Shown here piece by piece: positions 1-64,000 of a stretch of DNA of 64,000 bases. The translations under genes were made by a program, and so were the position numbers. How positions within the stretch are numbered: position 1 is the first letter of the stretch; each line of letters begins with the position of its first letter. The DNA is from an uncultured Ruminococcus sp. (GTDB taxonomy: Bacteria > Bacillota > Clostridia > Oscillospirales > Acutalibacteraceae), in assembly GCA_905233145.1 (NCBI GenBank), contig CAJODI010000017.1, positions 15,599 to 79,598 on the forward strand, written 5' to 3'. The notes beneath the pieces were generated by a model. It did no database searches. It was given only the letters and a program-made list of their open reading frames with translations, and had not been told where the DNA came from.

Positions 1-142
1 TTATTGCAGCGGAGGCTGCGCAGCCAATTCGTATCATGCTACCGGCTCGGTTACAGGAGTTTATAAATACGGCTGCGAGCTGTTTAAAAAGCGAATCGAG
101 TGTGCGATTATGATGAAGGTTGCTCAGTCAGAGGAGCAATAA
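1..142 (+). CDS. scfB: 3' end of SCIFF/ranthipeptide radical SAM-SPASM maturase (partial, truncated by window edge)
   Basis: Not in the ORF track. The frame from nt 2 reads YCSGGCAANSYHATGSVTGVYKYGCELFKKRIECAIMMKVAQSEEQ*, the characteristic SPASM C-terminus of ScfB/CteB; stop TAA 140-142. Confidence 0.8.
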   Translation, partial: YCSGGCAANSYHATGSVTGVYKYGCELFKKRIECAIMMKVAQSEEQ

Positions 143-146
143 ATTT

Positions 147-2039
147 TCAAGCACCGAATAATCTCATAACCGATGATGTTAAAATACAAAGAATTATTCC
201 CAAAACAGTAGGAATTACTACAGACAGGAACGTCCATTTATGGCTTCCTGTCTCTTTTTTTATCGTTAAACAGGTCGTTGAACACGGAAAATGCAAAACC
301 GTAAATATAATCATACAAACGGCAGTTGTTATTGTCCATCCGTTTGACGTAAAAAGAATGAGTAATTGCTCGTAGCTTGTATATTCAACAAGCGTGCCGC
401 TTGCCATATACGACATAATGATGATTGGAATAACGGTTTCGTTTGCCGGAAAGCCCAGAATGAAAGCCATAAGAATAACGCCGTCAAGCCCCATGAATCT
501 GCCAATCGGGTCGAGAAAATCGGTACAATATTTTAGTATCGAAAAATCACCGATATTAATATTTGCCGACAGCCATATTACCGCTCCGGCTGGCGCGGCG
601 ACTATTACAGCTCTTCCGAGAACAAATAATGTTCGGTCCCTAATTGAGCTTATAATCGTTTTTAGAACCTGGGGTCGTCTGTAGGGCGGAAGCTCCAGTG
701 CAAAGCCGGGCGTTTCGCCCTTTAGCAAAGTGACAGAGAGGAGCTTCGAGACAAAAAGCGTGAATAATACACAGGCGCAAATAATCAAAACCAGTAACAC
801 GGCGGTTATTGCCGAGCCGCTGAAGCCAAATGAGCTGCCGGCAAAGAACATCATAATCATAGCTATCAAAATCGGAAACCGTCCGTTGCACGGCATAATA
901 TTGTTCGTCAAAATTGCTGTAAGTCTGTCTCGTTTGTTTTCCAAAATCCTGCATCCGGTTACGCCACAGGCGTTACAGCCGATCCCCATTGCCATTGTAA
1001 GGCTTTGTTTTCCGTGCGCACCGCATTTTGAGAAGAATTTATCCAGATTAAAAGCGATTCTCGGCAAATATCCCGAATCCTCAATAAGAGAAAACAGCGG
1101 AAAGAATATAGCCATTGGCGGCAGCATTACCGCCACGACCCAGCTCAGCGTTGTATAAACTCCGTCTATAAGCAAGCCGGTTAAGAACGGACTGATGTTT
1201 AGATAATCAAAAGTCCGATAAAGAACTTGTTTGATTTCTCCGAATGCAAAGCTTAAAAATTCGCTTGGATAATTTGCGCCAATTGCTGTTATCCAAAACA
1301 ATAATCCAAACAGACAGAGCATTACCGGAATACCAAACGCCTTTGAGGTCAAAAGCCGGTCAAGCCTGCGGTTTCGTCTGTCGAAATTATTTTCTCCCTC
1401 GATATGTTGACATGCGCTGCAAATCTCCCGGCATCTTTTTGATATAGAGCTACTGATTTGTTCGTAGCTTTCCGGGTTGAGTGAATATAAGTTTTTCGCA
1501 GTATTGCATTTGATTTTTCCGCTGCAAACACCACAAACCGCATTTTTCAGTTCTTTAAGACCGCGTTTTTTTGTAGCGCAGGTCTTGACAACAGGTACGC
1601 CGAGTTCATTTGACAGTGCTTTTTCATCAATAAAAATACCGCGCCTTTGGCTTTCATCATACAAATTAAGACAAACTACAGCTTTGGGTGCAATAGCCAA
1701 AACCTGAAGGGCAAAGCTGAGATTTCTTTCAAGTATTCCGCTGTCAAGCACAATCACAACGCAGTCATAGTTACTTGACTGCAAATAGTCCCTTGTAACA
1801 GCTTCTTCTCCCGAAAATGCGGTCAAAGAATACGCACCCGGCAAATCAGTTACCTCAATTTGCTTTCCTTTGCTGTCAAAGTTACCGGAGGCAAGCCCGA
1901 CTGTTTTGCCGGTCCAGTTGCCTGTGTGCTGTCTCAGTCCTGTCAGAGCATTAAATAGTGTGCTTTTCCCGACATTGGGATTTCCTGACAAAGCAATATA
2001 ATAATCTGCCTCGCGTGAGCGCGATTGTGCTCTACTCAT
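147..2039 (-). CDS. feoB: Ferrous iron transport protein B
   Basis: G1 GNPNVGKST, GNWTGKTV, DLPGAYSL, then a multi-TM domain with PCNGRFP and FPCxTT gate motifs. Confidence 0.95.
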   Translation of the reverse strand: MSRAQSRSREADYYIALSGNPNVGKSTLFNALTGLRQHTGNWTGKTVGLASGNFDSKGKQIEVTDLPGAYSLTAFSGEEAVTRDYLQSSNYDCVVIVLDSGILERNLSFALQVLAIAPKAVVCLNLYDESQRRGIFIDEKALSNELGVPVVKTCATKKRGLKELKNAVCGVCSGKIKCNTAKNLYSLNPESYEQISSSISKRCREICSACQHIEGENNFDRRNRRLDRLLTSKAFGIPVMLCLFGLLFWITAIGANYPSEFLSFAFGEIKQVLYRTFDYLNISPFLTGLLIDGVYTTLSWVVAVMLPPMAIFFPLFSLIEDSGYLPRIAFNLDKFFSKCGAHGKQSLTMAMGIGCNACGVTGCRILENKRDRLTAILTNNIMPCNGRFPILIAMIMMFFAGSSFGFSGSAITAVLLVLIICACVLFTLFVSKLLSVTLLKGETPGFALELPPYRRPQVLKTIISSIRDRTLFVLGRAVIVAAPAGAVIWLSANINIGDFSILKYCTDFLDPIGRFMGLDGVILMAFILGFPANETVIPIIIMSYMASGTLVEYTSYEQLLILFTSNGWTITTAVCMIIFTVLHFPCSTTCLTIKKETGSHKWTFLSVVIPTVLGIILCILTSSVMRLFGA

Positions 2040-2298
2040 AAAAATCCACCTTCTTATTCGTAGGTAAAACTGAGACGGTAATTTTTTCCGCGTCTGATTT
2101 TCTCAATGCGACTACGGCATTTTTTACCAAATAGGCTGTCGGATCTCCAAACGGTGATTTATACAAAGGTGTAATATTAGCACCGCTGATTATCCCAAAA
2201 TCAAAAATCCTGTTAATAAGTGACCTGCTGCACCTGATTTGGTTCACAGTAGCAGTCTGATTCAATTTTAGCTCGCTTAGCAATATGGTATTTTTCAT
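2032..2298 (-). CDS. feoA: Ferrous iron transport protein A
   Basis: SH3-like 88 aa with SPFGDPTAYLVKNAVVALRK; overlaps the feoB start. Confidence 0.9.
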   Translation of the reverse strand: MKNTILLSELKLNQTATVNQIRCSRSLINRIFDFGIISGANITPLYKSPFGDPTAYLVKNAVVALRKSDAEKITVSVLPTNKKVDFYE

Positions 2299-2358
2299 AA
2301 TCTCACCTGCTCTTGTTTATCATATTCAAAAACACAGTTTAAGTTACATTAATGTTGT

Positions 2359-2387
2359 TTGACATTGAATTAACAAAGTGATAAAAT
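2359..2387 (+). promoter_or_regulatory. sigmaA promoter of the DMT transporter gene
   Basis: TTGACA(2359-64), 17 nt, TAAAAT(2382-87), with TGn extended -10. Confidence 0.7.
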
Positions 2388-2412
2388 TCATTAAGCGAAA
2401 CAAGGTGATAAA

Positions 2413-3363
2413 ATGAAAAATAATAATGCAAAAAGCGTATTCTGTCTGTTTTTGACAGCATTTATATGGGGAACCGGCTTTGTAACTCAAACGATGGGCG
2501 GCAACTACATGCAGCCGTTTACATTTGTAGCTATAAGGTATTTCCTTGGCGGCTTGGTTATATTGCCCCTGGCTTTGATAATCTTTTTTAAGGACAGAAA
2601 AAAGAAGGCTGAAAACCGACTGATAAACATAAAGCAAACACTCTGCGGCGGCGTGCTCTGCGGAATCGCTCTTTGCTCAGCTTCACTTTTTCAGCAATAC
2701 GGCGTGATGAACACAACCGTCGGAAAAGCCGGTTTTATTACTGCGATGTATATTATAATTACTCCGATTTTCGGCCTTTTTCTCGGCAAAAAGTGCAGCT
2801 TGGCAATCTGGATAGGGGCTGCGGCGGCAGTTTTCGGAATGTATCTTCTGTGTATAAATGAAGATTTTTCACTTTCCTTCGGTGATTTGCTTATGCTAGT
2901 TTGCGCTGCGTTGTTTTCAGTCCACATTATGATAATCGACAGGTTTTCGCCTCAGACGGACGGTGTGGTTTTATCGTGCTTACAGTTTTTTACCGCCGCC
3001 TTGCTCAGCGGAATACTTTCTTTGATTTTTGATAAGCCTACGTTTTCTCAGATTGGCGACGGATTATTTCCTCTGCTGTACTGCGGAATCATGTCAAGCG
3101 GAGTTGCATATACCTTGCAAATTGTAGGGCAAAGGAATTTTAATCCTACTATCGCCGCTATGATAATGAGTTTAGAGAGCGTAATTTCGGCTGTTGCAGG
3201 ATATTTTGCTTTTAAAATCGGTTTTTTGACAGAGGATCAAAGCCTGAGTCCTACTCAAATTATCGGCTGCGCGATCATTTTTTGCGCTGTGATTTTTGTT
3301 CAGCTGCGTGAAACAAACTCAAAAGCTTCCAAAAAAGCATTAAAGAACCATAAACTCAATTAA
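2413..3363 (+). CDS. DMT/EamA family transporter
   Basis: Ten hydrophobic segments, two EamA repeats (IWGTGFV...RYFLGG; GDLLMLVCAALFSVHI...SLESVISA). Confidence 0.9.
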   Translation: MKNNNAKSVFCLFLTAFIWGTGFVTQTMGGNYMQPFTFVAIRYFLGGLVILPLALIIFFKDRKKKAENRLINIKQTLCGGVLCGIALCSASLFQQYGVMNTTVGKAGFITAMYIIITPIFGLFLGKKCSLAIWIGAAAAVFGMYLLCINEDFSLSFGDLLMLVCAALFSVHIMIIDRFSPQTDGVVLSCLQFFTAALLSGILSLIFDKPTFSQIGDGLFPLLYCGIMSSGVAYTLQIVGQRNFNPTIAAMIMSLESVISAVAGYFAFKIGFLTEDQSLSPTQIIGCAIIFCAVIFVQLRETNSKASKKALKNHKLN

Positions 3364-3371
3364 CCTAAGCA

Positions 3372-3400
3372 TTGACTAAAACAGTGTTTTGTGTTATACT
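3372..3400 (+). promoter_or_regulatory. sigmaA promoter of the cobalamin operon
   Basis: TTGACT(3372-77), 17 nt, TATACT(3395-3400), with TGn extension. Confidence 0.75.
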
Positions 3401-3429
3401 GTTTTTATCGTGTATACGTATGCGAAAAA

Positions 3430-3662
3430 AACAATCAGGTTACGCGTTCCGGCGAATTTCGTCGGGTAATAGAGAATTCGGTGAGAATCCGAAGCAACTG
3501 TCATTACTGTATTTGACGAAGCTTTAACTATAGGCAATACTGCATAATTCGGGTGTGTGGATTGTGCAGTCTGACGGAATAATATGCAAGCAAGATGTGC
3601 GCCGCGAATTGTGCGGTGTTGCCTATACTTTGTCATAAGTCAGATCGCTTCCGCGTAGTCTT
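3430..3662 (+). ncRNA. Cobalamin riboswitch (interrupted by a MITE in P6)
   Basis: Conserved blocks in the correct order: CAGGT(3436), TAATAGAGAA-ttc-GGTGAGAATCC, CAACTGTCATTACTGTA, then AAGTCAGA(3637). TACGCG(3441-46) pairs with CGCGTA(3652-57); TGACGAAG(3514-21) pairs with CTTTGTCA(3628-35). TTTCCTGT(3726-33) can sequester the RBS ACAGGAGGA(3765-73). Lies upstream of a CbrT-like ECF transporter. Confidence 0.85.
3529..3627. mobile_element. MITE family 1, copy A (inside the riboswitch)
   Basis: TATA|GGCAATACTGCATAATTC...GAATTGTGCGGTGTTGCC|TATA; 91-bp core with internal modules shared with copies at 10.5, 29.8 and 32.7 kb. Confidence 0.85.
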
Positions 3663-3777
3663 GGATTTGCATTCTTGGACAAGAAGAAGCGCAGCCAACA
3701 TTTGTTCCCGTTTTTACGGGCTTGTTTTCCTGTGTTTTCTTTCTGAAAAAGGCATTAAGCCAAAACAGGAGGATTTT

Positions 3778-4770
3778 ATGAAAACTTACGCAAAACTCAC
3801 TTCATCCGTGCTTGCCGCCGTTATGCTTGCGGCAGCTCCGCTCACCGTTGCTTATGCTGCAGAGGACAATGCTCCCGGCACGGTGAGAGTAATTGTCAGA
3901 AATGATGTTTTTTCCGCTCAAAACGGTGCGGATTGGGACGGAATTCTGATTGACGAAATTGTAAGCCTTGACAGCAATGACTCAGTAACTTCGGTTATGA
4001 AAGGTGTTTTTGAAGCGCGAAAAATGGAATATACATTTTCCGACAGCTACAAATACTTCCAAAGCGTAAACGGTCTGGACGAATATGAAAATAATGGTTC
4101 CGGAGGCTGGATGATCACGCTCAACGACTGGTTCACGGCTCAGGGTACAGACGCTTATACCGTTCAAAACGGAAAGCTAAAGGACGGAGACGAGCTTTGT
4201 ATGCAGTACAGCTGCTCATGGGGCGCGGATATTTCGAGCATGTGGAGCGACTCAACAACAACTCTCAGCTCGCTTGAAGTTTCCGGAGCGCAGCTTGCAC
4301 CGGAGTTTTCTGCCGATAAAAAGGAATATACTTTAAATATTGATTTGGATACCGCTGAAATTCAGCTTACTCCGACAGCGTATAATAAGAATTTTCAGGT
4401 TAAAATATATAAAAACGAATATACCCCCGAAAGCTATGGCTCAGAGCTTATCAAAAGCAGAAGCTTTGAGGTTAAAGACGGAGACTCTGTTTATATCGGA
4501 GTTGCAAATCCGAATTGGGAAACCATGAATTCCATGCCTTACGAAGAGACAGTTTACAAGTTTGCCGTAAGCTCTGTGAAACCGGTAAAATTCGATGTAA
4601 ACGGAGACGGAGCTTTTGATATTAACGACGCTACAGCGATTCAATTTCACCTTGCAAAGCTCGATACTTTGAGTGAAAACGGTCTTATAGCAGCCGATGC
4701 AAACGAAGACGGCGATGTTGATATAAATGATGTAACATATCTTCAAATGCTTCTTGCAAAGCTTCTGTGA
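3778..4770 (+). CDS. Secreted DUF4430 (transcobalamin C-terminal-like) + cadherin-like beta-sandwich + dockerin protein
   Basis: Start at ATG 3778 after the GGAGG RBS (the ORF-track start at 3595 reads through the riboswitch). Signal peptide MKTYAKLTSSVLAAVMLAAAPLTVAYA; DUF4430-like YFQSVNGLDEYENNGSGGWMITLNDWF...LKDGDELCMQYS; TTLSSLEVSG...FSADKKEYTL; duplicated dockerin DVNGDGAFDINDATAIQ / DANEDGDVDINDVTYLQ. Confidence 0.8.
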   Translation: MKTYAKLTSSVLAAVMLAAAPLTVAYAAEDNAPGTVRVIVRNDVFSAQNGADWDGILIDEIVSLDSNDSVTSVMKGVFEARKMEYTFSDSYKYFQSVNGLDEYENNGSGGWMITLNDWFTAQGTDAYTVQNGKLKDGDELCMQYSCSWGADISSMWSDSTTTLSSLEVSGAQLAPEFSADKKEYTLNIDLDTAEIQLTPTAYNKNFQVKIYKNEYTPESYGSELIKSRSFEVKDGDSVYIGVANPNWETMNSMPYEETVYKFAVSSVKPVKFDVNGDGAFDINDATAIQFHLAKLDTLSENGLIAADANEDGDVDINDVTYLQMLLAKLL

Positions 4771-5924
4771 TGAATAAGAAGTCTTTCGCTTTTGCAATTC
4801 GGCAGACAATAATATGCCTTTTGGTTTTTGCGCAAATATCAGGCGTAACAGTCTTTGCGGCCGATTATGATTCAGTCAACTCAAAGTATCTCTCAACAGG
4901 CAGCTATCTTTCTTCGCTTCCTGCGCCAACATTAGGCTCAATAGGCGGCGAATGGCTTGCGCTCGGACTTGCGCGCTCTTCTTTTATGTCTGAGCAAACT
5001 GCTGAAGCATATTACCAAAACGTTGTTAATACGGTAAAAGCAATTGGCAAGCCTCAGCTTCACAGAGCAAAGTCAACCGAGAATTCAAGAGTTGTGCTTG
5101 CGCTGACTTCTATCGGAAAAGATGTTACCAACGTCGCAGGTTACAATTTACTTGAACCGCTTGCAGACTTTAGCTTTCTAAAAAAGCAGGGAATCAATGG
5201 CTCTGTTTGGGCGTTAATTGCTTTTGACTGCAACAACTACAAAATTCCGGATATCAATTACGGTAAGCAGGTTACAAGAGAAGCTTTGATTGACTATATT
5301 CTTGACGCTCAGCTTCCGGACGGCGGCTGGTCAATTGCAGAAACCGACCCGTCGGCTGACGATATGACCGCAATGGCGGTTCAGTCGCTTGCTCCGTACT
5401 ACAACATCCTGCCCGATGTAAGAGCAGCTGTAAACAGGGCTTTGGGGCTTTTTCCGAATATGTTTAAAGACAGCACTCCCGAAACCTGCGCTCAGCAGAT
5501 GGTTGCACTGACAAGTCTTGGAATTGATCCGCAGAACGAAAGCTTTTTGTACGGCGGTAAGAGTGTGATAGATGAAATGATGCGCTGCTCTGTCAATAAC
5601 GGTTTTTCGCACTTTCCGGGAGATGAATATGACCAAATGTCAACCGAACAGGCTTTTTACGCGCTGACCTCGGTTAAAAGGCTGCACGAGAAAAAAACAG
5701 GTCTGTATGATATGACAGATGTTTTTGCCGGCAGCGACGATTTATATGACGTCAATCTTGATGCTTACTTTGATATAAACGACTGCACAGCAATTCAAAA
5801 GCAGCTTGCAAGACTTGACACCTTGCCATTGCTCGGGTTAAAAAAATCCGACGCCAACCGTGACAGAGAAATTGACATTTCCGACGTTACGTTTCTGCAA
5901 AAGAAGTTGGCTAAAATTATTTGA
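4767..5924 (+). CDS. Secreted alpha/alpha-barrel (prenyltransferase/squalene-oxidase-repeat-like) protein with C-terminal dockerin
   Basis: Signal peptide ending VFA|ADY; GGEWLALGLAR, QLPDGGWS, DMTAMAVQSLAPY and STEQAFYAL repeats; dockerin DVNLDAYFDINDCTAIQ / DANRDREIDISDVTFLQ. GTGA/ATG overlap with the upstream gene. Confidence 0.75.
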   Translation: MMNKKSFAFAIRQTIICLLVFAQISGVTVFAADYDSVNSKYLSTGSYLSSLPAPTLGSIGGEWLALGLARSSFMSEQTAEAYYQNVVNTVKAIGKPQLHRAKSTENSRVVLALTSIGKDVTNVAGYNLLEPLADFSFLKKQGINGSVWALIAFDCNNYKIPDINYGKQVTREALIDYILDAQLPDGGWSIAETDPSADDMTAMAVQSLAPYYNILPDVRAAVNRALGLFPNMFKDSTPETCAQQMVALTSLGIDPQNESFLYGGKSVIDEMMRCSVNNGFSHFPGDEYDQMSTEQAFYALTSVKRLHEKKTGLYDMTDVFAGSDDLYDVNLDAYFDINDCTAIQKQLARLDTLPLLGLKKSDANRDREIDISDVTFLQKKLAKII

Positions 5925-5936
5925 GGTTGATTATAA

Positions 5937-6887
5937 ATGCAAAAGCTAATTGCTATTTACAAAAGAAACAAAGTTTATTGTATTATCGGTTTGGTTTCTG
6001 CGATTATTCTCGCACTGACTCTTATTTTCGGCGATAATGCTCCTCACCTGACAGGTAACGTTGTGACGATTGATACAATTGCCAACGCTACTTATGACGA
6101 AGCGGCTCTCAGAAAGCAGCAGCCGACTACGACTCAAAGCGGCATTTTTAACTTTTTCCCGGTAAATAACGACAATAACAATAACAACAATCAAAGCAAC
6201 GATAGCAACAATCCAAATAATTCATCCTCAGTTTCAAATAATAATTCAGGCACACAGCCCACCGACAGCTATCATTTTGTTATGTCTAACGACAGTGTGC
6301 ATGTAAACCCTAACCTTGACTCTATCATTAAGCGTCTTGCCGATGATTTGAAAAATCAAACGACCGTTCCTGCAACTACGAAAAACGACAAGGATAAGGA
6401 CAAGGATAAAGACGAAACTCCGACCAAAAGCCGAACAGATTCAGAGGAGGAAGCAACAGAAGCACGCGAGGAAGAAGATAAGACACTCACCTGTACGATC
6501 TCTATTTCGTGCGCAACAGCCCTCAGCAACAAAGATAAGCTTGACGAGGACAAGGCTGAGCTGATTCCGGCGGACGGTTGGATTCTCAAGCCGGTTACGG
6601 TTGAGTTTACAAATGGTGAAGATCTCGGCGAGGTCATGACACGCGTTTGCAGAGATAACGGAATTCACTTTGAATACACCTTTAATCCGCTTTACAATTC
6701 AAACTATGCAGAGGGAATTGGCAATTTGTATGAGTTTGACTGCGGCTCCGAATCCGGCTGGATGTATAGTGTAAACGGTTGGTATCCTAACTACGGCTAT
6801 TCGCGCTATGAGCTCAAAAATAATGATAACGTCGAATGGAAGTATACTTGCAGCCTGGGTAGGGATATCGGCGGAAGTAATTATTAA
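5937..6887 (+). CDS. Membrane-anchored DUF4430 protein with long low-complexity linker
   Basis: N-terminal TM (YCIIGLVSAIILALTLIFG), N/S/T/D/K/E-rich linker, C-terminal YAEGIGNLYEFDCGSESGWMYSVNGWYPNYG...WKYTC. Confidence 0.85.
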   Translation: MQKLIAIYKRNKVYCIIGLVSAIILALTLIFGDNAPHLTGNVVTIDTIANATYDEAALRKQQPTTTQSGIFNFFPVNNDNNNNNNQSNDSNNPNNSSSVSNNNSGTQPTDSYHFVMSNDSVHVNPNLDSIIKRLADDLKNQTTVPATTKNDKDKDKDKDETPTKSRTDSEEEATEAREEEDKTLTCTISISCATALSNKDKLDEDKAELIPADGWILKPVTVEFTNGEDLGEVMTRVCRDNGIHFEYTFNPLYNSNYAEGIGNLYEFDCGSESGWMYSVNGWYPNYGYSRYELKNNDNVEWKYTCSLGRDIGGSNY

Positions 6888-6909
6888 AGTATTGCCTTAA
6901 TAAAACATT

Positions 6910-6951
6910 AAAAGGAATCGCTGATTAAGCGTAATCGGCGGTTCCTTTTTT
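6910..6951 (+). terminator. Intra-operon hairpin / intrinsic terminator
   Basis: AAAAGGAATCGCTGATTA-AGCG-TAATCGGCGGTTCCTTTT followed by TT. Confidence 0.7.
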
Positions 6952-7012
6952 ATCTGAGATTAGATGAGATCAGTCTGATAAAACATTAAATAGTATTAGC
7001 AGGTTTATTATT

Positions 7013-7903
7013 ATGAAAGATTCTTTTTCAAGGCTGCACCCCGTTGTGTGCTTCTTTTTTTATATATCTGTAATTCTTTTTACAATGCTCGAAAACAATC
7101 CTTTTTGTTTATGCATTTCGCTTGTATGCGCCTTTGTAAACGCAATTACCTTAAACGGTAAAAAAACGCTTGCGCTTACCGTAAAATATCTTTTTCCTAT
7201 GATGCTCATGGTAATAATTATTAATCCTCTGTTCAATCATTCGGGTGCGACGATTCTTAACTATCTTCCGTGGGGCAATCCTTTGACTCTGGAGTCGGTA
7301 TTGTACGGATTTTTTGCCGCAGCACTGTTGTGTTCGGTGGTTTTGTGGTTTTCATCGTTTCACAAGGTTATGACGACTGATAAGCTGGTATATCTTTTTG
7401 GCAGACTTTCTCCGGCGTTAAGCCTTTTGCTTTCTATGTCGTTCAGGCTTGTTCCAAAGCTTTCTTCTCAAACAAAAGAGGTTAGGGATTCTCAAAGAGC
7501 TTTGGGACGAGATCTTTCAAAGGGTTCTATTTTCACAAGACTGAAAACGGCGATAAAAATAATTTCCGTGATGATAACGCGCGTTCTCGAAGATTCTGTA
7601 GAAACGGCGGATTCTATGAAAAGCAGGGGATACGGCTTAAAGGGCAGGACTGCATTTTCGCTGTATTCCTTTAGACAGCGCGATTTTGCTGTAATGTCTG
7701 CAATTGTAATTATGTCTTTAGTTATGATAGCGTTAAAGCTTTGTCATGCTGTAGATTTTAGATTTTTTCCGTCGGTAAAGAGCGGAGAGTTGACAGCAGA
7801 AGCTGTGCTATGCTGCGTAGTTTACTCGTTACTAATGCTTTTGCCGATTATGATTAACATATGGGAGGGGATAAAATGGAAGCGATTACAGTCAGCAATC
7901 TAA
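7013..7903 (+). CDS. ecfT: ECF transporter transmembrane T component
   Basis: LHPVV N-terminus, multiple TMs, coupling helices RLVPKL...SQRALG and ADSMKSRGYG. Confidence 0.9.
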   Translation: MKDSFSRLHPVVCFFFYISVILFTMLENNPFCLCISLVCAFVNAITLNGKKTLALTVKYLFPMMLMVIIINPLFNHSGATILNYLPWGNPLTLESVLYGFFAAALLCSVVLWFSSFHKVMTTDKLVYLFGRLSPALSLLLSMSFRLVPKLSSQTKEVRDSQRALGRDLSKGSIFTRLKTAIKIISVMITRVLEDSVETADSMKSRGYGLKGRTAFSLYSFRQRDFAVMSAIVIMSLVMIALKLCHAVDFRFFPSVKSGELTAEAVLCCVVYSLLMLLPIMINIWEGIKWKRLQSAI

Positions 7904-10515
7904 GCTTTATTTATCCTGAAGAAACGCAGCCGGCGATAGAAAATGCTTCATTTTCGATTAACAGCGGTGAATTTGTCACCCTTTACGGACGTTCCGGAAG
8001 CGGAAAAACAACTCTTCTGAGACTATTAAAGCCTTCGCTGGCTCCGCACGGCAACAAAAGCGGAAAGGTGTTTTTTTTCGGAAAGGATATCTGTGTGCTT
8101 GATCACAGAGAAGAATCCCAGAGAATCGGTTTTGTTCAACAGTCCCCGGAAAATCAAATTGTAACCGACAAGGTTTGGCACGAGCTTGCGTTCGGGCTTG
8201 AAAATTTGGGACTTGATAACAGCGTTATTCGCAGAAAAGTTGCCGAAACCGCTGCGTTTTTTGGAATTGAGCAATGGTTTGAAAAATCCGTTTTTGAGCT
8301 TTCGGGCGGTCAAAAGCAGATACTAAGTCTCGCTTCAATTATGGCAATGCAGCCTGACATACTAATACTTGACGAGCCTGCAAGCAGACTGGATCCCATT
8401 GCGTCAGAGGAATTTTTCGGCTGTCTTTCAAAAATCAACCGGGAGCTCGGAATAACGGTTATCATCACAGAACACAAGCTTGATGAGCTTTTGCCGCTGA
8501 GTAATCGGATTTTGGTTATTGACAAGGGAAAAATAATTTGTGATTCAAATCCGCGTGAGCTTGGTAAAATCATAAATAAGTGTCGGTGGGCGTCCTGCGG
8601 CGGATTATTTCTTTCAATGCCTGCACCGGTCAAAATCTGGAATGCTGTTGACGGAACAGGGCAGTGTCCGCTTACAGTTGCAGAGGGCAGACAATGGCTT
8701 GAACAGTTTTCGAAAAATAATTCTTTCAGAGAACTAAATCCTAAGCCAAAGCGTGAGTGCACAGATATTGCAGTAAGTCTGAAAAATATATATTATAGAT
8801 ATGAAAAAGATTCCGGTGATGTTATAAAAGATTTGAGCCTTGATTTCAGAGAAGGAGAATTCACCGCTGTTTTAGGCGGAAACGGCGCGGGAAAAACCAC
8901 TTTGCTTTCTGTTATCAGCGGGATTAACAAGCCGTATTCGGGAACGGTCAGATGCTTCCGCAGGGTTGGCTTTCTTCCTCAAAATCCACACAGCCTTTTC
9001 TTAAAAAACACCGTTTACGAGGATTTATGCGAGGTTTTTGACGGTTCAGGTATACCTAAGGAAGAAACCAATCGCCGAGTAACCTCAATTGCCTCGCTAT
9101 GTAAGCTTAACAGCCTTTTGAACAGACATCCTTTTGATTTATCCGGCGGTGAACAGCAACGCGCTGCATTGGCAAAGGTTATGCTACTCAGCCCCGAAGT
9201 TCTTTTGCTTGACGAACCGACAAAGGGCTTTGACGCCGAATTTAAGCTTGTTTTTGCCGAAATAATACAAAGACTCACTGCTTCCGGAGTTACGGTGATA
9301 ATGGTAAGCCACGATGTTGAATTCTGCGCGGCTCACGCGCACAATTGCGTAATGCTTTTTAACGGTGACGCTGTTTCTTCGGGAAGTCCCGGGGAGTTTT
9401 TCAACTCAAACAGCTTTTATTCAACTTCGGCTAACAGAATGTCAAAAGGGATAATCAACGGTGCTATAACAGCCGAAGACGTGATTTACTGCTGCAATGT
9501 TGATTTACCTGACAATATACAAGGTGACACGGAAAAGATACAGTCTTTTGTGTTGCCTAAAGAAATAAAAAAAACAGACCGGAACAAGAATAATTCAAAA
9601 CAACTTTCTCCGATAAAAAAAGTGCTGGGAATAATAAGCGTCGCAATGCTTATTGCCGGAGTTTTTATTAATCTTGATATATTTGGGATGTTCGACATCA
9701 GTGAAAGCTATATACCAATTAACATTTTACTTATTGCGTTGCCGATTGTTTTGCTGATGTTTTCATTTGGAGCCTTTTCAAAATCAGAAAGCGTGGGAAT
9801 TGATGTTTCTGAAAAAACAAAATTGCGAAAAAGAACTATATTCGCGGCTGTTATGATAGTTCTCGCCATTCCTCTTACTATCTTTTTTGGAATTAACTTT
9901 CTAAACGATGAGAAATACATATTTATTTCGTTGCTTGTTATGCTCGAGGCTTCTTTGCCGTTTTTCTTGATCTTTGAGGACAGAAAACCACAGGCCAGGG
10001 AACTGGTTATCTTGTCTGCGCTTTGCGCGATCGCGGTTGCCGGAAGAGCTGCATTTTATATGCTTCCGATGTTTAAGCCTGTTTTAGCGGTTGTGATTAT
10101 TACAGGCGTAGCCTTTGGAGGTGAATCAGGATTTATTGTTGGAGCAATGACAATGCTGCTTTCTAATGTGTTTTTTGGTCAGGGTCCTTGGACGCCGTGG
10201 CAGATGTTTGCCGCCGGAATAATCGGCTTTTTGGCAGGGGTACTGTTCAAAAAGGGTTTTCTGAGCAGAAACAGGGGATCACTTTGTGTTTTCGGATTTG
10301 TCGCTACAATGATTATTTACGGACCGATTATGAACTTTGCGTCGTTTATAATGACTCGTTCGCCCTGGGATTCCAAAATAATAGCTTCGTTTTTTATTCA
10401 GGGCTTTCCGATGGATTTGATTCACGCTTTTTCAACGCTTGTTTTTCTGTTTTTTGCCGCAGAGCCTATGCTCGAAAAGCTTGACAGAATCAAAGTTAAA
10501 TACGGTTTATATTAA
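7876..10515 (+). CDS. Fused ECF ATPase A-A' plus CbrT-like S component
   Basis: Start at ATG 7876 after GGAGGGG. Two ABC domains (GRSGSGKTT/LSGGQKQ/ILDEP; GGNGAGKTT/LSGGEQQR/LLDEP), an extra TM pair, then an S component with KPVLAVVIITG...FFGQGPWTPWQM. Confidence 0.88.
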   Translation: MEAITVSNLSFIYPEETQPAIENASFSINSGEFVTLYGRSGSGKTTLLRLLKPSLAPHGNKSGKVFFFGKDICVLDHREESQRIGFVQQSPENQIVTDKVWHELAFGLENLGLDNSVIRRKVAETAAFFGIEQWFEKSVFELSGGQKQILSLASIMAMQPDILILDEPASRLDPIASEEFFGCLSKINRELGITVIITEHKLDELLPLSNRILVIDKGKIICDSNPRELGKIINKCRWASCGGLFLSMPAPVKIWNAVDGTGQCPLTVAEGRQWLEQFSKNNSFRELNPKPKRECTDIAVSLKNIYYRYEKDSGDVIKDLSLDFREGEFTAVLGGNGAGKTTLLSVISGINKPYSGTVRCFRRVGFLPQNPHSLFLKNTVYEDLCEVFDGSGIPKEETNRRVTSIASLCKLNSLLNRHPFDLSGGEQQRAALAKVMLLSPEVLLLDEPTKGFDAEFKLVFAEIIQRLTASGVTVIMVSHDVEFCAAHAHNCVMLFNGDAVSSGSPGEFFNSNSFYSTSANRMSKGIINGAITAEDVIYCCNVDLPDNIQGDTEKIQSFVLPKEIKKTDRNKNNSKQLSPIKKVLGIISVAMLIAGVFINLDIFGMFDISESYIPINILLIALPIVLLMFSFGAFSKSESVGIDVSEKTKLRKRTIFAAVMIVLAIPLTIFFGINFLNDEKYIFISLLVMLEASLPFFLIFEDRKPQARELVILSALCAIAVAGRAAFYMLPMFKPVLAVVIITGVAFGGESGFIVGAMTMLLSNVFFGQGPWTPWQMFAAGIIGFLAGVLFKKGFLSRNRGSLCVFGFVATMIIYGPIMNFASFIMTRSPWDSKIIASFFIQGFPMDLIHAFSTLVFLFFAAEPMLEKLDRIKVKYGLY

Positions 10516-10680
10516 GGCAACACCGCACAATTCATGGCGCACGCCTTGCTTGCGTATTATTCCGTCAGACTGCCCAAAAATCAGTATCCATACGTCAGTA
10601 TGCACACTGATTATTTATACATTCTGACGAAAAATCTAACTACACAATCCGCGCACCAGAATTATGCGGTATTGCCTTAA
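10512..10680. mobile_element. MITE family 1, copy B (longest, 161-bp core)
   Basis: TTAA|GGCAACACCGCACAATTC...GAATTATGCGGTATTGCC|TTAA; the left TTAA contains the stop codon of the ECF fusion gene. Confidence 0.85.
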
Positions 10681-10697
10681 GTACAAATGTAAACAGT

Positions 10698-10745
10698 AAA
10701 AAAATCTCCTCCGAAGCATGGATGCTGCTTTCGGTGGAGATTTTG
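10698..10745. terminator. Bidirectional terminator between the ECF operon and map
   Basis: AAAATCTCC-TCCGAAGCA...TGCTTTCGGT-GGAGATTTT hairpin with A/T tails. Confidence 0.65.
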
Positions 10746-10793
10746 TGATGTATTTTATTTATAGAACTATACTATTCTCTGATAAAACAGATT

Positions 10794-11666
10794 CTAATAT
10801 GATATAATTTCATAACCGTCTTGAGTTACAAGAACCTGAATTTCCCACTGTGCCGACATTGAACCGTCTTTGGTGTAGATTGTCCAGCCGTTTTTTTCGT
10901 CAACATAAATATCGTGCTTGCCCATGTTGATCATAGGCTCGATTGTGAAAATCATACCGGGAACAAGCAGCATTTCGGTACCCTTTTTTGAAACATAGCT
11001 CACCCACGGATCCTCGTGAAATTCAAGACCGATTCCGTGACCGCCAACCTCTCTGACAACCGAATAACCCATTGATTTTATATAGTCGTTCACAGCCTGA
11101 CCCATATCGCCCAAAAATCCCCACGGCTTGACTTGCTCAAGGCCCTTGTAAACACTTTCCTTTGCGGCGTTTACAAGCCGCTTTTTTTCTTCGCTGACGT
11201 TTCCGATACAAAACATTCTTGATGAATCTGAGAAATAACCGTTGAGATTTGTAGAAACGTCAACATTGATGATATCGCCGTCTTTCAAAATAATATCCTC
11301 GGAAGGGATTCCGTGGCAAACCTCGTTGTTGATTGAGGTGCAAACGCTCTTTGGAAAGCCCTGATAGTTTAGAGGGGCAGGGATTCCGCCCATTTTTCCT
11401 GTGATATCTTCAACCCAACGGTTAATTTCGGCAGTTGAAATCCCGGCAGTTATATGCTCCGCAACATAGTCCAGTACAGCGATATTTATAACCGCGCTTT
11501 CTTTAATTTTCTCAATTTGTTCGGGGTTTTTTATTATATCGTGATCAGGCACAATATGTCCCTGAGCTTTAAATTCTTCGATTCTTTCGTCAAAATCAAT
11601 ATGACATTTTTTATATTTTTTTCCGTTTCCGCACCAACATTCGTCATTTCTTCCGGGCTTGTTCAT
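10794..11666 (-). CDS. map: Methionine aminopeptidase type I with N-terminal SEC-C motif
   Basis: Start MNKPGRNDECWCGNGKKYKKCH at 11666; SINNEVCHGIP, DIINVDV, GGHGIGLEFHE, FTIEPMIN. Confidence 0.93.
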   Translation of the reverse strand: MNKPGRNDECWCGNGKKYKKCHIDFDERIEEFKAQGHIVPDHDIIKNPEQIEKIKESAVINIAVLDYVAEHITAGISTAEINRWVEDITGKMGGIPAPLNYQGFPKSVCTSINNEVCHGIPSEDIILKDGDIINVDVSTNLNGYFSDSSRMFCIGNVSEEKKRLVNAAKESVYKGLEQVKPWGFLGDMGQAVNDYIKSMGYSVVREVGGHGIGLEFHEDPWVSYVSKKGTEMLLVPGMIFTIEPMINMGKHDIYVDEKNGWTIYTKDGSMSAQWEIQVLVTQDGYEIISY

Positions 11667-11686
11667 TTTCTCGCTTCCTTTAGCAT

Positions 11687-11768
11687 TTAAGGCAAGACCG
11701 CACGTTTCGCGGCGCAAGCCTTGTGTTATTAACAATCCGCAAACCTAAATTATGCGGTATTGCCTGTA
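11687..11768. mobile_element. MITE family 1, copy C (short, decayed)
   Basis: TTAA|GGCAAGACCGCAC...AATCCGCAAACCTAAATTATGCGGTATTGCC|TGTA, in the map 5' region. Confidence 0.75.
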
Positions 11769-11955
11769 TATAATAATTATATCACTTTGTTAAACTTTAA
11801 ACAATAACTTATTGCCATATTTTTATTAATATTGTATAATGAAATAAAAATCCAAAATATCTGATCTAAATATTTACAAGTTTTGCGCTGCATTATATTA
11901 GGAAACGTTAGTTATATTTTTGAGCTCGCTGTGCATAAGGTAGGGCAGAGGTGGT

Positions 11956-12675
11956 TTGATGTTACTAAGGCGTATTGTTACAACGTTTTTTTGCATGTTT
12001 ATCTTGTCGCTGTTTATGGTTTTGATGCTGTGTTCGGTTACGAATATAACAATTCCGGTGAGCGGCAGCGCAGATGAAAAGCAAAAGCTTGTTATTGACG
12101 CAGGTCACGGAGGAGAGGACGGAGGAGCTGTAAGCGATAGCGGAGTTGCCGAAAAGGATATAAATCTTTTAGTTGCGAACGATGTTTCAGATATGTTCAG
12201 GCTAATGGGTTATGAGGTAGTTCAGACCAGAAACAATGACAACGATTTGTCCGACGGAGAAGCTACCATTCGTGAACGCAAGGTTTCAGACATGAAAAAA
12301 CGTCTTGAAATCTTTGAAAGTGATCCGTCAAACACAGTTATAAGTATCCATCAGAATAAATATACCGAAAGCAAATATCACGGTACACAGGTGTTTTATT
12401 CGCCAAATAACAAAAACAGCGCAAAGCTTGCCGAGGGAATACGATTTTCGGTAAAGTCGCTTTTGCAGCCCGACAATGAGCGCGAATGTAAAGAAGCGGA
12501 CAGCGGAATATATCTGCTGAAAAACACCTCACGACCTGCTGTGTTAGTTGAATGCGGCTTTGTTTCAAACAGGGAAGAGCTTGAAAAGCTGCTTGAAGAA
12601 AGCTACCAAAAAAAGCTCGCTCTCGCGATAACGACCGGATTTTTGGATTATAAAAATACTAATTTGGAAGTGTAA
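11956..12675 (+). CDS. cwlD: N-acetylmuramoyl-L-alanine amidase (Amidase_3, CwlD-like)
   Basis: N-terminal TM; VIDAGHGGEDGGA, EKDINL, SIHQN, AVLVECGFVSN. Confidence 0.7.
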   Translation: MMLLRRIVTTFFCMFILSLFMVLMLCSVTNITIPVSGSADEKQKLVIDAGHGGEDGGAVSDSGVAEKDINLLVANDVSDMFRLMGYEVVQTRNNDNDLSDGEATIRERKVSDMKKRLEIFESDPSNTVISIHQNKYTESKYHGTQVFYSPNNKNSAKLAEGIRFSVKSLLQPDNERECKEADSGIYLLKNTSRPAVLVECGFVSNREELEKLLEESYQKKLALAITTGFLDYKNTNLEV

Positions 12676-12678
12676 AAA

Positions 12679-14037
12679 ATGGCGAAAATTAAAAGTGTAT
12701 ATATTTGCTCGGAATGTGGCTACGAATCACCGAAATGGTATGGGAAATGCCCCTCCTGCGGCGAATGGAACACCATGAACGAAGAAATCAAGGAGCAAAC
12801 CAAAGCTTCCTCAAAGACTTCTTCAATAAGACGAGAATTTGCAAAGCCTTTTGCAATAAATGAAATCACAACCGACGACGAGCACCGATATGACACCGGA
12901 AGCAAGGAGCTTAACCGGGTTTTGGGCGGCGGAATTGTAAAGGGCAGCTTGATTTTGCTCGGCGGCGATCCGGGAATAGGAAAGTCAACTGTACTGATGC
13001 AAATATGTCAGTATCTCGGCGACACATTGCGGATTCTTTATGTTTCGGGTGAGGAATCAAAGCGACAGCTAAAGCTGAGAGCAATAAGGCTTGGAGTTGA
13101 TTCTCCAAATCTTTTTATTATGACTGAAACCGATGTCGAAGTGGTTTGCGAGCAAATCAGGATAGAAAAACCGGATTTGGTGATGATTGATTCTATCCAA
13201 ACCATGAACCTGACTGAGCTGAGCTCTTCACCAGGAAGTGTAACTCAGGTCAGAGAATGTACAAATATGCTAATGCGCACCGCCAAAGGCTGCGATATCC
13301 CAATGTTCGTTGTTGGACATGTGAACAAAGAAGGCTCGATTGCAGGTCCAAAGGTTTTGGAGCATATTGTAGATACTGTTCTGCATTTTGAAGGTGACAA
13401 ACAAATGAGCTGCCGAATTCTAAGGGCGGTCAAAAATCGCTACGGCTCAACAAATGAAATCGGTGTATTTGAAATGACCGACAAGGGGCTGAGCGAGGTT
13501 GAAAATCCCTCTGTTATGCTTCTTTCGGGGCGTCCAAGCGGGGTTTCGGGAACCTGCGTAACCTGTACAATTGAAGGCTCCCGACCGATTTTGGCTGAAA
13601 CTCAGGGATTGGCAACTCAAAGCGGTTACGGAAACGCGAGAAGAATGGCTACCGGCTACGATTACAACCGCCTTTCAATGCTGCTTGCTGTGCTTGAAAA
13701 GCGCGCAGGATATTATTTTTCAAACTGTGATACATATATAAATATTGTAGGCGGTCTCAGAGTTGACGAGCCTGCAATAGACCTTTCAATTGCAATGGCG
13801 TTAATCAGCAGTCTGAAGGACGCTCCGGTTGATGAAAAATCGGTCGTTTTTGGTGAAATAGGTCTTGCAGGAGAAATTCGTTCCGTTTCTCAGGCTCAAA
13901 TGAGGGTTAATGAGGCAGTCAGGCTTGGTTTTAACAAAATTATTCTGCCTTATCACAATCTAAAGGGGATTCATTGTGAAGAAGCGAAGCTTATCGGCGT
14001 AAAAAATATTCGCGAAGCGTTTGAGGCGATAAGCTGA
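12679..14037 (+). CDS. radA: DNA repair protein RadA/Sms
   Basis: CSECGYESPKWYGKCPSC zinc finger, GGDPGIGKST, KNRYG motif. Confidence 0.97.
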   Translation: MAKIKSVYICSECGYESPKWYGKCPSCGEWNTMNEEIKEQTKASSKTSSIRREFAKPFAINEITTDDEHRYDTGSKELNRVLGGGIVKGSLILLGGDPGIGKSTVLMQICQYLGDTLRILYVSGEESKRQLKLRAIRLGVDSPNLFIMTETDVEVVCEQIRIEKPDLVMIDSIQTMNLTELSSSPGSVTQVRECTNMLMRTAKGCDIPMFVVGHVNKEGSIAGPKVLEHIVDTVLHFEGDKQMSCRILRAVKNRYGSTNEIGVFEMTDKGLSEVENPSVMLLSGRPSGVSGTCVTCTIEGSRPILAETQGLATQSGYGNARRMATGYDYNRLSMLLAVLEKRAGYYFSNCDTYINIVGGLRVDEPAIDLSIAMALISSLKDAPVDEKSVVFGEIGLAGEIRSVSQAQMRVNEAVRLGFNKIILPYHNLKGIHCEEAKLIGVKNIREAFEAIS

Positions 14038-14714
14038 TGGCAAAATTTGTGATGTCCGATATAGTTCCCGAATTTTTCAGAGCTTTTGAAAATTCAGGTC
14101 ACTGGGTAGAGGCAGCAAGATCTGTAGAAGTGTTTTTAAATCCTGAAAAAAAGCACGCAGATATGCAGCTTTTGCCAATAGGCGGAAAAATTATTGAATT
14201 AAATGAAGTCGATTACAGCTTTGAAAATACCATAAAGTGTGAAAAATCTGCCGAAAAAAATTATCCCGGAAATGTTTTGCTCAATTGTCTGCTGATGGAT
14301 AACAAGCTCTACGGAAAGTTAAGCGCAGTTGACAAAGCGGTTATAAAGCTGTGTGATTCGCTGGGGATTGAAAGAATAAACATAAACCAAGGTTATACAA
14401 GGTGCTCAACCTTGGTCATCAATGATAACGCCGCGATCACATCCGACATTGGAATCAAAAATGCTTTGGAAAAAAACGGGGCAAAGGTTTTGCTGATTTC
14501 ACCCGGCTATATTGAACTTAAGGGATTTGATTATGGCTTTATAGGCGGCGCCGGAGTATCCTTTGACGGAAAAACAGTATTTTTCGGCAATGTAAAAAAA
14601 CACCCTGATTATGAAAAAATCAGGGCTTTTTGTGAAAAAAATAATTCTAATATAGAGATCTGGTGTGAAAATCTTCCTTTGACTGATATAGGCGGAGCTG
14701 TTAGAATTAATTAA
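14037..14714 (+). CDS. Conserved clostridial protein, DUF6873-like (putative GME/pentein fold)
   Basis: HADM, YPGNVLLN, NQGYTRCS, ITSD, GFIGG and LTDIG motifs; TGATG coupling to radA. Confidence 0.55.
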   Translation: MAKFVMSDIVPEFFRAFENSGHWVEAARSVEVFLNPEKKHADMQLLPIGGKIIELNEVDYSFENTIKCEKSAEKNYPGNVLLNCLLMDNKLYGKLSAVDKAVIKLCDSLGIERININQGYTRCSTLVINDNAAITSDIGIKNALEKNGAKVLLISPGYIELKGFDYGFIGGAGVSFDGKTVFFGNVKKHPDYEKIRAFCEKNNSNIEIWCENLPLTDIGGAVRIN

Positions 14715-15688
14715 TCGCGCTTTGAAACGTTCGCAAGCGGATTGCTGTCAGCGGCGTTTTTGAGTTGTTCGCTGCTTAGGTGAGTGTATATTTCGGTAGT
14801 ACCCAGATTTTCGTGTCCGAGCACCTCTTTAAGCACCCTTACGTCAACATCGCCGTGCTGATACATCAGCGTTGCTGCTGTATGGCGAAGCTTATGGCAG
14901 GAGTAGCCCTGCGCACTGAGACCGATTTTTTCAAGGTATTTATAAACCATAGCCTGAATAGTTTTGACAGAAATTCGACGATGATTTCTGCTGATAAACA
15001 AAGCTTTTTTGTCCTTTACACCATCAACGGGACGAACACGCATATAATCATTTATAGCGTTGATGCAGGCGGAGTTAAGGTAAATCACACGTTCCTTGTT
15101 GCCTTTGCCTAAAACTCTGATAGTATTGTCATTTCTGATATCGGTGTAATTAAGACCGGACATTTCGGAAACACGCAGTCCACAGTTTAGAAACAATGTT
15201 AATATTGCATAATCACGTTCTTTATTATCTCCGTCAACAGCGTTTAGAAGCTCTATGCTTTGTTCAAGAGTTAGATACTTGGGCAAAGCTTTTTTCTTTT
15301 TTGGAATTTCAAGCTCTTCAACAGGATTGCTGCTTATAATATGCTTCTTTTTATAAATGTATTTAAAAAAGCCTTTTAAGCTTGAACATTTGCGCGCACG
15401 GGAAGAGGCGTTGTTGCCGCGTTCACGAAGAAGAAAATTCATAAATTCAAAAGAATCGGCAAGAGTGACAGAATTAAGAAATTCAGCGTCAATATCGTTA
15501 ATCAATATCTTATCAAACGGAGTATCATCAGAAACGATTCCGCGGTGAAGCTTCATAAAACGAAAGAAGGTTCTCAGATCAAGAAAGTATTCGTCAACGG
15601 TCTTGGGTGATTTTTGTCTGATGGTTTGCTGATAATTTAGATAGTCTTTAAGAATCGGAAAGGATTCATCTTGAAATCGAACTGACAT
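14711..15688 (-). CDS. XerC/D-type tyrosine recombinase
   Basis: Catalytic R (CGLRVSE), K (GKGNKER), HKLRH and LGHENLGTTEIY all intact; no phage or ICE genes alongside. Confidence 0.92.
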   Translation of the reverse strand: MSVRFQDESFPILKDYLNYQQTIRQKSPKTVDEYFLDLRTFFRFMKLHRGIVSDDTPFDKILINDIDAEFLNSVTLADSFEFMNFLLRERGNNASSRARKCSSLKGFFKYIYKKKHIISSNPVEELEIPKKKKALPKYLTLEQSIELLNAVDGDNKERDYAILTLFLNCGLRVSEMSGLNYTDIRNDNTIRVLGKGNKERVIYLNSACINAINDYMRVRPVDGVKDKKALFISRNHRRISVKTIQAMVYKYLEKIGLSAQGYSCHKLRHTAATLMYQHGDVDVRVLKEVLGHENLGTTEIYTHLSSEQLKNAADSNPLANVSKRD

Positions 15689-15811
15689 TTTTAATGCTCC
15701 TTGAGAAATAAGGTTACAGCGTTGCTAAAAGCAGACGACAGAAAAGGGTTAGGGTTATTGTATTAATAATTATATCACAGAATAAAAGCAATATAATTGC
15801 GAATTGGAATT

Positions 15812-15839
15812 ATTATACAAAATGAATATTTTGTATAAT
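15812..15839. other. Perfect 28-bp palindrome (11-6-11), candidate dif-like site or operator
   Basis: ATTATACAAAA-TGAATA-TTTTGTATAAT, 124 bp upstream of the recombinase start. The palindrome is seen; its function is inferred. Confidence 0.45.
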
Positions 15840-15941
15840 TCAGGGAAGGAGAAAGCATCAATTACATGTTTTATAGCCAAAAATGCGCTTAATGTGTTGC
15901 CGTCCTGGGATATTATACTTCGGATATTATATAGTGATTAT

Positions 15942-17075
15942 TTATTGATGCTTTTCGATTTCTCTGATTCCGAATAAATCCTCTTCAATTTCTACAGCCT
16001 TATCATCCGACATAGTCAATTCGTCGCAGCACTTGTAGAATTTATGATAATATTCCGCGGCATCATTCCAGCATGATTTTTGTTTTTCTGTCAGCTTTGT
16101 ATTTCTGATTATATATTTATCGTTTATGATTTTTCCAAAATACTCTGTAAAGCTTTTTGAACCGTATACGTTCAAATGCTGACGGTTGTAATACATATGT
16201 GCATTATAGCTCATGGTTTCGCGGTCACGCTCAAAGTTAATAAAATCAAAACCGTATTCATTTATAATCTTTTCTGCGGCATTTGCTCTGCAAAAAGCGT
16301 CATAGTCGCTTTCGGTTTCCAGTAAATGAGGCGCTCGTATAAACAGTACATTGATATTATTCTCGCTACAATAGCTGAGTGTTTCTCTGAGCTTTTTTTC
16401 ATACAACGGATATAAATCAAGTGTTGTATCATCATCAATAAGCTTTTGGTTCAAATACTTATCATCAAGCGGACAAATTCCGGTGTTGGTTTTGTAACCC
16501 TTTAAAAGCGTATGACCTCTTAAGTTTTGCAAAATCATTGCTCCTGAAAACTTTATACCTCCGGGATATTCCGTCCATGAATTGTGATATTTTATAAATG
16601 GTATGTGGTATTCTATCTCATTGTCTGTGTCGAGATTTTTTATATATTCACGTTTGTTATCATTGTATGGTATGTTGTCTATATATTTGCGTATGCTTCC
16701 TTCTTTATTTTCGTTACTGTCATCAGGATATAAGAACGGATTGATTTCTACGACAATAAGCTGCGGGTCCTGTGTGCGCATTATTTCTTTAAATTGAGTT
16801 ATTATTGCACCTGCGGTCAGCGATGCTGTAGCATAGGAATAGCTTGTAAAGCCGAATTTTTCGTATGCAAGTCCGGGCGCGAATCCTGTGTACATCTCGC
16901 TGGCACCCATAAAAACGACGTCAAGCGTATTGGGCTCTTCAAGATAAAAGCCGTTTATTCTGAGCTTGTTGTGATCCGGGTGGCACAAAATAAATTTTTG
17001 CAAAAACCATGTTGAGCAAAAAACAGCAAGCAGCAGCGATGTGATTTTTATAGTTCTAACAATATACTTATTCAT
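15942..17075 (-). CDS. Membrane-anchored SGNH/DltD-like putative acyltransferase or esterase
   Basis: N-terminal TM; LDVVFMGASE (block I) and NRQHLNVYGS (catalytic His block). Confidence 0.55.
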   Translation of the reverse strand: MNKYIVRTIKITSLLLAVFCSTWFLQKFILCHPDHNKLRINGFYLEEPNTLDVVFMGASEMYTGFAPGLAYEKFGFTSYSYATASLTAGAIITQFKEIMRTQDPQLIVVEINPFLYPDDSNENKEGSIRKYIDNIPYNDNKREYIKNLDTDNEIEYHIPFIKYHNSWTEYPGGIKFSGAMILQNLRGHTLLKGYKTNTGICPLDDKYLNQKLIDDDTTLDLYPLYEKKLRETLSYCSENNINVLFIRAPHLLETESDYDAFCRANAAEKIINEYGFDFINFERDRETMSYNAHMYYNRQHLNVYGSKSFTEYFGKIINDKYIIRNTKLTEKQKSCWNDAAEYYHKFYKCCDELTMSDDKAVEIEEDLFGIREIEKHQ

Positions 17076-17128
17076 GCAAAATTAAAATCTTTCCTTAGAA
17101 ATGCCCTGATCCGTAAGTTTTTACGGCT

Positions 17129-17263
17129 TAAATACTAATCTCAGATAAAAAGTGGACAAAGATTTGCGAGGATATTTTTCGCAAGACGAGGCGAAGGACG
17201 CCGCAAGGCTGTCGCCTTGCAAGGACGACAGATTGTCTATTTTTTATTTGAGTTTAGTATTAA
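17129..17263. mobile_element. MITE family 2, full copy
   Basis: TAA|ATACTAATCTCAGATAAAAAGTGGACAA...TTGTCTATTTTTTATTTGAGTTTAGTAT|TAA, ~28-bp imperfect TIR. Partial copies at 6946-6963, 17452-17481 and 19563-19629. Confidence 0.7.
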
Positions 17264-17329
17264 ATATAAAAACGCAGAGCTTCCTTTATTATTACGGCAT
17301 AAAATTGAATGCCGATACTCCACAAATAT

Positions 17330-17357
17330 ATTATAAGGAATATTTACAAAAAGTCAA
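17330..17357 (-). promoter_or_regulatory. sigmaA promoter of the SGNH-like gene
   Basis: TTGACT, 16 nt, TATAAT on the minus strand. Confidence 0.55.
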
Positions 17358-17375
17358 TCTTTCAATTTTAAATAG

Positions 17376-17413
17376 AAAAACAGCAGCCGAATTGTATACG
17401 ACTGCTGTTCTTT
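17376..17413 (-). terminator. Terminator downstream of gdhA
   Basis: AACAGCAG...CTGCTGTT stem with an A-tract on the + strand (U-tract on the minus strand). Confidence 0.6.
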
Positions 17414-17501
17414 TATAGGGAAAAGATATTAGGAAAAACTTTAGTGTTGTCTTATACTAATCTCAGAAAAAATTAGTATAAATTTGGCTCAACGCTTAAT
17501 A

Positions 17502-18944
<1,443 letters not shown>

Positions 18945-19188
18945 CTATACTTTTTTAAATTTTGCAATAGTTTTTGCAATATTCCTGCAAATTTTTTTAA
19001 AAAAATTGATTTTCCACTTGATTTACAGTGAATTATGCAATTTTCTTTAAAAAAAATTCTATATAAAAGCTAATACTAAAGGTTGTAATCAGGCGTTCCC
19101 GCTTGTTATTTTTAAACTTTTAACATATTTTTGAAGTTTTGTATAATTCAAAACTGAGTTTTCCACGCGATTTTAACAAACAAAATAG

Positions 19189-19229
19189 TTGCAAATAGAC
19201 ATATTAACATGTTATAATAGTGTTAATAT
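19189..19229 (+). promoter_or_regulatory. Promoter of the XRE gene with overlapping inverted repeat
   Basis: TTGCAA(19189-94), 18 nt, TGnTATAAT(-10 at 19213-18); ATATTAACA(19201-09) and TGTTAATAT(19221-29) flank the -10. Confidence 0.6.
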
Positions 19230-19257
19230 TACAATTTGTATAACGCGAGGTGGTATT

Positions 19258-19476
19258 ATGGACTATAACAAAAGACTTAAGGAATTAAGAATAACAAACG
19301 GATATACTCAGCAACAAATTGCGTTTATTCTTCATACGCGACAGGAACAGTACAGCAAATATGAAAGCGGTAAGCGCGAGCTTCCTATAAAGCATCTTAT
19401 AACACTATGCTGTCTTTACAGAGTTTCGGCAGATTATATTCTCGGAATCGAAAGGTTTATCAGCCCAAAACAGTAA
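19258..19476 (+). CDS. XRE-family helix-turn-helix regulator (72 aa)
   Basis: RLKELR...TQQQIA...YSKYESGKRELP...SADYILG; RBS GAGGTGG precedes ATG 19258. Confidence 0.88.
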   Translation: MDYNKRLKELRITNGYTQQQIAFILHTRQEQYSKYESGKRELPIKHLITLCCLYRVSADYILGIERFISPKQ

Positions 19477-19505
19477 ACGTTCTCTCCCCTATTTTCATGC
19501 AAAAC

Positions 19506-19551
19506 AAAAACGCTGCTTTTATATCTGCTCTGATATAAAAACAGCGTTTTT
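19506..19551. terminator. Bidirectional terminator between the XRE gene and lysA
   Basis: AAAAACGCTG-CTTTTATATC-TGCTCT-GATATAAAA-ACAGCGTTTTT. Confidence 0.7.
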
Positions 19552-19626
19552 ATGTTTTGCATGGACAACAACGCAGTATTGCGGAAATTAGACCGCAAAG
19601 ATTGTCTATTTTATTTGAGTTTAGTA

Positions 19627-20910
19627 TTATTTTTCGGTCAGGCTCTTGAACTCCGAGAAATCAAATGTTGCAAAATAATCTTGAGGAGTTTCGGCGCGGC
19701 GAATAACCTGATAGCTTCCGTCCTCTTTCAGAAGAAGCTCCGCGCTTCTAAGCTTTCCGTTGTAATTATAGCCCATCGAAAAGCCGTGTGCGCCGGCGTC
19801 GTGGATATACAGAATATCACCTATATCTATTTTCGGCAACATTCTGTCTATTGCGAATTTGTCGTTGTTCTCGCACAAGCCGCCTGTAACGTCGTATTTG
19901 TGGTCGCAAGGCGCGTTTTCTTTACCAAGAACTGTTATATGATGATATGAACCATACATAGCAGGACGCATAAGATTTGCCGCGCAAGCGTCAAGTCCTA
20001 TGTATTCTTTATAAATGTGCTTCTCATGAATTGCTGTCGCGATCAGCGCTCCATAGGGCGCGAGCATATATCTTCCGAGCTCTGTGTAGATTTCCACATC
20101 GTCCATTCCTTCGGGGACAAGAATTTCTTCAAACTTTTTGCGAACGCCCTCGCCTATTACAGCAATATCGTTCTTTGGCTCCTCAGGCTTGTAGTCAACG
20201 CCAACGCCGCCCGAAAGGTTGATAAACTTGATATGTACACCGGTTTTCTTGTGCAGTCTTACCGCAAGGTTAAAGAGGATTCCTGCAAGCTCCGGATAAT
20301 ATCCGTTTGAAACAGTGTTAGAAGCCAAAAACGCGTGAATACCGAATTCTTCGGCTCCTGCTGCTTTAAGCTCAACAAATGCCTTTTCCATTTGCTCTTC
20401 GGTCATTCCGTATTTTGAGTCGCCCGGTGTGTCCATAACCTGAATCTTGTCCTCACTGTCGGACATTTTGAAAACTCCGCCCGGGTTGTAGCGGCAGCAA
20501 ATTGTTTTTGGAACGCCGCATACCTTCTTTATAAACTCAACATGAGTGTAGTCGTCAAGATTAATATTCGCACCAAGGTCATAGGCTTTTTTCATATCCT
20601 CTGTAGGCGTTACGTTTGAGCTAAACATTATCTCGCTGCCGGTAATTCCGCACGCTTCGCAAAGCATAAGCTCGGTATATGAGGAGCAATCCATACCGCA
20701 GCCTTCTTCGGCAAGAATTTTCATTAAATACGGATTTGGAGTAGCTTTGACCGCGAAGTATTCCTTGTATCCCTTGTTCCAGCTAAAAGCCTTGTAAAGT
20801 GCTCTGGCGTTTTCTCTGATCCCTTTTTCATCGTAAATATGAAACGGAGTAGGCACTTCCTTAATGATTTCGCGCGCTTTATCAAGCGTCAAAAACGGTA
20901 TTTTTTCCAT
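19627..20910 (-). CDS. lysA: Diaminopimelate decarboxylase
   Basis: PLP lysine in YFAVKA, INLSGG, ELGRY, GGLCENND, GAHGFSMGYNYN. Confidence 0.93.
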   Translation of the reverse strand: MEKIPFLTLDKAREIIKEVPTPFHIYDEKGIRENARALYKAFSWNKGYKEYFAVKATPNPYLMKILAEEGCGMDCSSYTELMLCEACGITGSEIMFSSNVTPTEDMKKAYDLGANINLDDYTHVEFIKKVCGVPKTICCRYNPGGVFKMSDSEDKIQVMDTPGDSKYGMTEEQMEKAFVELKAAGAEEFGIHAFLASNTVSNGYYPELAGILFNLAVRLHKKTGVHIKFINLSGGVGVDYKPEEPKNDIAVIGEGVRKKFEEILVPEGMDDVEIYTELGRYMLAPYGALIATAIHEKHIYKEYIGLDACAANLMRPAMYGSYHHITVLGKENAPCDHKYDVTGGLCENNDKFAIDRMLPKIDIGDILYIHDAGAHGFSMGYNYNGKLRSAELLLKEDGSYQVIRRAETPQDYFATFDFSEFKSLTEK

Positions 20911-20912
20911 TC

Positions 20913-21512
20913 TTACTCTTCCTCCTCAAAATCTGTGATATATTCCTCGATTACTTCCTTAATATCGTCCATTCCCTCTCCGTTTACAGCCGAAAACGGA
21001 AGCAAGGTAACCCCTTCAAAGTCTCCCAGTTCATCCATAATTTCTTCAATCCGTTTTTCATAAGCTGATTTTTTGAGCTTGTCCTTCTTTGTCAGGACAA
21101 TTACAAAGGGCGCGTTGCTTTCGTAGAGAAATCTGAGCATGTCGTAATCGTCCTTTGTGGGTTTGTGACGGATGTCAATAATTTGAATAATCAGCGCGAT
21201 ATTTCTCTGCGACGAAAGATATCCCTCTACCAACTCAGCCCACCTTTGTTTTTCGGTTTTTGAAACCTTGGCATAGCCATAGCCCGGCAAATCTACCATG
21301 CGAAATTCGCCTAAACGATAAAAATTTATAGTGGCTGTTTTTCCCGGCTGTGCGCTGACTCTGGCAAGAGCCTTGCGCTGAACGAGCTTGTTTATAAGCG
21401 AGGATTTTCCGACGTTTGAATGGCCTGAAAAGACAACCTCAGGCAAGCTCGACGGCGGAAGCTGATTTGCCTTGCCTGCGGCAAACTCAAAGCTGACTTC
21501 GTTAAAATTCAT
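20913..21512 (-). CDS. engB: Ribosome biogenesis GTPase EngB/YihA/YsxC
   Basis: GHSNVGKSSLIN, DLPGYGYA, TKKDK; follows lon. Confidence 0.95.
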   Translation of the reverse strand: MNFNEVSFEFAAGKANQLPPSSLPEVVFSGHSNVGKSSLINKLVQRKALARVSAQPGKTATINFYRLGEFRMVDLPGYGYAKVSKTEKQRWAELVEGYLSSQRNIALIIQIIDIRHKPTKDDYDMLRFLYESNAPFVIVLTKKDKLKKSAYEKRIEEIMDELGDFEGVTLLPFSAVNGEGMDDIKEVIEEYITDFEEEE

Positions 21513-21523
21513 AAAGCTCTCCC

Positions 21524-23941
21524 CTATTGTCTGATCAAAGCGACAGATTCTGCCGCAATATGCGCCGGTTCAACGGGATTCCACTCAGATTCATTAACAA
21601 TAACCGGGTTCGTCACAGCGATTTTCAGCGCCTCTCCCAAGCTTTCAACCGGAACAAAACGAATTTTTTCCGACACCTCGGGTTCAAGCTCGCTCAAATC
21701 AGGTTTATTCATTTTGGGAATAATAACGGTATTTATGCCATGTTTATATGCCGCCATACTCTTTTCTCTCAGACCGCCGATCGGCAAAACCTTGCCTCGC
21801 AGCGTGATTTCTCCGGTCATTGCTACGTCGTGTCGCACCGTTTTAAGCGAGAGAGCCGAATAGATTGCTGTTGCCATTGTTATGCCGGCAGACGGTCCGT
21901 CCTTTGGCACCGCGCCCTCCGGCGCGTGGATATGTATATCCTTGGTTTTGTAAAAATCGGGGGAAATACCAAGCGCGGAAGCGTGGCTTCTTATACAGGT
22001 GACGGCGATTTTTGCAGATTCCTGCATAACATCTCCCAAAGAGCCGGTGAGTTCAAGCTTTCCGGTACCTTCCATTACAGAAACCTCAATCGGCAAAAGC
22101 TCACCGCCCATTGACGTCCAGGCAAGGCCGTTTACAACGCCAACCTCATCTGTGTTTGAATATGCGTCGGGCAGGTATTTTTTGTTGCCTAAAAGAATTT
22201 CGACAGCTTTGTCGTCAATTTTAAACACGGTATTTTCTTTTTCGAGTTTTTTTACCGCGCATTTTCTCATTATTGAAGCGATTTCACGTTCAAGAGTTCG
22301 CACTCCGGATTCTCTGGTATAATAATCAATAATATGATAAATACTTTTTTGAGTAAATTTTAGCTCCTTTGAATCAAAGCCGCAAAGCTCAAGCTGCTTG
22401 GGAATAAGGTGCTTTTTGGCAATATTGAATTTTTCAACTCTTGTGTAACTGTTTACTTCTATTATTTCCATCCTGTCTCTGAGAGGTGCGGGAATTGACC
22501 CCAAATCGTTAGCAGTGGTAATAAACATAACATTTGACAGGTCGAATGGAACATCTATATAATGATCAACAAATTTGTTGTTTTGCTCAATATCTAAAAC
22601 CTCAAGCAGAGCGGAGGTTGGATCACCTTTATAATCGCTCGACAGCTTGTCAACCTCATCAAGAATCAAAAGCGGATTATTTGTGCCGGCTGACTGGATT
22701 GCAGCCATGATTCTGCCCGGCATTGAGCCGATATATGTGCGGCGGTGACCGCGTATCTCCGCTTCATCTCTCACACCGCCGAGTGCGATTCGCTGGCATT
22801 TTCTGCCGATTGCATCAGCAATTGATTTGGCAATTGAGGTTTTTCCTACGCCGGGGGGACCGACAAGACAGATGATCTGTCCCTTTTGCTTTTCACTTAG
22901 CTTTCTCACGGCGAGCTGCTCTATGATTCTTTCTTTGATTTTTGGCAGTCCGTAATGAGTTTTGTCAAGTGAGCGGCGAATTGAGGAAATATTAATTTTG
23001 TCCTTTGTTGAAACGTTCCACGGAAGCTCAATTACAGTGTCAAGATAAGTGCGTATAACCGACGCTTCCTGGCTGCCGTAGGGCATTTTCATGAGCTTTC
23101 TGCATTCCTTGAACAAGGCTTCTTCACTTTTGGGGTCAAGCTTTAGCTCTTCAATTTGTTCAGCATATGCTTCTGCCTCTTCGGAAGGATTGTCGTCCTC
23201 GCCCAGTTCTTCTTCGATGGCACGTTTTTGCTCTCTGAGAAAAAAATCACGCTGGTTGTCATCAATTTTCTGTCTGGCTTTACGACTGATTTCATCCTCG
23301 ATTTCGAGTATTTGATTTTCGTTTACCAAAATCGACATCAAAAGCTCGAGCCTTTCTGAGGTATCGAGAGTTTCAAGCACTGCTTGTTTGGTATGAAAAT
23401 CCAGAATTATATTTGAGGTTATAAAGTCCGCCAGCTCGCCGGAATATTTGCAAAGGGCGATCTTAAAAATTATATCAGGTGAAATTTTTGGTGCGATGTC
23501 AATATATTTGTCAAATTCCTTACGCACCGCCCTTAACAAAGCCGTTTCACGAACAGTGGGGGCAATTCGCTCCTCATCCGGAGAAACAAGCTTTGTTACC
23601 TCAGCCATTAGGCAGCTGCTGTCGTAAACGGGAGCGCAGATTTTGGCTCTGTAGAGTCCTTCAATAACAATGCGCGTCGAATTTTCGGGCTGCTTCAAAA
23701 TTTGAACAACCTTTGCAATAACTCCGACAGAGTATAAATCAGACAATGTAGGATCGTTACTCGCAGCATCCTTTTGCGCAGTTAAAAAAATGAGCTGATC
23801 TCTGCGCATTGCTTTGTTTATTGCTGTAATGCTTTTGCTTCTGCCAACATCAAAATGAATAAGCGACTGTGGAAAAACCACAAGACCTCTCAGCGGCAGA
23901 ACAGGAACAATAACGTTATTGTTAGTATTTTGTGTTTCCAT
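21524..23941 (-). CDS. lon: Lon protease
   Basis: LPLRG N-domain, GPPGVGKTS, PKDGPSAG (catalytic Ser), IGGLREK; start taken at ATG 23941 after GGAG. Confidence 0.97.
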   Translation of the reverse strand: METQNTNNNVIVPVLPLRGLVVFPQSLIHFDVGRSKSITAINKAMRRDQLIFLTAQKDAASNDPTLSDLYSVGVIAKVVQILKQPENSTRIVIEGLYRAKICAPVYDSSCLMAEVTKLVSPDEERIAPTVRETALLRAVRKEFDKYIDIAPKISPDIIFKIALCKYSGELADFITSNIILDFHTKQAVLETLDTSERLELLMSILVNENQILEIEDEISRKARQKIDDNQRDFFLREQKRAIEEELGEDDNPSEEAEAYAEQIEELKLDPKSEEALFKECRKLMKMPYGSQEASVIRTYLDTVIELPWNVSTKDKINISSIRRSLDKTHYGLPKIKERIIEQLAVRKLSEKQKGQIICLVGPPGVGKTSIAKSIADAIGRKCQRIALGGVRDEAEIRGHRRTYIGSMPGRIMAAIQSAGTNNPLLILDEVDKLSSDYKGDPTSALLEVLDIEQNNKFVDHYIDVPFDLSNVMFITTANDLGSIPAPLRDRMEIIEVNSYTRVEKFNIAKKHLIPKQLELCGFDSKELKFTQKSIYHIIDYYTRESGVRTLEREIASIMRKCAVKKLEKENTVFKIDDKAVEILLGNKKYLPDAYSNTDEVGVVNGLAWTSMGGELLPIEVSVMEGTGKLELTGSLGDVMQESAKIAVTCIRSHASALGISPDFYKTKDIHIHAPEGAVPKDGPSAGITMATAIYSALSLKTVRHDVAMTGEITLRGKVLPIGGLREKSMAAYKHGINTVIIPKMNKPDLSELEPEVSEKIRFVPVESLGEALKIAVTNPVIVNESEWNPVEPAHIAAESVALIRQ

Positions 23942-24002
23942 ATTTTTCTCCGCGGATGTTTTTGGGGCATGTTTACCCATAACAAACATCTAAAATCAAA
24001 CA

Positions 24003-24031
24003 AAGCTGTATTGCGTAAATCAATACAGCTT
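24003..24031 (-). terminator. Hairpin between clpX and lon
   Basis: AAGCTGTATTG-CGTAAAT-CAATACAGCTT with a T-rich tail on the minus strand. Confidence 0.55.
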
Positions 24032-24074
24032 GAATTGTGCAAAACCCCTAAAAGCGTTTAGAGATTCCCTTGTA

Positions 24075-25418
24075 TTATGAAGCTGTACTGCGCTTCTGAC
24101 GTTTTGAGGTATCCTTCTTAGTTAAGCCAACCGACGATTTGATTGACTTTTCTTTGCGATGGATAATCTGAGGCTTCTGAGAATCAGTTACAACTCCCTT
24201 TGTAATGATGATTTTTTCAATTGTATCATCAGAAGGTGCCTCGAACATCAAATCCTTGAGTATGCCTTCCATGATTCCCCTCAAGCCGCGTGCGCCTGTA
24301 TGCTGCTCCTGAGCCTGCTGAGCAATGGCTTCCAGCGCCTCGTCCTCAAAAAACAGCTCAACACCGTCAAGCTCAAACAGTCTTTTGTACTGCTGAACTA
24401 TTGAATTCTTTGGAACAGTAAGAATCCTGACCAAGGCCTCGGTGTCAAGTCCGCTCAGTGCAGTGATAACAGGAAGTCTGCCGATAAGCTCTGGAATAAT
24501 TCCGTATTTTACGAGATCATGTGCGGTTACGTCCTTCATCCAGTCGGTTGCGTCAAGCTCTTTTTTTGATTTGACAAGCGATTCAAAGCCGATCACAGAA
24601 GAACCCTTGCGTTTTTCTACTATTTTTTCAAGACCGTCAAATGCGCCTCCGCAAATAAACAGTATATTCTTGGTGTCTATCTGCAAAAATTCTTGCTGAG
24701 GGTGCTTTCTGCCGCCCTGCGGCGGAACATTTGCGACGGTTCCCTCAACAATTTTGAGCAAAGCCTGTTGAACGCCCTCACCGCTAACGTCTCTGGTGAT
24801 TGACATGTTTTCTGATTTGCGTGCGATTTTGTCAATCTCGTCTATATAAATAATTCCTCTCTCAGCTTTTGAAATCTCAAAATCTGCTGCCTGAATAAGC
24901 TTTAACAAGATGTTTTCAACGTCCTCGCCGACGTAACCAGCCTCTGTGAGAGTTGTAGCGTCTGCAATTGCGAACGGAACATCAAGTGCCTTTGCGAGAG
25001 TTTGAGCCAAGAGCGTTTTTCCAACGCCGGTTGGTCCCAGCAAAAGTACGTTGCTTTTGGCAAAGTCAACGCTTTCGTCGTGAGCAAAGGCTCTTTTGTA
25101 GTGATTATAAACGGCAACACTGAGAGTAACCTTGGCTTCATCCTGACCGATTACATATTCGTCAAGCATCGCCTTGATTTCCTTTGGTTTAAGCAACTCG
25201 GCAATATCATAATCCGGTTCCTTTGGCGCAAGGTCGTGTTTATGGCTGTGCCACTGCTCACGCTCGGCTTCGCCGGATTCTTCAAGAATATTCATGCACA
25301 GACCTATGCACTGGTCGCAGATATAAACTCCGTTTCCGGCAATAAGCCTGCCGACCATCTCCTGCGGCTTGCCGCAAAAGGAGCAGTAAATATCCTTTTC
25401 GTTGTTTTTGTTAGCCAT
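24075..25418 (-). CDS. clpX: ATP-dependent Clp protease ATP-binding subunit
   Basis: CSFCGK zinc domain, [21 protein letters not shown] loop. Confidence 0.98.
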
Positions 25419-25432
25419 TAGCTGTCCTCACC

Positions 25433-26014
25433 TTATCTTCTTTCGATTACCTTATCAATAAGACCGTATTCGAGTGCCTGCTGAGCTGTCATAAAGTTAT
25501 CGCGGTTGGTATCCCGGGCAATTACTTCAATCGGCTGACCTGTGTTGTCGGCAAGAATTTGATTAAGACGCTTTTTCATATCAAGAATATGTCTTGTATG
25601 AATCTCCATATCTGTTGCCTGACCCTGAGCTCCTCCGGAGGGCTGATGGATCATAATATCGCTGTTTGGCAGCGCGAGACGCTTGCCCTTTGCGCCTGCC
25701 GCGAGCAAAAACGCGCCCATGCTTGCCGCCATGCCCATACATATTGTTGATACATCACATTTTATATAGTTCATGGTATCAAAAATCGCAAAGCCGTCGG
25801 TAACGCTTCCGCCCGGACTATTGATATACAGACTGATATCCTTTGTGGGATCCTTGCTTTCAAGGTAGAGCAGCTGAGCCACAACTACACTTGCGCTGGC
25901 ACTGTTGACCTCTTCGTTGAGCATTATGATTCTGTCCTCAAGAAGTCTTGAATAAATATCAAATGAACGCTCGCCGCGGTTGGTTTGTTCTACTACATAT
26001 GGTACCAATGCCAT
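25433..26014 (-). CDS. clpP: Clp protease proteolytic subunit
   Basis: YINSPGG, AASMGA, MIHQP. Confidence 0.98.
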
Positions 26015-26057
26015 TTTATCAAAACCTTTCAATTTATTGTTTTACAATTGCGGTTGA

Positions 26058-27347
26058 TTATTCGGATTCTTTTATAACCGCACAGTTCTTTACAAGCTCA
26101 GCAGCCTTCTGAACCTTGATATCCTCTTCAAGACCTTCTGCAGGAATTGTGCTCTTAACCTTATCAAGGTCGGTCTTATAGGCTTCTGAAAGCTTTTCGT
26201 ATTCTTCGTTGATGTCGTCCTCGGAAACTTCAATGCCTTCTTTTTTGGCGATCGCTTCAAGAGCAAGTCTAAGCTTTACTCTCTTTTCGGCACCTTCTCT
26301 GTATGCCTCTTTGAGTGAATCATTTGTCATGCCCATGTATTCCATATAGGTTTTTATGTCCATGCCCTGAGAACGCAGACGCATGTCAAAATCACGAATC
26401 ATTTCGTTAGTTTTGTTCTCATACATTGCCTCGGGAATATCACCCTCTACAAGCTCAACAAGCTTTTCTGAGATTTTATCGTCAATATCCTTTTCGGCGT
26501 CATTTTTAAGACGTTCGGCGATTGTTTCCTTAAGTTCTTCCTTGTATTCGTCAAGGGTTTCTTTGTCGGAAACGTCCTTAACAAATTCATCGTCAACCTC
26601 CGGAAGCTCCTTTGCCTTGATTTCGTGAAGCTTGATTTTAAACTCTGCTTCCTTGCCCTCAAGCTCCTCTACCTGATAGCTTTCGGGGAAGGTTACAAAA
26701 ATTGAGAACTCTTCGTCCGTAGAGTGACCTACGATCTGCTCCTCAAAGCCCGGAATAAAGCTGTTTGAACCCAAAACCAGGTTATAATTTTCAGCCATAC
26801 CGCCGTCAAACTGTTCTCCGTCAACATAACCGTCAAAGTCTATAACAACAGTGTCTCCGTCCTGAGCAGGTCTGTCGTCAACGGTAACGATTCTTGAATT
26901 TCTGTCTCTGATTGCTTCAATTTCTTTGTCAACAAGCTCGTCTGTAACCTCGGTTGAAATCTTCTCAATCTCAATGCCCTTGTAATTGTCAATTTCGATT
27001 TCAGGCTCAACAATTACAGCCGCCTTAAAGGTAAAGCCTTCTTTTCCCGCTTCAAGAGCTTCAAGACTTTCAACCTTAACGATTTTTAAGTTGGCTTCTC
27101 TTGAAGCTTCATAGAGAGCCTCGGGATAGCAGTCCTGCATAGCGTCCTCGTAGAAAACCTCGGAGCCATACATTTTTTCAATAACTCTGCGCGGAGCCTT
27201 GCCTTTTCTAAAGCCCTGAATGTTAATTTTTTTAACCTGTTTTTTATATACTGTTTGCACGGCTTTTTCAAAAGTTTCGCCGTCAACCTCAACAATTATT
27301 TCATATGAATTTGCCTGTTCCTTTTTTGTACATTCCTTTAAAGCCAT
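26058..27347 (-). CDS. tig: Trigger factor
   Basis: GFRKGKAP signature and FKBP domain (LGSNSFIPGFEEQ); start after GGAGG. Confidence 0.97.
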   Translation of the reverse strand: MALKECTKKEQANSYEIIVEVDGETFEKAVQTVYKKQVKKINIQGFRKGKAPRRVIEKMYGSEVFYEDAMQDCYPEALYEASREANLKIVKVESLEALEAGKEGFTFKAAVIVEPEIEIDNYKGIEIEKISTEVTDELVDKEIEAIRDRNSRIVTVDDRPAQDGDTVVIDFDGYVDGEQFDGGMAENYNLVLGSNSFIPGFEEQIVGHSTDEEFSIFVTFPESYQVEELEGKEAEFKIKLHEIKAKELPEVDDEFVKDVSDKETLDEYKEELKETIAERLKNDAEKDIDDKISEKLVELVEGDIPEAMYENKTNEMIRDFDMRLRSQGMDIKTYMEYMGMTNDSLKEAYREGAEKRVKLRLALEAIAKKEGIEVSEDDINEEYEKLSEAYKTDLDKVKSTIPAEGLEEDIKVQKAAELVKNCAVIKESE

Positions 27348-27380
27348 TTTAGTATCCTCCAAAATAAAATATATCAACTA

Positions 27381-27409
27381 AGTATATCACAAGTCAATTT
27401 AAAAATCAA
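27381..27409 (-). promoter_or_regulatory. sigmaA promoter of tig-clpPX
   Basis: TTGATT, 17 nt, TATACT with TGn extension. Confidence 0.6.
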
Positions 27410-27448
27410 GAAATAAGCCAAAATAAACCTGTCAAATCCCTCGAAAAA

Positions 27449-28138
27449 TCATCTTATCAAAACCGGAGTAAATCCTACTCTGTCGCATGAAATCAGCCTC
27501 ATATCAATTCCTTTGTATTCGCCCTCAAACGCAAGCTTAATATTCTTTTTTCCGTGAATATGACCATACATGCATTTTTTTATACCGTATTTGATCAGCG
27601 TATCCATGATTTCAGCACATTCTACCGAGTGGTAATACGGCGGGTAGTGAAGAAATGCCACCGGCTCCTTACCTGTTTTAAGCGCGCTTTCGATTGAAGC
27701 GGAAAGCCTGCCAACCTCTCGGTTGAGCACTTTTATGTCCTCCGGGGTATCGTTTTCAAGAAACCAGCCTCTTGTGCCGCAGGCGACATAATCTCCGCAC
27801 ACGTAGGAATTGTTAAAGAGAATCGACATAGAATCAAATCCGCTTTCATCAAGAAACCGGTCGATTTTGCTTTTGGTGCACCACCAATAATCATGGTTGC
27901 CCTTCATCAACAGCTTTTTGCCGGGAAGACTGTGGATAAACGCAAAGTCGGTGTAGGCTTCCTCAAGCTTCATTGCCCAGGAAATATCACCGGCGATAAC
28001 CACCGTATCGTCGTCTGTAACGATTTTGCGCCAGTTTTCTTCGAGTCTGTCAACGTAATCGTTCCACCCCGAAAAAATATCCATCGGCTTATCCTCTCCG
28101 AGTGAAAGATGAAGGTCTGCAATTGCAAATAACGACAT
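27449..28138 (-). CDS. Calcineurin-like metallophosphoesterase
   Basis: DLH, GD, GNHD, H and GHIH motifs; TGATG overlap with the thrC stop. Confidence 0.9.
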   Translation of the reverse strand: MSLFAIADLHLSLGEDKPMDIFSGWNDYVDRLEENWRKIVTDDDTVVIAGDISWAMKLEEAYTDFAFIHSLPGKKLLMKGNHDYWWCTKSKIDRFLDESGFDSMSILFNNSYVCGDYVACGTRGWFLENDTPEDIKVLNREVGRLSASIESALKTGKEPVAFLHYPPYYHSVECAEIMDTLIKYGIKKCMYGHIHGKKNIKLAFEGEYKGIDMRLISCDRVGFTPVLIR

Positions 28139-29646
28139 CAATCAATCCCCAGAGCCGAAAGCACATAATTTTGCATTTCGTTTGCCTCCGTAACGTCCGA
28201 GAAACGCACGGGCTTGTTTTTGAGTCCGGCAAGCGGAGCCGGAACCGGCTTATTTGTAAGCTCATTGAGCCTGTCTACCATATCAAATTCATTTTCAGGA
28301 AGTGTTTCCCCGGGAGCAACCGCTTCGAGAACAGATTTAGAAAATTTATACGGGCTTGCCGTTGAAGCAATAACAGACACAGTTTTGTCGCCGGTTTCTT
28401 CAACGTATTGCTCATAGACCTTAACAGCAACGGCAGTGTGTGTATCGCAGAGATATCCTTCCTGATCAAAAAGCTTTTTGATTGTTGCCTGAGTCGCGCT
28501 GTCGTCGCAGTAGCCGCCGAAGAATTTTTCCTTGATGACAGCCTTGACCTCGTCGGTAACCTCATATTTACCCTCGGTTTTGAGAGCGTTCATCCATTCT
28601 CTTGTCAGCTTGTCATTGTTACCGGAAAGCTTATAAAGCAGACGCTCCAGATTGCTGGACACCAAAATATCCATTGAAGGCGACATAGTTGTATAAAACT
28701 GTCTGTTTTTGTCATAAATACCTGTATTAATAAAATCAGTGAGAACGTTGTTAGAGTTGGAAGCGCAGATGAATTTTGCAATCGGCAGCCCCATGAGACA
28801 AGCGTAATATGAAGCAAGAATGTTTCCGAAATTTCCTGTGGGAACAACAACGTTGATTTTGTCTCCAAAGCTTATTTTGCCGGAATTCACCAAATCGCAA
28901 TATGCAGAAACATAGTATACTATCTGCGGAAGCAGTCTGCCCCAGTTAATTGAATTTGCCGAAGAAAACAGCATGTTGTTTTCGGCAAGCTTTTCCGAAA
29001 CCTCGGGTGTGGTAAATATTTTCTTTACGCCTGTCTGAGCGTCGTCAAAATTGCCCCTAATAGCACAAACCTTGACGTTTTCACCCTCTTGGGTATTCAT
29101 CTGATGCTTTTGCATCGGACTAACGCCGTTGACAGGATAGAAAACAATGATTTTTGTATGATCAACGTCCTTAAAGCCTTCCAAGGCTGCTTTTCCGGTA
29201 TCACCGGAGGTTGCTACTAGAATAACCGCGTCCTTGCCGTCATAAGTCTTTTTCAGCGACTTAGTGAGGAGATGCGGAAGTATTTGCAGAGCCATATCCT
29301 TGAAAGCGCATGTCGGACCGTGCCAAAGCTCAAGTATATTCAGTTCGTTTCCGTCAAGAGTTGTACAAGCCAGCGGAGCGGGATTGTCTCCGCCGAATTT
29401 TTCGGCGGTATATGCCTTTTCAACACAATCGGAAATTTCCTCTGCGCTGAAATCTGTTAGGAACGCGGAAAAAATAAGCTTTGCCCTGCCCTTGTAGTCG
29501 GAGTTTAGCAGAGCCTGAAAATCAGCCTCGGATAATTTTGGAAATTCCTGTGGAACAAAAAGTCCTCCGTCCTTGGAAATTCCCTGAGCGATAGCCTGGG
29601 CTGAGGAAACTACCTCGCCGACATTTTGCGTGCTGTTATACAACAT
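28138..29646 (-). CDS. thrC: Threonine synthase
   Basis: LELWHGPTCAFKDMAL, ATSGDTG, SANSINWGR, VPTGNFGN. Confidence 0.96.
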   Translation of the reverse strand: MLYNSTQNVGEVVSSAQAIAQGISKDGGLFVPQEFPKLSEADFQALLNSDYKGRAKLIFSAFLTDFSAEEISDCVEKAYTAEKFGGDNPAPLACTTLDGNELNILELWHGPTCAFKDMALQILPHLLTKSLKKTYDGKDAVILVATSGDTGKAALEGFKDVDHTKIIVFYPVNGVSPMQKHQMNTQEGENVKVCAIRGNFDDAQTGVKKIFTTPEVSEKLAENNMLFSSANSINWGRLLPQIVYYVSAYCDLVNSGKISFGDKINVVVPTGNFGNILASYYACLMGLPIAKFICASNSNNVLTDFINTGIYDKNRQFYTTMSPSMDILVSSNLERLLYKLSGNNDKLTREWMNALKTEGKYEVTDEVKAVIKEKFFGGYCDDSATQATIKKLFDQEGYLCDTHTAVAVKVYEQYVEETGDKTVSVIASTASPYKFSKSVLEAVAPGETLPENEFDMVDRLNELTNKPVPAPLAGLKNKPVRFSDVTEANEMQNYVLSALGID

Positions 29647-29715
29647 TTTATTCATCCTTTCAAACATCTTGAAGCTTTGATGACAAGAATAAAGCCTATA
29701 AAGACCTATTAAGAT

Positions 29716-29744
29716 ATTTTACTACATATTTTGAAGATTGTCAA
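29716..29744 (-). promoter_or_regulatory. sigmaA promoter of thrC
   Basis: TTGACA, 17 nt, TAAAAT on the minus strand. Confidence 0.65.
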
Positions 29745-29810
29745 AGTTTTCAAAGAAATTCAGCGCGTTCTCATAAAAATTTTTATTTAGAAGTCCTTCG
29801 CTGTAATTGT

Positions 29811-29952
29811 TTAAGGCAATACCGCATAATTCAGGTGTGCGGATTGCGCAGTAAGATTTTTCGGCAGAGTGTACAAATAATCAGTACGCATACTGACGTA
29901 TGGGTGCTATTCAAGCAAGGCGTGCGCCGTGAATTGTGCGGTGTTGCCTTAA
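29811..29952. mobile_element. MITE family 1, copy D (134-bp core)
   Basis: TTAA|GGCAATACCGCATAATTC...GAATTGTGCGGTGTTGCC|TTAA. Confidence 0.85.
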
Positions 29953-30058
29953 CAAAATAATTCATGAATTACTGCCTGACAAATCATCCGGAAGCCAAAT
30001 CGCGTAGCACAAGCTTATGTGAATTTTCAAAGCGCGTAATTTTCATAGCGCGTATATA

Positions 30059-30457
30059 TTAATAATATTCATTATCCTCAAAAGCGTTTTCTATATAATT
30101 AATATTTACGGGTTTTAGTGTTTGACTGTCAAGGTAAACCTCAGCCACATCAAAGCGGCAGAATCTTTCAAGCTTGTTTTCAGCCAGATATGCCGACGCA
30201 GTGTTGATTATACGCCGGATTTTCCTTTTGTCAACCGCGTCAGAGGCTTTGGTCATTGAATTTATATGGCGCGTTTTTACTTCAACAAAAATCAAATAAT
30301 CACCGTCGTCAGCAACAATATCCAGTTCTCCGTAGGGCTTGCGGTAATTCCTTGCGCAGATTTTACAGCCTCGTTTTTTCAGATATTTTACAGTATACCT
30401 TTCGCCTAAGTCGCCGATTGATTTTGTTGATAAACGCTTTGAAGAAAAGAAGCTCAT
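30059..30457 (-). CDS. yraN: YraN family putative endonuclease
   Basis: GDLGE...[14 protein letters not shown]...FVEVKTR...RFDV. Confidence 0.92.
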
Positions 30458-31053
30458 TTCAATATTTTTCCTAAAAAGCTCATTCTGTGATACGGACAGG
30501 GACCGTATTCCCTCAACGCTTCGATATGCGCCTTGGTACCGTAGCCCTTGTGTTTGTCAAAGCCGTACTGAGGATATTCTTTTGCATATTCATACAAAAG
30601 CCTGTCCCTTGAAACCTTCGCCAAAATAGAAGCACAGGCTACAGACATTGATTTTGCGTCGCCTTTGATAATAAACTCACTTTGTATTTCTAAATCCGGA
30701 GTTCGGTTTCCGTCGATCAAAGCGTAATCAGCCCTTACGCCAAGTCCTTCGACCGCACGTTTCATTGCAAGCATTGTGGCATTGAGGATGTTAAGCTCCT
30801 CAATTTCTTCCACACCGGCATATGCTATAGAATATGAACGCGCGGTTTTGCATATTACATCAAACAAAGCCTCACGCTTTTTTTTACTTAACTTTTTTGA
30901 ATCATTTACACCCTCAATTACGGTATTTTCGGGCAAAATAACTGCTGCGGCACAAACAGGTCCTGCAAGAGGTCCCCTGCCGGCTTCATCAACTCCGCAA
31001 ATCGCCGAAAAACCTTTTGCGGAAACTTGCTTTTCAAATTCCAACCAATTCAT
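30454..31053 (-). CDS. rnhB: Ribonuclease HII
   Basis: [31 protein letters not shown]. Confidence 0.97.
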
Positions 31054-31928
31054 TTTAACTCTCCGTATGGCATTTCTACGGTAATTCTTCCGAGCTTGGC
31101 GGCTCTGAATTCATCAAGCAGCATAACCGCCGCCCTTTCGGTGTTGACCTCGCCGCCAGAAATCAGCATACCGCGCTTTTTGGCAATAATTTTCAACAGC
31201 TCGTAAGAATCAATTTCATCCAAATCTGTTTCATCAAGCTTAAACCTTTCTATAAAATCGTCAGGTTTTATTTTTTTCAGAAAATCAAGCAGTCTGACAG
31301 CCAAAAGCTCAATATCAACGACCTGATCCTTGACCGCACCTGTAAAGGCAAGATGCTCGCCTACCGTTTGGTCGTCAAATTTAGGCCACAGAACACCGGG
31401 AGTGTCAAGCATTTCAAGGCTTTTGCTGATTGTAAACCACTGGTTTCCTCTGGTGACTCCGGGTCTGTCCTCAACCTTAGCTCGGTTTTGCTTTGCAATT
31501 TTATTAATAAACGAGGATTTTCCGACATTTGGGATTCCGACTATCATTATTCTCATAGTAGGATTTTTCATGCCCTTAGCCCTGAGCCTGTTTATTTTCT
31601 CGCTCATAACCTCGTTTACGGCTGACGAAAATTTGTTCAGCCCTCTGCCGCTTTTGCAGTCAACGGCAATTGCCTTGATACCCTGCTTAAAGTAATAGTC
31701 TATCCACATTTTGGTTGCGGTTTTGTTAGCCATATCGCATTTGTTCAGCAATACTATTTTGGGTTTGTTTTGAATAAGATTTCTTAAATCAGGATTTCTG
31801 CTTGAAACAGGGATCCTTGCGTCCAAAATTTCCGCGACAGCGTCAACCAGCTTTAAGCTTGCCTGAATCTGACGCTTTGTTTTTGTCATATGACCGGGAA
31901 ACCATTGTATGTTTTGCGTTTCGCTCAT
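31050..31928 (-). CDS. rbgA: Ribosome biogenesis GTPase RbgA/YlqF
   Basis: [25 protein letters not shown]. Confidence 0.96.
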
Positions 31929-31946
31929 TTTTACCTCAATATAATG

Positions 31947-32507
31947 TCAATCTAAATATCGTATTCTGTCAAAAGGAAAGAAAATAAACTGAGCCTTTCC
32001 GATAATATCGTCAACCGAAATCAATCCGATTTTTTCGTCCCTGCTGTCAAGTGATATGTATCGGTTGTCCCCCATCACAAAAATACTTCCCTGCGGAACA
32101 ACAACCGATATTTTTAGATTTTCCTCCGGTTTCATTGATGATGAAACATATGGTTCATCAATCAGAATCCCGTCAACCGAAACCTCTCCGGTGCCGCAGT
32201 TAATATTAAGCATCTGTCCTTCGGTTGCAATAACGCGCTTAATGATTCTCTTTTGCTTAAGGTTTTCGGTGTTTATCGCGACTATATCTCCGACTTTAGG
32301 AGTATACATCATACTTGTAAGCAAAACCTTGTCGCCGTTGCGCAGAGTTTCAGACATAGAATTACCAACTACATTTGCATCTCTGATAATAAATGTGAAA
32401 ATCACCGATACAAGGGCGAAAATAAAAATTATAGGTTTAAAAAAATCAAATATATTAACAGCCAACCTGTTTTTGTTGAGTGTTAATTCAAATTTATTAT
32501 TATTCAA
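31947..32507 (-). CDS. lepB: Signal peptidase I, paralog 1
   Basis: TM, GNSM (Ser), IKRVIA (Lys), GDNR..SLDSR; likely TTG start at 32507 with GAGG 8 nt upstream. Confidence 0.9.
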   Translation of the reverse strand: MNNNKFELTLNKNRLAVNIFDFFKPIIFIFALVSVIFTFIIRDANVVGNSMSETLRNGDKVLLTSMMYTPKVGDIVAINTENLKQKRIIKRVIATEGQMLNINCGTGEVSVDGILIDEPYVSSSMKPEENLKISVVVPQGSIFVMGDNRYISLDSRDEKIGLISVDDIIGKAQFIFFPFDRIRYLD

Positions 32508-32736
32508 TCTTGTTTCCTCAAAAAACAAAAAACAAAAGCTTATCTCAATTCTAAAACTAATCCCAAAAACTATTTCTGATAAACCGCTTTAAAACAAATA
32601 CAGCCGAAAACTTTATGTGTTAAAGTGCTAAGATGTTTTGTCAGATAACAGTATGAATATTAGCATAAAATAGAAATAAGCTTTTTGAGGTACATAAAAA
32701 TTCAACAAAGAAGCCGATTAATAAATCGAAGTATCC

Positions 32737-32875
32737 TTAAGGCAATACCGCACAATTCGCGGTGCACGCCTTGCTTGCATATTATTCCGTCAGACTGCCC
32801 AAAAATCAGCTCCCATACGTCAGTATGCGAACTGATACGCAATCCGCACACCCGAATTGTGCGGTGTTGCCTTAA
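32737..32875. mobile_element. MITE family 1, copy E (131-bp core)
   Basis: TTAA|GGCAATACCGCACAATTC...GAATTGTGCGGTGTTGCC|TTAA; the right TTAA contains the stop of lepB paralog 2. Confidence 0.85.
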
Positions 32876-33786
32876 TACAAATATCCGAAATGGTCAAACG
32901 GAAAAGCAACAAACTGTGCCTTGCCGATTACGTCGTCAACGTCAACCAAGCCGATCTTTTTGTTGCGGCTGTCAAGTGAAACCCTGCGGTTGTCGCCCAT
33001 AACAAAAATTTTTCCTTCCGGAATAACCTCCGGGATATCATAATTTGAAAAAGTTTCGGAAAATGTGGTTTCCTTTATATACGGTTCATTTAAAACGATG
33101 CCGTTTACAATAATCTGCTCATGAGCAAAATCCAGTTTCAAAGTTTGACCCTCGGTAGCGATTACTCTCTTGATAATAGGATTTTCATATGCTGCGCCAT
33201 GCGAAATAACAATTATATCGTTATTTTGCGGCTTATACATAAGATTTGTTACAACAACCTTATCCTGAGTTGAAAGCGTGTCATCCATTGACGAACCCTC
33301 AACCTCGACCAGTCTGAAAACAAATGTCAGACAAATCACAACGATAGCAAAGGCAAAAAGCAGGCATCTGATCCAGTCGTATACAGACGAAATCGCGCCG
33401 TTGGATTTAGCGGCAATGAATTTGTTGCCGTCGCCAAATTCCTCCTGATCGACAACTATATCCTGATTCTGCTTTTTAAAAGTATAGTCGTTGTCGATTT
33501 GCTTTTCCAATGCTTCGTCCAGTTGACTGTCATCAGCCTTCTGGTTCTGCTTATTGAATGTAAAATCATTGTCTATCTGTTTTTTTAAAGCTTCATCCAG
33601 CTTTTTTTCGTTGATTTTCTGCTGTTGATTATTAAGCTTGAAATCATCGTCTATTTGTTTTCTAAAAACTTCATCCGGTTGAATTTCATCAAGCCTGTAA
33701 TTTGGTTTATTAATTTTAAAATCGTCGTCTATTTGCTTTTTTAGGGACTCTTCTAATTGGTTATCGGCATTTTTCTTCTTGCTCAT
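32872..33786 (-). CDS. lepB: Signal peptidase I, paralog 2, with N-terminal tandem repeats
   Basis: GSSM, IKRVIA, GDNRRVSLDSR; ~110-aa N-terminal extension of four 26-aa repeats. Confidence 0.92.
   Translation of the reverse strand: MSKKKNADNQLEESLKKQIDDDFKINKPNYRLDEIQPDEVFRKQIDDDFKLNNQQQKINEKKLDEALKKQIDNDFTFNKQNQKADDSQLDEALEKQIDNDYTFKKQNQDIVVDQEEFGDGNKFIAAKSNGAISSVYDWIRCLLFAFAIVVICLTFVFRLVEVEGSSMDDTLSTQDKVVVTNLMYKPQNNDIIVISHGAAYENPIIKRVIATEGQTLKLDFAHEQIIVNGIVLNEPYIKETTFSETFSNYDIPEVIPEGKIFVMGDNRRVSLDSRNKKIGLVDVDDVIGKAQFVAFPFDHFGYLY
33460..33771 (-). repeat. 4 x 78-nt (26-aa) coding tandem repeat
   Basis: KQID(D/N)D(F/Y) starts at residues 17, 43, 69 and 95, an exact 26-aa period. Confidence 0.9.
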
Positions 33787-33800
33787 GAAATCACCTGCTT

Positions 33801-33850
33801 TTTAGGCAACACCGCATAACTTGCGGTACGCGCCTTGCTTGAATTTTGTT
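33801..33850. mobile_element. MITE family 1, copy F (one-ended remnant)
   Basis: TTTA|GGCAACACCGCATAACTTGCGGTACGCGCCTTGCTTGAAT; no matching right TIR found. Confidence 0.7.
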
Positions 33851-33944
33851 ATTCATTTTGTCCGAAAAACTTTTGGCAAGGCATCAGCCATACCTCAATT
33901 TTTGAACAAACTGACAAAAAACTTATTGTATTAAATACAATCAC

Positions 33945-33972
33945 AAAAGGGGACTGTAAGTCAGTCCCCTTT
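33945..33972 (-). terminator. rplS terminator
   Basis: AAAGGGGACTG-TAAGT-CAGTCCCCTTT. Confidence 0.8.
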
Positions 33973-33985
33973 CATTATTCGAGAA

Positions 33986-34333
33986 TCACTTACGAATCTG
34001 TTCCTTAACCTTTGCAGCCTTACCAACTCTGTCACGGAGATAGTAGAGCTTGCTTCTGCGAACCTTACCGTAACGAACAACCTTGATATCCTTTACGTTC
34101 GGTGAGTGGAGCGGGAACACTCTTTCAACGCCAACTCCGTAAGCTACTCTTCTTACGGTAAAGGTCTCGGCAACGCCGCTTCCTCTCTTGGCAATAACTG
34201 TTCCTTCAAACATCTGGATTCTTTCTCTTTCGCCTTCGCGAATGTTTACCGATACTCTGATAGTATCGCCTATGCCGAATTCAGGAGTTGATTCCTTAAC
34301 TGAACCGGCAGCTATTGTTTTTAATGCGTCCAT
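33986..34333 (-). CDS. rplS: 50S ribosomal protein L19
   Basis: GDTIRV...[10 protein letters not shown]...GVERVFP...[12 protein letters not shown]. Confidence 0.98.
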
Positions 34334-34349
34334 TTTTTGTCCTCCTAAT

Positions 34350-34392
34350 TTTACCCGATATTCATACCCTTTGGCAGCGGACTATCAGCTTC
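34350..34392 (-). promoter_or_regulatory. Putative L19 leader (ribosomal protein autoregulatory RNA)
   Basis: GTCCGCTG...ATGAATATCGGG just upstream of the rplS RBS resembles my recollection of the Firmicutes L19 leader; needs a covariance-model check. Confidence 0.45.
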
Positions 34393-34499
34393 AAAATGAC
34401 GGCTTTGCCGTTATTTGAACCGCGTCGTGAGTTACGACGGTATCAAATGCTTTAATATAATATCATAAAAAGAAATATAAATCAAGTGTTTTTTAACAA

Positions 34500-35414
34500 T
34501 TAAACTGTATTTTTCAGCTTTTTAAGAAATTTATCAAAATATTCGGGCAGCGGGGCAGTAAATTCCATGTATTCTTTAGTTGCAGGATGGACAAAACCTA
34601 TTTTTGCGGCGTGAAGGCACTGTCCCTCAAAACCGGTTTTTTCTTTTTTTACGCCGTATACCGAATCACCGGCAACAGGATGTCCGATATATGCCATGTG
34701 AACTCTGATTTGATGTGTTCTTCCGGTTTCAAGTCTGCACTTTATGTGGGTGTAGCTCTTAAACCTCTCGACTACCTTCCAGTGTGTAACAGCATTTTTA
34801 CTGTTTTTTTGAGTAACGCACATTTTCTTTCTGTCATTGGGATTTCGTCCTATGGGTGCGTCAACAGTTCCGAGGTCGTCCCTCAGGCGACCGAAAACAA
34901 CAGCCTCGTATTCTCTTGTAAAGGAATGCTCCTTGATTTGCTCTGCGAGCAATGTATGGGCAAAATCATTTTTTGCGACAATAAGCAAGCCGCTTGTGTC
35001 CTTGTCTATCCTGTGAACGATACCCGGACGCATAACGCCGTTTATTCCGGAGAGGCTGTCTTTGCAGTGATAGAGCAGCGCGTTTACAAGCGTTCCGTCA
35101 TAGTTACCGGCAGCAGGGTGAACAACCATTCCCTTCGGCTTATTTACCACCAAAAGATGCTCGTCCTCATAAACGATATCCAGAGGAATGTTTTCCGCTT
35201 TTGCCTCGTATTCAACGGGATCGGGTACACTGACTTTTATAATATCGCCCTGCATGAGCTTTTGCTTTTTATTCACGGTCTTGCCGTTCACGAGCACATT
35301 TTCCGCTTCAATCAAACTGACCGCTGCATTTCGCGAAAGTCCTATTTCTGCCTGCGACAGATATTTGTCAATTCTGATTCCGTTTTCGTCGCAGATAAGC
35401 TCATATACGGTCAT
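34500..35414 (-). CDS. rluD: RluA/RluD family 23S rRNA pseudouridine synthase
   Basis: S4 domain, VNKPKGMVVHP, HRIDKDTSG, GRTHQIRVH. Confidence 0.9.
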   Translation of the reverse strand: MTVYELICDENGIRIDKYLSQAEIGLSRNAAVSLIEAENVLVNGKTVNKKQKLMQGDIIKVSVPDPVEYEAKAENIPLDIVYEDEHLLVVNKPKGMVVHPAAGNYDGTLVNALLYHCKDSLSGINGVMRPGIVHRIDKDTSGLLIVAKNDFAHTLLAEQIKEHSFTREYEAVVFGRLRDDLGTVDAPIGRNPNDRKKMCVTQKNSKNAVTHWKVVERFKSYTHIKCRLETGRTHQIRVHMAYIGHPVAGDSVYGVKKEKTGFEGQCLHAAKIGFVHPATKEYMEFTAPLPEYFDKFLKKLKNTV

Positions 35415-35886
35415 TTTTCAAATCCTTTTTGCTGCTTTTTAAATATCCGGTGAAAAATATAACGTAAACCGCAAGCATTACAACACCGATTGTTATAGCA
35501 TAATCCGCAAAATTACACACCGGAGAAAAGAAAGAAAGGCTGATATAGTCTATTACATATCCGTACAGAACTCTGTCAATAAGATTTCCGATTCCGCCGC
35601 CTATTATCAGTCCGGCGGCAAAATAGAAAAGCTTGCCGCCCGGTCGCTTCAAAAACATAAAAACAATAATAGCGGCAATCAAAACAGAAGTAAGCACTAC
35701 AAAAAACCAGCGCATATCGTTGAACATTCCAAACGCAACACCGCGGTTTTCAACATAAGTCAGCTTAAAAAGATTGTCGATTACCGAAACTGAACCTAAG
35801 GGTTTTAAATTATTAATAACAAAATATTTGATGATTTGATCGGCAGCGACAACAATCACGCCGATTAACAGTGCAACTAAAGGCAT
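35401..35886 (-). CDS. lspA: Lipoprotein signal peptidase II
   Basis: DQIIK, NRGVAFG, GGGIGNLIDR, VIDYI...NFAD. Confidence 0.96.
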   Translation of the reverse strand: MPLVALLIGVIVVAADQIIKYFVINNLKPLGSVSVIDNLFKLTYVENRGVAFGMFNDMRWFFVVLTSVLIAAIIVFMFLKRPGGKLFYFAAGLIIGGGIGNLIDRVLYGYVIDYISLSFFSPVCNFADYAITIGVVMLAVYVIFFTGYLKSSKKDLKNDRI

Positions 35887-35909
35887 ATTTCCTCCCAAAC
35901 CAATGCACT

Positions 35910-35953
35910 AAAAAGAGCACCTCCAAAACCATCTGCTGTTCAGAGGTGCTCTT
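35910..35953 (-). terminator. Terminator after ileS
   Basis: AAGAGCACCTC...GAGGTGCTCTT stem. Confidence 0.65.
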
Positions 35954-35965
35954 ATAATTATAGAA

Positions 35966-38731
35966 TTATTTTAAATTTTCGCAGCAGCGTGCACAAAGAG
36001 TCGGATGCTCACTGTTTTGTCCGACAGTTTTGCTGATTGTCCAGCAACGCTCGCATTTTTCTCCTTCAGCTTTTTCAACGCTGATTTCCGGTTCTCCGTC
36101 ACCTTCAACGATCTCAACCTCTGAAACAATAAATGCAGCGGCAAGCTCTTTTTCTGCTTTTTTGAGGAACTCAAGTGTTTCTCCGCCGGCTTTGAGAATA
36201 ATCTTTGCCTCAAGCGAGCTTTTGATCGTTTTGTCTTTAATCATCGGCTCGATCGACTTTTTGACATCGTCTCTTAGCTCATGAATTCTGTCCCAGAAGT
36301 TCATGAAGTCTGAGCTTGTTGCAAGATCAATCTTTTCGGGCATTTCGTTGAAAATAATATGATCGGCTCTGTCGTTCTTTGAATGAGGCATAAATTTCCA
36401 GATTTCGTCCGAAGTATATGCAAGAATCGGTGCGATCATTCTTGTCATTGCGTTAAGAATGATATAAATAGATGTCTGAGCCGCTTTTCTTGATTTGCTG
36501 TCAGCCTTTTCTGTGTAAAGTCTGTCCTTCAAAACATCAAGATAGAAGTTTGACATATCAACAACGCAGAAGTTGTGAATACTGTGGTAAACAATGTGGA
36601 ATTCATACTTGTTGTAGGATTCCTTAACCTTGTCGATAAGCTCGTTAAGCTTGGTAATAGCCCACTTGTCGATTGAGAACAGCTCGTCAGAGCTTACCAT
36701 ATCAGTATCGGGGTTAAAGTCAGAAAGGTTACCGAGAATATATCTTGCTGTGTTTCTGATTTTTCTGTATGCCTCGGAAAGCTGTTTTAGGATATCCTTA
36801 GAAATTCTGATATCAGCGTGATAATCCGAGGAAGCGACCCAAAGTCTGAGAACATCGGCTCCGTACTGGTCGATAACCTCCTGCGGATCAATTCCGTTTC
36901 CGAGTGATTTATGCATAACTCTGCCGTTGCCGTCAACGACCCAGCCGTGAGTCAAAACAGCCTTATAAGGAGCTGAACCCGTTGTGGCAACCGAGGTGAG
37001 CAGCGAGGACTGGAACCAGCCTCTGTACTGATCCGCACCCTCAAGATAGAGGTCTGCGGGCCATTTTAAGTAAGGACGGTTTTTGAGCACTGCGGCGTGA
37101 GAAGAGCCGCTGTCAAACCAAACGTCCATAATATCTTTTTCTTTGCTGAATTTCTGACAACCGCATTTTTTGCAAGAGGTGCCCTTGGGAAGGATCTCCT
37201 CAGCATCGTGGGTAAACCATGCGTCTGAGCCTTCCTTGCCGAACAGGTCGGCAACAGCGAGCATAGCTTCCTTGTCAATTAGCGGTTCGCCGCAATCCTC
37301 GCAATAGAAAATCGGGATCGGAACGCCCCATTTTCTTTGACGCGAAATACACCAGTCTTTTCTTTCTCTTACCATAGAGGTGATTCTGTCCTTGCCCCAA
37401 CCGGGAATCCATTCAACGGTGTTAATAGCGTCAACCGCAGCGTCCTTAAAATCATCAACCGAACAGAACCACTGGTCGGTAGCGCGGAAAATAACCGGCT
37501 GTTTACATCTCCAGCAGTGCGGATACTGGTGAATGATCTTTTTGAGTGCGAAAAGCTTTCCTGTCTTTTCAAGATAAAGTGCGATCGGCTTGTTTGATTC
37601 CTCTGTTTTAAGTCCGGCAAACTGACCGGCTTCTTCTGTGAGAACGCCGTTTTCGTCAACAGGAACTACAATCGGAATTTCCGGGTAGTTTCGGCAAACG
37701 TTGTAGTCGTCAACACCGTGACCGGGAGCGGTATGAACACAGCCGGTACCGCTTTCAAGCGTAACATGGTCGCCGACTATAACAAGCGACTCTCTGTCCA
37801 TAAACGGGTGAGCAGTTTTCATATATTCAAGCTCTGAGCCCTTGAGTGTGCCTACAACTTCATAATCGTTAAGCTCAGCGGCTTCCATGGCTGACTTATA
37901 GAGCTCCTCAGCCATTACATAAAACTCGTCGCCGCATTTAATAACAGCGTATTCAAACGAAGGACCTACGCAAATAGCAACATTTGCAGGCAGGGTCCAA
38001 GTTGTTGTTGTCCAAATTACAAAAGAGGTTTTCGCAGGATCAACGCCCATAGCGGAAAGCTTGCCCAAATCATCGGTTACGCTGAATTTAACATAGATTG
38101 AGTGGCAGGGATCTTCGGCGTATTCGATTTCAGCTTCGGCAAGAGCGGTTTTACACTCCGGACACCAATAAACAGGCTTAAGTCCCTTATAAATATAGCC
38201 CTTGCAAGCCATTTCGGAAAATATTCTGATTTGCTCCGCCTCAAAATCGTGCGTCAGCGTAATATAAGGGTTATCCCATTCGGCTATACAGCCCAAACGC
38301 TTAAACTGATTTCTCTGGTCATCAATATAGCCCTCTACAAATTCCTTGCACATTTTTCTGAGCTCAAGCTCGGAAATATCTGCGGAGCTGCTTACGCCTG
38401 CTTTTTTTCTTGCTTTGAGCTCGGTTGGAAGTCCGTGAGTATCCCAACCCGGAACGTAGGGTGCTTTATAGCCGGACATATTTTTATATCTGACAATAAA
38501 ATCCTTCAAAACTTTGTTAAGAGCGGTACCAAGGTGAATATTACCGTTGGCATAAGGAGGACCGTCGTGGAGCACAAAAAGCGGCTTGCCCTCATTGATC
38601 TCCATGAGTTTATCGTAAATCCTCTCATCTTCCCAGTTGCCGAGAGTAACAGGCTCACTTTTCGGCAAACCCGCGCGCATAGGAAAGTCGGTTTTCGGAA
38701 GATTAAGCGTTGAATTATAATCCTGAGACAT
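35966..38731 (-). CDS. ileS: Isoleucine--tRNA ligase (type 1)
   Basis: DGPPYANG, HLGT, DWCISRQR, EGADQYRGWF, C-terminal CERCW...CARC zinc site. Confidence 0.98.
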   Translation of the reverse strand: MSQDYNSTLNLPKTDFPMRAGLPKSEPVTLGNWEDERIYDKLMEINEGKPLFVLHDGPPYANGNIHLGTALNKVLKDFIVRYKNMSGYKAPYVPGWDTHGLPTELKARKKAGVSSSADISELELRKMCKEFVEGYIDDQRNQFKRLGCIAEWDNPYITLTHDFEAEQIRIFSEMACKGYIYKGLKPVYWCPECKTALAEAEIEYAEDPCHSIYVKFSVTDDLGKLSAMGVDPAKTSFVIWTTTTWTLPANVAICVGPSFEYAVIKCGDEFYVMAEELYKSAMEAAELNDYEVVGTLKGSELEYMKTAHPFMDRESLVIVGDHVTLESGTGCVHTAPGHGVDDYNVCRNYPEIPIVVPVDENGVLTEEAGQFAGLKTEESNKPIALYLEKTGKLFALKKIIHQYPHCWRCKQPVIFRATDQWFCSVDDFKDAAVDAINTVEWIPGWGKDRITSMVRERKDWCISRQRKWGVPIPIFYCEDCGEPLIDKEAMLAVADLFGKEGSDAWFTHDAEEILPKGTSCKKCGCQKFSKEKDIMDVWFDSGSSHAAVLKNRPYLKWPADLYLEGADQYRGWFQSSLLTSVATTGSAPYKAVLTHGWVVDGNGRVMHKSLGNGIDPQEVIDQYGADVLRLWVASSDYHADIRISKDILKQLSEAYRKIRNTARYILGNLSDFNPDTDMVSSDELFSIDKWAITKLNELIDKVKESYNKYEFHIVYHSIHNFCVVDMSNFYLDVLKDRLYTEKADSKSRKAAQTSIYIILNAMTRMIAPILAYTSDEIWKFMPHSKNDRADHIIFNEMPEKIDLATSSDFMNFWDRIHELRDDVKKSIEPMIKDKTIKSSLEAKIILKAGGETLEFLKKAEKELAAAFIVSEVEIVEGDGEPEISVEKAEGEKCERCWTISKTVGQNSEHPTLCARCCENLK

Positions 38732-38785
38732 TTTTATTCTCTCCAATTTGAATTTCTAGTTATTTTTCGGAGTGATCCGACACAA

Positions 38786-39505
38786 TCATTCGGCAGAAAC
38801 GTCGTAATTGTCGCCAAATTTAAGCGCGCCTCTCTTTGGAGCCGGCTTAAAGCCCTTTTTGTTCATAGAGGAAAGGATTTCGTCAACCTCTGCCGAGTTG
38901 TCGGAAACCTGAACCTGCGGTTCCTGCTCGGTAGCAAGCTCATGCTGAGCTGCTGCTACATGCTCAACAAGCGCGTCGGCAGCCTGAATCGGCTCTGCAA
39001 TTGGCTCTGTCGGATATTTTTCATCAAGCTCCTTTGCCTTCGCCTCAAGGTCAACGGCTGTCGGAAGCTCGTCAATTGATTTAATATGATTTCTGTAAAG
39101 CTCAATAAGCTCATTTCTGAGCGCAACTGCGTCTGCCTGCAACGAAAGATAGTTTTCTTTCTCGTATGTAGTCATTTTGTTAGCGTCGGTAACAAGCGAC
39201 TGAGCCTTTGTTTCTGCCTCTCTGATGATTTTTGCAGCCTTTTCTTTTGCTTCCTTTATGCAGGCGTCCGACACCTTCTGAGAAGCCAAAAGAGCGTTTC
39301 TTACGGTTTCTTCATCTGCTCTGTACTGCTCAACTCTTGTTGCGAGCACGTCAATTTTGTGAACAAGATTTGTTTTTTCCTTTTTGAGCTGCTCAAACGA
39401 AGCAATTACTTCATCAACAAATGAGTCAACATCATCAGCGTTGTATCCGCCTCCGAGACCTGCTTTTCTGAAACTGACGTTCTTGATATCATCAATAGTT
39501 AGCAT
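38786..39505 (-). CDS. divIVA: DivIVA domain cell division protein
   Basis: LTIDDIKNVSFRK...GYNADDVDSF followed by a coiled coil. Confidence 0.9.
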   Translation of the reverse strand: MLTIDDIKNVSFRKAGLGGGYNADDVDSFVDEVIASFEQLKKEKTNLVHKIDVLATRVEQYRADEETVRNALLASQKVSDACIKEAKEKAAKIIREAETKAQSLVTDANKMTTYEKENYLSLQADAVALRNELIELYRNHIKSIDELPTAVDLEAKAKELDEKYPTEPIAEPIQAADALVEHVAAAQHELATEQEPQVQVSDNSAEVDEILSSMNKKGFKPAPKRGALKFGDNYDVSAE

Positions 39506-39516
39506 ATTATTACTCC

Positions 39517-40266
39517 TTATCTGAAATGTGTTATAATTATTCTGATTTTATGTTTTTTGGTTTCTCCCAAAACAGCCTTCAATATAAACTTGCCCTTGCC
39601 CCTGATCCTCAGTACGTCGCCCTCTGAAATCATTTTGCTTACGTTCTGAGATGTAACATAGTTATGTCCAACGTTGCCCTGGATAATAAGCTGCTTAGCT
39701 TTTTCGCGTGAAAGTCCGGCAATCGCCGCCACTAAATTATCAAGTCTCAATGAGGAAACCGAAAAGCAAAGCTCCTCAACTCCCCTGCCCTGCGGCAACT
39801 TTGACAAATCAGCGTCAGATACCTTTACGCCGACTCTGCCGATCTTGGTAATTTGAGAAGAGACATAATCCTTGATTTCCGATTTAACAAACACTACGCA
39901 TCTGCCGTCTTCAACAAGAATATCTCCTACAGCCTCGCGTTCAATACCAAGCGACATAAGCGCGCCCAAAAAATCTCTGTGACTGAGTTTATCACAGGGT
40001 CTGTAAACGAATTCAAGCGCGTCAACGGGGAACTCGTTTTCATTAGGCAAATCAAAGAAGAGCCCCAAAACCCTTCTTTCGCTGTTTTCATAGCCGCCGA
40101 AAAACATATATTCCGTAAAGCGAACAGAATCAAGATACTTTTGCGCTGCCGCCTGCTGTTCTTCGTTCATAAACGAAAAGAAATAAGGCTTGCGCCTGAT
40201 TTGACAAAGCCGAACCCCGTCATCAAGCTTTTGAAAGAAAAGTTTGTCGTTATCAGAAGTATACAC
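39517..40266 (-). CDS. ylmH: YlmH/Sll1252 family S4-domain protein
   Basis: GGYENSERR, LSHRDFLGALM, GDILV, SLRLD, RGKGKF. Confidence 0.92.
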   Translation of the reverse strand: MYTSDNDKLFFQKLDDGVRLCQIRRKPYFFSFMNEEQQAAAQKYLDSVRFTEYMFFGGYENSERRVLGLFFDLPNENEFPVDALEFVYRPCDKLSHRDFLGALMSLGIEREAVGDILVEDGRCVVFVKSEIKDYVSSQITKIGRVGVKVSDADLSKLPQGRGVEELCFSVSSLRLDNLVAAIAGLSREKAKQLIIQGNVGHNYVTSQNVSKMISEGDVLRIRGKGKFILKAVLGETKKHKIRIIITHFR

Positions 40267-40726
40267 CGCTGTTTTCTAATTCGTCAAGAAGATCGTCTCC
40301 TGTGAGATCAACGTTAGACGGAATGATAATATATGTGTTTGTGGCAACTCTTTTTATTTTGCCGTTGTTAGCATAAGCTACGCCGCTGAGGAAATCCAGG
40401 ATTCTTCTTGCCATATCCTTGTTGGTATCCTCCAGATTGAGAACTACGGTATGAGTTTTCATAAGCTCGTCCGCGATTGAGCGAGTTTCTTCTCCAAAGC
40501 GTTCCGGTTTGAAGATACCAACCTGCAGCTTTGCGGTCGCATTGATATTAACTACCTTGTTTCTTGTGCCGACTCCGGAATCTCTGTCCCTGTCTCTTTC
40601 TCTTTCACGCACGGGAATTTCATCGAAATCGTCATCACGGTCGTCAGAGTATCCGTACTCATCATACTCGTACTCATCGTCGGGAGCGTCCCACATACGT
40701 TTAAACTTGTCAACAAATCCTGCCAT
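40253..40726 (-). CDS. sepF: Cell division protein SepF
   Basis: KPERF, IADEL, VVLNLE, RILDFLSGVAY. Confidence 0.93.
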   Translation of the reverse strand: MAGFVDKFKRMWDAPDDEYEYDEYGYSDDRDDDFDEIPVRERERDRDRDSGVGTRNKVVNINATAKLQVGIFKPERFGEETRSIADELMKTHTVVLNLEDTNKDMARRILDFLSGVAYANNGKIKRVATNTYIIIPSNVDLTGDDLLDELENSGVYF

Positions 40727-40744
40727 TTATATTTCCTCCTATAA

Positions 40745-41458
40745 TTATGTGTAATTTCTTGCTCCAAATAGAGCTGAGCCGATTCTAACCATATTCGCGC
40801 CTTCCAAAATCGCTTCGTAGTAATCGCCCGACATACCCATTGAAAGAATATGCATACCTATATTATCTAATTTTTTTTGCGATATGTCAATAAATAAGTT
40901 GTGCATTTTCTGAAAATAATTTAAAATTTTCTTTTTGTCCTCACAAATTGGCGGTATTGTCATCAATCCTTCCACTTTTACACCATGAATTTGTGAAATT
41001 TGACAGAGTAATTCCTCCAGATTTTCTTCGGCTATTCCGGATTTGTTCTCTTCTTTGCCGATATTAACTTCAATAAGGATATTTGTTGTCTTTCCGAGCA
41101 GCAGAGAACGCGCCGCGATTTCCTTTGCCAGCTTTAGGCTGTCCACCGATTGAATCAAATCAACCTTATCAACAATTTGTCTTACCTTGTTGGTTTGGAG
41201 ATGTCCGATAAACTGAAGCGAGCAGCTCTTGAGGTTATAGCTGTCGTATTTTGAAAGCAGCTCCTGAACTCTGTTTTCGCCGATATGATCAAGCCCAAGC
41301 GAAATTGCATGGTTGATTGTGTCCGTGTCAACTGTTTTGGTAGCAGCAAGAAAGGTTATATCGCTTCTTGTTCGTCCTGACTTAACCGCTGCCTCGGCTA
41401 TCCTTTCATTAATAAGCTTGTAATTATATTCAACATCAGCTAATGACCTTGCCGTCAT
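40745..41458 (-). CDS. yggS: YggS/PLP homeostasis protein
   Basis: AATKT (PLP Lys), GENRVQE, FIGHLQTNK, SMGMSGD, VRIGS. Confidence 0.96.
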   Translation of the reverse strand: MTARSLADVEYNYKLINERIAEAAVKSGRTRSDITFLAATKTVDTDTINHAISLGLDHIGENRVQELLSKYDSYNLKSCSLQFIGHLQTNKVRQIVDKVDLIQSVDSLKLAKEIAARSLLLGKTTNILIEVNIGKEENKSGIAEENLEELLCQISQIHGVKVEGLMTIPPICEDKKKILNYFQKMHNLFIDISQKKLDNIGMHILSMGMSGDYYEAILEGANMVRIGSALFGARNYT

Positions 41459-42716
41459 AAAGATCATCTCCCTTAATTATTACCTTGTCATAAAGTGAAA
41501 CGGTTTCTCCGTTAAACAGAATGCCCCGCTGCGGAGTGGGGTCGCAAAGAACGGTGTCTTTGTCGGAATAAAGAATTGAAATTTGTTTGAACTGAACTTC
41601 ACTGCCGTAAAGAACATAAACGCCCTGAACCTTTTTTTCTTCCTTGTGAGCGTTGTCATTTTCATCATAGGTTACCTTGGTTACATAATCGTCGTGAATA
41701 GCCTTTTTGCTGATTCTCAGTCCGGAATATGTGCCAAGTCCGATTTCGATAGGACCCTGTCTTACTTCAATCAGATCGTCGTTCATATAGTCGCATTTGA
41801 ATATTGCCAGTGCGTTGCCGTCCTTATCGGGCTGATCGATTCTGTAAATATATGCCGGTATAGCCTCGGTTGAAGCTTCCGGGAAAACTATAGAAACATT
41901 TCCGTCCCAGATTTTGAGGTTTGAAGCGTCATCCGGGCTGACCTCGCACGCAACAAACCAGTTAAAGTTGCTAACGATTTTTCCTGCTGTGCTCGGCGGA
42001 ACATCACCCTTTTGAATATTTTTGAAATCATCAAGACGCATTTTTTTGATGTCGGCATAATTATAGCTGCTCTCATATCCGTCGCAATAGTTTGTAAAAT
42101 ATCCCGCGTTTTCGGTGGTGATCGTTCCGATACTGTCCGAGGTTTTTCTCAGTTCATCAATTGTTTGTTCAAGCTCGCTGATTCTCGCGTTAAAATTAGA
42201 ATCCTTTCCGGTATATAGAAGCCGTTGGTTTATCGAAGAAAGCAGCGAGTCGGAATAATTTGTCACGGCGTTTGAATCACTGTTGTTTACTCCGTCTATC
42301 ATTAAAATCAGGTTATTGTTGATATTGTTGTCAATAACGTCAAGACCAATTGCGCCGGTTCGGTTTGTGTTTTGTACCGACTTAAGAGCTTCAAGCTGTT
42401 TTTGCAGCATATCCGAAATTGTTTGAGAAACAGCGTCGCTTTCGTTAGAATACACCTTGGCGATTTCTCCGCCTGCCATAACCTCGTCGCCGTCGGCACA
42501 GGAGTAGGAAAGCACTCCTGAGGTATTGTTCTTTATGATTTTTTCGTCTCTTATAACAAAACCATCGGCATAGATTTTTTCGGTGATGGTTGTTTGTACT
42601 GCGTTTTCGGTCGGATACATATCAAAGTTCGCGCTTATCAAAAGATAGGCAACATATACCAGTGCCAAAACCGTTAGCGCAGCCACAAGTATTCGCTTAA
42701 AAAGTAATTTATCCAT
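41436..42716 (-). CDS. HlyD/membrane-fusion-protein-like conserved protein
   Basis: N-terminal TM, GFVIRDE, lipoyl-like half GVLSY...V..GGEIA, coiled coil, second half AGYFTNYCDGYE; usual clostridial position upstream of yggS. Confidence 0.65.
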   Translation of the reverse strand: MDKLLFKRILVAALTVLALVYVAYLLISANFDMYPTENAVQTTITEKIYADGFVIRDEKIIKNNTSGVLSYSCADGDEVMAGGEIAKVYSNESDAVSQTISDMLQKQLEALKSVQNTNRTGAIGLDVIDNNINNNLILMIDGVNNSDSNAVTNYSDSLLSSINQRLLYTGKDSNFNARISELEQTIDELRKTSDSIGTITTENAGYFTNYCDGYESSYNYADIKKMRLDDFKNIQKGDVPPSTAGKIVSNFNWFVACEVSPDDASNLKIWDGNVSIVFPEASTEAIPAYIYRIDQPDKDGNALAIFKCDYMNDDLIEVRQGPIEIGLGTYSGLRISKKAIHDDYVTKVTYDENDNAHKEEKKVQGVYVLYGSEVQFKQISILYSDKDTVLCDPTPQRGILFNGETVSLYDKVIIKGDDLYDGKVIS

Positions 42717-42747
42717 AAAAATTCCTTACAGTCTTTTATTTATTATA

Positions 42748-43686
42748 TCAACTCAACGATATTAACTCAACGGCTTGTGCCAAAAGCGTTTCAAAGCTTT
42801 CCGCTTCGTCGGGATAAAGCATGTTTGCTTCTGCGTCTCGCTTAAACCAGGTTATTTGCCTTTTGGCATATCTTCTGGTCTCCATTTTCAGCTTTTCAAT
42901 ACATTCTTCAAGTGTTTTTTCATTTTTGAAATACGGCTCAAGCTCCTTGTATCCAATCGCTTTTACCGCCGTAAAGCTCAGCTTACTTTTAAGAACTCTT
43001 TCTGCTTCTTTTAACAAACCTTGCTCAAGCATAATATCAACTCTTCGGTTGATTCGGTCGTAAAGCTTTTCTCTGTCACGATAGTTAAGACAAATTTTAA
43101 TTGGTTCAAAGGGACTTTGCTCCAGGCGTGACCGGTTAATTTGCTCAGTAATCGTCATGCCTGTTGTTTTATAAAATTCAATTGCGCGAATTATGCGCTT
43201 TGGATTTCTTTCGGTTTTCAACCGTTCATACGACGGCTCGTCAAACGCCCTGAGCATCATGAGCAGTGTGTTTATTCCCTCCGCTTCATAGATTTTTCTC
43301 AGCTCGTCGCACAAAGCTTCGTCTCTTTGCTCATCACTGAATTTTATATTATTTAGCAGAGAATCAACGTAAAGACCGGTTCCGCCGCAAATTATCGGCA
43401 ATTTTCCTCTGTTGCTGATTTCATAAATCAAACGTGAAGCGTCCTCAACAAACATAGCAACCGAATAGGTTTCTTCGGGATCAAGAAAGCCCATCAAATG
43501 GTGAGGTATGCCTTGCTTTTCTTCCTCGGTAGGCTTTGCGGTCGCAATAGTCATTCCCTTGTAGATTTGCATTGAATCCGCGGAAATTATCTCTCCGTCA
43601 AAAATCTTTGCCAACTCAACCGACAGCCGCGTTTTTCCGGAAGCGGTAGGTCCTGTAACGGACACAAGCTTTATTTTGTTGTTCAC
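42748..43686 (-). CDS. miaA: tRNA dimethylallyltransferase
   Basis: GPTASGKT, DSMQIY, GGTGLY, YAKRQITWF; GTG start at 43686. Confidence 0.97.
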   Translation of the reverse strand: MNNKIKLVSVTGPTASGKTRLSVELAKIFDGEIISADSMQIYKGMTIATAKPTEEEKQGIPHHLMGFLDPEETYSVAMFVEDASRLIYEISNRGKLPIICGGTGLYVDSLLNNIKFSDEQRDEALCDELRKIYEAEGINTLLMMLRAFDEPSYERLKTERNPKRIIRAIEFYKTTGMTITEQINRSRLEQSPFEPIKICLNYRDREKLYDRINRRVDIMLEQGLLKEAERVLKSKLSFTAVKAIGYKELEPYFKNEKTLEECIEKLKMETRRYAKRQITWFKRDAEANMLYPDEAESFETLLAQAVELISLS

Positions 43687-43690
43687 AAAA

Positions 43691-45742
43691 TCACACCCTG
43701 CCAAATTGTCTTTCTATCTCTGACTTTTTCATAACGATGCACACCGGTCTGCCGTGAGGACAATATTTTATATCAGGATTAACTTCGAGCTTTTTTACGA
43801 TTTCAATTAACTCCTGAGGACTGTTTTTGTTTCCTGCCTTTATCGCCGAGCGACAGGCAACGTTATGGTAAAACCAGTCCATTTTTTCGGTAAAAATATC
43901 ATTCTTGCCCTTTGCAAGATAATCTGACATCTCAATAATGCTATCCTCAACGTCGGAGGCGTCAAGATATTGCGGTACGGTTCTGACGATAACCGAGCTG
44001 TTGCCAAAGTCCTCAACCTCAAAACAGCATTCGGAAAACATTTCAAGGTTTTCAACAGCCGCGGTGTATTCGTTTTTGCCGAGCTTCACGGTTATGGGCT
44101 GAAGCAAAATCTGAGAAAAAGCTCCTGCTTTTTCATTTTTGAGCTTTTCGTAAATAATTCTTTCGTGAGCGGCGTGCTTGTCTATCAAAAGAATTTCGCT
44201 GTGGTTTTTTTCTGCGATTATATATGTATCAAAGGCTTCTCCAATAAATTTTAAAAATGCTTCGCCCTGTGCTTTAGCTTCAGCTTTCGGAAAGTCTGTT
44301 TGCTTTTCGTTGTTTTTGGTTAATTCCGATTTGTTTGAATCAGTAGAATTCTGTATGTTTATAACCGCTTCGGAAACCGGTTCGGTTTTGTCTGTTTCAA
44401 AAGCTATTGGTTCAATATCCTTCGGTTCGCCAAGTTCCGGTTTTGTATTATCTGATTTGGTGGGCTCACCATGATTTTCGGCTTGATTTTTGCTTTCATC
44501 CGAGTTATTAAATAAATCCAGCGCGTCAATTGAATCGGAAAAACCCACAGCAGGTTTTGGTTCGGATTTACTCTCTTTTGAATCAAATTCAATTCCTTCA
44601 AAGGGATTAAAATCGTTATCCGCCTTGCGTTGCTCTGCAACCGGTTTTGCCTGAAATTTTCCGCCCATAATAGCTTCCGCGTTTTTAAACGGATTAAATT
44701 TTTTGATATCATTAAAGGCTGTTTCTCTTTTAAAAACGGCTTCTTTTCTGCTGTCAGATTTAAGAAGAGCGGATTTTACAGCATGAAATACCGCGTCAAA
44801 AATCGGACGCTCGTTAATGAAGCGCACTTCAATTTTTGAAGGGTGAACGTTTACGTCTATCATCTCATAAGGAAGCTCCAGATTGAGCACACAGGATGGA
44901 AATTTTCCGACCATAACCGAATGCTTAAAGGCTTCCTCAAGCGCGACCATCCCTGTTCGGGTTCTGACATATCTTCCGTTGATAAAGAAATTTTGCATAT
45001 TTCGGTTGGCACGTGAATTGACGGGCTTTGAAACAAAGCCGCTGACCTTGATTGAATCGAGCTGATAATCAACAGGAATCAGACCGGAAGCGAATTCCTT
45101 GCCGAAAACTGAATAGATCGCCGAAATCAGCTTGCCGTCGCCAAAGGTTTTTAACACCTGCTTGCCGTCTCGAATAAATGTAAACGCAATTTCGGGATGA
45201 GAAAGCGCAGCTTTGTCGATTATATTTGAAACCGCGTTTCCCTCGGCAACGTCTTTTTTTAAAAATTTGGCGCGTGCCGGAATATTGTAAAATAAATCTC
45301 TGATAACAAAGGTAGTGCCGTCAGGGCAGCCGGCGTCGTCAAAACTGATTTCTTCGCCGCCCTCTATAACATAAGATGTGCCTACATCTTCACTTTTGTT
45401 TTTGGTAATTAACTGCAATTTAGAAACCGCGCTGATCGAAGCCAGCGCTTCTCCGCGAAAACCAAGGGTAGAAATGCAGTCAAGGTCATTTTCAAGCCTG
45501 ACCTTGCTTGTTGCATGACGAAGAAAAGCGATCTTTACATCGTCCTTCATAATTCCGCAGCCGTCATCGGCAACGCGCATGAAGGTGGTTCCGCCGTTCT
45601 TGATTTCTACCGTAATATGTTTGGCTCCGGCGTCGATCGAATTTTCAACCAATTCTTTGATAACCGACGAAGGTCTTTCAACAACTTCGCCTGCTGCGAT
45701 AAGTTCTGCAACATGCTTGTCAAGAACATTTATTACTCCCAT
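43691..45742 (-). CDS. mutL: DNA mismatch repair endonuclease MutL
   Basis: IAAGEVVERP, KELVENSIDA, GFRGEAL, DKHAAHER, CPHGRP. Confidence 0.98.
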   Translation of the reverse strand: MGVINVLDKHVAELIAAGEVVERPSSVIKELVENSIDAGAKHITVEIKNGGTTFMRVADDGCGIMKDDVKIAFLRHATSKVRLENDLDCISTLGFRGEALASISAVSKLQLITKNKSEDVGTSYVIEGGEEISFDDAGCPDGTTFVIRDLFYNIPARAKFLKKDVAEGNAVSNIIDKAALSHPEIAFTFIRDGKQVLKTFGDGKLISAIYSVFGKEFASGLIPVDYQLDSIKVSGFVSKPVNSRANRNMQNFFINGRYVRTRTGMVALEEAFKHSVMVGKFPSCVLNLELPYEMIDVNVHPSKIEVRFINERPIFDAVFHAVKSALLKSDSRKEAVFKRETAFNDIKKFNPFKNAEAIMGGKFQAKPVAEQRKADNDFNPFEGIEFDSKESKSEPKPAVGFSDSIDALDLFNNSDESKNQAENHGEPTKSDNTKPELGEPKDIEPIAFETDKTEPVSEAVINIQNSTDSNKSELTKNNEKQTDFPKAEAKAQGEAFLKFIGEAFDTYIIAEKNHSEILLIDKHAAHERIIYEKLKNEKAGAFSQILLQPITVKLGKNEYTAAVENLEMFSECCFEVEDFGNSSVIVRTVPQYLDASDVEDSIIEMSDYLAKGKNDIFTEKMDWFYHNVACRSAIKAGNKNSPQELIEIVKKLEVNPDIKYCPHGRPVCIVMKKSEIERQFGRV

Positions 45743-45795
45743 GTGCGTCACCACCCTTCTGTGCCGTGATTAATTATACCTGTATGACAAAATAA

Positions 45796-45839
45796 TAAAA
45801 GGCAAGGTGTGGTCCGTATATTGTGCGGCGCTGCCTTAT
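45796..45839. mobile_element. MITE family 1, copy H (decayed mini-copy)
   Basis: AAGGCAAGG...ATTGTGCGGCGCTGCC|TTA, ending in the mutS stop codon. Confidence 0.5.
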
Positions 45840-48403
45840 ATCATACTTTTTAATTCGTAAAGCAAATTCATTGCCTCGATCGGAGTGAGAGTATTCAAAT
45901 CTGCCGACTTGATCTTGTCAATAACCGGGCTGTTTTGTTCGGCGAAAAGCAAGGGCGTTTGCTCATTGCTTTCACGCCTGTCGGCAACAACAGTCTCACC
46001 TCTGCCGCTTTCCAGCTCGGCCAAGATTTCCTTTGCTCTTGCGATAATCGACTGAGGAACTCCCGCAAGCTTGGCAACCTCAATACCGTAGCTGTCATCT
46101 GCTCCGCCCGGAACGATCCTTCGCAAAAAGGTTATGTCGTCGCCGCGTTTTTTGACCGCGACGCTGTAGTTTTTAACTCCGTCCAAAAGCTGCTCCATTA
46201 TTGTCAGCTCGTGATAATGCGTTGCAAAGAGCGTTTTTGCGCCGAGCTTCTTTTTGTCGGCACAAAATTCAAGCACCGCTCTTGCAATGCTCATTCCGTC
46301 GAACGTCGAGGTTCCCCTGCCGATTTCATCAAGAATAAGCAAACTTTTTGAGGTGGCTGATTTTACAATATTGGCTACCTCGCTCATTTCAACCATAAAG
46401 GTTGACTGTCCCGAAGCAAGGTCGTCGGAGGCGCCGACTCTGGTAAAAATGCTGTCAACTATACCGATTTGCGCTGATGATGCAGGAACAAAGCTTCCGA
46501 TTTGCGCCAAAAGCACAATCAAAGCTGTCTGGCGCATATAGGTAGACTTTCCTGCCATATTAGGACCGGTGATAATTGCGATACGGTCGGTTTTTGAGTC
46601 AAGATTAACATCATTTGGTACAAAAGGAGCGTCCTTTAAAAGGACCTCAACAACAGGATGCCTTGAATCTTTTATATGTATAGATGATGACTGATTGACC
46701 TCTGGACGAACATATCTGTTGTCGCAGGCAACGTTAGCCAGCGAGGTTATAACATCCAAAGCCGCAATCGCCTTTGCGGTTTTTTGAATTCTTTCCAGTG
46801 AATCGGCAACTTTGAGTCTTATTGCGTTAAAAAGCTCATATTCCATGCCAAAGGCTCTGTCCTTAGCTCCGAGAATCTGTGACTCAACGTCTTTTAGCTC
46901 GCTTGTTATGTATCGCTCGCAGTTTGTGAGCGTCTGCTTGCGAATATAGTTTTCGGGGACAAGGTCTTTATATGAATTTGTTACCTCGATATAATAACCG
47001 AACACCCTGTTGTAGCCGACTCTGAGCTTGGGAATACCTGTTTTTTTACGCTGTTCTGTTTCGATTCGCGTAAGGATTACGTTTGAATCCTTCATAATCT
47101 TTGTAACGGAATCCAAAGCCTGATTATATCCGGGCTTTATCATCTCTCCCTCGCGCACCGAAAACGGCGGCTCGTCCTTGATTGCCGAATCAATAAGATC
47201 GTGAATATCCTCAAGCTTATCAAGATATTTATGTATGTTGGCAAGATATCGTGACTTGCATTTTTCCGTAAGCTCAAAAAGCTGAGGAAGCGGAGCGAAA
47301 GCCGCGCAAAGCGCGCGCAAATCTCTCGCGTTTGCCGAACCATAAACAATTTTTGTCATGAGCCGTTCAATATCAAAGATTCCGCTCAGTGCTTCGGTAA
47401 TATCGAGTCTTAGAACAGTGTCGTTTACAAGCTCTTCAACCGCGCTTTGCCGATTATAAATCGACGTAATATTCATCAGCGGATGTTCAAGCCACGAACG
47501 AATAAGTCTTTTGCCCATTGCGGTTTTGGTTTTGTCAATTACCCAAAGCAGCGAACCTCGTTTTTCTTTTGTGAGCATGGTTTGAGTAAGCTCAAGATTT
47601 CTTTGAGTATTATAATCAAGGCGCATATACTGGCTTTCAGAATACACATTGATATGATTGATTCTTTCCATCCCTGTTTTTTGGGTTTCCGAAAGATAAT
47701 TCAAAAGTGCTCCTACAGCTATAACCGTAACCGGCATATTTGATATCTTTTCGTAATCTGCGCCAAACCGGTTTTTTACGGCTTTTTCGCATATGCTGAG
47801 CTCAAATTTGTGATCCTCCAACAGCTCAACACCGGCAGAAAGCTTGGTTTTAATAAAAGACGGCAGTTCTTTGAGCTTGATAATATCTCCGCCTATAAGG
47901 ATTTCGCTGGGATTGTATCCGGAAAGCTGATTTGTCAGTAAACTGAACGAATCCTTTCCAAATATTTCTGTAACATATAATTCTCCTGTAGAAATATCGC
48001 AAAAGCAAAGACCGATTTTTTTATCAATTGAAAACATGCAGCAGATATAATTGTTTTTGCTTTCATCAAGCATACTCTGCTCCATAACTGTGCCCGGAGT
48101 GATAACTCTGATGATATCGCGCTTTACAAGCCCCTTGGCGGTTGCGGGGTTTTCGATTTGTTCGCAAATCGCGACCTTGTAGCCCTTTGCAACAAGCTTA
48201 GCGATATATCCCTCACAGCTGTGAAAGGGTACTCCGCACATCGGAGCACGTTTTTCCTGGCCGCAGTCTCTGCCGGTTAGAGTAAGCTCGGCGTCCTCAT
48301 AGAACATTTCATAAAAATCTCCCAGCCGAAAAAACAGGATGCTGTCTTTATTCTGTTCTTTAATCTCAAAATACTGCTTCATCATCGGAGACAGATCTGC
48401 CAT
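45836..48403 (-). CDS. mutS: DNA mismatch repair protein MutS (7-aa in-frame deletion in domain I)
   Basis: GDFYE, MCGVP, GPNMAGKST, SGQSTF, DEIGRGT, HYHEL. Confidence 0.98.
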   Translation of the reverse strand: MADLSPMMKQYFEIKEQNKDSILFFRLGDFYEMFYEDAELTLTGRDCGQEKRAPMCGVPFHSCEGYIAKLVAKGYKVAICEQIENPATAKGLVKRDIIRVITPGTVMEQSMLDESKNNYICCMFSIDKKIGLCFCDISTGELYVTEIFGKDSFSLLTNQLSGYNPSEILIGGDIIKLKELPSFIKTKLSAGVELLEDHKFELSICEKAVKNRFGADYEKISNMPVTVIAVGALLNYLSETQKTGMERINHINVYSESQYMRLDYNTQRNLELTQTMLTKEKRGSLLWVIDKTKTAMGKRLIRSWLEHPLMNITSIYNRQSAVEELVNDTVLRLDITEALSGIFDIERLMTKIVYGSANARDLRALCAAFAPLPQLFELTEKCKSRYLANIHKYLDKLEDIHDLIDSAIKDEPPFSVREGEMIKPGYNQALDSVTKIMKDSNVILTRIETEQRKKTGIPKLRVGYNRVFGYYIEVTNSYKDLVPENYIRKQTLTNCERYITSELKDVESQILGAKDRAFGMEYELFNAIRLKVADSLERIQKTAKAIAALDVITSLANVACDNRYVRPEVNQSSSIHIKDSRHPVVEVLLKDAPFVPNDVNLDSKTDRIAIITGPNMAGKSTYMRQTALIVLLAQIGSFVPASSAQIGIVDSIFTRVGASDDLASGQSTFMVEMSEVANIVKSATSKSLLILDEIGRGTSTFDGMSIARAVLEFCADKKKLGAKTLFATHYHELTIMEQLLDGVKNYSVAVKKRGDDITFLRRIVPGGADDSYGIEVAKLAGVPQSIIARAKEILAELESGRGETVVADRRESNEQTPLLFAEQNSPVIDKIKSADLNTLTPIEAMNLLYELKSMI

Positions 48404-48432
48404 TATTACACCTCCGCGCGTTTAAAATAAAA

Positions 48433-48834
48433 TTAGTGGCAGCCTCCGCAGCTTGCGCAGCTGCCTGAACAGGACGAATAATCTGCTGTTTCGGGATCTG
48501 CACCCTCGGATGACTGCTGAACAATCGCGAGCACTCTGTTTGCGACAGCGTCATATTCCGACTTTGCCGCATTGTAGGCGATCATATTTTCATTAGACAT
48601 GATTTTTGAATAAACCTCTCTCATTTCGGCGTTGAGCTTGCTGAGCTTGTCAGGATCGCTGTCCTTCTTTGAGGATTCGCCGTTGATCGCCATTCTCTTT
48701 AGATTAAATTCACCGATAAGCGTTTGAAGCTCCTTGTCGGCGTCAGCCTTTGTCTGAACCTCATGAAGCTTTTTGTAGGTTTCCTCCTGCTGCAAAGCTT
48801 TTCCCAAATCTCTTGCCATTGTGATGATATCCAT
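48433..48834 (-). CDS. YlbF/YmcA (Ric) family protein
   Basis: ARDLGKALQ...DKELQTLIGEFN, Cys-rich tail CSGSCASCGGCH; between miaB and mutS. Confidence 0.8.
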   Translation of the reverse strand: MDIITMARDLGKALQQEETYKKLHEVQTKADADKELQTLIGEFNLKRMAINGESSKKDSDPDKLSKLNAEMREVYSKIMSNENMIAYNAAKSEYDAVANRVLAIVQQSSEGADPETADYSSCSGSCASCGGCH

Positions 48835-48853
48835 AAATATTACCTCCGGTTTA

Positions 48854-50266
48854 TTATTCCAGTTCGCCCTTTAATATCCAGTTTCGGGCTTTTGTGATTT
48901 TAACGTTTTGAAATGTGCCGATAAGCTCCTCGGGAGCATTCAGCTCTACAATTATGTTTCCGCTTGTTCGTCCGATTAATTCATTGTCTTTGCCGGTTTT
49001 GCCCTCTATTAATACTTTTTCGGTTTTTCCGACCATTGAGGAACAGCGTTTTGCAGCAATTTCCTCCTGAACGTCAAGCAGTTCTCTGAACCATTTTGAT
49101 TTTTCCTCTGCCGGAACCGGATCTTCCATTTTTGCTGCCGGCGTGCCCTCGCGCGGAGAAAAAATAAATGTAAACAGCGAGGTGAATTCTACCTCGCGTA
49201 TCAGCGAAAGCGTTTCCTTAAAATCCTCGTAGGTTTCGCCGGGAAAGCCGACAATAATATCGCTTGTGAGCGATACATCCGGAATTTTTTCCTTTGCGTA
49301 GCTTATGATTTCAAGATACTTTTTTCTGTCATAATGACGATTCATCGCCTTTAGGATCCTGTCCGAGCCGCTTTGAAACGGAAGATGAAGGTGACGGCTG
49401 ATATGAACGCTTTCGGCGATTGTGTCAATCAGTTCTTTTGAGCAATCCTTAGGATGAGAGGTCATAAACCGCAGCCAGTAGTCTCCGTCAATTTGATCGA
49501 TTTTTCTTAGCAGCTGAGAAAAGTTAGTCTTATTTTCAAGCGTTTTTCCATAGGAATTTACATTTTGACCAAGAAGCGTAATATCCTTATAGCCGCAATT
49601 TATCATTTCTTTTGCTTCCGAAACGATGATATCCGTTTCTCTGCTGCGTTCCCTGCCTCTTACGTAGGGTACGATACAATATGTACAAAAATTATTACAG
49701 CCGTACATAATCGGAAGCCAGCCCTTGAAAACGCCGTCTCGTCTGACCGGAATTCCCTCATAAAGCTTGTTGTCATCGTTACCGCGTTCAAATACACGCC
49801 TTCCGTTTACAAGTGAGCTGTACATCAGCTCCGGAAAGTGATGAAGTGAATGAGTGCCAAATACCAAGCCGACAAATGGAAAACTTTTGTAGATTCTTTC
49901 GGCGATATGCTTTTGCTCCATCATGCAGCCGCAAAGCGCGATAAGAATCTGAGGATGCTTGCGCTTAAGATTTTTTAGTGCGCCCACATTTCCGAAAACC
50001 CTGTCCTCAGCGTGTTCCCTGACGGCACAGGTGTTAAAAAGAATAAAATCGGCGTCATCCGGAGCGTCTGCGAACACAAAGCCCGAAACGCTGAGCATAC
50101 CCTTGATTTTTTCACTGTCTGCAACATTTTGCTGACAGCCGTAGGTACGGATAAACGCGACGGGCTTTTCTCCCCTTTTGCGAATTTCCATAAGCTCAGC
50201 AATCAGCTTCATATATTCAAACTGTGTTTCGGACAATTTATCAGCATGAATAACCGAATCTGCCAA
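48854..50266 (-). CDS. miaB: tRNA-2-methylthio-N6-dimethylallyladenosine synthase
   Basis: TYGCQQN, FNTCAVRE, GCNNFCTYC, C-terminal TRAM domain. Confidence 0.96.
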   Translation of the reverse strand: MADSVIHADKLSETQFEYMKLIAELMEIRKRGEKPVAFIRTYGCQQNVADSEKIKGMLSVSGFVFADAPDDADFILFNTCAVREHAEDRVFGNVGALKNLKRKHPQILIALCGCMMEQKHIAERIYKSFPFVGLVFGTHSLHHFPELMYSSLVNGRRVFERGNDDNKLYEGIPVRRDGVFKGWLPIMYGCNNFCTYCIVPYVRGRERSRETDIIVSEAKEMINCGYKDITLLGQNVNSYGKTLENKTNFSQLLRKIDQIDGDYWLRFMTSHPKDCSKELIDTIAESVHISRHLHLPFQSGSDRILKAMNRHYDRKKYLEIISYAKEKIPDVSLTSDIIVGFPGETYEDFKETLSLIREVEFTSLFTFIFSPREGTPAAKMEDPVPAEEKSKWFRELLDVQEEIAAKRCSSMVGKTEKVLIEGKTGKDNELIGRTSGNIIVELNAPEELIGTFQNVKITKARNWILKGELE

Positions 50267-50301
50267 ATAAACGCCTCCTAAATTATTTTACTAACCATTA
50301 T

Positions 50302-50330
50302 ATTATAACACAATATATATATCATTTCAA
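50302..50330 (-). promoter_or_regulatory. sigmaA promoter of the miaB-mutSL operon
   Basis: TTGAAA, 17 nt, TGnTATAAT. Confidence 0.65.
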
Positions 50331-50403
50331 TGTTTTTTTACAATATTTTGCGTTTACTAATACTATTATTAAGCCGCTAAATAATAATACACTCATAATT
50401 TGC

Positions 50404-50524
50404 CTAGTGCTTGTTTAATAAATAGCGGAATGCGCAAAAAGCGAGCGATTTTTTCGCAAGATGCAGTATTGAGGAAAAAGAGCCGGTCTTTTGGGCGTTT
50501 CTTCATTTATTAAACAAGCCTTAG
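50404..50524. mobile_element. MITE family 3, full copy
   Basis: CTAG|TGCTTGTTTAATAAAT...ATTTATTAAACAAGCC|TTAG; the right flank contains the yunB stop. Confidence 0.7.
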
Positions 50525-51168
50525 TATGAGCGGTATAGCTCTCCGTAGCCTGACGGTACTTCGCCGACAATCACAGACTGTGCAATTTCAAAATCTGTTG
50601 TAAAGCTAACCGAGCCGCTGTAATCCATTGAGGTTGTGATTATATCGGTTGTAACTATCAGCCTAATGTGGTGCAGGGTTTGATTGATCCCCGCGCTTTC
50701 AAAGCTGCTTTCAATCTTGCAGTTAAGGTTGCCGGTGACGCAAAAATTAATACTGATTTCAGGGCCTGCGTTTGACAGGAGAGTTAGATTTGTGAATGCT
50801 CCAAGTGGAATTTTGACCTCGCAATCTCTAAGCTTCTCAAGCTCTTTTTGCGCTGCGGAAGTAATCTCTGATTTTAAGTTATTTATCAATACGGAATCGG
50901 TTTCAACAGCTGTAACCCTGCTGTTTTCGGAATATGTTATTTTGGCAAGCCGATCATAGCTGTAGCTGCCGTGACTCAAGGTTTCTTCCACAGCTCTGCA
51001 AACAGCTTTGTTTGAAATAGTAACGGCTTGATTTTGCACGAATATCGGCTTGTATTCGGCAACCTGTCCTTCAAAAAGTACAGTAATCAAGATAAATACA
51101 GCAGAAATTATCAAGATGATAAGTTTGAGCGCAGTAAATCTGCGTCTATATCTTTTGTAATACAGCAA
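50521..51168 (-). CDS. yunB: Sporulation protein YunB
   Basis: N-terminal TM; IPLGAFT...GPEI...SSFESAGINQTLH...AQSVIVGEVP. Confidence 0.9.
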   Translation of the reverse strand: MLYYKRYRRRFTALKLIILIISAVFILITVLFEGQVAEYKPIFVQNQAVTISNKAVCRAVEETLSHGSYSYDRLAKITYSENSRVTAVETDSVLINNLKSEITSAAQKELEKLRDCEVKIPLGAFTNLTLLSNAGPEISINFCVTGNLNCKIESSFESAGINQTLHHIRLIVTTDIITTSMDYSGSVSFTTDFEIAQSVIVGEVPSGYGELYRSY

Positions 51169-51170
51169 AA

Positions 51171-51205
51171 AAGCACCCCTCGTATATCATATACGAGAGG
51201 TGTTG
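51171..51205 (-). terminator. Hairpin after the efp operon, overlapping the yunB RBS
   Basis: CACCCCTCGTATAT-C-ATATACGAGAGGTG. Confidence 0.55.
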
Positions 51206-51229
51206 ATTTGTGAATTATTGGTATTTAGA

Positions 51230-51715
51230 TTACTCTTTTTCTTCTTTGGGTTTACATTCCTCACAGTCGCAGTCGTCACAATCCTTGAATTCGTCGTCAA
51301 AGAGATCGGAAAAATCAAACTCAAGAAGCTCGCCGCAGTTTGGGCACTCAATTTCGCCCTCAAGAAGAACATCCTCGGATACGTTTAGCTTTTGTCCGCA
51401 GGCACCGCAGGTAACCTCGTAAAACGGATTCTCCTCGTCGTCATAATCATGACATCCGCAGTCGCACTCATCATCGTCACAGTCGTCAAAATCGCCGTCG
51501 TAAAGCTCTTCCTCAACTTCGGCAAGATCGTGGTCAATTTCGTCAACCTGTGCGCTGAGATCATCATAGAGATCTTCCATATCATCAACCGAATAAGCCA
51601 TATCCTCAAGCAGATTGAGGATTTCATTTATAACCTTAACCTCGGGCTTGGTTTCGTCGAGAGAAAGTCCCTCGGCAAGTCCCTTGATATAAGCAAGTTT
51701 TTCAGTAATATTCAT
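51230..51715 (-). CDS. CD1247-like acidic zinc-ribbon protein
   Basis: EKLAYIKGLAEG N-terminus, acidic coiled coil, CGACG...CPNCG. Confidence 0.75.
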   Translation of the reverse strand: MNITEKLAYIKGLAEGLSLDETKPEVKVINEILNLLEDMAYSVDDMEDLYDDLSAQVDEIDHDLAEVEEELYDGDFDDCDDDECDCGCHDYDDEENPFYEVTCGACGQKLNVSEDVLLEGEIECPNCGELLEFDFSDLFDDEFKDCDDCDCEECKPKEEKE

Positions 51716-51736
51716 AATAAACAATTCTCCCAAAGC

Positions 51737-52294
51737 TTAGGCTCTGCCCATATATTCGCCTGTTCTTGTGTCGATCTGAATAACCTCTCCCTCGTCAATA
51801 AAGAGAGGCACCTTGATTTCCGCACCGGTTTCAAGAGTTGCCGGCTTTGTAGCGTTCGTAGCTGTGTCGCCCTTAAAGCCCGGATCTGTCTTGGTAACCT
51901 GAAGCTCGACAAAGTTAGGCGGCTCAACGCCGAATACGTTGCCTTTGTAGGAAAGAATCTTGCAAATCATGTTCTCTTTAACAAACTTAAAGCTGTCGCC
52001 GAGTACGCTTTTGTTAATCGGGATCTGTTCCCAGGTTTCTGTATCCATGAAATAATACAAGTCGCCGTCAGAATAGCTGTATTCCATATCCTTCCTCTCG
52101 ATAAACGCTGTAGGATACTTATCGTTGGGGTTAAAGGTTTTTTCAACAACCGCACCTGTAATTACATTTCTGATTTTTGTTCTTACAAAAGCAGCGCCTT
52201 TACCCGGCTTTACATGTTGGAATTCAATGATTGATACAACCTGACCGTCCATTTCAAATGTAACGCCGTTTCTGAAATCACCTGCTGAAATCAT
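51737..52294 (-). CDS. efp: Elongation factor P
   Basis: [25 protein letters not shown]. Confidence 0.98.
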
Positions 52295-52394
52295 TTTGTT
52301 TTACCTCCTGTTATAACCTAATGCAACAACACCACTGTAATAATGTATTATTGCTATTACACACAACATTTGCGCTGTGATATCTTTATTTATT

Positions 52395-52423
52395 ATTATA
52401 CATAAAACTTACATAAATTGCAA
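52395..52423 (-). promoter_or_regulatory. sigmaA promoter of efp
   Basis: TTGCAA, 17 nt, TATAAT. Confidence 0.65.
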
Positions 52424-52431
52424 GTGTTTTA

Positions 52432-52460
52432 TTAGGGCTTGTTTAATAAAAAAGACAAAA
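52432..52460. mobile_element. MITE family 3, one-ended remnant
   Basis: TTAG|GGCTTGTTTAATAAA matches the TIR of the 50404-50524 copy. Confidence 0.55.
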
Positions 52461-52515
52461 CACCCGGCTGACAAAGCGTTTTGATCCGTTTTGCGTGTTT
52501 TTGCAAAAGATAAGA

Positions 52516-53604
52516 CTACAGAATCATGAGCTCCTTGGACAGATTAACGAAATTTTGATATCCGTCCTCAGTCACGCAAACCATGTCCTCGATCCTGACT
52601 CCGAATTTGTCCGGCAAATAAATTCCCGGCTCATCGGTAATAATCATGCCGCTTTTAAGAATCGACTCGCTTTTTGGAGAAACAACCGGAGCCTCGTGAA
52701 TTTCCAGCCCTACTCCGTGACCTACTGAATGCCCGAAATATTCGCCGTAGCCCGCGCCTTCGATAATTCTTCTTGCAGCTCTGTCAACCTCTTTGCACGC
52801 AGCACCCGGATTAATGGCTTCAAGAGCGGCGAGCTGAGCTTTTAGGACGATATTATATACGGTTATCATTTCCTCTGTTGCGCGTCCGACCGCAATTGTT
52901 CTTGTGGTATCGCTGCAATAGCCATCGTAAACCGCGCCGAAATCAAAGGTGACAAAATCTCCAACGCAAACCGAATCGTCTCCCGGTACTCCGTGCGGAA
53001 GCGAGGTTTTTTTGCCGGTAATTGTAATAAGGTCAAACGACGCTTTTTCCGCGCCGTATTGCTTCATAAAGAATTCAAGCCTTGCAGCAAGCTCTCTTTC
53101 CTTTACTCCGGGTTTAACGTAATTAAGCGTTTCAAGGAATGCGTTTTCGGCGATAATTTGGGCGGTCTGGATTTTGTCAAGCTCGGTTTCATCCTTTATT
53201 GAGCGGATTTCATTGATTTTTAAATCAACCTCTTCGTCGGCAATGCAGTATATACCCTTTGAATCTAGCTCTTTATTAAAGCTTTCAAAGCGTTTGACCG
53301 AAATATCAGAGGCTTCAAACCTAAGCGTCTTAACTCCGTTGTTTTCAGCCGTTTGAGCAAGCTCGGATAAAAGCTCTTTGAAGCAAACTATCCTACAGCC
53401 GAAGCAAGCCTTGAGTGCCGCCTCGTAATAACGAAAATCAACAAACAGAATGCTTTCGTTTTCGCTGACGAGCAACACACCCTCGCTTTTAAGAAAGCCA
53501 GAAAAATAACCTATATTCACCTCGGACGTAAGCACAAAAGCCTCGTCGCTGCTTTTAAGAAGTGATTTTAGACTACAGATCCTTTTTTCAAAAATCTCAT
53601 TCAT
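52516..53604 (-). CDS. Xaa-Pro aminopeptidase (M24B)
   Basis: Creatinase-like N-domain; TSLPHG, DFGA..DGYCSDTTRT, GHGVGLEIHE, EPGIY, GVRIED. Confidence 0.92.
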   Translation of the reverse strand: MNEIFEKRICSLKSLLKSSDEAFVLTSEVNIGYFSGFLKSEGVLLVSENESILFVDFRYYEAALKACFGCRIVCFKELLSELAQTAENNGVKTLRFEASDISVKRFESFNKELDSKGIYCIADEEVDLKINEIRSIKDETELDKIQTAQIIAENAFLETLNYVKPGVKERELAARLEFFMKQYGAEKASFDLITITGKKTSLPHGVPGDDSVCVGDFVTFDFGAVYDGYCSDTTRTIAVGRATEEMITVYNIVLKAQLAALEAINPGAACKEVDRAARRIIEGAGYGEYFGHSVGHGVGLEIHEAPVVSPKSESILKSGMIITDEPGIYLPDKFGVRIEDMVCVTEDGYQNFVNLSKELMIL

Positions 53605-54034
53605 TTGTAATTACCTCAATTGCGTTAATTGCCAAAAAGTAGCTTAGTTTGCCAAAGCCGGCGATTTGACCTCGGCAAACCGGAGCGATGACCGAAGTGT
53701 GTCTGAATTCCTCTCTGGCATGGATATTTGACATATGAACCTCGATATAAGGAATATTTACGCAGGCGATTGCGTCACGTAACGCATAGCTGTAATGCGT
53801 GAGCGCTCCGGCGTTTATTACCGCGCCGCAAAATCTGTCGCGTGAGGAATGGATCTTGTCAATCAAATCACCCTCATGATTTGACTGATAGATTTCTGCC
53901 TCAAAACCATGCTGCCCGGCGTATTCAATAATTTGTTTATTGATATCATCGGCAGTTTCCGCACCGTAAACGCCCTTTTCACGAACGCCTACCATATTAA
54001 GGTTTGGCCCTAAAATCACAAGAAGCTTTTTCAT
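53597..54034 (-). CDS. aroQ: Type II 3-dehydroquinate dehydratase
   Basis: GPNLNMVGVREKGVYG, QSNHEG, INAGALTHYS, EVHMSNIHAREEFR. Confidence 0.96.
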   Translation of the reverse strand: MKKLLVILGPNLNMVGVREKGVYGAETADDINKQIIEYAGQHGFEAEIYQSNHEGDLIDKIHSSRDRFCGAVINAGALTHYSYALRDAIACVNIPYIEVHMSNIHAREEFRHTSVIAPVCRGQIAGFGKLSYFLAINAIEVITNE

Positions 54035-54063
54035 AATTAATCACCATTAACAATCAAAACGTG

Positions 54064-54092
54064 AAAAGCGGACAGATTGCTCTGTCCGCTAA
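54064..54092 (-). terminator. rpsU terminator
   Basis: AGCGGACAGA-TTGC-TCTGTCCGCT with a U-tract on the minus strand. Confidence 0.75.
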
Positions 54093-54097
54093 ATGTA

Positions 54098-54274
54098 TTA
54101 TCTGTATTTGCGTTTGCGGGCTGCTTCGGATTTCTTTTTACGCTTTACGGAAGGCTTTTCATAAGCTTCTCTTTTGCGAACCTCAGCAATAACGCCTGCC
54201 CTGGCACACTGCTTCTTGAATCGTCTTAACGCGCTCTCAAGAGACTCATTCTCTTTTAATCTAATCTCTGCCAT
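54098..54274 (-). CDS. rpsU: 30S ribosomal protein S21 (missed by the ORF track, 58 aa)
   Basis: Translates to [58 protein letters not shown]; RBS GGGAGGG. Confidence 0.97.
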
Positions 54275-54330
54275 CTATCTTCCCTCCCATCTGCCATATG
54301 GCATGGGTAATTTGCATAAGTGCATAAGCT

Positions 54331-54359
54331 ATTATACAATATGTTGTTTTTCTTGTCAA
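54331..54359 (-). promoter_or_regulatory. Consensus sigmaA promoter of rpsU
   Basis: TTGACA, 17 nt, TATAAT. Confidence 0.85.
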
Positions 54360-54475
54360 TAGAAATGTAGAATTTTATAATAATTTTTATTTAAAGGGAA
54401 TCTCTGATAAGTTATTGTCGTGCAAAAATGCGCGGCAAATGTTTTGAGGATTCCGTAAATAAGCTAACGGATTTC

Positions 54476-54516
54476 TTAAGGCAATACCGCATAATTCGTG
54501 TGCGGTGTTGCCTTAA
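54476..54516. mobile_element. MITE family 1, copy G (TIR-only, 33-bp core)
   Basis: TTAA|GGCAATACCGCATAATTCGTGTGCGGTGTTGCC|TTAA, 6 bp downstream of the leuS stop. Confidence 0.8.
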
Positions 54517-54522
54517 AGCTTT

Positions 54523-56934
54523 TTAAGGTTTAACAACAAGATTAACAAGCTTTTTGAGCACAACGATCTCCTTAACAACCTTCATCCCTTCGATTGCGGC
54601 CTTTACCTTTAAGTCAGCCTTAGCGATGTCAAGCAGCGCTTCCTTTGTAGCGTCTGCCGGAACATTGAGCTTTGCTTTGATTTTGCCGTTTACCTGAACA
54701 ACGATTTCAACGCTTTCATCAACACATTTTAACTCGTCATATTCAGGCCACTGCGCATCGGCAAGGATTCCTTCTCCAAGCTTGCAGGCTTCATAAACCT
54801 CCTCGGTAATGTGAGGAGCAAAGGGATTAAGCAGGATTGAAAAGATTCTCAGCTCTTCCCTGTTGATTGTCTTGACATTTGAAATATCGTTGATAAGCGC
54901 CATAAGCGCGGCAATCGCTGTGTTGAACTTGATATTTTCAATATCCTCTTCAACCTTTTTGATTGTCTTGTGAAAAGCTCCTTCAAGCTCGGGACGGATT
55001 GTATCTCCGTCGATAAGGCAGGTCTGCAAATTCCAGTAGCGCTCAACAAATCTGCGGCAGCCGCGAATACTTGAAGGGCTCCACGGAGCCGCCTTTTCAA
55101 AGTCGCCGATAAACATTTCGTATAGGCGCATTGTATCAGCTCCGTACTCGTCAACAATTTCATCGGGATTAACGACGTTGCCTCTTGATTTACTCATCTT
55201 TTCGCCGTTTTCACCCAAAATCATTCCGTGTGAGGTACGCTTTGCGTATGGCTCCGGAGTCGGAACTACACCCAGATCATACAAAAATTTGTGCCAAAAG
55301 CGGCTGTAAAGCAGGTGAAGCGTTGTATGCTCCATTCCGCCGTTATACCAATCGACCGGTGCCCAGTATTCAAGCGCTTCTTTTGAAGCCAAGGCATTGT
55401 CGTTATGCGGATCCATATATCTGAGATAGTACCACGACGAGCCTGCCCACTGCGGCATAGTATCTGTTTCACGGTATGCTTTTCCTCCGCAGTGAGGACA
55501 TGTTGTTTCAATCCAGTCAGTCATCTTGGCAAGGGGAGACTCTCCGTTGTCAGTCGGCTCGTATGACTCAACCATTGGCAAAGTCAGCGGAAGCTCGCTT
55601 TCGTCAACCGGAACATAGCCGCATTTTTCACAGTGAACAATCGGGATAGGCTCTCCCCAATATCTTTGACGTGAGAACACCCAGTCTCTGAGCTTGTAAT
55701 TGACCTTTGTATGTCCCTTGCCCTCTGATGTGAGCCAGTCAATGATCTTCTTTTTTGCTTCTTCAACTGTTAAACCGTCTAGCATTCCGGAGTTCACCAT
55801 TATGCCCGTCGCACAGTCGGTAAAAGCTTCTTCTTCAACGTTTCCGCCCTTAACAACCTCGATGATAGGAAGATTGAACTTTTTTGCAAATTCCCAGTCT
55901 CTGATATCGTGACCCGGAACAGCCATGATCGCGCCTGTACCGTAGGAAACGAGAACATAATCGGAGATAAAAATAGGAATTTCCTTGTCGTTCACAGGAT
56001 TTATCGCCATAACTCCGTCGAGTTTTACGCCGGTTTTTTCTTTTGCTACTTCAGTTCTCTCAAAGTCTGACTTTCTTGCCGCGGCAGCCTGATATTCACG
56101 TATTTCCTCCATATTGCCGAGCCTGTCAGCCCATTTTTCAATCAAAGGATGCTCAGGTGAGATAACCATATATGTAGCGCCGTAAAGTGTATCGGCTCTG
56201 GTGGTATAAATCGTAAGCGTGTCGCCGGTGGTTGTTTTGAAATCGACCTCCGCGCCTGTGCTTCTGCCGATCCAGTTCTTTTGCTGAGCCTTGACTCTGT
56301 CAGGATAATTCACCAAATCAAGGTCATTTATAAGTCTGTCGGCATATTCGGTAATTTTGAGCATCCACTGTGACTTGACCTTGTGAACAACCTCGCTTCC
56401 GCAGCGCTCACAAACGCCGTTGACGACCTCTTCATTTGCAAGTACACATTTGCAGGAGGTACACCAGTTTACGTTCATTTCTTTTTTATAGGCAAGACCT
56501 TTTTTGAAAAGCTGAATAAATATCCACTGAGTCCACTTATAGTAGCTTGGATCGGTTGTGTTGATCTCTCTGCTCCAGTCAAAGGAAATACCCAGCGACT
56601 GAATCTGCTTTTTAAAGCGGGCGATATTATTTTTTGTAACAATCTCAGGGTGAATGTGGTTCTTGATAGCATAGTTTTCCGTAGGGAGTCCAAATGCGTC
56701 CCAGCCGATCGGATATAGAACATTGTAGCCCTGGAGCCTTCTTTTTCTTGCTACTGTATCAAGCGCGGTGTAGGGGCGCGGATGGCCTACGTGAAGTCCC
56801 TGACCCGACGGATAAGGGAACTCGATCAGAGCATAAAATTTTTCTTTATCTGAGTTTTCCTCGGCATGAAAAACTCCCTTTTCTTCCCAAATTTGCTGCC
56901 ACTTCGGTTCAACAGCTTTGTGATTGTACTTCAA
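54523..56934 (-). CDS. leuS: Leucine--tRNA ligase
   Basis: [28 protein letters not shown]. Confidence 0.98.
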
Positions 56935-56970
56935 AATATATCCCTCCGAATTTATTGTGCAAAAAATTTA

Positions 56971-57324
56971 TTAATCTATAATATCTGTAAGGTCAACCGC
57001 TTTGCCGTCCTGCCACAAACGATCAAGGTCGTAAAACTCCCTTGCCTCGTCCGAAAACACATTAACGATAACGTCAATATAGTCAAGCAGGATCCATGTG
57101 TTTGAGCGATAGCCCTCGATATGGCTTACTGAAATTCCTGCTTTGTCCAGCTGATATTCAACCTCGTCGGCAAGAGCCTTTACGTGAGTTGAGCTGTTAC
57201 CGGTGGCAATTACCATGTAATCGGCAAGCACAGAAACATCGCTGATTTCAATAACCTGAATATCTAAGCCTTTTTTGCCGCTTATAGCTTTGGCGGCGAG
57301 AACAGCCTGTTCATATGAAGTCAT
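56971..57324 (-). CDS. rsfS: Ribosome silencing factor
   Basis: KKGLDI...ADYMVIATGNS...WILLDY..VIVNVF...FYDLDRLW. Confidence 0.95.
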   Translation of the reverse strand: MTSYEQAVLAAKAISGKKGLDIQVIEISDVSVLADYMVIATGNSSTHVKALADEVEYQLDKAGISVSHIEGYRSNTWILLDYIDVIVNVFSDEAREFYDLDRLWQDGKAVDLTDIID

Positions 57325-57326
57325 AA

Positions 57327-57905
57327 TTATTTTCCCTCGTTTAGAATAATATCGTTATAGCAAAAAACCTCGTCCGGATGAATAGCCAGCTTCCTTTTTG
57401 TCAGGTCGCAAAGCGTGAACTGAAAACCAAAAATCATCGCTTCTTCAAGGCTTTCCCTTGATTTTTTGCGCATAGTCTCAACACCGTCATAATCTCGTTC
57501 CTCGGAAGTGAAGTCTGCAACAAAAATAACCTTTTCAAGCAGCGACATTCCTGCCCTTCCGGTAGTATGATATCTTATCGCGTTGATTATATCAGGATCT
57601 TTGATTCCGGGATTTGTCTGAATATACACGCTTCCGCTGATACTGTGCCATAGCTTGGGCGCGTTTTTTTGAACATTGTCTAAAATTATACCACCGTCTT
57701 GCATAATTTGCAACTGTTCATCAAAGGGAAGCTCTTTTGTGATGTCATGCAGAATTCCGGCGATATACGCCTCTTCCTCGTCTGCTCCGTAAAGCTTCGC
57801 GAGAACCACAGCTTCCTTTGCCACATTAACACTGTGTTTAAAACGCCTGTCTCCCATCTTGGGACGAATCAAATTTTCATAGCCGACCGTATTCATTGCT
57901 CTCAC
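57327..57905 (-). CDS. yqeK: HD-domain Ap4A hydrolase YqeK
   Basis: RFKHSVNV, GILHDITKE, AIRYHTTG, FVADFTSEER; follows nadD. Confidence 0.93.
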   Translation of the reverse strand: MRAMNTVGYENLIRPKMGDRRFKHSVNVAKEAVVLAKLYGADEEEAYIAGILHDITKELPFDEQLQIMQDGGIILDNVQKNAPKLWHSISGSVYIQTNPGIKDPDIINAIRYHTTGRAGMSLLEKVIFVADFTSEERDYDGVETMRKKSRESLEEAMIFGFQFTLCDLTKRKLAIHPDEVFCYNDIILNEGK

Positions 57906-58507
57906 TTCCGATATAAATTATTGTTTGTTATATAGTCAAATACATTCAAATCAAGCAAGTCTTTAATTCTTTCATCTTTCCATATATGTTCGCGAATATA
58001 GGTTGAAGAAACCTGAGTTACAGAGTTTTCTAGAATATATGCTTTCGCGCCCATAGGCTTTAGAACAGAAGCATAAAAATCGTCAAGCGCGCGCTTGTCG
58101 TCGTTGTTTCTGGGAATTGTAATCACAGAGGAGCTTTTAAATATGGATTTGGGATTTTTCCATTTATCAAGCGTCAGAAACATGTCTGCTCCCATAATTA
58201 AAAACAATTCGTCATTTGAATATATTTCTTTCAATGAATTAAGAGTTTCGTAGGTATAGCTTTTTCCTCCGCGTTGTATTTCAATGTTGGAAACACAAAA
58301 GTCCGGATAATTCTGTGCTGCAAGGCAGCACATTTTAAGACGATGTTCACAGCTTTCGAGCTCGCTGTCTGATTTGTGCGGCGGAGAATAGGTTGGTATC
58401 AATATAATTTTATTGAGCCGGATAGAATCCATGCAGTACTTTCCCAGCTCAATGTGACCCTTGTGAATCGGGTTAAAGCTTCCGCCCAAAATTCCGAGTC
58501 TGCTCAT
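57902..58507 (-). CDS. nadD: Nicotinate-nucleotide adenylyltransferase
   Basis: GGSFNPIHKGH, PPHK, SYTYETL, MGAD, VSSTYIRE. Confidence 0.96.
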   Translation of the reverse strand: MSRLGILGGSFNPIHKGHIELGKYCMDSIRLNKIILIPTYSPPHKSDSELESCEHRLKMCCLAAQNYPDFCVSNIEIQRGGKSYTYETLNSLKEIYSNDELFLIMGADMFLTLDKWKNPKSIFKSSSVITIPRNNDDKRALDDFYASVLKPMGAKAYILENSVTQVSSTYIREHIWKDERIKDLLDLNVFDYITNNNLYRK

Positions 58508-58809
58508 TTGCTTTTTGCCTTTGGAAGAGTAATAACCGGTTCGTCGGGATTTTGGCGGTATAAAACAAATTTTGAGCCGATCACCTGAACCACCTCAGAC
58601 GAGGTGCCTTCGGCAATTATTTCGGCACTTTCACGTGGGGAATAACTGCTGTTTTCAAGCGTTTTTCCCTTTATAAGCTCTCGCGCGGTCAGCGCGTCGT
58701 CAGCCTGTTTGATTATATTTTCGGTGATCTCGCCCTTGCCGATATACAGAATTGTTTCGATTCCGTTGGCAAGTCCTCTGAGATACGCCCTTTGTTTACT
58801 TGTCAGCAT
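58504..58809 (-). CDS. yhbY: YhbY/CRM RNA-binding protein
   Basis: LTSKQRAYLRGLA, IGKG, ARELIK, QVIG..FVLYR. Confidence 0.93.
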   Translation of the reverse strand: MLTSKQRAYLRGLANGIETILYIGKGEITENIIKQADDALTARELIKGKTLENSSYSPRESAEIIAEGTSSEVVQVIGSKFVLYRQNPDEPVITLPKAKSK

Positions 58810-58810
58810 A

Positions 58811-59422
58811 TTAGTCCTCTTGTTTCTTTTGATTTTTTAGATATTTTTCCAGCTCGGTTTTCAGCATGTTAAGAGCCTTTCCTCTGTGGCTGACTGCGTC
58901 CTTTTCCTCTGCGCTAAGCTGAGCAAAGGCTTTGTCACCCTGCATAAAAATCGGGTCATATCCAAAGCCGCCGTTGCCGACCGGCTTATATCCGATTACT
59001 CCCTCGCAATGACCCTCGACTTCTATTTTTGAGCCGTCGGGCAGAATACAGCATATCGCCGAGGTATAGTGCGCGCCGCGTTTATCCTCGGGAACATCCT
59101 TTAGCTCGTTTAACAGCTTGTTGTTTCTGTCCTCGTCAGTCGCGCCTTCACCTGCATATCTTGCGGAATAAATCCCGGGCGCGCCGTTGAGCGCGTCAAC
59201 ACACAGTCCGGAATCATCGGCAACCGCGGGCATACCTGTTTTTACATATGCTGCGTTTGCCTTGATAAAGGCATTTTCCAAAAAAGTAGTACCGGTCTCC
59301 TCAACCTCGTCAAGTTTGATTCCTGCGTTTTTTGCAGATATCGCTTCTATACCGAGAGGGTTTAGAATTCTTTCCATCTCTATGAGCTTTTTTTGATTGT
59401 TGGTAGCTATAATAAATTTCAT
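58811..59422 (-). CDS. rdgB: Non-canonical purine NTP pyrophosphatase
   Basis: ATNNQKK, EETGTTFLENA, ADDSGL, GFGYDPIF, SHRGKA. Confidence 0.95.
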   Translation of the reverse strand: MKFIIATNNQKKLIEMERILNPLGIEAISAKNAGIKLDEVEETGTTFLENAFIKANAAYVKTGMPAVADDSGLCVDALNGAPGIYSARYAGEGATDEDRNNKLLNELKDVPEDKRGAHYTSAICCILPDGSKIEVEGHCEGVIGYKPVGNGGFGYDPIFMQGDKAFAQLSAEEKDAVSHRGKALNMLKTELEKYLKNQKKQED

Positions 59423-59445
59423 TATTTTCTCCGGTTTGACAAGTA

Positions 59446-60360
59446 TCACTCTGATTTCGCGAACAATGCTTTTGCAAATTCTTCTGAGTTAAACGGCTGC
59501 AAGTCGTCGATTTGTTCACCGACGCCGATATATTTTACCGGTATGCCGAGACCTTCTTTAATTGCAAGCACAACGCCGCCCTTAGCCGTGCCGTCAAGCT
59601 TAGTCAAAACAATGCCCGTGATACCGGTAGCTTCTCTGAACTGTTCAGCCTGGTTCACAGCGTTTTGACCTGTCGTTGCGTCAAGCACCAAGAGCTTTTC
59701 TTTTGCTGCGTCGGGAAGCTCTCTGTCGATAACTCTGTTGATTTTTGCAAGCTCGTCCATAAGGTGCTTTTTATTATGAAGTCGTCCGGCGGTGTCGCAG
59801 ATTATTACGTCGGCATTTCTTGCCTTTGCGGCAGAAATAGCGTCAAAAATAACCGCAGCCGGGTCGCTGCCCTCCTCCTGCTTGATTATTTCACAGCCGC
59901 TTCTTTCAGCCCAGATGTCAAGCTGTTCAATAGCAGCGGCTCTAAAGGTATCCGCGGCGGCAAGAAGAACTCTTTTGCCTTCATTTGACAGCCTGTATGC
60001 AAGCTTTCCTATAGTTGTAGTTTTTCCGACTCCGTTTACGCCGATCACAAGAATAATAGACGGACTGGTTGAAATATCAATGCCTTCGTCTCCGCTGAGC
60101 ATTTCGGAGATAATTTCCTCCAAAAGTACGTTGATTTGCTCCGGATCGGTAACGCCTTCCTTTTTTACACGAGTTCTGAGCTCCTGACAGATTTTTTGGG
60201 CTGTAGGAACGCCAACGTCACCCATAACCAAAAGCTCTTCAAGCTCTTCAAAAAGCTCCTCATCAATCTTTGTAAAGGATTTGAGCATGGTGTCGATCTG
60301 ACCCATAACGGCGTTGCGCGTCTTTTTAAGTCCCTCTTTGATTTTATTAAAAAGTCCCAT
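59446..60360 (-). CDS. ftsY: SRP receptor FtsY
   Basis: GVNGVGKTT, DTFRAAA, DTAGR, TKLDGTAKGG. Confidence 0.98.
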   Translation of the reverse strand: MGLFNKIKEGLKKTRNAVMGQIDTMLKSFTKIDEELFEELEELLVMGDVGVPTAQKICQELRTRVKKEGVTDPEQINVLLEEIISEMLSGDEGIDISTSPSIILVIGVNGVGKTTTIGKLAYRLSNEGKRVLLAAADTFRAAAIEQLDIWAERSGCEIIKQEEGSDPAAVIFDAISAAKARNADVIICDTAGRLHNKKHLMDELAKINRVIDRELPDAAKEKLLVLDATTGQNAVNQAEQFREATGITGIVLTKLDGTAKGGVVLAIKEGLGIPVKYIGVGEQIDDLQPFNSEEFAKALFAKSE

Positions 60361-60372
60361 AATAACCTTCCT

Positions 60373-63300
60373 TTATTTAGTTTCGATCCCGAGCTTTGAA
60401 GCAACCTCGGTTGAGCGCAGCTCCAGCAGCTTGGAAATTCCCTCGTCCTGCATTGTTACTCCGTACAAAACGTCGGCTTCCTCCATTGTGCCGCGCCTGT
60501 GGGTAATGAGAATAAACTGCGTATTATCGGTCATATTTCTCAGATAGCTTGCAAAACGATAAACGTTTACGTCGTCGAGCGCGGCTTCAATTTCGTCCAT
60601 AACGCAAAACGGCGCGGGACGAACCTTCATGATCGCAAAGTACAGCGCGATCGCGGCGTCAAGATGAACAACAATTTTACCCGGCGGATGAACATAAATA
60701 TCTATTCCGCAGGTCAAAATATTCTCCGGATCGGCAAGGGCAAGTGACGCCGTGCCGCCGCCGAAAAGCTCCTTGAAGGTATAGGTGAAGTTTTTGTTGA
60801 TCTCGTCAAAGCTCTTAACAAAGCTTTCCTTCATCTGTTTGGTAAGGTTGATAATAAGACGTTCAATTTCCTTTTTGGATTTTTCAACATCTTCAACCTG
60901 TTCACTCATAAACGTGTATCTTTCGGAAACCTCTTTGTATTCTTCAATTGCGGACACATTTACATTTCCCAGCGATTTGATACCTCGCTTAAGCTCGTTT
61001 AGCTTGCGACGCGCGGCGGCTTCGTCGCTGATTTTAACAGCTGACTGCTCTGCCTCACGCTTTGTAAGCTCATATTCTTCCCAAAGCTTTGCTATTATTT
61101 CGTCGTATTCCTTTTGAATATTGATTTTTCTTTCTTCCAGTCTTGCAAGCTCTCTGCCGCTTACCTCTCGCTCAGAGTTTTTGCTTCTTTCAATACTCCT
61201 GATTTCGGCAGAACGCTTTTCAAGCAGATCTCTCTGTTTATTAATTGCGTCAATCTTATCGTTTTGAGATTTTTGTGTGTTCTCAAGAGTATTAATCAGA
61301 GAATTATAATCATTTATGCTCTTCTTAGCTTTGAAAATCGCATCTTCACAGCGTTCAATCTGCTCATTAAGCTCAGCAGTTCTTTTATCCTGATCAAGCC
61401 CTGAGCTTTTTGCGAAAACAATTTCCGTATTCAGCGCGTCAATATCCTTTTGAGAAGTAACTATTTCAAGACGAATGCTTTGCAGATTTGCGGAAATCTC
61501 CTCACGCTTTTGTGTAAGCTGAGTACGGCTGCCGGTTACCGAATTGATTTGTTCTTCTGTTTCCGAGATTTTTTTACTAAGCTGCGCAAGACGTTGCTTT
61601 GCCTTAATTCCGTCGGATTTCAGAGCTTCGCATTTTTTGTCGCAGACAGAAATTTCCGTGTTTGCGGAATCAATCAAAGAGCTTGTATTATCCAGCTCGG
61701 TCTGACAGGCTCGCGTTTCGGCTTCAAGTCGGATTTTTTCATGCTGTAAATTTGAAAGCTCCGCATTTGCTCCGAGAAGCTGAGCTTCTATAGAACCAAA
61801 TTCCCTTGTCGCGGCTTCAAGCTCTGCTTCGGCTGACTTTAATGCTTCGGAAAGCTTTACCGCGTCGGCTTTGAGCGACATAATTTCACTTGCTCTGCTG
61901 AGAAGTCCGGTATTTTTATTCAGCGAGCCGCCTGTGAGCGAACCGCCGGCGTTTACAACCTGACCGTCAAGAGTAACAACTCTGAATCGGTAGGAATATT
62001 TTTTTGCTAATGAAGCCGCACAGTTCAAATCCTCGGCAATGACGATTTTTCCGAGAAGATTAGAAAGAATGTTCTTGAATTTGTCGTCGCACGAGCAAAG
62101 AGATGAAGCTATTCCGACATATCCATAGCAATCGTCAAGTCCTGATTCCTTAAGCTCACGCGGCTTGATTGTATTGAGCGGCAAAAAGGTTGCTCTTCCT
62201 CCGTCGGTTGATTTTAAAAATCTTATTGCCTGTTTTGCGTCCTCGTCGGTTTCAACGACAATGTTTTGCATAGCCGCACCCAGAGCGGTTTCTATTGCCA
62301 CGCCGTATTTTGGCGGAACAGAAATCACTCTTGACACAGGACCGCAAACGCCCTTTAGCTTGCCGTTTTTTGAAGCATTAACAACAATTTTAACGCTTTT
62401 TGAAAAACCTTCAAGGTTTCTTTCAAGATTTTCAAGAAAAGAAATCTTTCTTCCGTGCTCACGGGCGTCAAGCGTAAGTCTGTCGCATTCTGCTCTTAAA
62501 GCGTTTTTCTTTTTCTCCCGAGAAGCAAGCTTGATTTCAAGTCCGCTGATTGTGTTAGAAAGTGAATCTGAGTTTTCTTCAAGCTGTTTTAGCTTTGCTG
62601 TATAATCGTCAAGCAACCCGATGAGAGCTTCAAGCTGTTCTTTTCTCTCGCCGTTGGCTTTTATCAGAGCTTCCTTTCTTGAGATCAGCTCAGCGATTGT
62701 ACTCTCCGAGGTCATGTCAATTACTCTTTCGTCCGCAGACTGAGAAGTAAGAGCAGAAAGCTCCGCGGTGAGCTTTTGCAATGCGTCACTGCTTTTTCCG
62801 GAATCAATATTTATTATGTTCAGTTCTTCCGAAAGCTCACTGTAACGCTTTTGCTTGCCGATTATCTCTTTGTCCAGAACCGCGATCCGCGCCTCTTTTT
62901 CGGCGATTGTTTTTTCGAGCTCGTCTGCATTTTTTTGAAACTGAGCTATCTCACCATTGATTCTGTCAATATTTTCGCTATTGTGGAGTATGTCGTTTTC
63001 AGAAACTGAAATCTTGGCTTTTGTTTCTAAAATTTCACCTTCAAGTCCCGATATCTTACCTCGGATTTCTTCGATTTGAGATAACAGCTGTCCGTTTTTA
63101 AGATATATTTCCTCACTCTCAAGCTGAATACTTTCAAGAGCCTCTTCAGCCTCGTCGTACTGAGCCTTGGCAATAGATATTTTTTCTTCCTGAGCCTTGA
63201 TTTTATCCTGAGAATTATCAAGAGTTCTGAGCCACAGCGCGATCTCCAAGCCACGCTTTTCTTCCGAAAGCTTCAAAAACTGCTGTGCTTTTTCAGACTG

Positions 63301-63921
63301 CTTTTCAAGCGGACCGACTCTTTCTTCAAGCTCGGTAACAATATCCCTTAGTCTGAGCAAGTTGTCCTCTGTGCTTTTCAGCCGTCTTTCGGCTTCGGTT
63401 TTTCTGTATCTGTAGCGTGAGATCCCGGCAGCTTCTTCAAAAATCTCGCGCCTGTCCTCACCCTTTGACGAAACAATGCTGTCTATCTTACCCTGACCGA
63501 TCATCGAATAACCGTCGCGACCCAAGCCGGTATCCATAAACAGCTCGTTGATGTCCTTTAGCCTGACCGCGGCCTTGTTTATCAAATATTCGCTTTCGCC
63601 GCTTCTGTAGTATCTGCGTGTTACGGCGATGTTGTCTCCGTCAAATTCCAGAAATCTGTCTGAATTATCAATATTGAGAGTAACCTCGGCATAACCCTGC
63701 TTTTTTCTCTTGTCGGTGCCGTTAAAAACCACGTCCTCCATTTTGGAGCAGCGCAGGCTTTTGGGCGACTGCTCGCCAAGCACCCATCTAATCGCGTCGC
63801 TTATGTTGCTTTTTCCCGAACCGTTGGGGCCGACAACAGAGGTTATACCCTGCTCAAAGCTCAATTTTGTTTTGTCGGGAAATGTCTTAAAGCCCTGTAC
63901 TTCCAATGATTTTAAACGCAT
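60373..63921 (-). CDS. smc: Chromosome segregation protein SMC (ABC signature motif missing as given)
   Basis: GPNGSGKSN Walker A, coiled coils, hinge (GRATFLPL...GGSLTGG), Walker B/D-loop MDEIEAALD. Confidence 0.97.
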   Translation of the reverse strand: MRLKSLEVQGFKTFPDKTKLSFEQGITSVVGPNGSGKSNISDAIRWVLGEQSPKSLRCSKMEDVVFNGTDKRKKQGYAEVTLNIDNSDRFLEFDGDNIAVTRRYYRSGESEYLINKAAVRLKDINELFMDTGLGRDGYSMIGQGKIDSIVSSKGEDRREIFEEAAGISRYRYRKTEAERRLKSTEDNLLRLRDIVTELEERVGPLEKQSEKAQQFLKLSEEKRGLEIALWLRTLDNSQDKIKAQEEKISIAKAQYDEAEEALESIQLESEEIYLKNGQLLSQIEEIRGKISGLEGEILETKAKISVSENDILHNSENIDRINGEIAQFQKNADELEKTIAEKEARIAVLDKEIIGKQKRYSELSEELNIINIDSGKSSDALQKLTAELSALTSQSADERVIDMTSESTIAELISRKEALIKANGERKEQLEALIGLLDDYTAKLKQLEENSDSLSNTISGLEIKLASREKKKNALRAECDRLTLDAREHGRKISFLENLERNLEGFSKSVKIVVNASKNGKLKGVCGPVSRVISVPPKYGVAIETALGAAMQNIVVETDEDAKQAIRFLKSTDGGRATFLPLNTIKPRELKESGLDDCYGYVGIASSLCSCDDKFKNILSNLLGKIVIAEDLNCAASLAKKYSYRFRVVTLDGQVVNAGGSLTGGSLNKNTGLLSRASEIMSLKADAVKLSEALKSAEAELEAATREFGSIEAQLLGANAELSNLQHEKIRLEAETRACQTELDNTSSLIDSANTEISVCDKKCEALKSDGIKAKQRLAQLSKKISETEEQINSVTGSRTQLTQKREEISANLQSIRLEIVTSQKDIDALNTEIVFAKSSGLDQDKRTAELNEQIERCEDAIFKAKKSINDYNSLINTLENTQKSQNDKIDAINKQRDLLEKRSAEIRSIERSKNSEREVSGRELARLEERKINIQKEYDEIIAKLWEEYELTKREAEQSAVKISDEAAARRKLNELKRGIKSLGNVNVSAIEEYKEVSERYTFMSEQVEDVEKSKKEIERLIINLTKQMKESFVKSFDEINKNFTYTFKELFGGGTASLALADPENILTCGIDIYVHPPGKIVVHLDAAIALYFAIMKVRPAPFCVMDEIEAALDDVNVYRFASYLRNMTDNTQFILITHRRGTMEEADVLYGVTMQDEGISKLLELRSTEVASKLGIETK

Positions 63922-63930
63922 CAATTACCC

Positions 63931-64000
63931 CTATAAAATGTACATTCCGTATTTATCAAGCTCATCGTCAAATTCAATTTTGAGCTTGTAGCCCAAGCCT
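63931..64000 (-). CDS. 3' end of the gene upstream of smc (partial; possibly the Elp3-like radical SAM gene often found between rnc and smc)
   Basis: Open frame GLGYKLKIEFDDELDKYGMYIL*; identity inferred from synteny only. Confidence 0.4.
   Translation of the reverse strand, partial: GLGYKLKIEFDDELDKYGMYIL

Follow-up and report, generated by a model that had tools for sequence, protein, structure and literature searches.

A MITE at the tip of the P6 arm of a cobalamin riboswitch in an uncultured Ruminococcus sp., probably a tolerated passenger

The leader of a corrinoid-uptake operon in an uncultured Ruminococcus sp. harbours a cobalamin riboswitch into whose P6 arm a 91-bp MITE has been inserted at the tip. 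The window referred to throughout is the whole stretch of DNA that was analysed, 64,000 nucleotides in length. We hold it to be virtually certain that the insertion is real, restricted to one lineage and located in a permissive hairpin tip. With regard to its consequences, we infer, largely from modelled folds, that the riboswitch still responds to its ligand and carries the element as a passenger, a reading we consider reasonably probable. The sister species possesses the same aptamer without the 99-nt hairpin, and the two species together thus constitute a clean natural experiment on the tolerance of an aptamer for foreign structure, located before an operon that the B12-dependent host apparently cannot lose.

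All features of the leader reside on the plus strand. The promoter (3372-3400) comprises TTGACT, a 17-nt spacer and a TG-extended TATACT, scores 10 of 12 matches and is conserved in the sister species (G140) as well as in a metagenome strain (L085). The 5' half of the aptamer (3436-3521) was delineated by RF00174 alignments and folds, and is identical to that of the sister species from 3433 to 3517; it includes the 5' strand of P1 (3436-3446), the P2 hairpin (3449-3465), P4 (3477-3493), the L5 loop UGUC around 3499-3502 and the CUG of P6 (3507-3509). The 3' half (3628-3664) was placed by folds and by the alignment of the sister leader to RF00174, and identity to the sister extends from 3628 to 3704; it contains the B12 box AGUCAG (3638-3643), within which lies the CAG of P6 (3641-3643), and the 3' strand of P1 (3652-3664). 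Downstream, the alignment identifies the GGAC loop L13 of the P13 hairpin (3672-3685) as the kissing-loop partner of L5. A terminator-like hairpin, CCCGT/ACGGG (3707-3720), is followed by a U-rich tail, the whole spanning 3707-3730 with predicted pair probabilities of 0.95-1.0. A further helix, in which UCUUUCUG is predicted to pair with the Shine-Dalgarno region CAGGAGGA (3738-3773; pair probability ~0.85), makes translational control a possible second output of the leader besides the terminator. In more distant relatives the second hairpin differs (GUGCUUUCC...GGAAAGCAUUUUU).

The conserved core is present, as judged from covariance-model alignments, predicted helices and identity to the sister species: P1, the P3-P6 junction, L4 (GGUGAGAAUCC) and the B12 box. 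The leader shares with other cobalamin riboswitches (RF00174) the arrangement of P1-P6 around a four-way junction, a T-loop-like L4, the B12 box AGUCAG, a covarying L5-L13 pair, a terminator and corrinoid-uptake genes downstream, and differs from them in the 99-nt transposon-derived hairpin mounted on the apical hairpin of P6. The L5-L13 interaction, which is found in all cobalamin riboswitch classes (PMC7367189), reads GUC/GAC in five species and GCC/GGC in three, as scored by eye in an alignment of eight species, and the terminator stem covaries in the sister species and in two further lineages (L054 and L055). Logan unitigs of these two lineages both start exactly at TGCATTCTTGGACAAGAAGAAGCGCAGCC, the P13 block (window 3669-3696), a coincidence that may derive from graph branching between strains in the samples. 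The architecture, which comprises P1, a P2 hairpin and P3-P6 and in which the P6 extension is very short, with ~60 model positions deleted there, resembles the 'hybrid' type of Bacillus subtilis yvrC, which likewise combines a short P6 with a P2 module (PMC7367189). The invaded apical hairpin is this short P6 extension, denoted P7 in the B. subtilis yvrC numbering. In Cbl-II and yvrC-type switches the short P6 extension points away from the core and the ligand pocket, and P7 of yvrC contributes nothing to the binding site (PMC7367189).

The anatomy of the insertion can be read directly from the letters. The two strands of the apical helix, TGACGAAG (3514-3521) and CTTTGTCA (3628-3635), form eight pairs, one of them a G-U. 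Between them lie CTTTAAC (3522-3528), seven nucleotides left over from the old apical loop that now bulge out where the apical helix of P6 meets the hairpin of the MITE; the left copy of the target-site duplication, TATA (3529-3532); the 91-bp core (3533-3623), which runs from GGCAATACTGCATAATTC to GAATTGTGCGGTGTTGCC (GGCAAT...GTTGCC); and the perfectly matching right copy of TATA (3624-3627). The arms of the core constitute a 26-nt inverted repeat with 85% complementarity, and the core is predicted to form a single long hairpin in the transcript. The insertion point lies towards the 3' end of what was an 11-nt apical loop. The initial annotation had placed a TATA-flanked MITE at the end of the P6 stem, and its coordinates hold to the base; its description of the element as lying exactly between complementary strands is right in that both strands flank it, and needs amending in that CTTTAAC (3522-3528) still intervenes on the 5' side. 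A flanking stem of 8 bp is not in itself unusual, being found at ~5% of random TWWA sites in the host genome. The riboswitch copy stands out by near-private C>T changes at three positions (3541, 3558 and 3596), each occurring in at most 4 of ~132 copies, and all three maintain or improve pairing in the sense RNA (G-U, G-U and A-U). The insertion also creates a promoter-like site at its left junction (3513-3541), with a -35 element TTGACG (3513-3518) in the 5' strand of P6, a 17-nt spacer and a -10 element AATACT (3536-3541) in the left terminal inverted repeat; a mirror-image promoter-like site is present on the minus strand (3636-3608).

Empty-site alleles, to which the initial annotation had looked for a decision, are present in the sister species, in its metagenome strain and elsewhere in the genus. 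In the sister species the empty site TTTGACAAGGCTGCAAAATGCTTTGTCATAAG folds into a 9-bp stem with an 8-nt loop, and the same site is found in the JGI metagenome contig of strain L085, which is 98.4% identical to the sister. The first eight leaders of relatives that were compared all proved to be without the insert, and the site is empty in G140, L085, G020, G002 and others, with ~30 species of the genus lacking the insert besides the sister. Measured between two conserved blocks, CATTACYGT and ATAAGTCAG, the intervening segment spans 126 nt in the window versus 12-34 nt in ~30 species. Look-ups with exact proteins for an empty allele within the species itself returned only contigs that are 100% identical and bear the insert; the contigs of relatives at 85% and 75% begin downstream of the site, and the sole metagenome match is the sister species.

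The position that was invaded is a variable one. An apical helix is present in 27 of 27 orthologous leaders, with stems of 3-9 bp, loops of 3-18 nt and 12 distinct stem sequences; this diversity indicates that the strands flanking the insert form a genuine helix, which covaries and the tip of which can vary freely. Two other species, G197 (L089:224-295) and G088 (L090:209-294), carry hairpin-like expansions of 72 and 86 nt, respectively, in the same apical loop of P6, TGGCAAA[...]TTTGCCA. These are related (72% identical) and have nothing in common with the MITE, and a third species (G200) preserves the empty form of their site, TGGCAAAtatTTTGCCA. We ruled out that the expansion is a dispersed repeat, as it is single-copy. 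Together with the MITE, it implies that the site has accepted large additions more than once, one of which has persisted across speciation.

The element itself belongs to a family that is abundant in the host genome (2.07 Mb in 128 contigs, with an estimated completeness of 100%). A BLAST search of this genome with the 99-bp query returned 56 matches, and a search with the terminal inverted repeat consensus GGCAAYACCGCAYAATT detected ~290 ends per orientation, which combine into 196 paired elements shorter than 400 bp. The four nucleotides on either side are identical in 132 of the 196, almost always of TWWA type (TTAA in 71, TATA in 18, TTTA in 17 and TAAA in 8), which points to a 4-bp TWWA target duplication family-wide. 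The ~200 copies range from 91 to 161 bp and fall into classes of 91, ~106, 117-150 and 160-161 bp, the last of which is the commonest. With terminal inverted repeats, target duplications, small dispersed copies and empty sites, the family is a MITE family, and the dispersed copies that the initial annotation had set beside the empty sites are thus amply present. No transposase reading frame was detected between paired terminal repeats in the host genome, pairs of IS size included, and no autonomous IS sharing these repeats was found in the host draft or in a complete relative (G151); draft genomes often lack assembled IS elements. The only DDE_Tnp_1 gene of the genome (C70:215-967) was rejected as an autonomous partner on account of its unrelated ends, and DUF772 found no support in this role in the host genome. 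Family members are also present in the sister species (at least 41 matches), in G020 and in G151, where all pairs measure 161 bp, and are absent from G002.

A 162-nt MITE-like element described from Eubacteriales and associated with DUF6783 (bioRxiv 10.1101/2024.01.18.576133) is similar to this family in host group and close to its commonest class (160-161 bp) in size. The 161-bp class has inverted-repeat symmetry and an open frame on either strand; its translations (loci such as C38:34001-34161, C63:10251-10411 and C17:93510-93670) match no Pfam family, DUF6783 included, and we therefore ruled out identity of the two. They also differ in that the present family makes clear 4-bp target duplications, whereas none were found for the DUF6783 element (bioRxiv 10.1101/2024.01.18.576133). 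Targeting of hairpin loops was likewise excluded as a habit of the family, with flanking stems of at least 8 bp at 4.5% of MITE sites versus 5.0% of random TWWA sites. Many contigs start ~90-100 nt inside a MITE copy (for example C9:93, C11:95, C12:98, C17:98 and C19:94), from which it follows that the family is a major cause of assembly breaks and that the count probably falls short of the real number of copies. Tandem copies with one TTAA between them occur at C86:9611-9771 and C61:12418-12569; the single TTAA suggests that the duplicated target of the first copy was reused by the next insertion.

Thermodynamic folding supports the proposal that the riboswitch fold is preserved. Removal of the element from the leader leaves the minimum free energy structure unchanged everywhere outside the insert, and across the full leader (3408-3790) the pair probabilities of the outside helices shift by no more than 0.04, in a thermodynamic calculation that ignores co-transcriptional kinetics. 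On its own the MITE is predicted to fold into a self-contained hairpin of -47.4 kcal/mol with a duplex of 23 uninterrupted pairs. The P6 arm together with the MITE reaches -57.5 kcal/mol, compared to -34.5 ± 3.5 for shuffled sequences (z = -6.6). The predictions thus bear out the suggestion that the terminal repeats lengthen P6, with the element modelled as one long hairpin upon the apical helix.

Comparison with the sister species adds an evolutionary dimension. The aptamer and platform (3433-3517 and 3628-3704; 162 nt) show no difference between window and sister, and every conserved block of the riboswitch is still in place to the left and right of the insert, just as the initial annotation had it. 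At fourfold degenerate sites of the two flanking genes 43% of positions differ (JC K ~0.64). This contrast proves that the switch has been under strong selection across both lineages taken jointly; it is no proof of selection since the insertion in particular. If the three near-private C>T changes arose after the insertion, the neutral expectation for the 162 nt is ~5 changes, with a probability of 0.005 of observing none; the dating provided by three private bases is weak, and an unsampled master copy could also be their source. As the available same-species contigs show no differences from one another, the insertion could be of very recent date.

The course of events that we favour is as follows. 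After the split from the sister species, a non-autonomous 91-bp MITE transposed into the A/T-rich loop that caps the apical hairpin of P6, duplicating TATA. In the leader RNA its inverted repeats would pair to give one long, self-contained hairpin, stacked upon the former 8-bp helix with the 7-nt bulge in between; the P6 arm would thereby gain ~50 bp, directed away from the four-way junction at which the ligand binds. None of P1-P6, the B12 box, the L5-L13 kissing loop or the terminator would be affected, and with abundant B12 the switch would most likely still repress the corrinoid-uptake operon. The initial annotation had called the insertion 'tolerated or domesticated', and the former is the better word: the insert occurs in one lineage only and the family displays no preference for hairpin loops, neither of which speaks for domestication. 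The idea that the insert could change corrinoid selectivity lacks support, as the short P6 extension points away from the ligand pocket (PMC7367189); by analogy, given the direction of the hairpin, altered selectivity is unlikely.

The operon under control of the switch (3778-10515, plus strand) has intact reading frames and encodes two dockerin proteins, the first with a DUF4430 domain, a DUF4430 protein, an EcfT-type CbiQ and a fused ATPase-ATPase-S component. The genes directly 3' of the riboswitch are B12-related, namely those for the DUF4430 proteins, for CbiQ/EcfT and for the fused ECF ATPase-S protein. Elsewhere the host genome encodes a four-domain MetH without an activation domain (C5:70758-71114 region), and neither MetE (PF01717) nor CbiC (PF02570) was detected in the whole genome at 100% estimated completeness. 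To judge from this gene content, the host is probably dependent on imported corrinoid and on B12-dependent methionine synthesis, and with a MetH but neither MetE nor CbiC the uptake operon can be expected to be important for the cell. Even with the switch constitutively ON, an essential operon would be retained.

This last point is of importance for the strongest competing explanation, that the insertion is disruptive and survivable: kinetic misfolding or cutting by RNase III would have rendered the operon constitutive or shifted its level, in an event that is recent and concerns an operon that is needed. We regard this as unlikely, though deserving of serious weight. The 99 additional nucleotides delay the closure of P6, P3 and P1; the 23 uninterrupted pairs make a plausible substrate for RNase III, the gene for which (rnc) is encoded in the host genome; and in Neisseria, transcribed Correia elements are bound by RNase III, with either cleavage or protection as the outcome (PMC2649163). 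The near-identity of the same-species sequences leaves little time for decay, and MetH without MetE or CbiC would ensure retention of the operon in any case. Set against these points are the absence of a single change in the 162 nt of aptamer and platform, and the predicted ensemble, which is unchanged outside the insert. Moreover, the same loop carries other large expansions that have persisted across two species, and the long-arm switches of Cbl-I type in the genus, inferred to be functional, accommodate 50-90 extra nt at the same position.

We attach little credence to a second alternative, according to which the MITE hairpin has been domesticated, that is, selected as a working part of the leader in a corrinoid-auxotrophic lineage. 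It could have become an RNase III processing site, an internal promoter that frees the genome's sole corrinoid-uptake operon in part from B12 sensing, or a lengthened P6 with altered selectivity, folding kinetics or stability. The private C>T at 3541 completes the -10-like hexamer at the left junction by providing its final T, and none of the three near-private changes weakens pairing in the sense RNA. However, a C>T change in a stem always yields G-U, and three such events are no proof; at 9 of 12 the promoter-like site is a weak one, and such matches are near chance, with 3 in the stretch versus 0.9 ± 1.0 expected. Both the pairing-preserving changes and the completed hexamer are compatible with chance. 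Furthermore, the insert is confined to one lineage and absent from the sister and ~30 other species, and the apical hairpin of a yvrC-type switch lies outside the binding site (PMC7367189). An assembly artefact, in the form of a chimeric join via the repeat in a 128-contig draft genome with many contig breaks inside MITE copies, is exceedingly improbable in view of the perfect target duplication, an independent ENA contig that is 100% identical across 6 kb without any difference in the 414-bp intergenic region, and Logan unitigs of a different run that separately cross the left and the right junction and include the private bases of the riboswitch copy.

A full-text literature search retrieved no published example of a MITE inside a single riboswitch aptamer. 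Intervening sequences (IVS) in bacterial 23S rRNA are extra hairpins at the tips of peripheral helices, tolerated because the tip is solvent-exposed; they are cut out by RNase III and the rRNA fragments are held together in the ribosome. The riboswitch MITE resembles them in adding a hairpin to the outer end of a peripheral helix. Among published cases, the nearest is a BOX element located between two T-box riboswitches in the trp leader of Streptococcus pneumoniae, where regulation appears to survive according to RNA-seq (PMC3049150). It is likewise a small hairpin-forming repeat that is co-transcribed in a riboswitch leader, but lies between two complete aptamers, whereas the MITE resides inside one and splits it into 5' and 3' halves. 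Correia elements (CREE/NEMIS) of Neisseria are MITEs of ~100-150 bp with terminal inverted repeats and A/T-rich duplications that form long RNA hairpins; they are co-transcribed, are possible RNase III substrates, and promoters can arise at their ends (PMC2649163). They have no sequence relation to the riboswitch MITE, are found in a different host phylum and duplicate TA instead of a 4-bp TWWA target, and the RNase III and promoter effects are a trait of Correia elements (PMC2649163) and only candidate effects for the riboswitch MITE.

A more practical consequence of the insertion concerns annotation. At gathering cutoffs, a search of the window against Rfam yields no hits. In E-value mode the leader scores 28.2 bits against RF00174, with its 3' half misaligned into the right arm of the MITE, compared to 33.7 bits for the sister leader, which is identical except at the P6 tip and served as a stand-in for the window leader devoid of the MITE. 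The gathering cutoff of 31.5 bits falls between the two, and the predicted weakening of the covariance-model score is thereby borne out; orthologous leaders of other species in the genus lie above the cutoff (33.2-48.9 bits). The MITE-bearing leader is the only cobalamin riboswitch candidate that the RF00174 search identified in the host genome, which on Rfam annotation alone would be counted as free of such riboswitches. By pushing riboswitches below cutoffs, inserts of this type may lead to undercounts when B12 regulation is surveyed among Firmicutes of the gut and rumen. In the genus-wide RF00174 search, 101 of the 102 genomes with a match contain one riboswitch each, and these riboswitches split into a long, Cbl-I-like type of 70-101 bits and a short type of 23-49 bits; the latter often falls below the Rfam cutoff even without an insert and is thus systematically under-annotated.

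Follow-up and report, generated by a model that had tools for sequence, protein, structure and literature searches.

The region between positions 3372 and 10515 of the window (i.e., the whole stretch of 64,000 nucleotides from an uncultured Ruminococcus sp. that was analysed here) can be read, with a probability of about 0.6, as an operon with which a B12-auxotrophic bacterium of the Ruminococcus bromii group scavenges B12 (corrinoids) (Table 1). In the mechanism that we propose, scarcity of B12 would lead a cobalamin riboswitch to permit transcription past its terminator, and two proteins would be exported by means of their signal peptides: ORF1 (an SLBB/DUF4430 beta-domain, an Ig-like spacer and a dockerin) and ORF2 (an alpha/alpha toroid and a dockerin). 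At the cell surface, their closely related dockerins would attach them to scaffoldins with cohesins, and they would jointly do the job of the single beta-Ig-toroid-dockerin chain found in sister species (e.g., R. bromii ATCC 27255). The corrinoid would most likely be caught between the toroid mouth and the beta-domain, in a transcobalamin-like fashion, then be handed to a membrane-anchored second beta-domain protein (ORF3) and finally to the ECF transporter made of ORF4 and ORF5, where a CbrT-type S domain would receive it. An earlier note on this DNA had seen in ORF1 and ORF2 a “split transcobalamin”; two halves of one unit and a B12 context are what we retain of this reading. Our data do not single out transcobalamin as the relative of the barrel, and the pairing of ORF1 with ORF2 is not universal.

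Table 1. Features of the candidate B12-scavenging operon, in window coordinates.
Feature	Position	Strand	Remarks
Sigma-70-like promoter, TTGACT-17-TATACT, TG-extended	3372..3400	+	consensus scan, 10/12 matches
Cobalamin riboswitch aptamer, interrupted by repeat element	3428..3660	+	RF00174
99-nt hairpin-forming repeat element, MITE-like	3529..3627	.	sits in the variable stem of the riboswitch
Terminator-like hairpin and T-run	3707..3734	+	CCCGTTTTTACGGG then CTTGTTTTCC
ORF1, 330 aa	3778..4770	+	signal peptide, DUF4430/SLBB beta-domain, cadherin-like Ig domain, dockerin
ORF1 signal peptide	3778-3858	+	
ORF1 DUF4430/SLBB beta-domain	about 3979-4173	+	residues 68-132, 30 bits vs. Pfam cut-off 23.8
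ORF1 cadherin-like beta sandwich (Ig-like)	about 4264-4503	+	residues 163-242, 29.7 vs. 24.2
ORF1 Dockerin_1	about 4591-4746	+	residues 272-323, 31 bits vs. cut-off 22.9
ORF2, 384 aa	4770..5924	+	signal peptide, alpha/alpha toroid, dockerin
ORF2 signal peptide	4770-4859	+	
ORF2 alpha/alpha toroid	about 4866-5729	+	AF2 model, Foldseek toroid matches
ORF2 Dockerin_1	about 5745-5909	+	23.2 bits vs. Pfam cut-off 22.9
ORF3, 316 aa	5937..6887	+	membrane anchor at the N-terminus, low-complexity linker rich in Asn, Ser, Asp and Lys, DUF4430/SLBB (second beta-domain) at the C-terminus
ORF4, ECF transporter T component (CbiQ family)	7013..7903	+	PF02361 52.9 bits; TIGR02454 weak match
ORF5, 884 aa	7861..10515	+	two ECF ATPase domains fused to C-terminal CbrT-like S component
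ORF5 S component, CbrT-like	about 9988-10515	+	PDB 6FNP match

Two dockerin-bearing chains and their fused orthologs

The earlier note had described an ORF with a beta-type domain and an overlapping ORF with an alpha/alpha barrel, each carrying a dockerin, and both are present as claimed, the three domains of ORF1 all exceeding the curated cut-offs of Pfam. The signal peptides of ORF1 and ORF2 are readable from the sequence, with cleavage after AYA and after VFA. The second ORF, given there as 4767-5924, does exist, but it most likely starts at ATG 4770 and not at GTG 4767. This ATG has one base in common with the TGA stop of ORF1 (TGATG), in a junction that is identical in two relatives (87% and 70% identity), and the two genes are translationally coupled in the lineage of the window. 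When compared with two relatives, dN/dS is 0.06-0.32 per domain (dockerin of ORF1 included) and 0.08-0.10 for the barrel of ORF2, while the per-gene values are 0.1-0.2 for both ORFs: ORF1 and ORF2, along with the extra dockerin of ORF1, are under purifying selection throughout. The architecture of ORF1 is common to about 60 clusters of homologs, 326-338 aa in length.

The dockerin motif said to be shared by the two proteins (DINDxTAIQxxLAxLDTL) is real. Among the 59 dockerins of the genome, those of ORF1 and ORF2 are reciprocal best matches (61% identity, 67.8 bits), with a small margin on the side of the ORF1 dockerin (next best match: 65.1 bits). The Ca-loop residues are intact in both (loops DVNGDGAFDIND and DANEDGDVDIND in ORF1; DVNLDAYFDIND and DANRDREIDISD in ORF2), and each protein has the two Ca-binding loop/helix repeats and the PF00404 score over the cut-off that define a type I dockerin. 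The same dockerin type is found in the R. bromii amylosome (Ze et al. 2015, PMC4611034), of which the Amy10, Amy12 and Amy16 dockerins are the best PDB matches, with the difference that the cargo would here be a predicted vitamin-capture module instead of an amylase; moreover, the 59 dockerin matches of this genome compare with 26 reported for strain L2-63 (PMC4611034). As for possible docking partners, the genome contains eight cohesin matches, including an ORF of 1909 aa with three cohesins and another of 765 aa with two, so that multi-cohesin scaffoldins do exist in it. A tandem-duplication origin of the halves was also considered; in spite of the reciprocal best dockerins, it is not established, because the signal peptides of ORF1 and ORF2 show no similarity to each other.

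Homologs in which both domains are fused in one chain, which the note had recommended looking for, were found at the orthologous locus of 13 sampled genomes, among them that of R. bromii ATCC 27255. There, one gene of 615-715 aa encodes signal peptide, DUF4430, cadherin-like domain, toroid and dockerin in this order, within the same syntenic context: FeoB/FeoA, riboswitch, gene(s), TM-DUF4430, CbiQ, ABC-ABC-S, M24 peptidase, amidase and RadA. Since the beta-Ig part of ORF1 and the barrel are thus covalently joined in 13 genomes, we argue that they act jointly, ORF1 and ORF2 being two halves of one functional unit. The two-gene (split) form occurs in about 20 sampled genomes (one “split” entry, L034, is a contig-end truncation), and genes of the ORF1 and ORF2 types are adjacent in 20 of the 22 evaluable split loci. 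A strict pairing of ORF1 with ORF2 is nevertheless not universal, because two loci (L040 and L043) have a gene for barrel and dockerin and no ORF1-like gene, and four others (L049, L050, L057 and L059) combine a single short DUF4430 protein with two barrels. The beta:alpha ratio is consequently 2:1 here, 1:1 in the former and 1:2 in the latter, and in L025 the beta-Ig module is duplicated. Maximum-likelihood analysis of 44 barrel domains gave a tree with an unresolved backbone, in which the barrel of the window stands alone on a long branch and split and fused forms each appear in several clades, at least three changes between the two forms being forced. Fission is favoured by the observation that, outside the genus, the beta-Ig-toroid module is mostly encoded as a single chain, often in giant proteins. 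Fusion is favoured by the mechanistic simplicity of a single in-frame deletion and by a conserved small gene that separates the halves in many split loci and precedes the barrel gene in dockerin-less loci.

Regarding the way in which the halves might come together, the note had invoked adjacent cohesins. We advance only as a tentative possibility that the cohesin-dockerin scaffold, otherwise familiar from the assembly of enzymes that degrade polysaccharides, assembles a two-chain, high-affinity corrinoid receptor at the surface. A clamp of the transcobalamin kind would be rebuilt there through co-docking on neighbouring cohesins and closure upon ligand binding. Intrinsic factor offers a precedent for a clamp made of two chains, its proteolytic alpha and beta fragments re-associating around cobalamin. 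A rather unlikely alternative is a relay in which ORF1 and ORF2 act at the surface independently of each other, the beta-domain proteins ORF1 and ORF3 binding corrinoid alone, as isolated beta-domains of transcobalamin and intrinsic factor also bind cobalamin. The toroid would then pair with the membrane-proximal beta-domain of ORF3 or have an accessory role (e.g., taking B12 away from binders of the host or of competitors, or discriminating among corrinoid variants), and the dockerins would do no more than anchor each protein to the cell, so that the adjacency of cohesins would be irrelevant. Such a relay would account for the barrel-dockerin genes without an ORF1-like gene, in loci where ORF3-like genes are always there, and for a stoichiometry that differs from locus to locus; owing to these variable partners, ORF3 rather than ORF1 could be the beta partner of the barrel. 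It fits less well with the single covalent chain of the 13 fused genomes, with the adjacency of the genes in nearly all evaluable split loci and with their translational coupling in the window's lineage.

Regulation, transport and the ligand

The promoter-like sequence directly 5' of the riboswitch is a consensus match only. RF00174 is matched at 3428-3620 over the full length of the model (E = 2e-5), with 28.2 bits against a gathering score of 31.5, the score falling under the Rfam cut-off because of the inserted repeat element; the conserved core, GGTGAGAATCCGAAGC, can be read in the sequence, as can ATAAGTCAGATCGC (3634-3647), which resembles a B12 box, and this riboswitch is the only match to the model genome-wide. 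The element itself yields 290 HSPs by blastn over the contigs of the genome, including near-full-length copies at 90-96% identity, and a match to mir-4703 is spurious, being produced by its hairpin. Ten of 19 related loci, split and fused alike, reach the gathering score of RF00174, as does the nearest relative, which is devoid of the insertion and scores 33.8 bits (32-49 bits over these 11 loci); the riboswitch of L012 scores 27 bits. The terminator-like hairpin and T-run, located between the aptamer and an AGGAGG ribosome-binding site (3768-3773), are probably the expression platform of the riboswitch.

Downstream of the two halves, ORF3 matches PF14478 with 56.2 bits (residues 229-304) and is kept in all orthologous loci examined; the genome has two DUF4430 domains only, both inside the operon. 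ORF5 contains ABC_tran twice, with ECF_ATPase_1/2 at 341 and 331 bits, and its C-terminal 204 aa have 6FNP chain A as their sole PDB match (E = 6.6e-10, near full length). This structure is that of the vitamin B12 transporter ECF-CbrT from Lactobacillus delbrueckii, which carries cobalamin and cobinamide, hemin not competing (PMC5997447). The likeness covers a homologous S domain as well as the T and ATPase parts of an ECF system, whereas in the window A, A' and S form one 884-aa polypeptide, in a dedicated and not a shared module, and putative extracellular capture proteins are co-encoded. ECF systems are usually described as working without soluble binding proteins. With respect to the need for B12, the genome (estimated completeness: 100%) has one ORF with a B12-binding domain (826 aa, MetH-like) and no CbiD. 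The bacterium thus appears unable to make B12, and R. bromii has been reported as a non-producer (PMC6231298). Taken with the riboswitch and the CbrT-type S domain, these data bear out the B12 context assumed in the note.

That another tetrapyrrole such as heme is captured, as proposed for the ECF operon Lsa1836-1840 of Lactobacillus sakei, seems to us very unlikely. The latter operon has the same composition and comes with heme-uptake phenotypes and docking (bioRxiv 10.1101/864751), and the FeoAB iron-uptake genes are the immediate neighbours of the operon in the window, on the opposite strand. Against heme stand the conservation of a cobalamin riboswitch in split and fused loci, the homology of the S domain to a transporter for which hemin does not compete, and the B12-dependent enzyme domain in a genome without CbiD.

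Fold and sequence affinities of the barrel

The body of ORF2 is a high-confidence alpha/alpha toroid (AF2 pLDDT 92.6, pTM 0.87), and all the good Foldseek matches of its model are toroids of six hairpins. The comparison with transcobalamin structures that the note had suggested places transcobalamin at ranks 3 (8ixt) and 5 (7qbg) and intrinsic factor at ranks 20 and 44 among PDB entries, while the model of a fused ortholog (pTM 0.72) has the TC:CD320 complex at rank 5. The matches to both models are all weak, however (E from 4e-5 to 0.1, TM 0.25-0.48), and the TM and E-values of transcobalamin equal those of farnesyltransferase beta, terpene cyclases and TED domains (TM 0.34-0.47). The toroid fold and the presence of transcobalamin and intrinsic factor among the best matches are therefore recovered, but without a preference for transcobalamin. 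Alpha2-macroglobulin and C3 are the top matches of the fused model, which reflects the succession of an Ig domain and a TED toroid; a thioester-protein reading was nonetheless rejected, because the conserved E[ST]CAQ of the family is not the CGEQ thioester motif.

At the sequence level, PF01122 (Cobalamin_bind) has no match in ORF2, nor in any of 73 family members, and a profile of the barrel family retrieves no transcobalamin, intrinsic factor or haptocorrin from the PDB sequences at E <= 10. With Foldseek level between transcobalamin and other toroids, homology of the barrel to the transcobalamin alpha-domain, as assumed in the note, is not demonstrable beyond the fold. In an hmmsearch of the beta-domain profile against PDB sequences, the chains of transcobalamin, intrinsic factor and haptocorrin were not reached either, and nothing meaningful was matched. 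The barrel profile reaches only cyclase repeats and dockerins among PDB sequences, its best non-dockerin matches being SQHop_cyclase_C proteins (drimenyl diphosphate synthase, E = 7e-6) and squalene-hopene cyclase. The note had expected ORF2 to be labelled “prenyltransferase/squalene oxidase repeat” by annotation pipelines. For ORF2 itself, PF00432 is below threshold (E = 0.018, 14.9 bits vs. a cut-off of 26.5), but 48-51 of the 73 family members match PF00432 or PF13243 at E <= 0.01, and among the relatives listed with their scores all except one are under the respective cut-offs (P0076, PF13243: 27.8 vs. 26.1).

These affinities speak for ORF2 as an enzyme that works outside the cell and belongs to the superfamily of terpene cyclases or prenyltransferases, to which can be added a dockerin protein of R. 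bromii L2-63 annotated as “putative terpene cyclase” (PMC4611034); the latter is probably the fused ortholog, and its correspondence to ORF2 is our own inference. An enzymatic role is nevertheless highly improbable. Because of its signal peptide and dockerin, ORF2 would be extracellular and thus remote from isoprenoid diphosphates; the DxDD general-acid motif of class II cyclases is absent (SADDMT in ORF2, [AS]DPD[MVIL]T in the family); the matches span just the generic QxxDGGW repeat; and the gene belongs to a riboswitch-controlled B12 transporter operon, with an SLBB fusion in its orthologs. Export signals, operon context and missing DxDD hence favour a putative binding module over an enzyme, in line with the note. 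Finally, since fused orthologs exist, we weighed the idea that the split pair has no special function and represents decay or misassembly of the fused gene, for which no supporting point was found and which is scarcely credible for a pair in which both halves come with a signal peptide and a dockerin, dN/dS is low in both genes, the architecture recurs over dozens of protein clusters and about 20 sampled genomes, and the junction is the same in both relatives.

Known relatives and significance

Transcobalamin, intrinsic factor and haptocorrin share with the present system a toroid, a DUF4430/SLBB beta-domain (DUF4430 being the C-terminal domain of TCN proteins; PMC4350170), secretion and a context of B12 uptake. 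They differ in several respects: the window has two polypeptides, and the fused orthologs show the reversed order (beta-Ig-toroid, vs. alpha first and beta second in transcobalamin); PF01122 has no match, sequence profiles point to cyclase-type repeats, and dockerins are present; the predicted hand-off is to an ECF transporter, and not to an endocytic receptor. A functional analogy exists with BtuG and BtuH of Bacteroides, in which high-affinity B12 capture at the surface feeds the transporter of a gut commensal competing for corrinoids, but these are outer-membrane lipoproteins of unrelated folds that feed the TonB-dependent BtuB, without cohesin-dockerin tethering.

The outline of a split clamp has already been published. 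In 2007, bacterial extracellular proteins combining SLBB and an alpha/alpha-toroid, encoded in CbiO/CbiQ operons, were inferred to be B12 scavengers (Burroughs, Balaji, Iyer and Aravind, PMC1796856). Signal peptide, SLBB of the transcobalamin clade, toroid (N- or C-terminal in those proteins), second SLBB paralog, CbiO-like ATPase and CbiQ-like neighbours, and a host without B12 synthesis are all found here as well; those systems are fusions with Gram-positive sortase anchors, unlike the dockerin-bearing split chains of the window, and neither riboswitch nor CbrT evidence was offered for them. In 2019, Lsa1839 (beta-like) and Lsa1840 (alpha-like) of L. sakei were described beside the ECF transporter Lsa1836-1838 (bioRxiv 10.1101/864751). 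They too are separate secreted proteins, modelled as a heterodimer around a tetrapyrrole, with the differences that heme was proposed and that dockerins, an Ig-like domain and a riboswitch were not reported. The new element is the dockerin-tethered variant, which exists naturally in split and fused forms; in the body of literature covered by our search, no earlier account of it was found among papers on dockerins in connection with transcobalamin, cobalamin or corrinoids.

At E <= 1e-3, the surface protein family to which these proteins belong comprises 8309 cluster representatives, of which many are giant proteins of the surface, and its loci number more than 590 in species-level genomes, from Ruminococcus to Blautia and Oscillibacter. 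If our reading is true, a widespread surface family of gut Clostridia, now “terpene cyclase/prenyltransferase-like”, would be re-annotated as candidate B12 capture proteins, extracellular binding proteins would be added to ECF transporters, and the cohesin-dockerin system would be used for a non-carbohydrate purpose. [quoted passage not shown] The fused and split forms at one locus constitute a natural experiment on tethering and its contribution to affinity, and, should the scaffold-built receptor be real, the amylosome of a keystone gut species would also be a platform for B12 piracy.

Operon layout and ligand context

Five genes form a compact operon on the + strand of the window (3372-10515), the first two of which, ORF1 and ORF2, encode the beta-domain and the barrel, each with a dockerin, that the earlier note had described; ORF coordinates, Pfam and AlphaFold2 bear out this description with small corrections. 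The likely ATG of ORF2 and the TGA stop of ORF1 have one base in common, and the DUF4430 domains of ORF1 and ORF3 are the only two in the genome. The A-A'-S fusion of ORF5 is kept in every orthologous locus seen (860-891 aa), S components normally being separate subunits that can detach from the rest of the transporter. In the window, as in L015 and L061 (L-numbers denote related loci from other genomes), feoA and the riboswitch are separated by a gene for an EamA-family transporter, which is missing from that position in L012, L013, L017 and L019.

Features of the operon and its leader (window positions, or residues where stated)
Feature	Position	Strand	Description
EamA-family gene	2413-3363		transporter
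Promoter-like site	3372-3400	+	upstream of riboswitch match
Cobalamin riboswitch match RF00174	3428-3620	+	28.2 bits, E 2e-5, full model length; gathering score 31.5
99-nt repeat element	3529-3627		hairpin-forming, TATA-flanked; inside riboswitch variable stem
Terminator-like hairpin	3707-3734	+	downstream of riboswitch match
ORF1	3778-4770	+	330 aa; preceded by AGGAGG ribosome-binding site; N-terminal signal peptide
ORF1 DUF4430	residues 68-132		exceeds Pfam curated cut-off
ORF1 cadherin-like beta sandwich	residues 163-242		exceeds Pfam curated cut-off
ORF1 type I dockerin	residues 272-323		exceeds Pfam curated cut-off
ORF2	likely start 4770	+	signal peptide, ~290 residues without Pfam match at threshold, dockerin
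ORF3	5937-6887	+	N-terminal membrane anchor, long low-complexity linker, second DUF4430 domain (stronger, 56 bits)
ORF4		+	ECF T component, CbiQ-type
ORF5	7861-10515	+	884 aa; two ECF ATPase domains (A, A') fused to CbrT-like S component

The RF00174 match is the only one in the genome, and its score is below threshold because the 99-nt element is inserted in the variable stem; the same element, of which the genome holds many copies (290 blastn HSPs, near-full-length ones at 90-96%), accounts for a spurious mir-4703 match. At the corresponding position, RF00174 scores 32-49 bits in 10 of 19 related loci, whether the two domains are encoded by separate genes (split) or by one (fused); the nearest relative (L061), without the element, reaches 33.8 bits, and L012, with a core sequence identical to that of the window, 27 bits. 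For the last 204 residues of ORF5, the PDB contains just one match, 6FNP chain A (E 6.6e-10, over nearly the whole chain). This entry is the Lactobacillus delbrueckii ECF-CbrT, a transporter of cobalamin and cobinamide that hemin does not inhibit (PMC5997447); heme as the ligand is much less likely. The genome (estimated 100% complete) encodes a single B12-binding domain, within an 826-aa frame, and CbiD was not found in it; R. bromii is reported to lack the ability to synthesize B12 (PMC6231298). As read from sequence, the ligand context of the operon is B12, and it is from this context that B12 binding is predicted.

Split and fused forms at one locus

Homologs of ORF2 fall into two length classes, one of ~380 aa (ORF2-like) and one of 615-715 aa, the latter consisting of a signal peptide, DUF4430, a cadherin-like domain, the toroid and one dockerin. 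Over its whole length, the long class aligns first with ORF1 (dockerin excluded) and then with ORF2 (signal peptide excluded), and its genes occupy the same syntenic locus as the ORF1/ORF2 pair (FeoB/FeoA on the other strand, leader, gene(s), TM-DUF4430, CbiQ, ABC-ABC-S, M24 peptidase, amidase, RadA). These are the one-chain homologs of both domains for which the earlier note had called, and ORF1 and ORF2 are halves of one unit. The model of a fused ortholog (pLDDT 92.8, pTM 0.72) gives no readable domain packing.

Among 121 genomes sampled from the genus, to which all statements of absence in the survey refer, 68 had a barrel match, and 40 loci were cut out. About 20 of the 40 are split with both genes, 13 are fused, two (L040, L043) have the barrel with dockerin and no ORF1-like gene, and the remainder are interrupted by contig ends, except for four loci (L049, L050, L057, L059) showing a third arrangement of two dockerin-less barrels and a 185-aa DUF4430 protein. 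In these four, the first barrel measures 500-534 aa, its divergent paralog 397-517 aa and the DUF4430 protein 183-186 aa; an ORF1-like gene is again missing. A further variant (L025:304-2050) is a 582-aa ORF1-like protein in which the beta-domain and Ig module are tandemly duplicated ahead of the dockerin. Identity of contigs shows R. bromii ATCC 27255 to carry the fused form (L029), and the L2-63 dockerin protein given as 'putative terpene cyclase' by Ze et al. (PMC4611034) is probably encoded by a fused-form gene.

The split is genuine and maintained: ORF1-like dockerin proteins of 326-338 aa make up about 60 clusters, the TGATG overlap and gene adjacency are shared by the two closest relatives (87% and 70% identity), and dN/dS against both is 0.06-0.32 across every domain, including the extra dockerin of ORF1 (0.12-0.21) and the barrel (0.08-0.10). 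Gene decay as the source of the split is much less likely. The maximum-likelihood tree of 44 barrel domains has an unresolved backbone, with split and fused loci each forming several supported clades, which forces at least three changes. Fission is favored by the beta-Ig-toroid module being mostly one chain outside the genus, often within giant surface proteins, and fusion by the fact that a single in-frame deletion converts split to fused; having weighed both, we prefer neither direction. A small conserved cytoplasmic ORF (55-90 aa, core FDSETVCFIKQKLGPWPRALEKAGLK), matching the homing-endonuclease-associated repeat PF18780 (E 2e-9 to 2e-10), occupies precisely the gap between the two halves in at least eight split loci (L017:5742-6011, L019:5741-5998, L022, L023, L030, L041, L051, L054) and immediately precedes the barrel gene in the four dockerin-less loci; tblastn did not find it in the window's genome. 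It may bear on the origin of the split, or on operon regulation.

When searched against the full database, the fused protein retrieved 8309 cluster representatives (E<=1e-3; lengths up to 3692 aa), and many members of the family of the fused query P0084 are proteins of 1000-3700 aa with several module copies. The module has a very wide distribution among gut Clostridia (>590 loci in species-level genomes, e.g., Blautia luti, Oscillibacter, Lentihominibacter, Faecousia), where annotation pipelines label it prenyltransferase- or cyclase-like.

Fold and identity of the barrel

The AlphaFold2 model of ORF2 (73-sequence alignment) is of high confidence (pLDDT 92.6, pTM 0.87) and consists of a toroid built entirely of helices, and the dockerin; it shows the body of the protein to be an alpha/alpha barrel. 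The earlier note had likened the barrel to the transcobalamin alpha-domain; the evidence supports a shared fold class but not a specific homology. All Foldseek matches to the PDB are weak (E 4e-3 to 0.1, TM 0.34-0.48): rat and human transcobalamin (ranks 3, 5, 10, 11) and intrinsic factor (20, 44) are mixed with farnesyl- and geranylgeranyl-transferase beta subunits (1, 2), type II terpene cyclases and complement TED domains. Searched against PDB sequences, the family profile retrieved dockerins, drimenyl diphosphate synthase (7e-6) and squalene-hopene cyclase (3e-3), and not transcobalamin. Against PF00432, ORF2 reaches 14.9 bits (cut-off 26.5); among its 73 relatives, 48-51 have a match to PF00432 or PF13243 with E<=0.01, and no relative matches Cobalamin_bind. 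The cyclase likeness is confined to the generic QxxDGGW...D.T..A...L repeat, and the class II DxDD acid motif, the kind of catalytic residue whose retention would have spoken for an enzyme, was not found in the family, which has [AS]DPD[MVIL]T instead. An enzymatic role is much less likely.

Docking, capture and uptake

Both dockerins have intact calcium-loop residues and are mutual best matches among the genome's 59 (61% identity, 67.8 bits), the second-best match of the ORF1 dockerin being close behind (65.1 bits). For R. bromii L2-63, 26 dockerins have been reported, about half of this total. Of eight cohesin matches in the genome, three fall in one 1909-aa open frame, with roughly 100 residues between two of the three. 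Since the genome has such multi-cohesin frames, both halves could possibly dock on one scaffoldin, candidates being the 1909-aa frame (G000:C26:13300-15651) and a 765-aa frame with two cohesins (G000:C74:291-1292), on two contigs of the window's genome.

Under low B12, the riboswitch would permit read-through, and ORF1 and ORF2 would be secreted, with their dockerins fastening them to scaffoldins. A corrinoid would then be captured between beta-domain and toroid, as between the two domains of transcobalamin; in sister species, beta-domain and toroid are covalently joined via the Ig-like spacer. The ORF3 beta-domain, on its long flexible membrane tether, would deliver the ligand to the CbrT-type S domain for import, as predicted by homology. 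Once separated, the alpha and beta fragments of intrinsic factor come together again around cobalamin, and ligand-induced two-chain assembly therefore has precedent; co-docking would chiefly increase local concentration. Capture by the ORF1/ORF2 pair has as its main rival a relay, with each part working on its own or the barrel pairing with ORF3, as suggested by the existence of loci without ORF1 and by a beta:alpha ratio that differs between loci.

The concept of a 'split transcobalamin' is not new, because Burroughs et al. (2007; PMC1796856) defined the SLBB superfamily and predicted B12 scavenging, and Verplaetse et al. (bioRxiv 10.1101/864751) reported that in L. sakei a beta-like and an alpha-like protein are encoded separately, adjoining an ECF transporter. 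That pair, similar in layout to the one studied here, was modelled as a heterodimer, with heme as the proposed ligand (bioRxiv 10.1101/864751). In the literature searched, we found no description of dockerin tethering of SLBB/toroid proteins, of a split with a separate dockerin on each half, of a single locus that is split in some members of a genus and fused in others, or of riboswitch and CbrT evidence combined to fix the ligand class. The reading of ORF1 and ORF2 as a split pair is coherent, testable and relevant to gut ecology.

Follow-up and report, generated by a model that had tools for sequence, protein, structure and literature searches.

A perfectly symmetric candidate dif site beside a lone Xer recombinase at the replication terminus of an uncultured Ruminococcus

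In a 64,000-nucleotide stretch of DNA from an uncultured Ruminococcus sp. (hereafter the window), we identified a 28-bp palindrome that is in all likelihood the chromosomal dif site, with the adjacent gene encoding its cognate recombinase, as judged from sequence, conservation and position. The first-pass annotation of this DNA had proposed a dif module at the replication terminus, and this reading is supported, since the site is single-copy, conserved and located at the skew switch, and was accompanied by a lone Xer gene and by no canonical dif. The features of the locus, in window coordinates, are as follows.

12679-14037, plus strand: radA/sms, which belongs to the conserved gene neighbourhood radA-DUF6873-(xer)-dif.
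14037-14714, plus strand: DUF6873 gene, identified by domain match, a conserved neighbour of the site.
14711-15688, minus strand: xer, encoding the lone Xer-type tyrosine recombinase P0001 (325 aa), assigned from its domains, HMM scores, PDB match and orthologues.
15689-15811, minus strand: leader and putative promoter region of xer; the arm of the site read toward xer is TGTATAAT, an extended -10.
15812-15839, no strand: 28-bp candidate dif-type site, a perfect palindrome with an asymmetric 6-bp centre, assigned from sequence, uniqueness, conservation and skew position.
15812-15822: left arm ATTATACAAAA, a putative recombinase half-site, whose outer positions co-vary with the right arm.
15823-15828: central region TGAATA, the sole asymmetric part and the putative strand-exchange region.
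15829-15839: right arm TTTTGTATAAT, agreeing at 8 of 11 bases with the XerD arm of dif both in E. coli (TTATGTTAAAT) and in B. subtilis (TTATGTAAACT).

The window reads ATTATACAAAATGAATATTTTGTATAAT at 15812-15839, that is, ATTATACAAAA-TGAATA-TTTTGTATAAT, and the perfect palindrome with dif geometry noted in the first pass was thus reproduced. Since the first and last bases of the core also pair, the 11-nt arms around TGAATA are equivalent to 12-nt arms around GAAT. The 11-6-11 layout agrees with that of Xer/dif sites in general (about 28-31 bp, two inverted arms of about 11 bp and a centre of 6-8 bp), and by analogy with this geometry cleavage would flank the 6-bp centre. The reference dif sequences were those tabulated in the supplement to Kono et al. 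(2011). Dinucleotide shuffles gave 0.16 perfect palindromes (arm of at least 11, spacer of 2-8) per 64-kb window, and the real genome (G000, 2.07 Mb) contains 26 perfect 11-6-11 palindromes, the others inspected being mostly G+C-rich and terminator-like. Because of these 26 occurrences, we rejected palindromy by itself as evidence, and conservation, uniqueness and position carry the argument instead. Indeed, no second copy of the 28-bp site was detected within 6/28 mismatches in G000, and the core pattern with zero mismatches occurred once in nearly every relative carrying it.

We then investigated the conservation of the module. An orthologue of xer was present in 289 of the 301 high-quality genomes sampled from the order (Oscillospirales-like Clostridia), and the palindrome, expected to be conserved upstream of orthologous xer genes, was indeed found in 24/30 loci from relatives and in 44/80 loci of named Oscillospirales records. 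These sequences indicate that the module is order-wide in Oscillospirales-like Clostridia and not a local curiosity. We collected 69 distinct versions of the site, in which the inner ACAAAA/TTTTGT is nearly invariant. At 11 of 14 arm positions, changes occurred on both sides (118 cells), which was reached by none of 500 shuffles; the paired percentage is nevertheless inflated, since the sites were partly selected for symmetry (at least 9/11). Each arm remains symmetric for 12 bp, and outside this stretch the symmetry disappears. Relatives differ in the centre (TGAATA, TAAAAA, TAAAGA, CATTGA and others), which can point either way with respect to xer, and in many other families the arms are TTTTGTTGAGT, TTTTGTTGCGT, TTTTGTTCAAT or TTTTGTGACTA, all perfectly symmetric and without a -10 box. 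The palindrome is longer in G033 and G031, with arms of 20 bp whose outer parts are G+C-rich, and lies there between gene ends. Where site and gene are linked, the site is mostly 19-470 bp upstream of xer, at a varying distance. The first-pass annotation had placed it 124 bp upstream in the window; the upstream position stands, but the spacing to the ATG of the intact xer gene is 123 nt.

The chromosomal position of the site was analyzed by cumulative G-C and gene orientation. On the 95.7-kb contig of G000, cumulative G-C peaked in the 500-bp bin of the site (contig position 31,500; site at 31,410-31,437), and crude gene calls gave 14 plus and 8 minus genes to its left versus 2 plus and 55 minus genes to its right, in agreement with the convergence of gene orientation described earlier for this locus. 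The terminus assignment for G000 comes from this one contig of a 128-contig draft together with complete relatives, in which the skew check likewise located the site at the switch. In the complete genome G002, of the same genus, the site at 1,292,283 coincides with a skew plateau at 1,292-1,295 kb and is separated from dnaA by 0.52 of the circle, and in G033 the site at 1,146,000 accompanies a skew flip at 1,143.5-1,146 kb and lies between convergent gene ends (two stop codons), 8 kb from xer. Furthermore, a search with the bare inner motif afforded AATTATACAAAA-N6-TTTTGTATAATT in G091, G225 and G209. In G091 and G209, where xer is 690 kb and 145 kb away, respectively, this site falls on or close to the skew switch or the dnaA antipode; in G225, in which dnaA was not located, it coincides with a local flip of the skew. 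One site at the terminus was thus found at the contig level in G000 and in the closed genomes G002, G033, G091, G209 and G225, while G247 was an ambiguous exception, its best candidate having 9-bp arms and a palindromic centre (TATATA) away from the local skew switch. Site and xer are on separate contigs in G027, G039, G031 and G025. Since the site keeps its terminus position even with xer 8, 145 or 690 kb off, a mere xer operator is ruled out.

The neighbourhood is conserved along with the site. The 3' end of the DUF6873 gene lies 33-83 bp from the site in the loci of 8 relatives, including G033, G039 and G031, in which xer is elsewhere, and in G033 radA and the DUF6873 gene likewise adjoin the site. 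On its other side in the window, the site is 103 bp downstream of the stop of an ORF at 15942-17075 (minus strand). A single FtsK is also encoded in G000, and it carries a gamma domain (99.7 bits). Among candidate FtsK-orienting motifs, GGGNAGGG points toward the site 20:2 in the pooled count and GAAGAAG also points toward it, but these counts were not used as evidence, since they are confounded by GC/strand skew and gene orientation; the top de novo 7/8-mers were not the same between genomes.

P0001 has the two domains of a tyrosine recombinase, Phage_integrase and a SAM-like N domain, and its catalytic set (R172, K198, H265, R268, H292 and Y301) showed no variation among 21 orthologues, confirming the earlier report of an intact Xer recombinase beside the palindrome. 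Its subfamily placement was based on curated HMM scores, all of which were below the cut-offs: 222.9 bits versus 335.15 for XerC (TIGR02224), 195.6 versus 329.6 for XerD (TIGR02225), 199.9 versus 220 for XerA (NF040815) and 145.4 versus 267 for XerS (NF003462, about 356 aa). No XerH family model appeared among the model matches of P0001. The best PDB match was E. coli XerD (1a0p, 116.9 bits), with XerH (5jjv) at 57.6 bits, and the XerA structures 4a8e and 5hxy were also matched. By sequence, P0001 is thus classified as XerC/XerA/XerD-like, under the cut-off of every curated Xer subfamily. The suggestion that this may be a clostridial system analogous to XerS was not borne out, since the enzyme scores best against the XerC, XerA and XerD models.

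We also searched for a second recombinase. None of Xer size was detected in G000 (128 contigs, estimated 100% complete), whose other PF00589 matches are phage-type integrases of 396-436 aa or fragments; the two paralogous recombinases of the canonical XerC/XerD-dif system were not both found in G000. As G000 is a draft, a second xer could in principle sit in an assembly gap. No XerD-level match was obtained in the 24 genomes of the genus sampled, including the closed G002, and G021, of the same genus (10 contigs, 100% complete), encodes one tyrosine recombinase in total. A search for a canonical dif elsewhere, which would have spoken against the module, revealed no site of the B. subtilis or E. 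coli type with up to 7 mismatches in G000, and an XerD-arm-plus-core pattern gave only chance-level matches away from the terminus in G000 and four XerD-bearing relatives. The single recombinase holds for the genus and several families, but not for the whole order: G025, G030, G031, G033, G036, G040 and G278 combine the same, perfectly symmetric site with an XerD (TIGR02225, 295-338 bits), which adjoins or is near xer in G278, G040 and G033. Since XerD coexists with the symmetric site in these sister lineages, the assignment of enzyme to site is one of linkage and co-occurrence, not proof.

These sister lineages, and the division of G000 into 128 contigs, would suit a conventional two-recombinase dif whose XerD is merely missing from the draft assembly. 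We nevertheless regard this as extremely unlikely, because no XerD-like match was found in G000 despite its estimated completeness of 100%, G002 and G021 in the same genus are also without XerD, and the closed f27 genomes keep the site with XerD absent; in addition, two half-site specificities would not predict perfectly identical arms. It is also very unlikely that the palindrome serves xer solely as an autoregulatory operator or promoter element, composed of back-to-back extended -10 boxes and bound by the recombinase or a repressor. Each arm indeed reads TGTATAAT outward and contains TATAAT, the site is close upstream of xer in most linked loci, and a consensus scan for promoters gave only a weak promoter-like match, which overlaps the site. 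However, the arms of many families lack the -10 box and are yet perfectly symmetric, the spacing to xer is not constant, nor is the orientation of the centre, and the sites of G033 (between two convergent stop codons), G091, G209 and G225 occupy the terminus and not the xer promoter, so that this alternative, which the first-pass annotation had itself raised, fails as a general explanation.

Least probable, and scarcely credible in our judgment, is another structural element, namely a terminator working in both directions or a cruciform, the end of a transposon, or a phage attachment site and nothing more. The ORF stop 103 bp away, the long G+C-rich arms between gene ends in G033 and G031 and the core pattern on 56 viral contigs would fit such an element, but the stem in the window is A+T-rich, each arm contributing a single G-C pair, and lacks a T-run, and the position tracks the replication terminus, not particular genes. 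A terminator was rejected, as no terminator-like site was called at the palindrome, and so was a repeat or mobile-element end, since the site is single-copy per genome. As for phage attachment only, integrase-less inoviruses could use the site only if a host recombinase acts on it. The core pattern occurs with full arms on 36 of the 56 viral contigs. On L163 and L171, the host xer and then the site are followed directly by a prophage with Zot and rolling-circle Rep (inovirus-like); one prophage junction is visible, and no phage-borne integrase was found in the visible part, the contigs ending before the far junction. Only these two contigs, and perhaps L199, are of the inovirus type, and several other pattern-bearing contigs are tailed-phage fragments with terminase and portal genes. 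Since the TATAAT of the arm in such fragments could equally be a promoter, the viral-contig count was not used as support. The arrangement on L163 and L171 speaks for the dif reading, and the site is a likely attachment site of integrase-less filamentous prophages.

If the palindrome acts as a dif site, following the Xer/dif paradigm, each of the two identical 11-12-bp arms would be occupied by one copy of a single recombinase. Once sister chromosomes have been joined by a crossover, two sites would synapse at the division septum, and the recombinase would exchange strands across the 6-bp centre to restore the monomers. Because the arms are identical, unequal half-sites cannot explain which strand pair exchanges first, and only the asymmetric centre, possibly with FtsK arriving along polarised DNA, could determine how the sites align and in what order the strands are exchanged. 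Occupancy of the site in this genus would probably repress xer as a side effect, since its arm, read toward the gene, doubles as an extended -10. We lean, with modest confidence, toward a broader proposal, in which Oscillospirales-type Clostridia would have an undescribed Xer system of a lone XerC/XerA-like recombinase and a perfectly symmetric 28-bp dif; XerD would have been lost repeatedly and, where kept, would not be reflected in the site, directionality would come only from the 6-bp centre, possibly with FtsK, and filamentous phages would integrate there.

If true, a one-enzyme system would cover an order that dominates animal guts. By record names, this order includes the major gut genera Ruminococcus, Faecalibacterium, Oscillibacter and Acutalibacter. 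In Kono et al. (2011), the dif predicted in two Clostridium botulinum strains is about 174-176 (in the angle units of the table) from the skew shift point, and a palindromic dif may explain implausible sites from Bacillus-dif profile searches in some Clostridia. In addition, ACAAAA-N6-TTTTGT with symmetric flanks offers a convenient marker of the terminus when draft and metagenome-assembled genomes of these bacteria are to be closed and oriented.

Chromosome dimer resolution is close to universal. To our knowledge, few single-enzyme solutions have been described, namely XerS, XerH and archaeal XerA, and no account of a lone Xer paired with a palindromic dif in Clostridia turned up in the literature searched, which took in few subscription journals. 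Like XerS/difSL of Streptococcus and Lactococcus (Le Bourgeois et al. 2007, PMC1914069; Nolivos et al. 2010, PMC2965235), the present module has one recombinase in a Firmicutes lineage, a site usually directly upstream of the gene at the terminus and an FtsK gamma domain. In contrast, XerS is about 356 aa long versus 325 aa for P0001, difSL is an atypical 31-bp site whereas the site here is 28 bp with identical arms, and gene and site are unlinked in several families here, although linked in the window and in most relatives' loci. XerH/difH of Helicobacter and Campylobacter (Debowski et al. 2012, PMC3325230; Bebel et al. 2016, PMC5241119) shares the single recombinase, two inverted arms around a central region, a site near the gene and interaction with mobile elements. 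However, XerH (354-362 aa) is distant from P0001 (58 bits to 5jjv versus 117 to E. coli XerD), and in difH the two arms are imperfect repeats, the order of cleavage being set by their asymmetry. Archaeal XerA/dif (Cortez et al. 2010; Serre et al. 2013; cited via PMC5357621) likewise combines a single recombinase of XerC/D size with a 28-bp 11-6-11 site, and P0001 is near the XerA cut-off (200 versus 220), but the host here is a bacterium with an FtsK gamma domain, whereas XerA is reported to be FtsK-independent. Finally, the module resembles XerC/XerD-dif of E. coli, and its counterpart CodV/RipX of Bacillus subtilis, in enzyme subgroup, site geometry and terminus location; the centre TGAATA is one base from the TGTATA of E. 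coli dif, and each arm matches the XerD arm at 8/11 positions. It differs in having one enzyme in G000, with scores of 223/335 and 196/330 against the XerC and XerD models, and identical arms instead of one XerC- and one XerD-specific arm. Taken together, these comparisons point to a one-enzyme variant of the known Xer/dif system, whose site very probably separates joined daughter chromosomes.

The perfect palindrome with dif geometry that the first-pass annotation had placed upstream of an intact Xer gene was confirmed as an 11-6-11 inverted repeat, ATTATACAAAA-TGAATA-TTTTGTATAAT (or, in alternative notation, 12-nt arms flanking GAAT), 123 nt before the ATG of xer, in the following arrangement:

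14711-15688, minus strand: xer ORF, 325 aa, ATG at 15688
15812-15839: palindrome, upstream of xer
15942-17075, minus strand: 377-aa ORF, stop 103 nt from the palindrome, which lies downstream of it

The xer product carries a SAM-like N-terminal and a Phage_integrase catalytic domain, and R172, K198, H265, R268, H292 and Y301 are unchanged throughout an alignment of 21 orthologues; the 377-aa ORF gave no Pfam or NCBIfam match. Perfect palindromes of this size are rare in shuffled sequence (0.16 per window), but the actual genome contains 26 perfect 11-6-11 palindromes, the remaining ones inspected being mostly G+C-rich and terminator-like, and palindromy by itself is thus no proof. The site has another conserved neighbour, the DUF6873 gene (window 14037-14714; loci L065 6051-6812, L154 7153-7911 and L156 8303-8989). 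In 8 loci the 3' end of this gene is separated from the palindrome by 33-83 bp, among them those of the relatives G033, G039 and G031, whose xer genes map to other places; in the window, xer is located between the DUF6873 gene and the palindrome. This proximity may reflect ancestral synteny only (radA-DUF6873-dif) or a functional link.

We then analyzed the position of the site on the chromosome. On the whole 95.7-kb contig, the site divides the crude gene calls into 14 plus and 8 minus on its left and 2 plus and 55 minus on its right, bearing out the convergence of gene orientation claimed for this locus. Cumulative G-C climbs up to the site, peaks in the 500-bp bin that holds it and declines steadily over the following 64 kb; such a polarity, a maximum with G-rich leading strands converging, is characteristic of a terminus and not of an origin. 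Complete genomes of the relatives G002, G033, G091 and G209 likewise place the site at or near the skew switch or the antipode. In G002, of the same genus, dnaA is at 19 kb on a chromosome of 2,427,278 bp; cumulative G-C reaches its maximum as a plateau at 1,292-1,295 kb, and the site, at 1,292,283, falls on it. G033, of another family, has dnaA at 0.3 kb and a length of 2,229,578 bp. Every sample up to 1.14 Mb there shows positive GC skew and the later ones negative skew, the sign changing at 1,143.5-1,146 kb. At 1,146,000, a perfect AATTATACAAAAT-AGAT-ATTTTGTATAATT occupies the 83-bp gap separating two convergent stop codons, and xer lies 8 kb away, without such a site before it. In G033 (L065 5980-6045) and G031 (L156 9005-9050), at gene ends, the palindrome is lengthened to arms of about 20 bp whose outer parts are G+C-rich, and it could also act there as a transcription terminator.

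In family f27, xer lies away from the terminus, at 0.22-0.44 of the circle from dnaA, and we predicted beforehand that the bare inner motif ACAAAA-N6-TTTTGT should still pick a site at the terminus. The motif gave 1-4 matches per genome. AATTATACAAAA-CTTACA-TTTTGTATAATT was found in G091 at 196,243, within the interval of the sampled skew flip, 19 kb from the dnaA antipode and 690 kb from xer, and the identical site of G225 has a local skew of +0.17 to its left and -0.16 to its right. For the G209 site, AATTATACAAAA-TAAAAG-TTTTGTATAATT at 1,613,656, the distances are 1 kb to the local G-C maximum, about 13 kb to the antipode and 145 kb to xer; G247 yielded a weak candidate with 9-bp arms, away from the local skew switch. 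Site and xer also occupy separate contigs in the draft genomes G027, G039, G031 and G025, and in G027 both gene orientation and skew converge where the site lies. G091 also has, about 1.3 kb away from its terminus site, a 203-aa recombinase fragment (G091:C1:197547-197999; 130 bits to the XerD model), which could be a relic of the former position of xer or of an integrated element.

These genomes bear directly on the alternative offered by the first-pass annotation, that the palindrome is a promoter operator, or back-to-back -10 boxes, of xer. The window arm does read TGTATAAT in the direction of xer, from which the site might serve as the gene's own promoter, giving autoregulation. However, an operator would not remain at the terminus once the gene relocates, as the site does in G033, G091 and G209, and the arms of many families lack TATAAT, so that the back-to-back -10 boxes are a genus-level coincidence. 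The complete genomes thus settle the question in favour of dif, and a -10 role is at most a secondary use of the site.

The dif reading also agrees with how the site varies. Orthologues of the recombinase (P0001) were detected in 36 of 41 close and order-level genomes and in 289 of the 301 order genomes that are at least 95% complete (148 of 153 genera), nearly always in single copy; the relatives' public records bear names such as Ruminococcus sp., Acutalibacter, Anaeromassilibacillus, Oscillibacter, Butyricicoccus, Faecalibacterium and Pseudoflavonifractor, marking the order as Oscillospirales-like. A search for conservation of the palindrome upstream of these genes was positive, with a like-designed palindrome at 24 of 30 relatives' loci and 44 of 80 named-record loci. 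Among 69 distinct sites, the inner ACAAAA/TTTTGT is unchanged or almost so, and the outer five arm positions are lineage-specific (ATTAT, ACTCA, ACGCA, ATTGA, GGTCA, TAGTC and others), both arms shifting jointly; the centre varies freely, and both orientations relative to xer occur. Double-sided changes at 11 of 14 arm positions (118 cells) were reached by none of 500 shuffles, the signal was lost when the partner column was slid, and symmetry stops past 12 bp. The retention threshold for a site, symmetry at 9 or more of 11 positions, inflates the paired percentage; the seed set the inner six bases only, and most of the 69 sites are symmetric at 11 of 11. Judged from these alignments, the strict symmetry of both arms fits a site that would be read twice by one protein. 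The relative G026 has two zero-mismatch sites, one adjoining xer and the other on a 6.7-kb contig (L152, G026:C42, 5109-5132, centre TTTGCA), flanked by an unknown ORF and a gene for a SpoU methylase, with group II intron reverse transcriptase and amino-acid kinase genes nearby.

The window's own genome assembly (2.07 Mb, 128 contigs, estimated 100% complete) holds no second copy of the 28-mer at up to 6 mismatches, and the search for a canonical dif elsewhere in it gave no match to the B. subtilis or E. coli sequence at up to 7 mismatches. It encodes one FtsK with a gamma domain. Eight Phage_integrase matches were obtained, of which xer scores best; the others are either fragments or integrases of 396-436 aa whose N-terminal regions are long. 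The E. coli KOPS consensus GGGNAGGG points toward the site 20:2 in three pooled genomes (contig C17, which holds the window, and stretches of G033 and G002 surrounding their sites), a count confounded by GC skew and gene orientation. We scored P0001 against curated NCBIfam models, each with its own cut-off.

Scores of P0001 against Xer subfamily models
XerC: 223 bits, cut-off 335
XerA: 200 bits, cut-off 220
XerD: 196 bits, cut-off 330
XerS: 145 bits, cut-off 267

Since all scores fall under the cut-offs, P0001 is, by the subfamilies' own sequence thresholds, an Xer-subgroup enzyme outside every named subfamily; among solved structures, E. coli XerD was best (117 bits), archaeal XerA next, and XerH reached 58 bits. 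The proposed analogy with XerS/difSL is supported as to the dif reading and the lone enzyme in this genome, but not as to enzyme class.

The single-recombinase claim is well supported here and in several families, but not across the whole order. No XerD-level match was detected in 24 genomes of the window's genus, nor any XerD in the closed f27 genomes, and G021, a 100% complete genome of that genus in 10 contigs, encodes a single tyrosine recombinase of any kind. True XerD (295-338 bits) is present in G025, G030, G031, G033, G036 and G040, and G278, which belongs to the same family as the window, has a near-threshold one (326 bits). XerD adjoins or neighbours xer in three genomes, with spoIIM next to it in G033:

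L065 15765-16646: XerD gene of G033
G278:C1:1950502-1951362: near-threshold XerD gene of G278
G040:C25:217897-218757: XerD gene of G040

In the XerD-bearing genomes with a site found (G025, G030, G031, G033 and G040), the sites are still perfectly symmetric and no Bacillus-like dif was detected, so the symmetric site accompanies the ubiquitous P0001-type enzyme, not the patchy XerD.

The core pattern was also detected in 56 IMG/VR contigs, with full 11-bp arms in 36. In two, L163 and L171, the 28-mer is exactly that of the window's genus, and the order is host xer (59% identical to P0001), site and, directly, prophage, which starts within tens of bases of the site:

L163 2191-6628: inovirus-like prophage
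L171 3310-7688: inovirus-like prophage

Both encode a Zot-type morphogenesis ATPase and a rolling-circle Rep, and no phage-borne integrase was found in the portion covered by the contigs, which span one junction of the prophage. This arrangement, that expected of elements borrowing the host Xer enzyme, lends partial support to such borrowing. L171 has a degenerate site-like sequence about 200 bp into the phage side. The palindrome, often with full ATTATACAAAA arms, is also found in tailed-phage fragments with terminase and portal genes (among L157-L212, e.g. L207, L164, L162 and L177), where it may act as promoter, resolution site or attachment site.

Finally, we consider it very probable that the palindrome is the chromosomal dif, as predicted, and that the adjacent enzyme acts on it; the original interpretation is supported, and amended on enzyme class and on XerD coexistence in sister lineages. 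Only the XerCD, XerS, XerH and XerA systems are described in the literature searched. In a previous survey, dif prediction failed in two Clostridium species, the predicted sites quoted for two C. botulinum strains were about 174-176 off the skew shift, in the table's own angle units, and Desulfotomaculum and Desulforudis, placed there under Clostridia, had ordinary dif sites (Kono et al. 2011). The present system shares with XerS/difSL, XerH/difH and archaeal XerA/dif one recombinase and one terminus site, often linked. By sequence thresholds, however, P0001 belongs to none of XerS, XerH and XerA, and, unlike difSL, difH and archaeal dif, the arms here are identical. Closest in geometry and centre is classical dif (TGAATA here versus TGTATA in E. 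coli), with whose XerD arm each arm here agrees at 8 of 11 bases.
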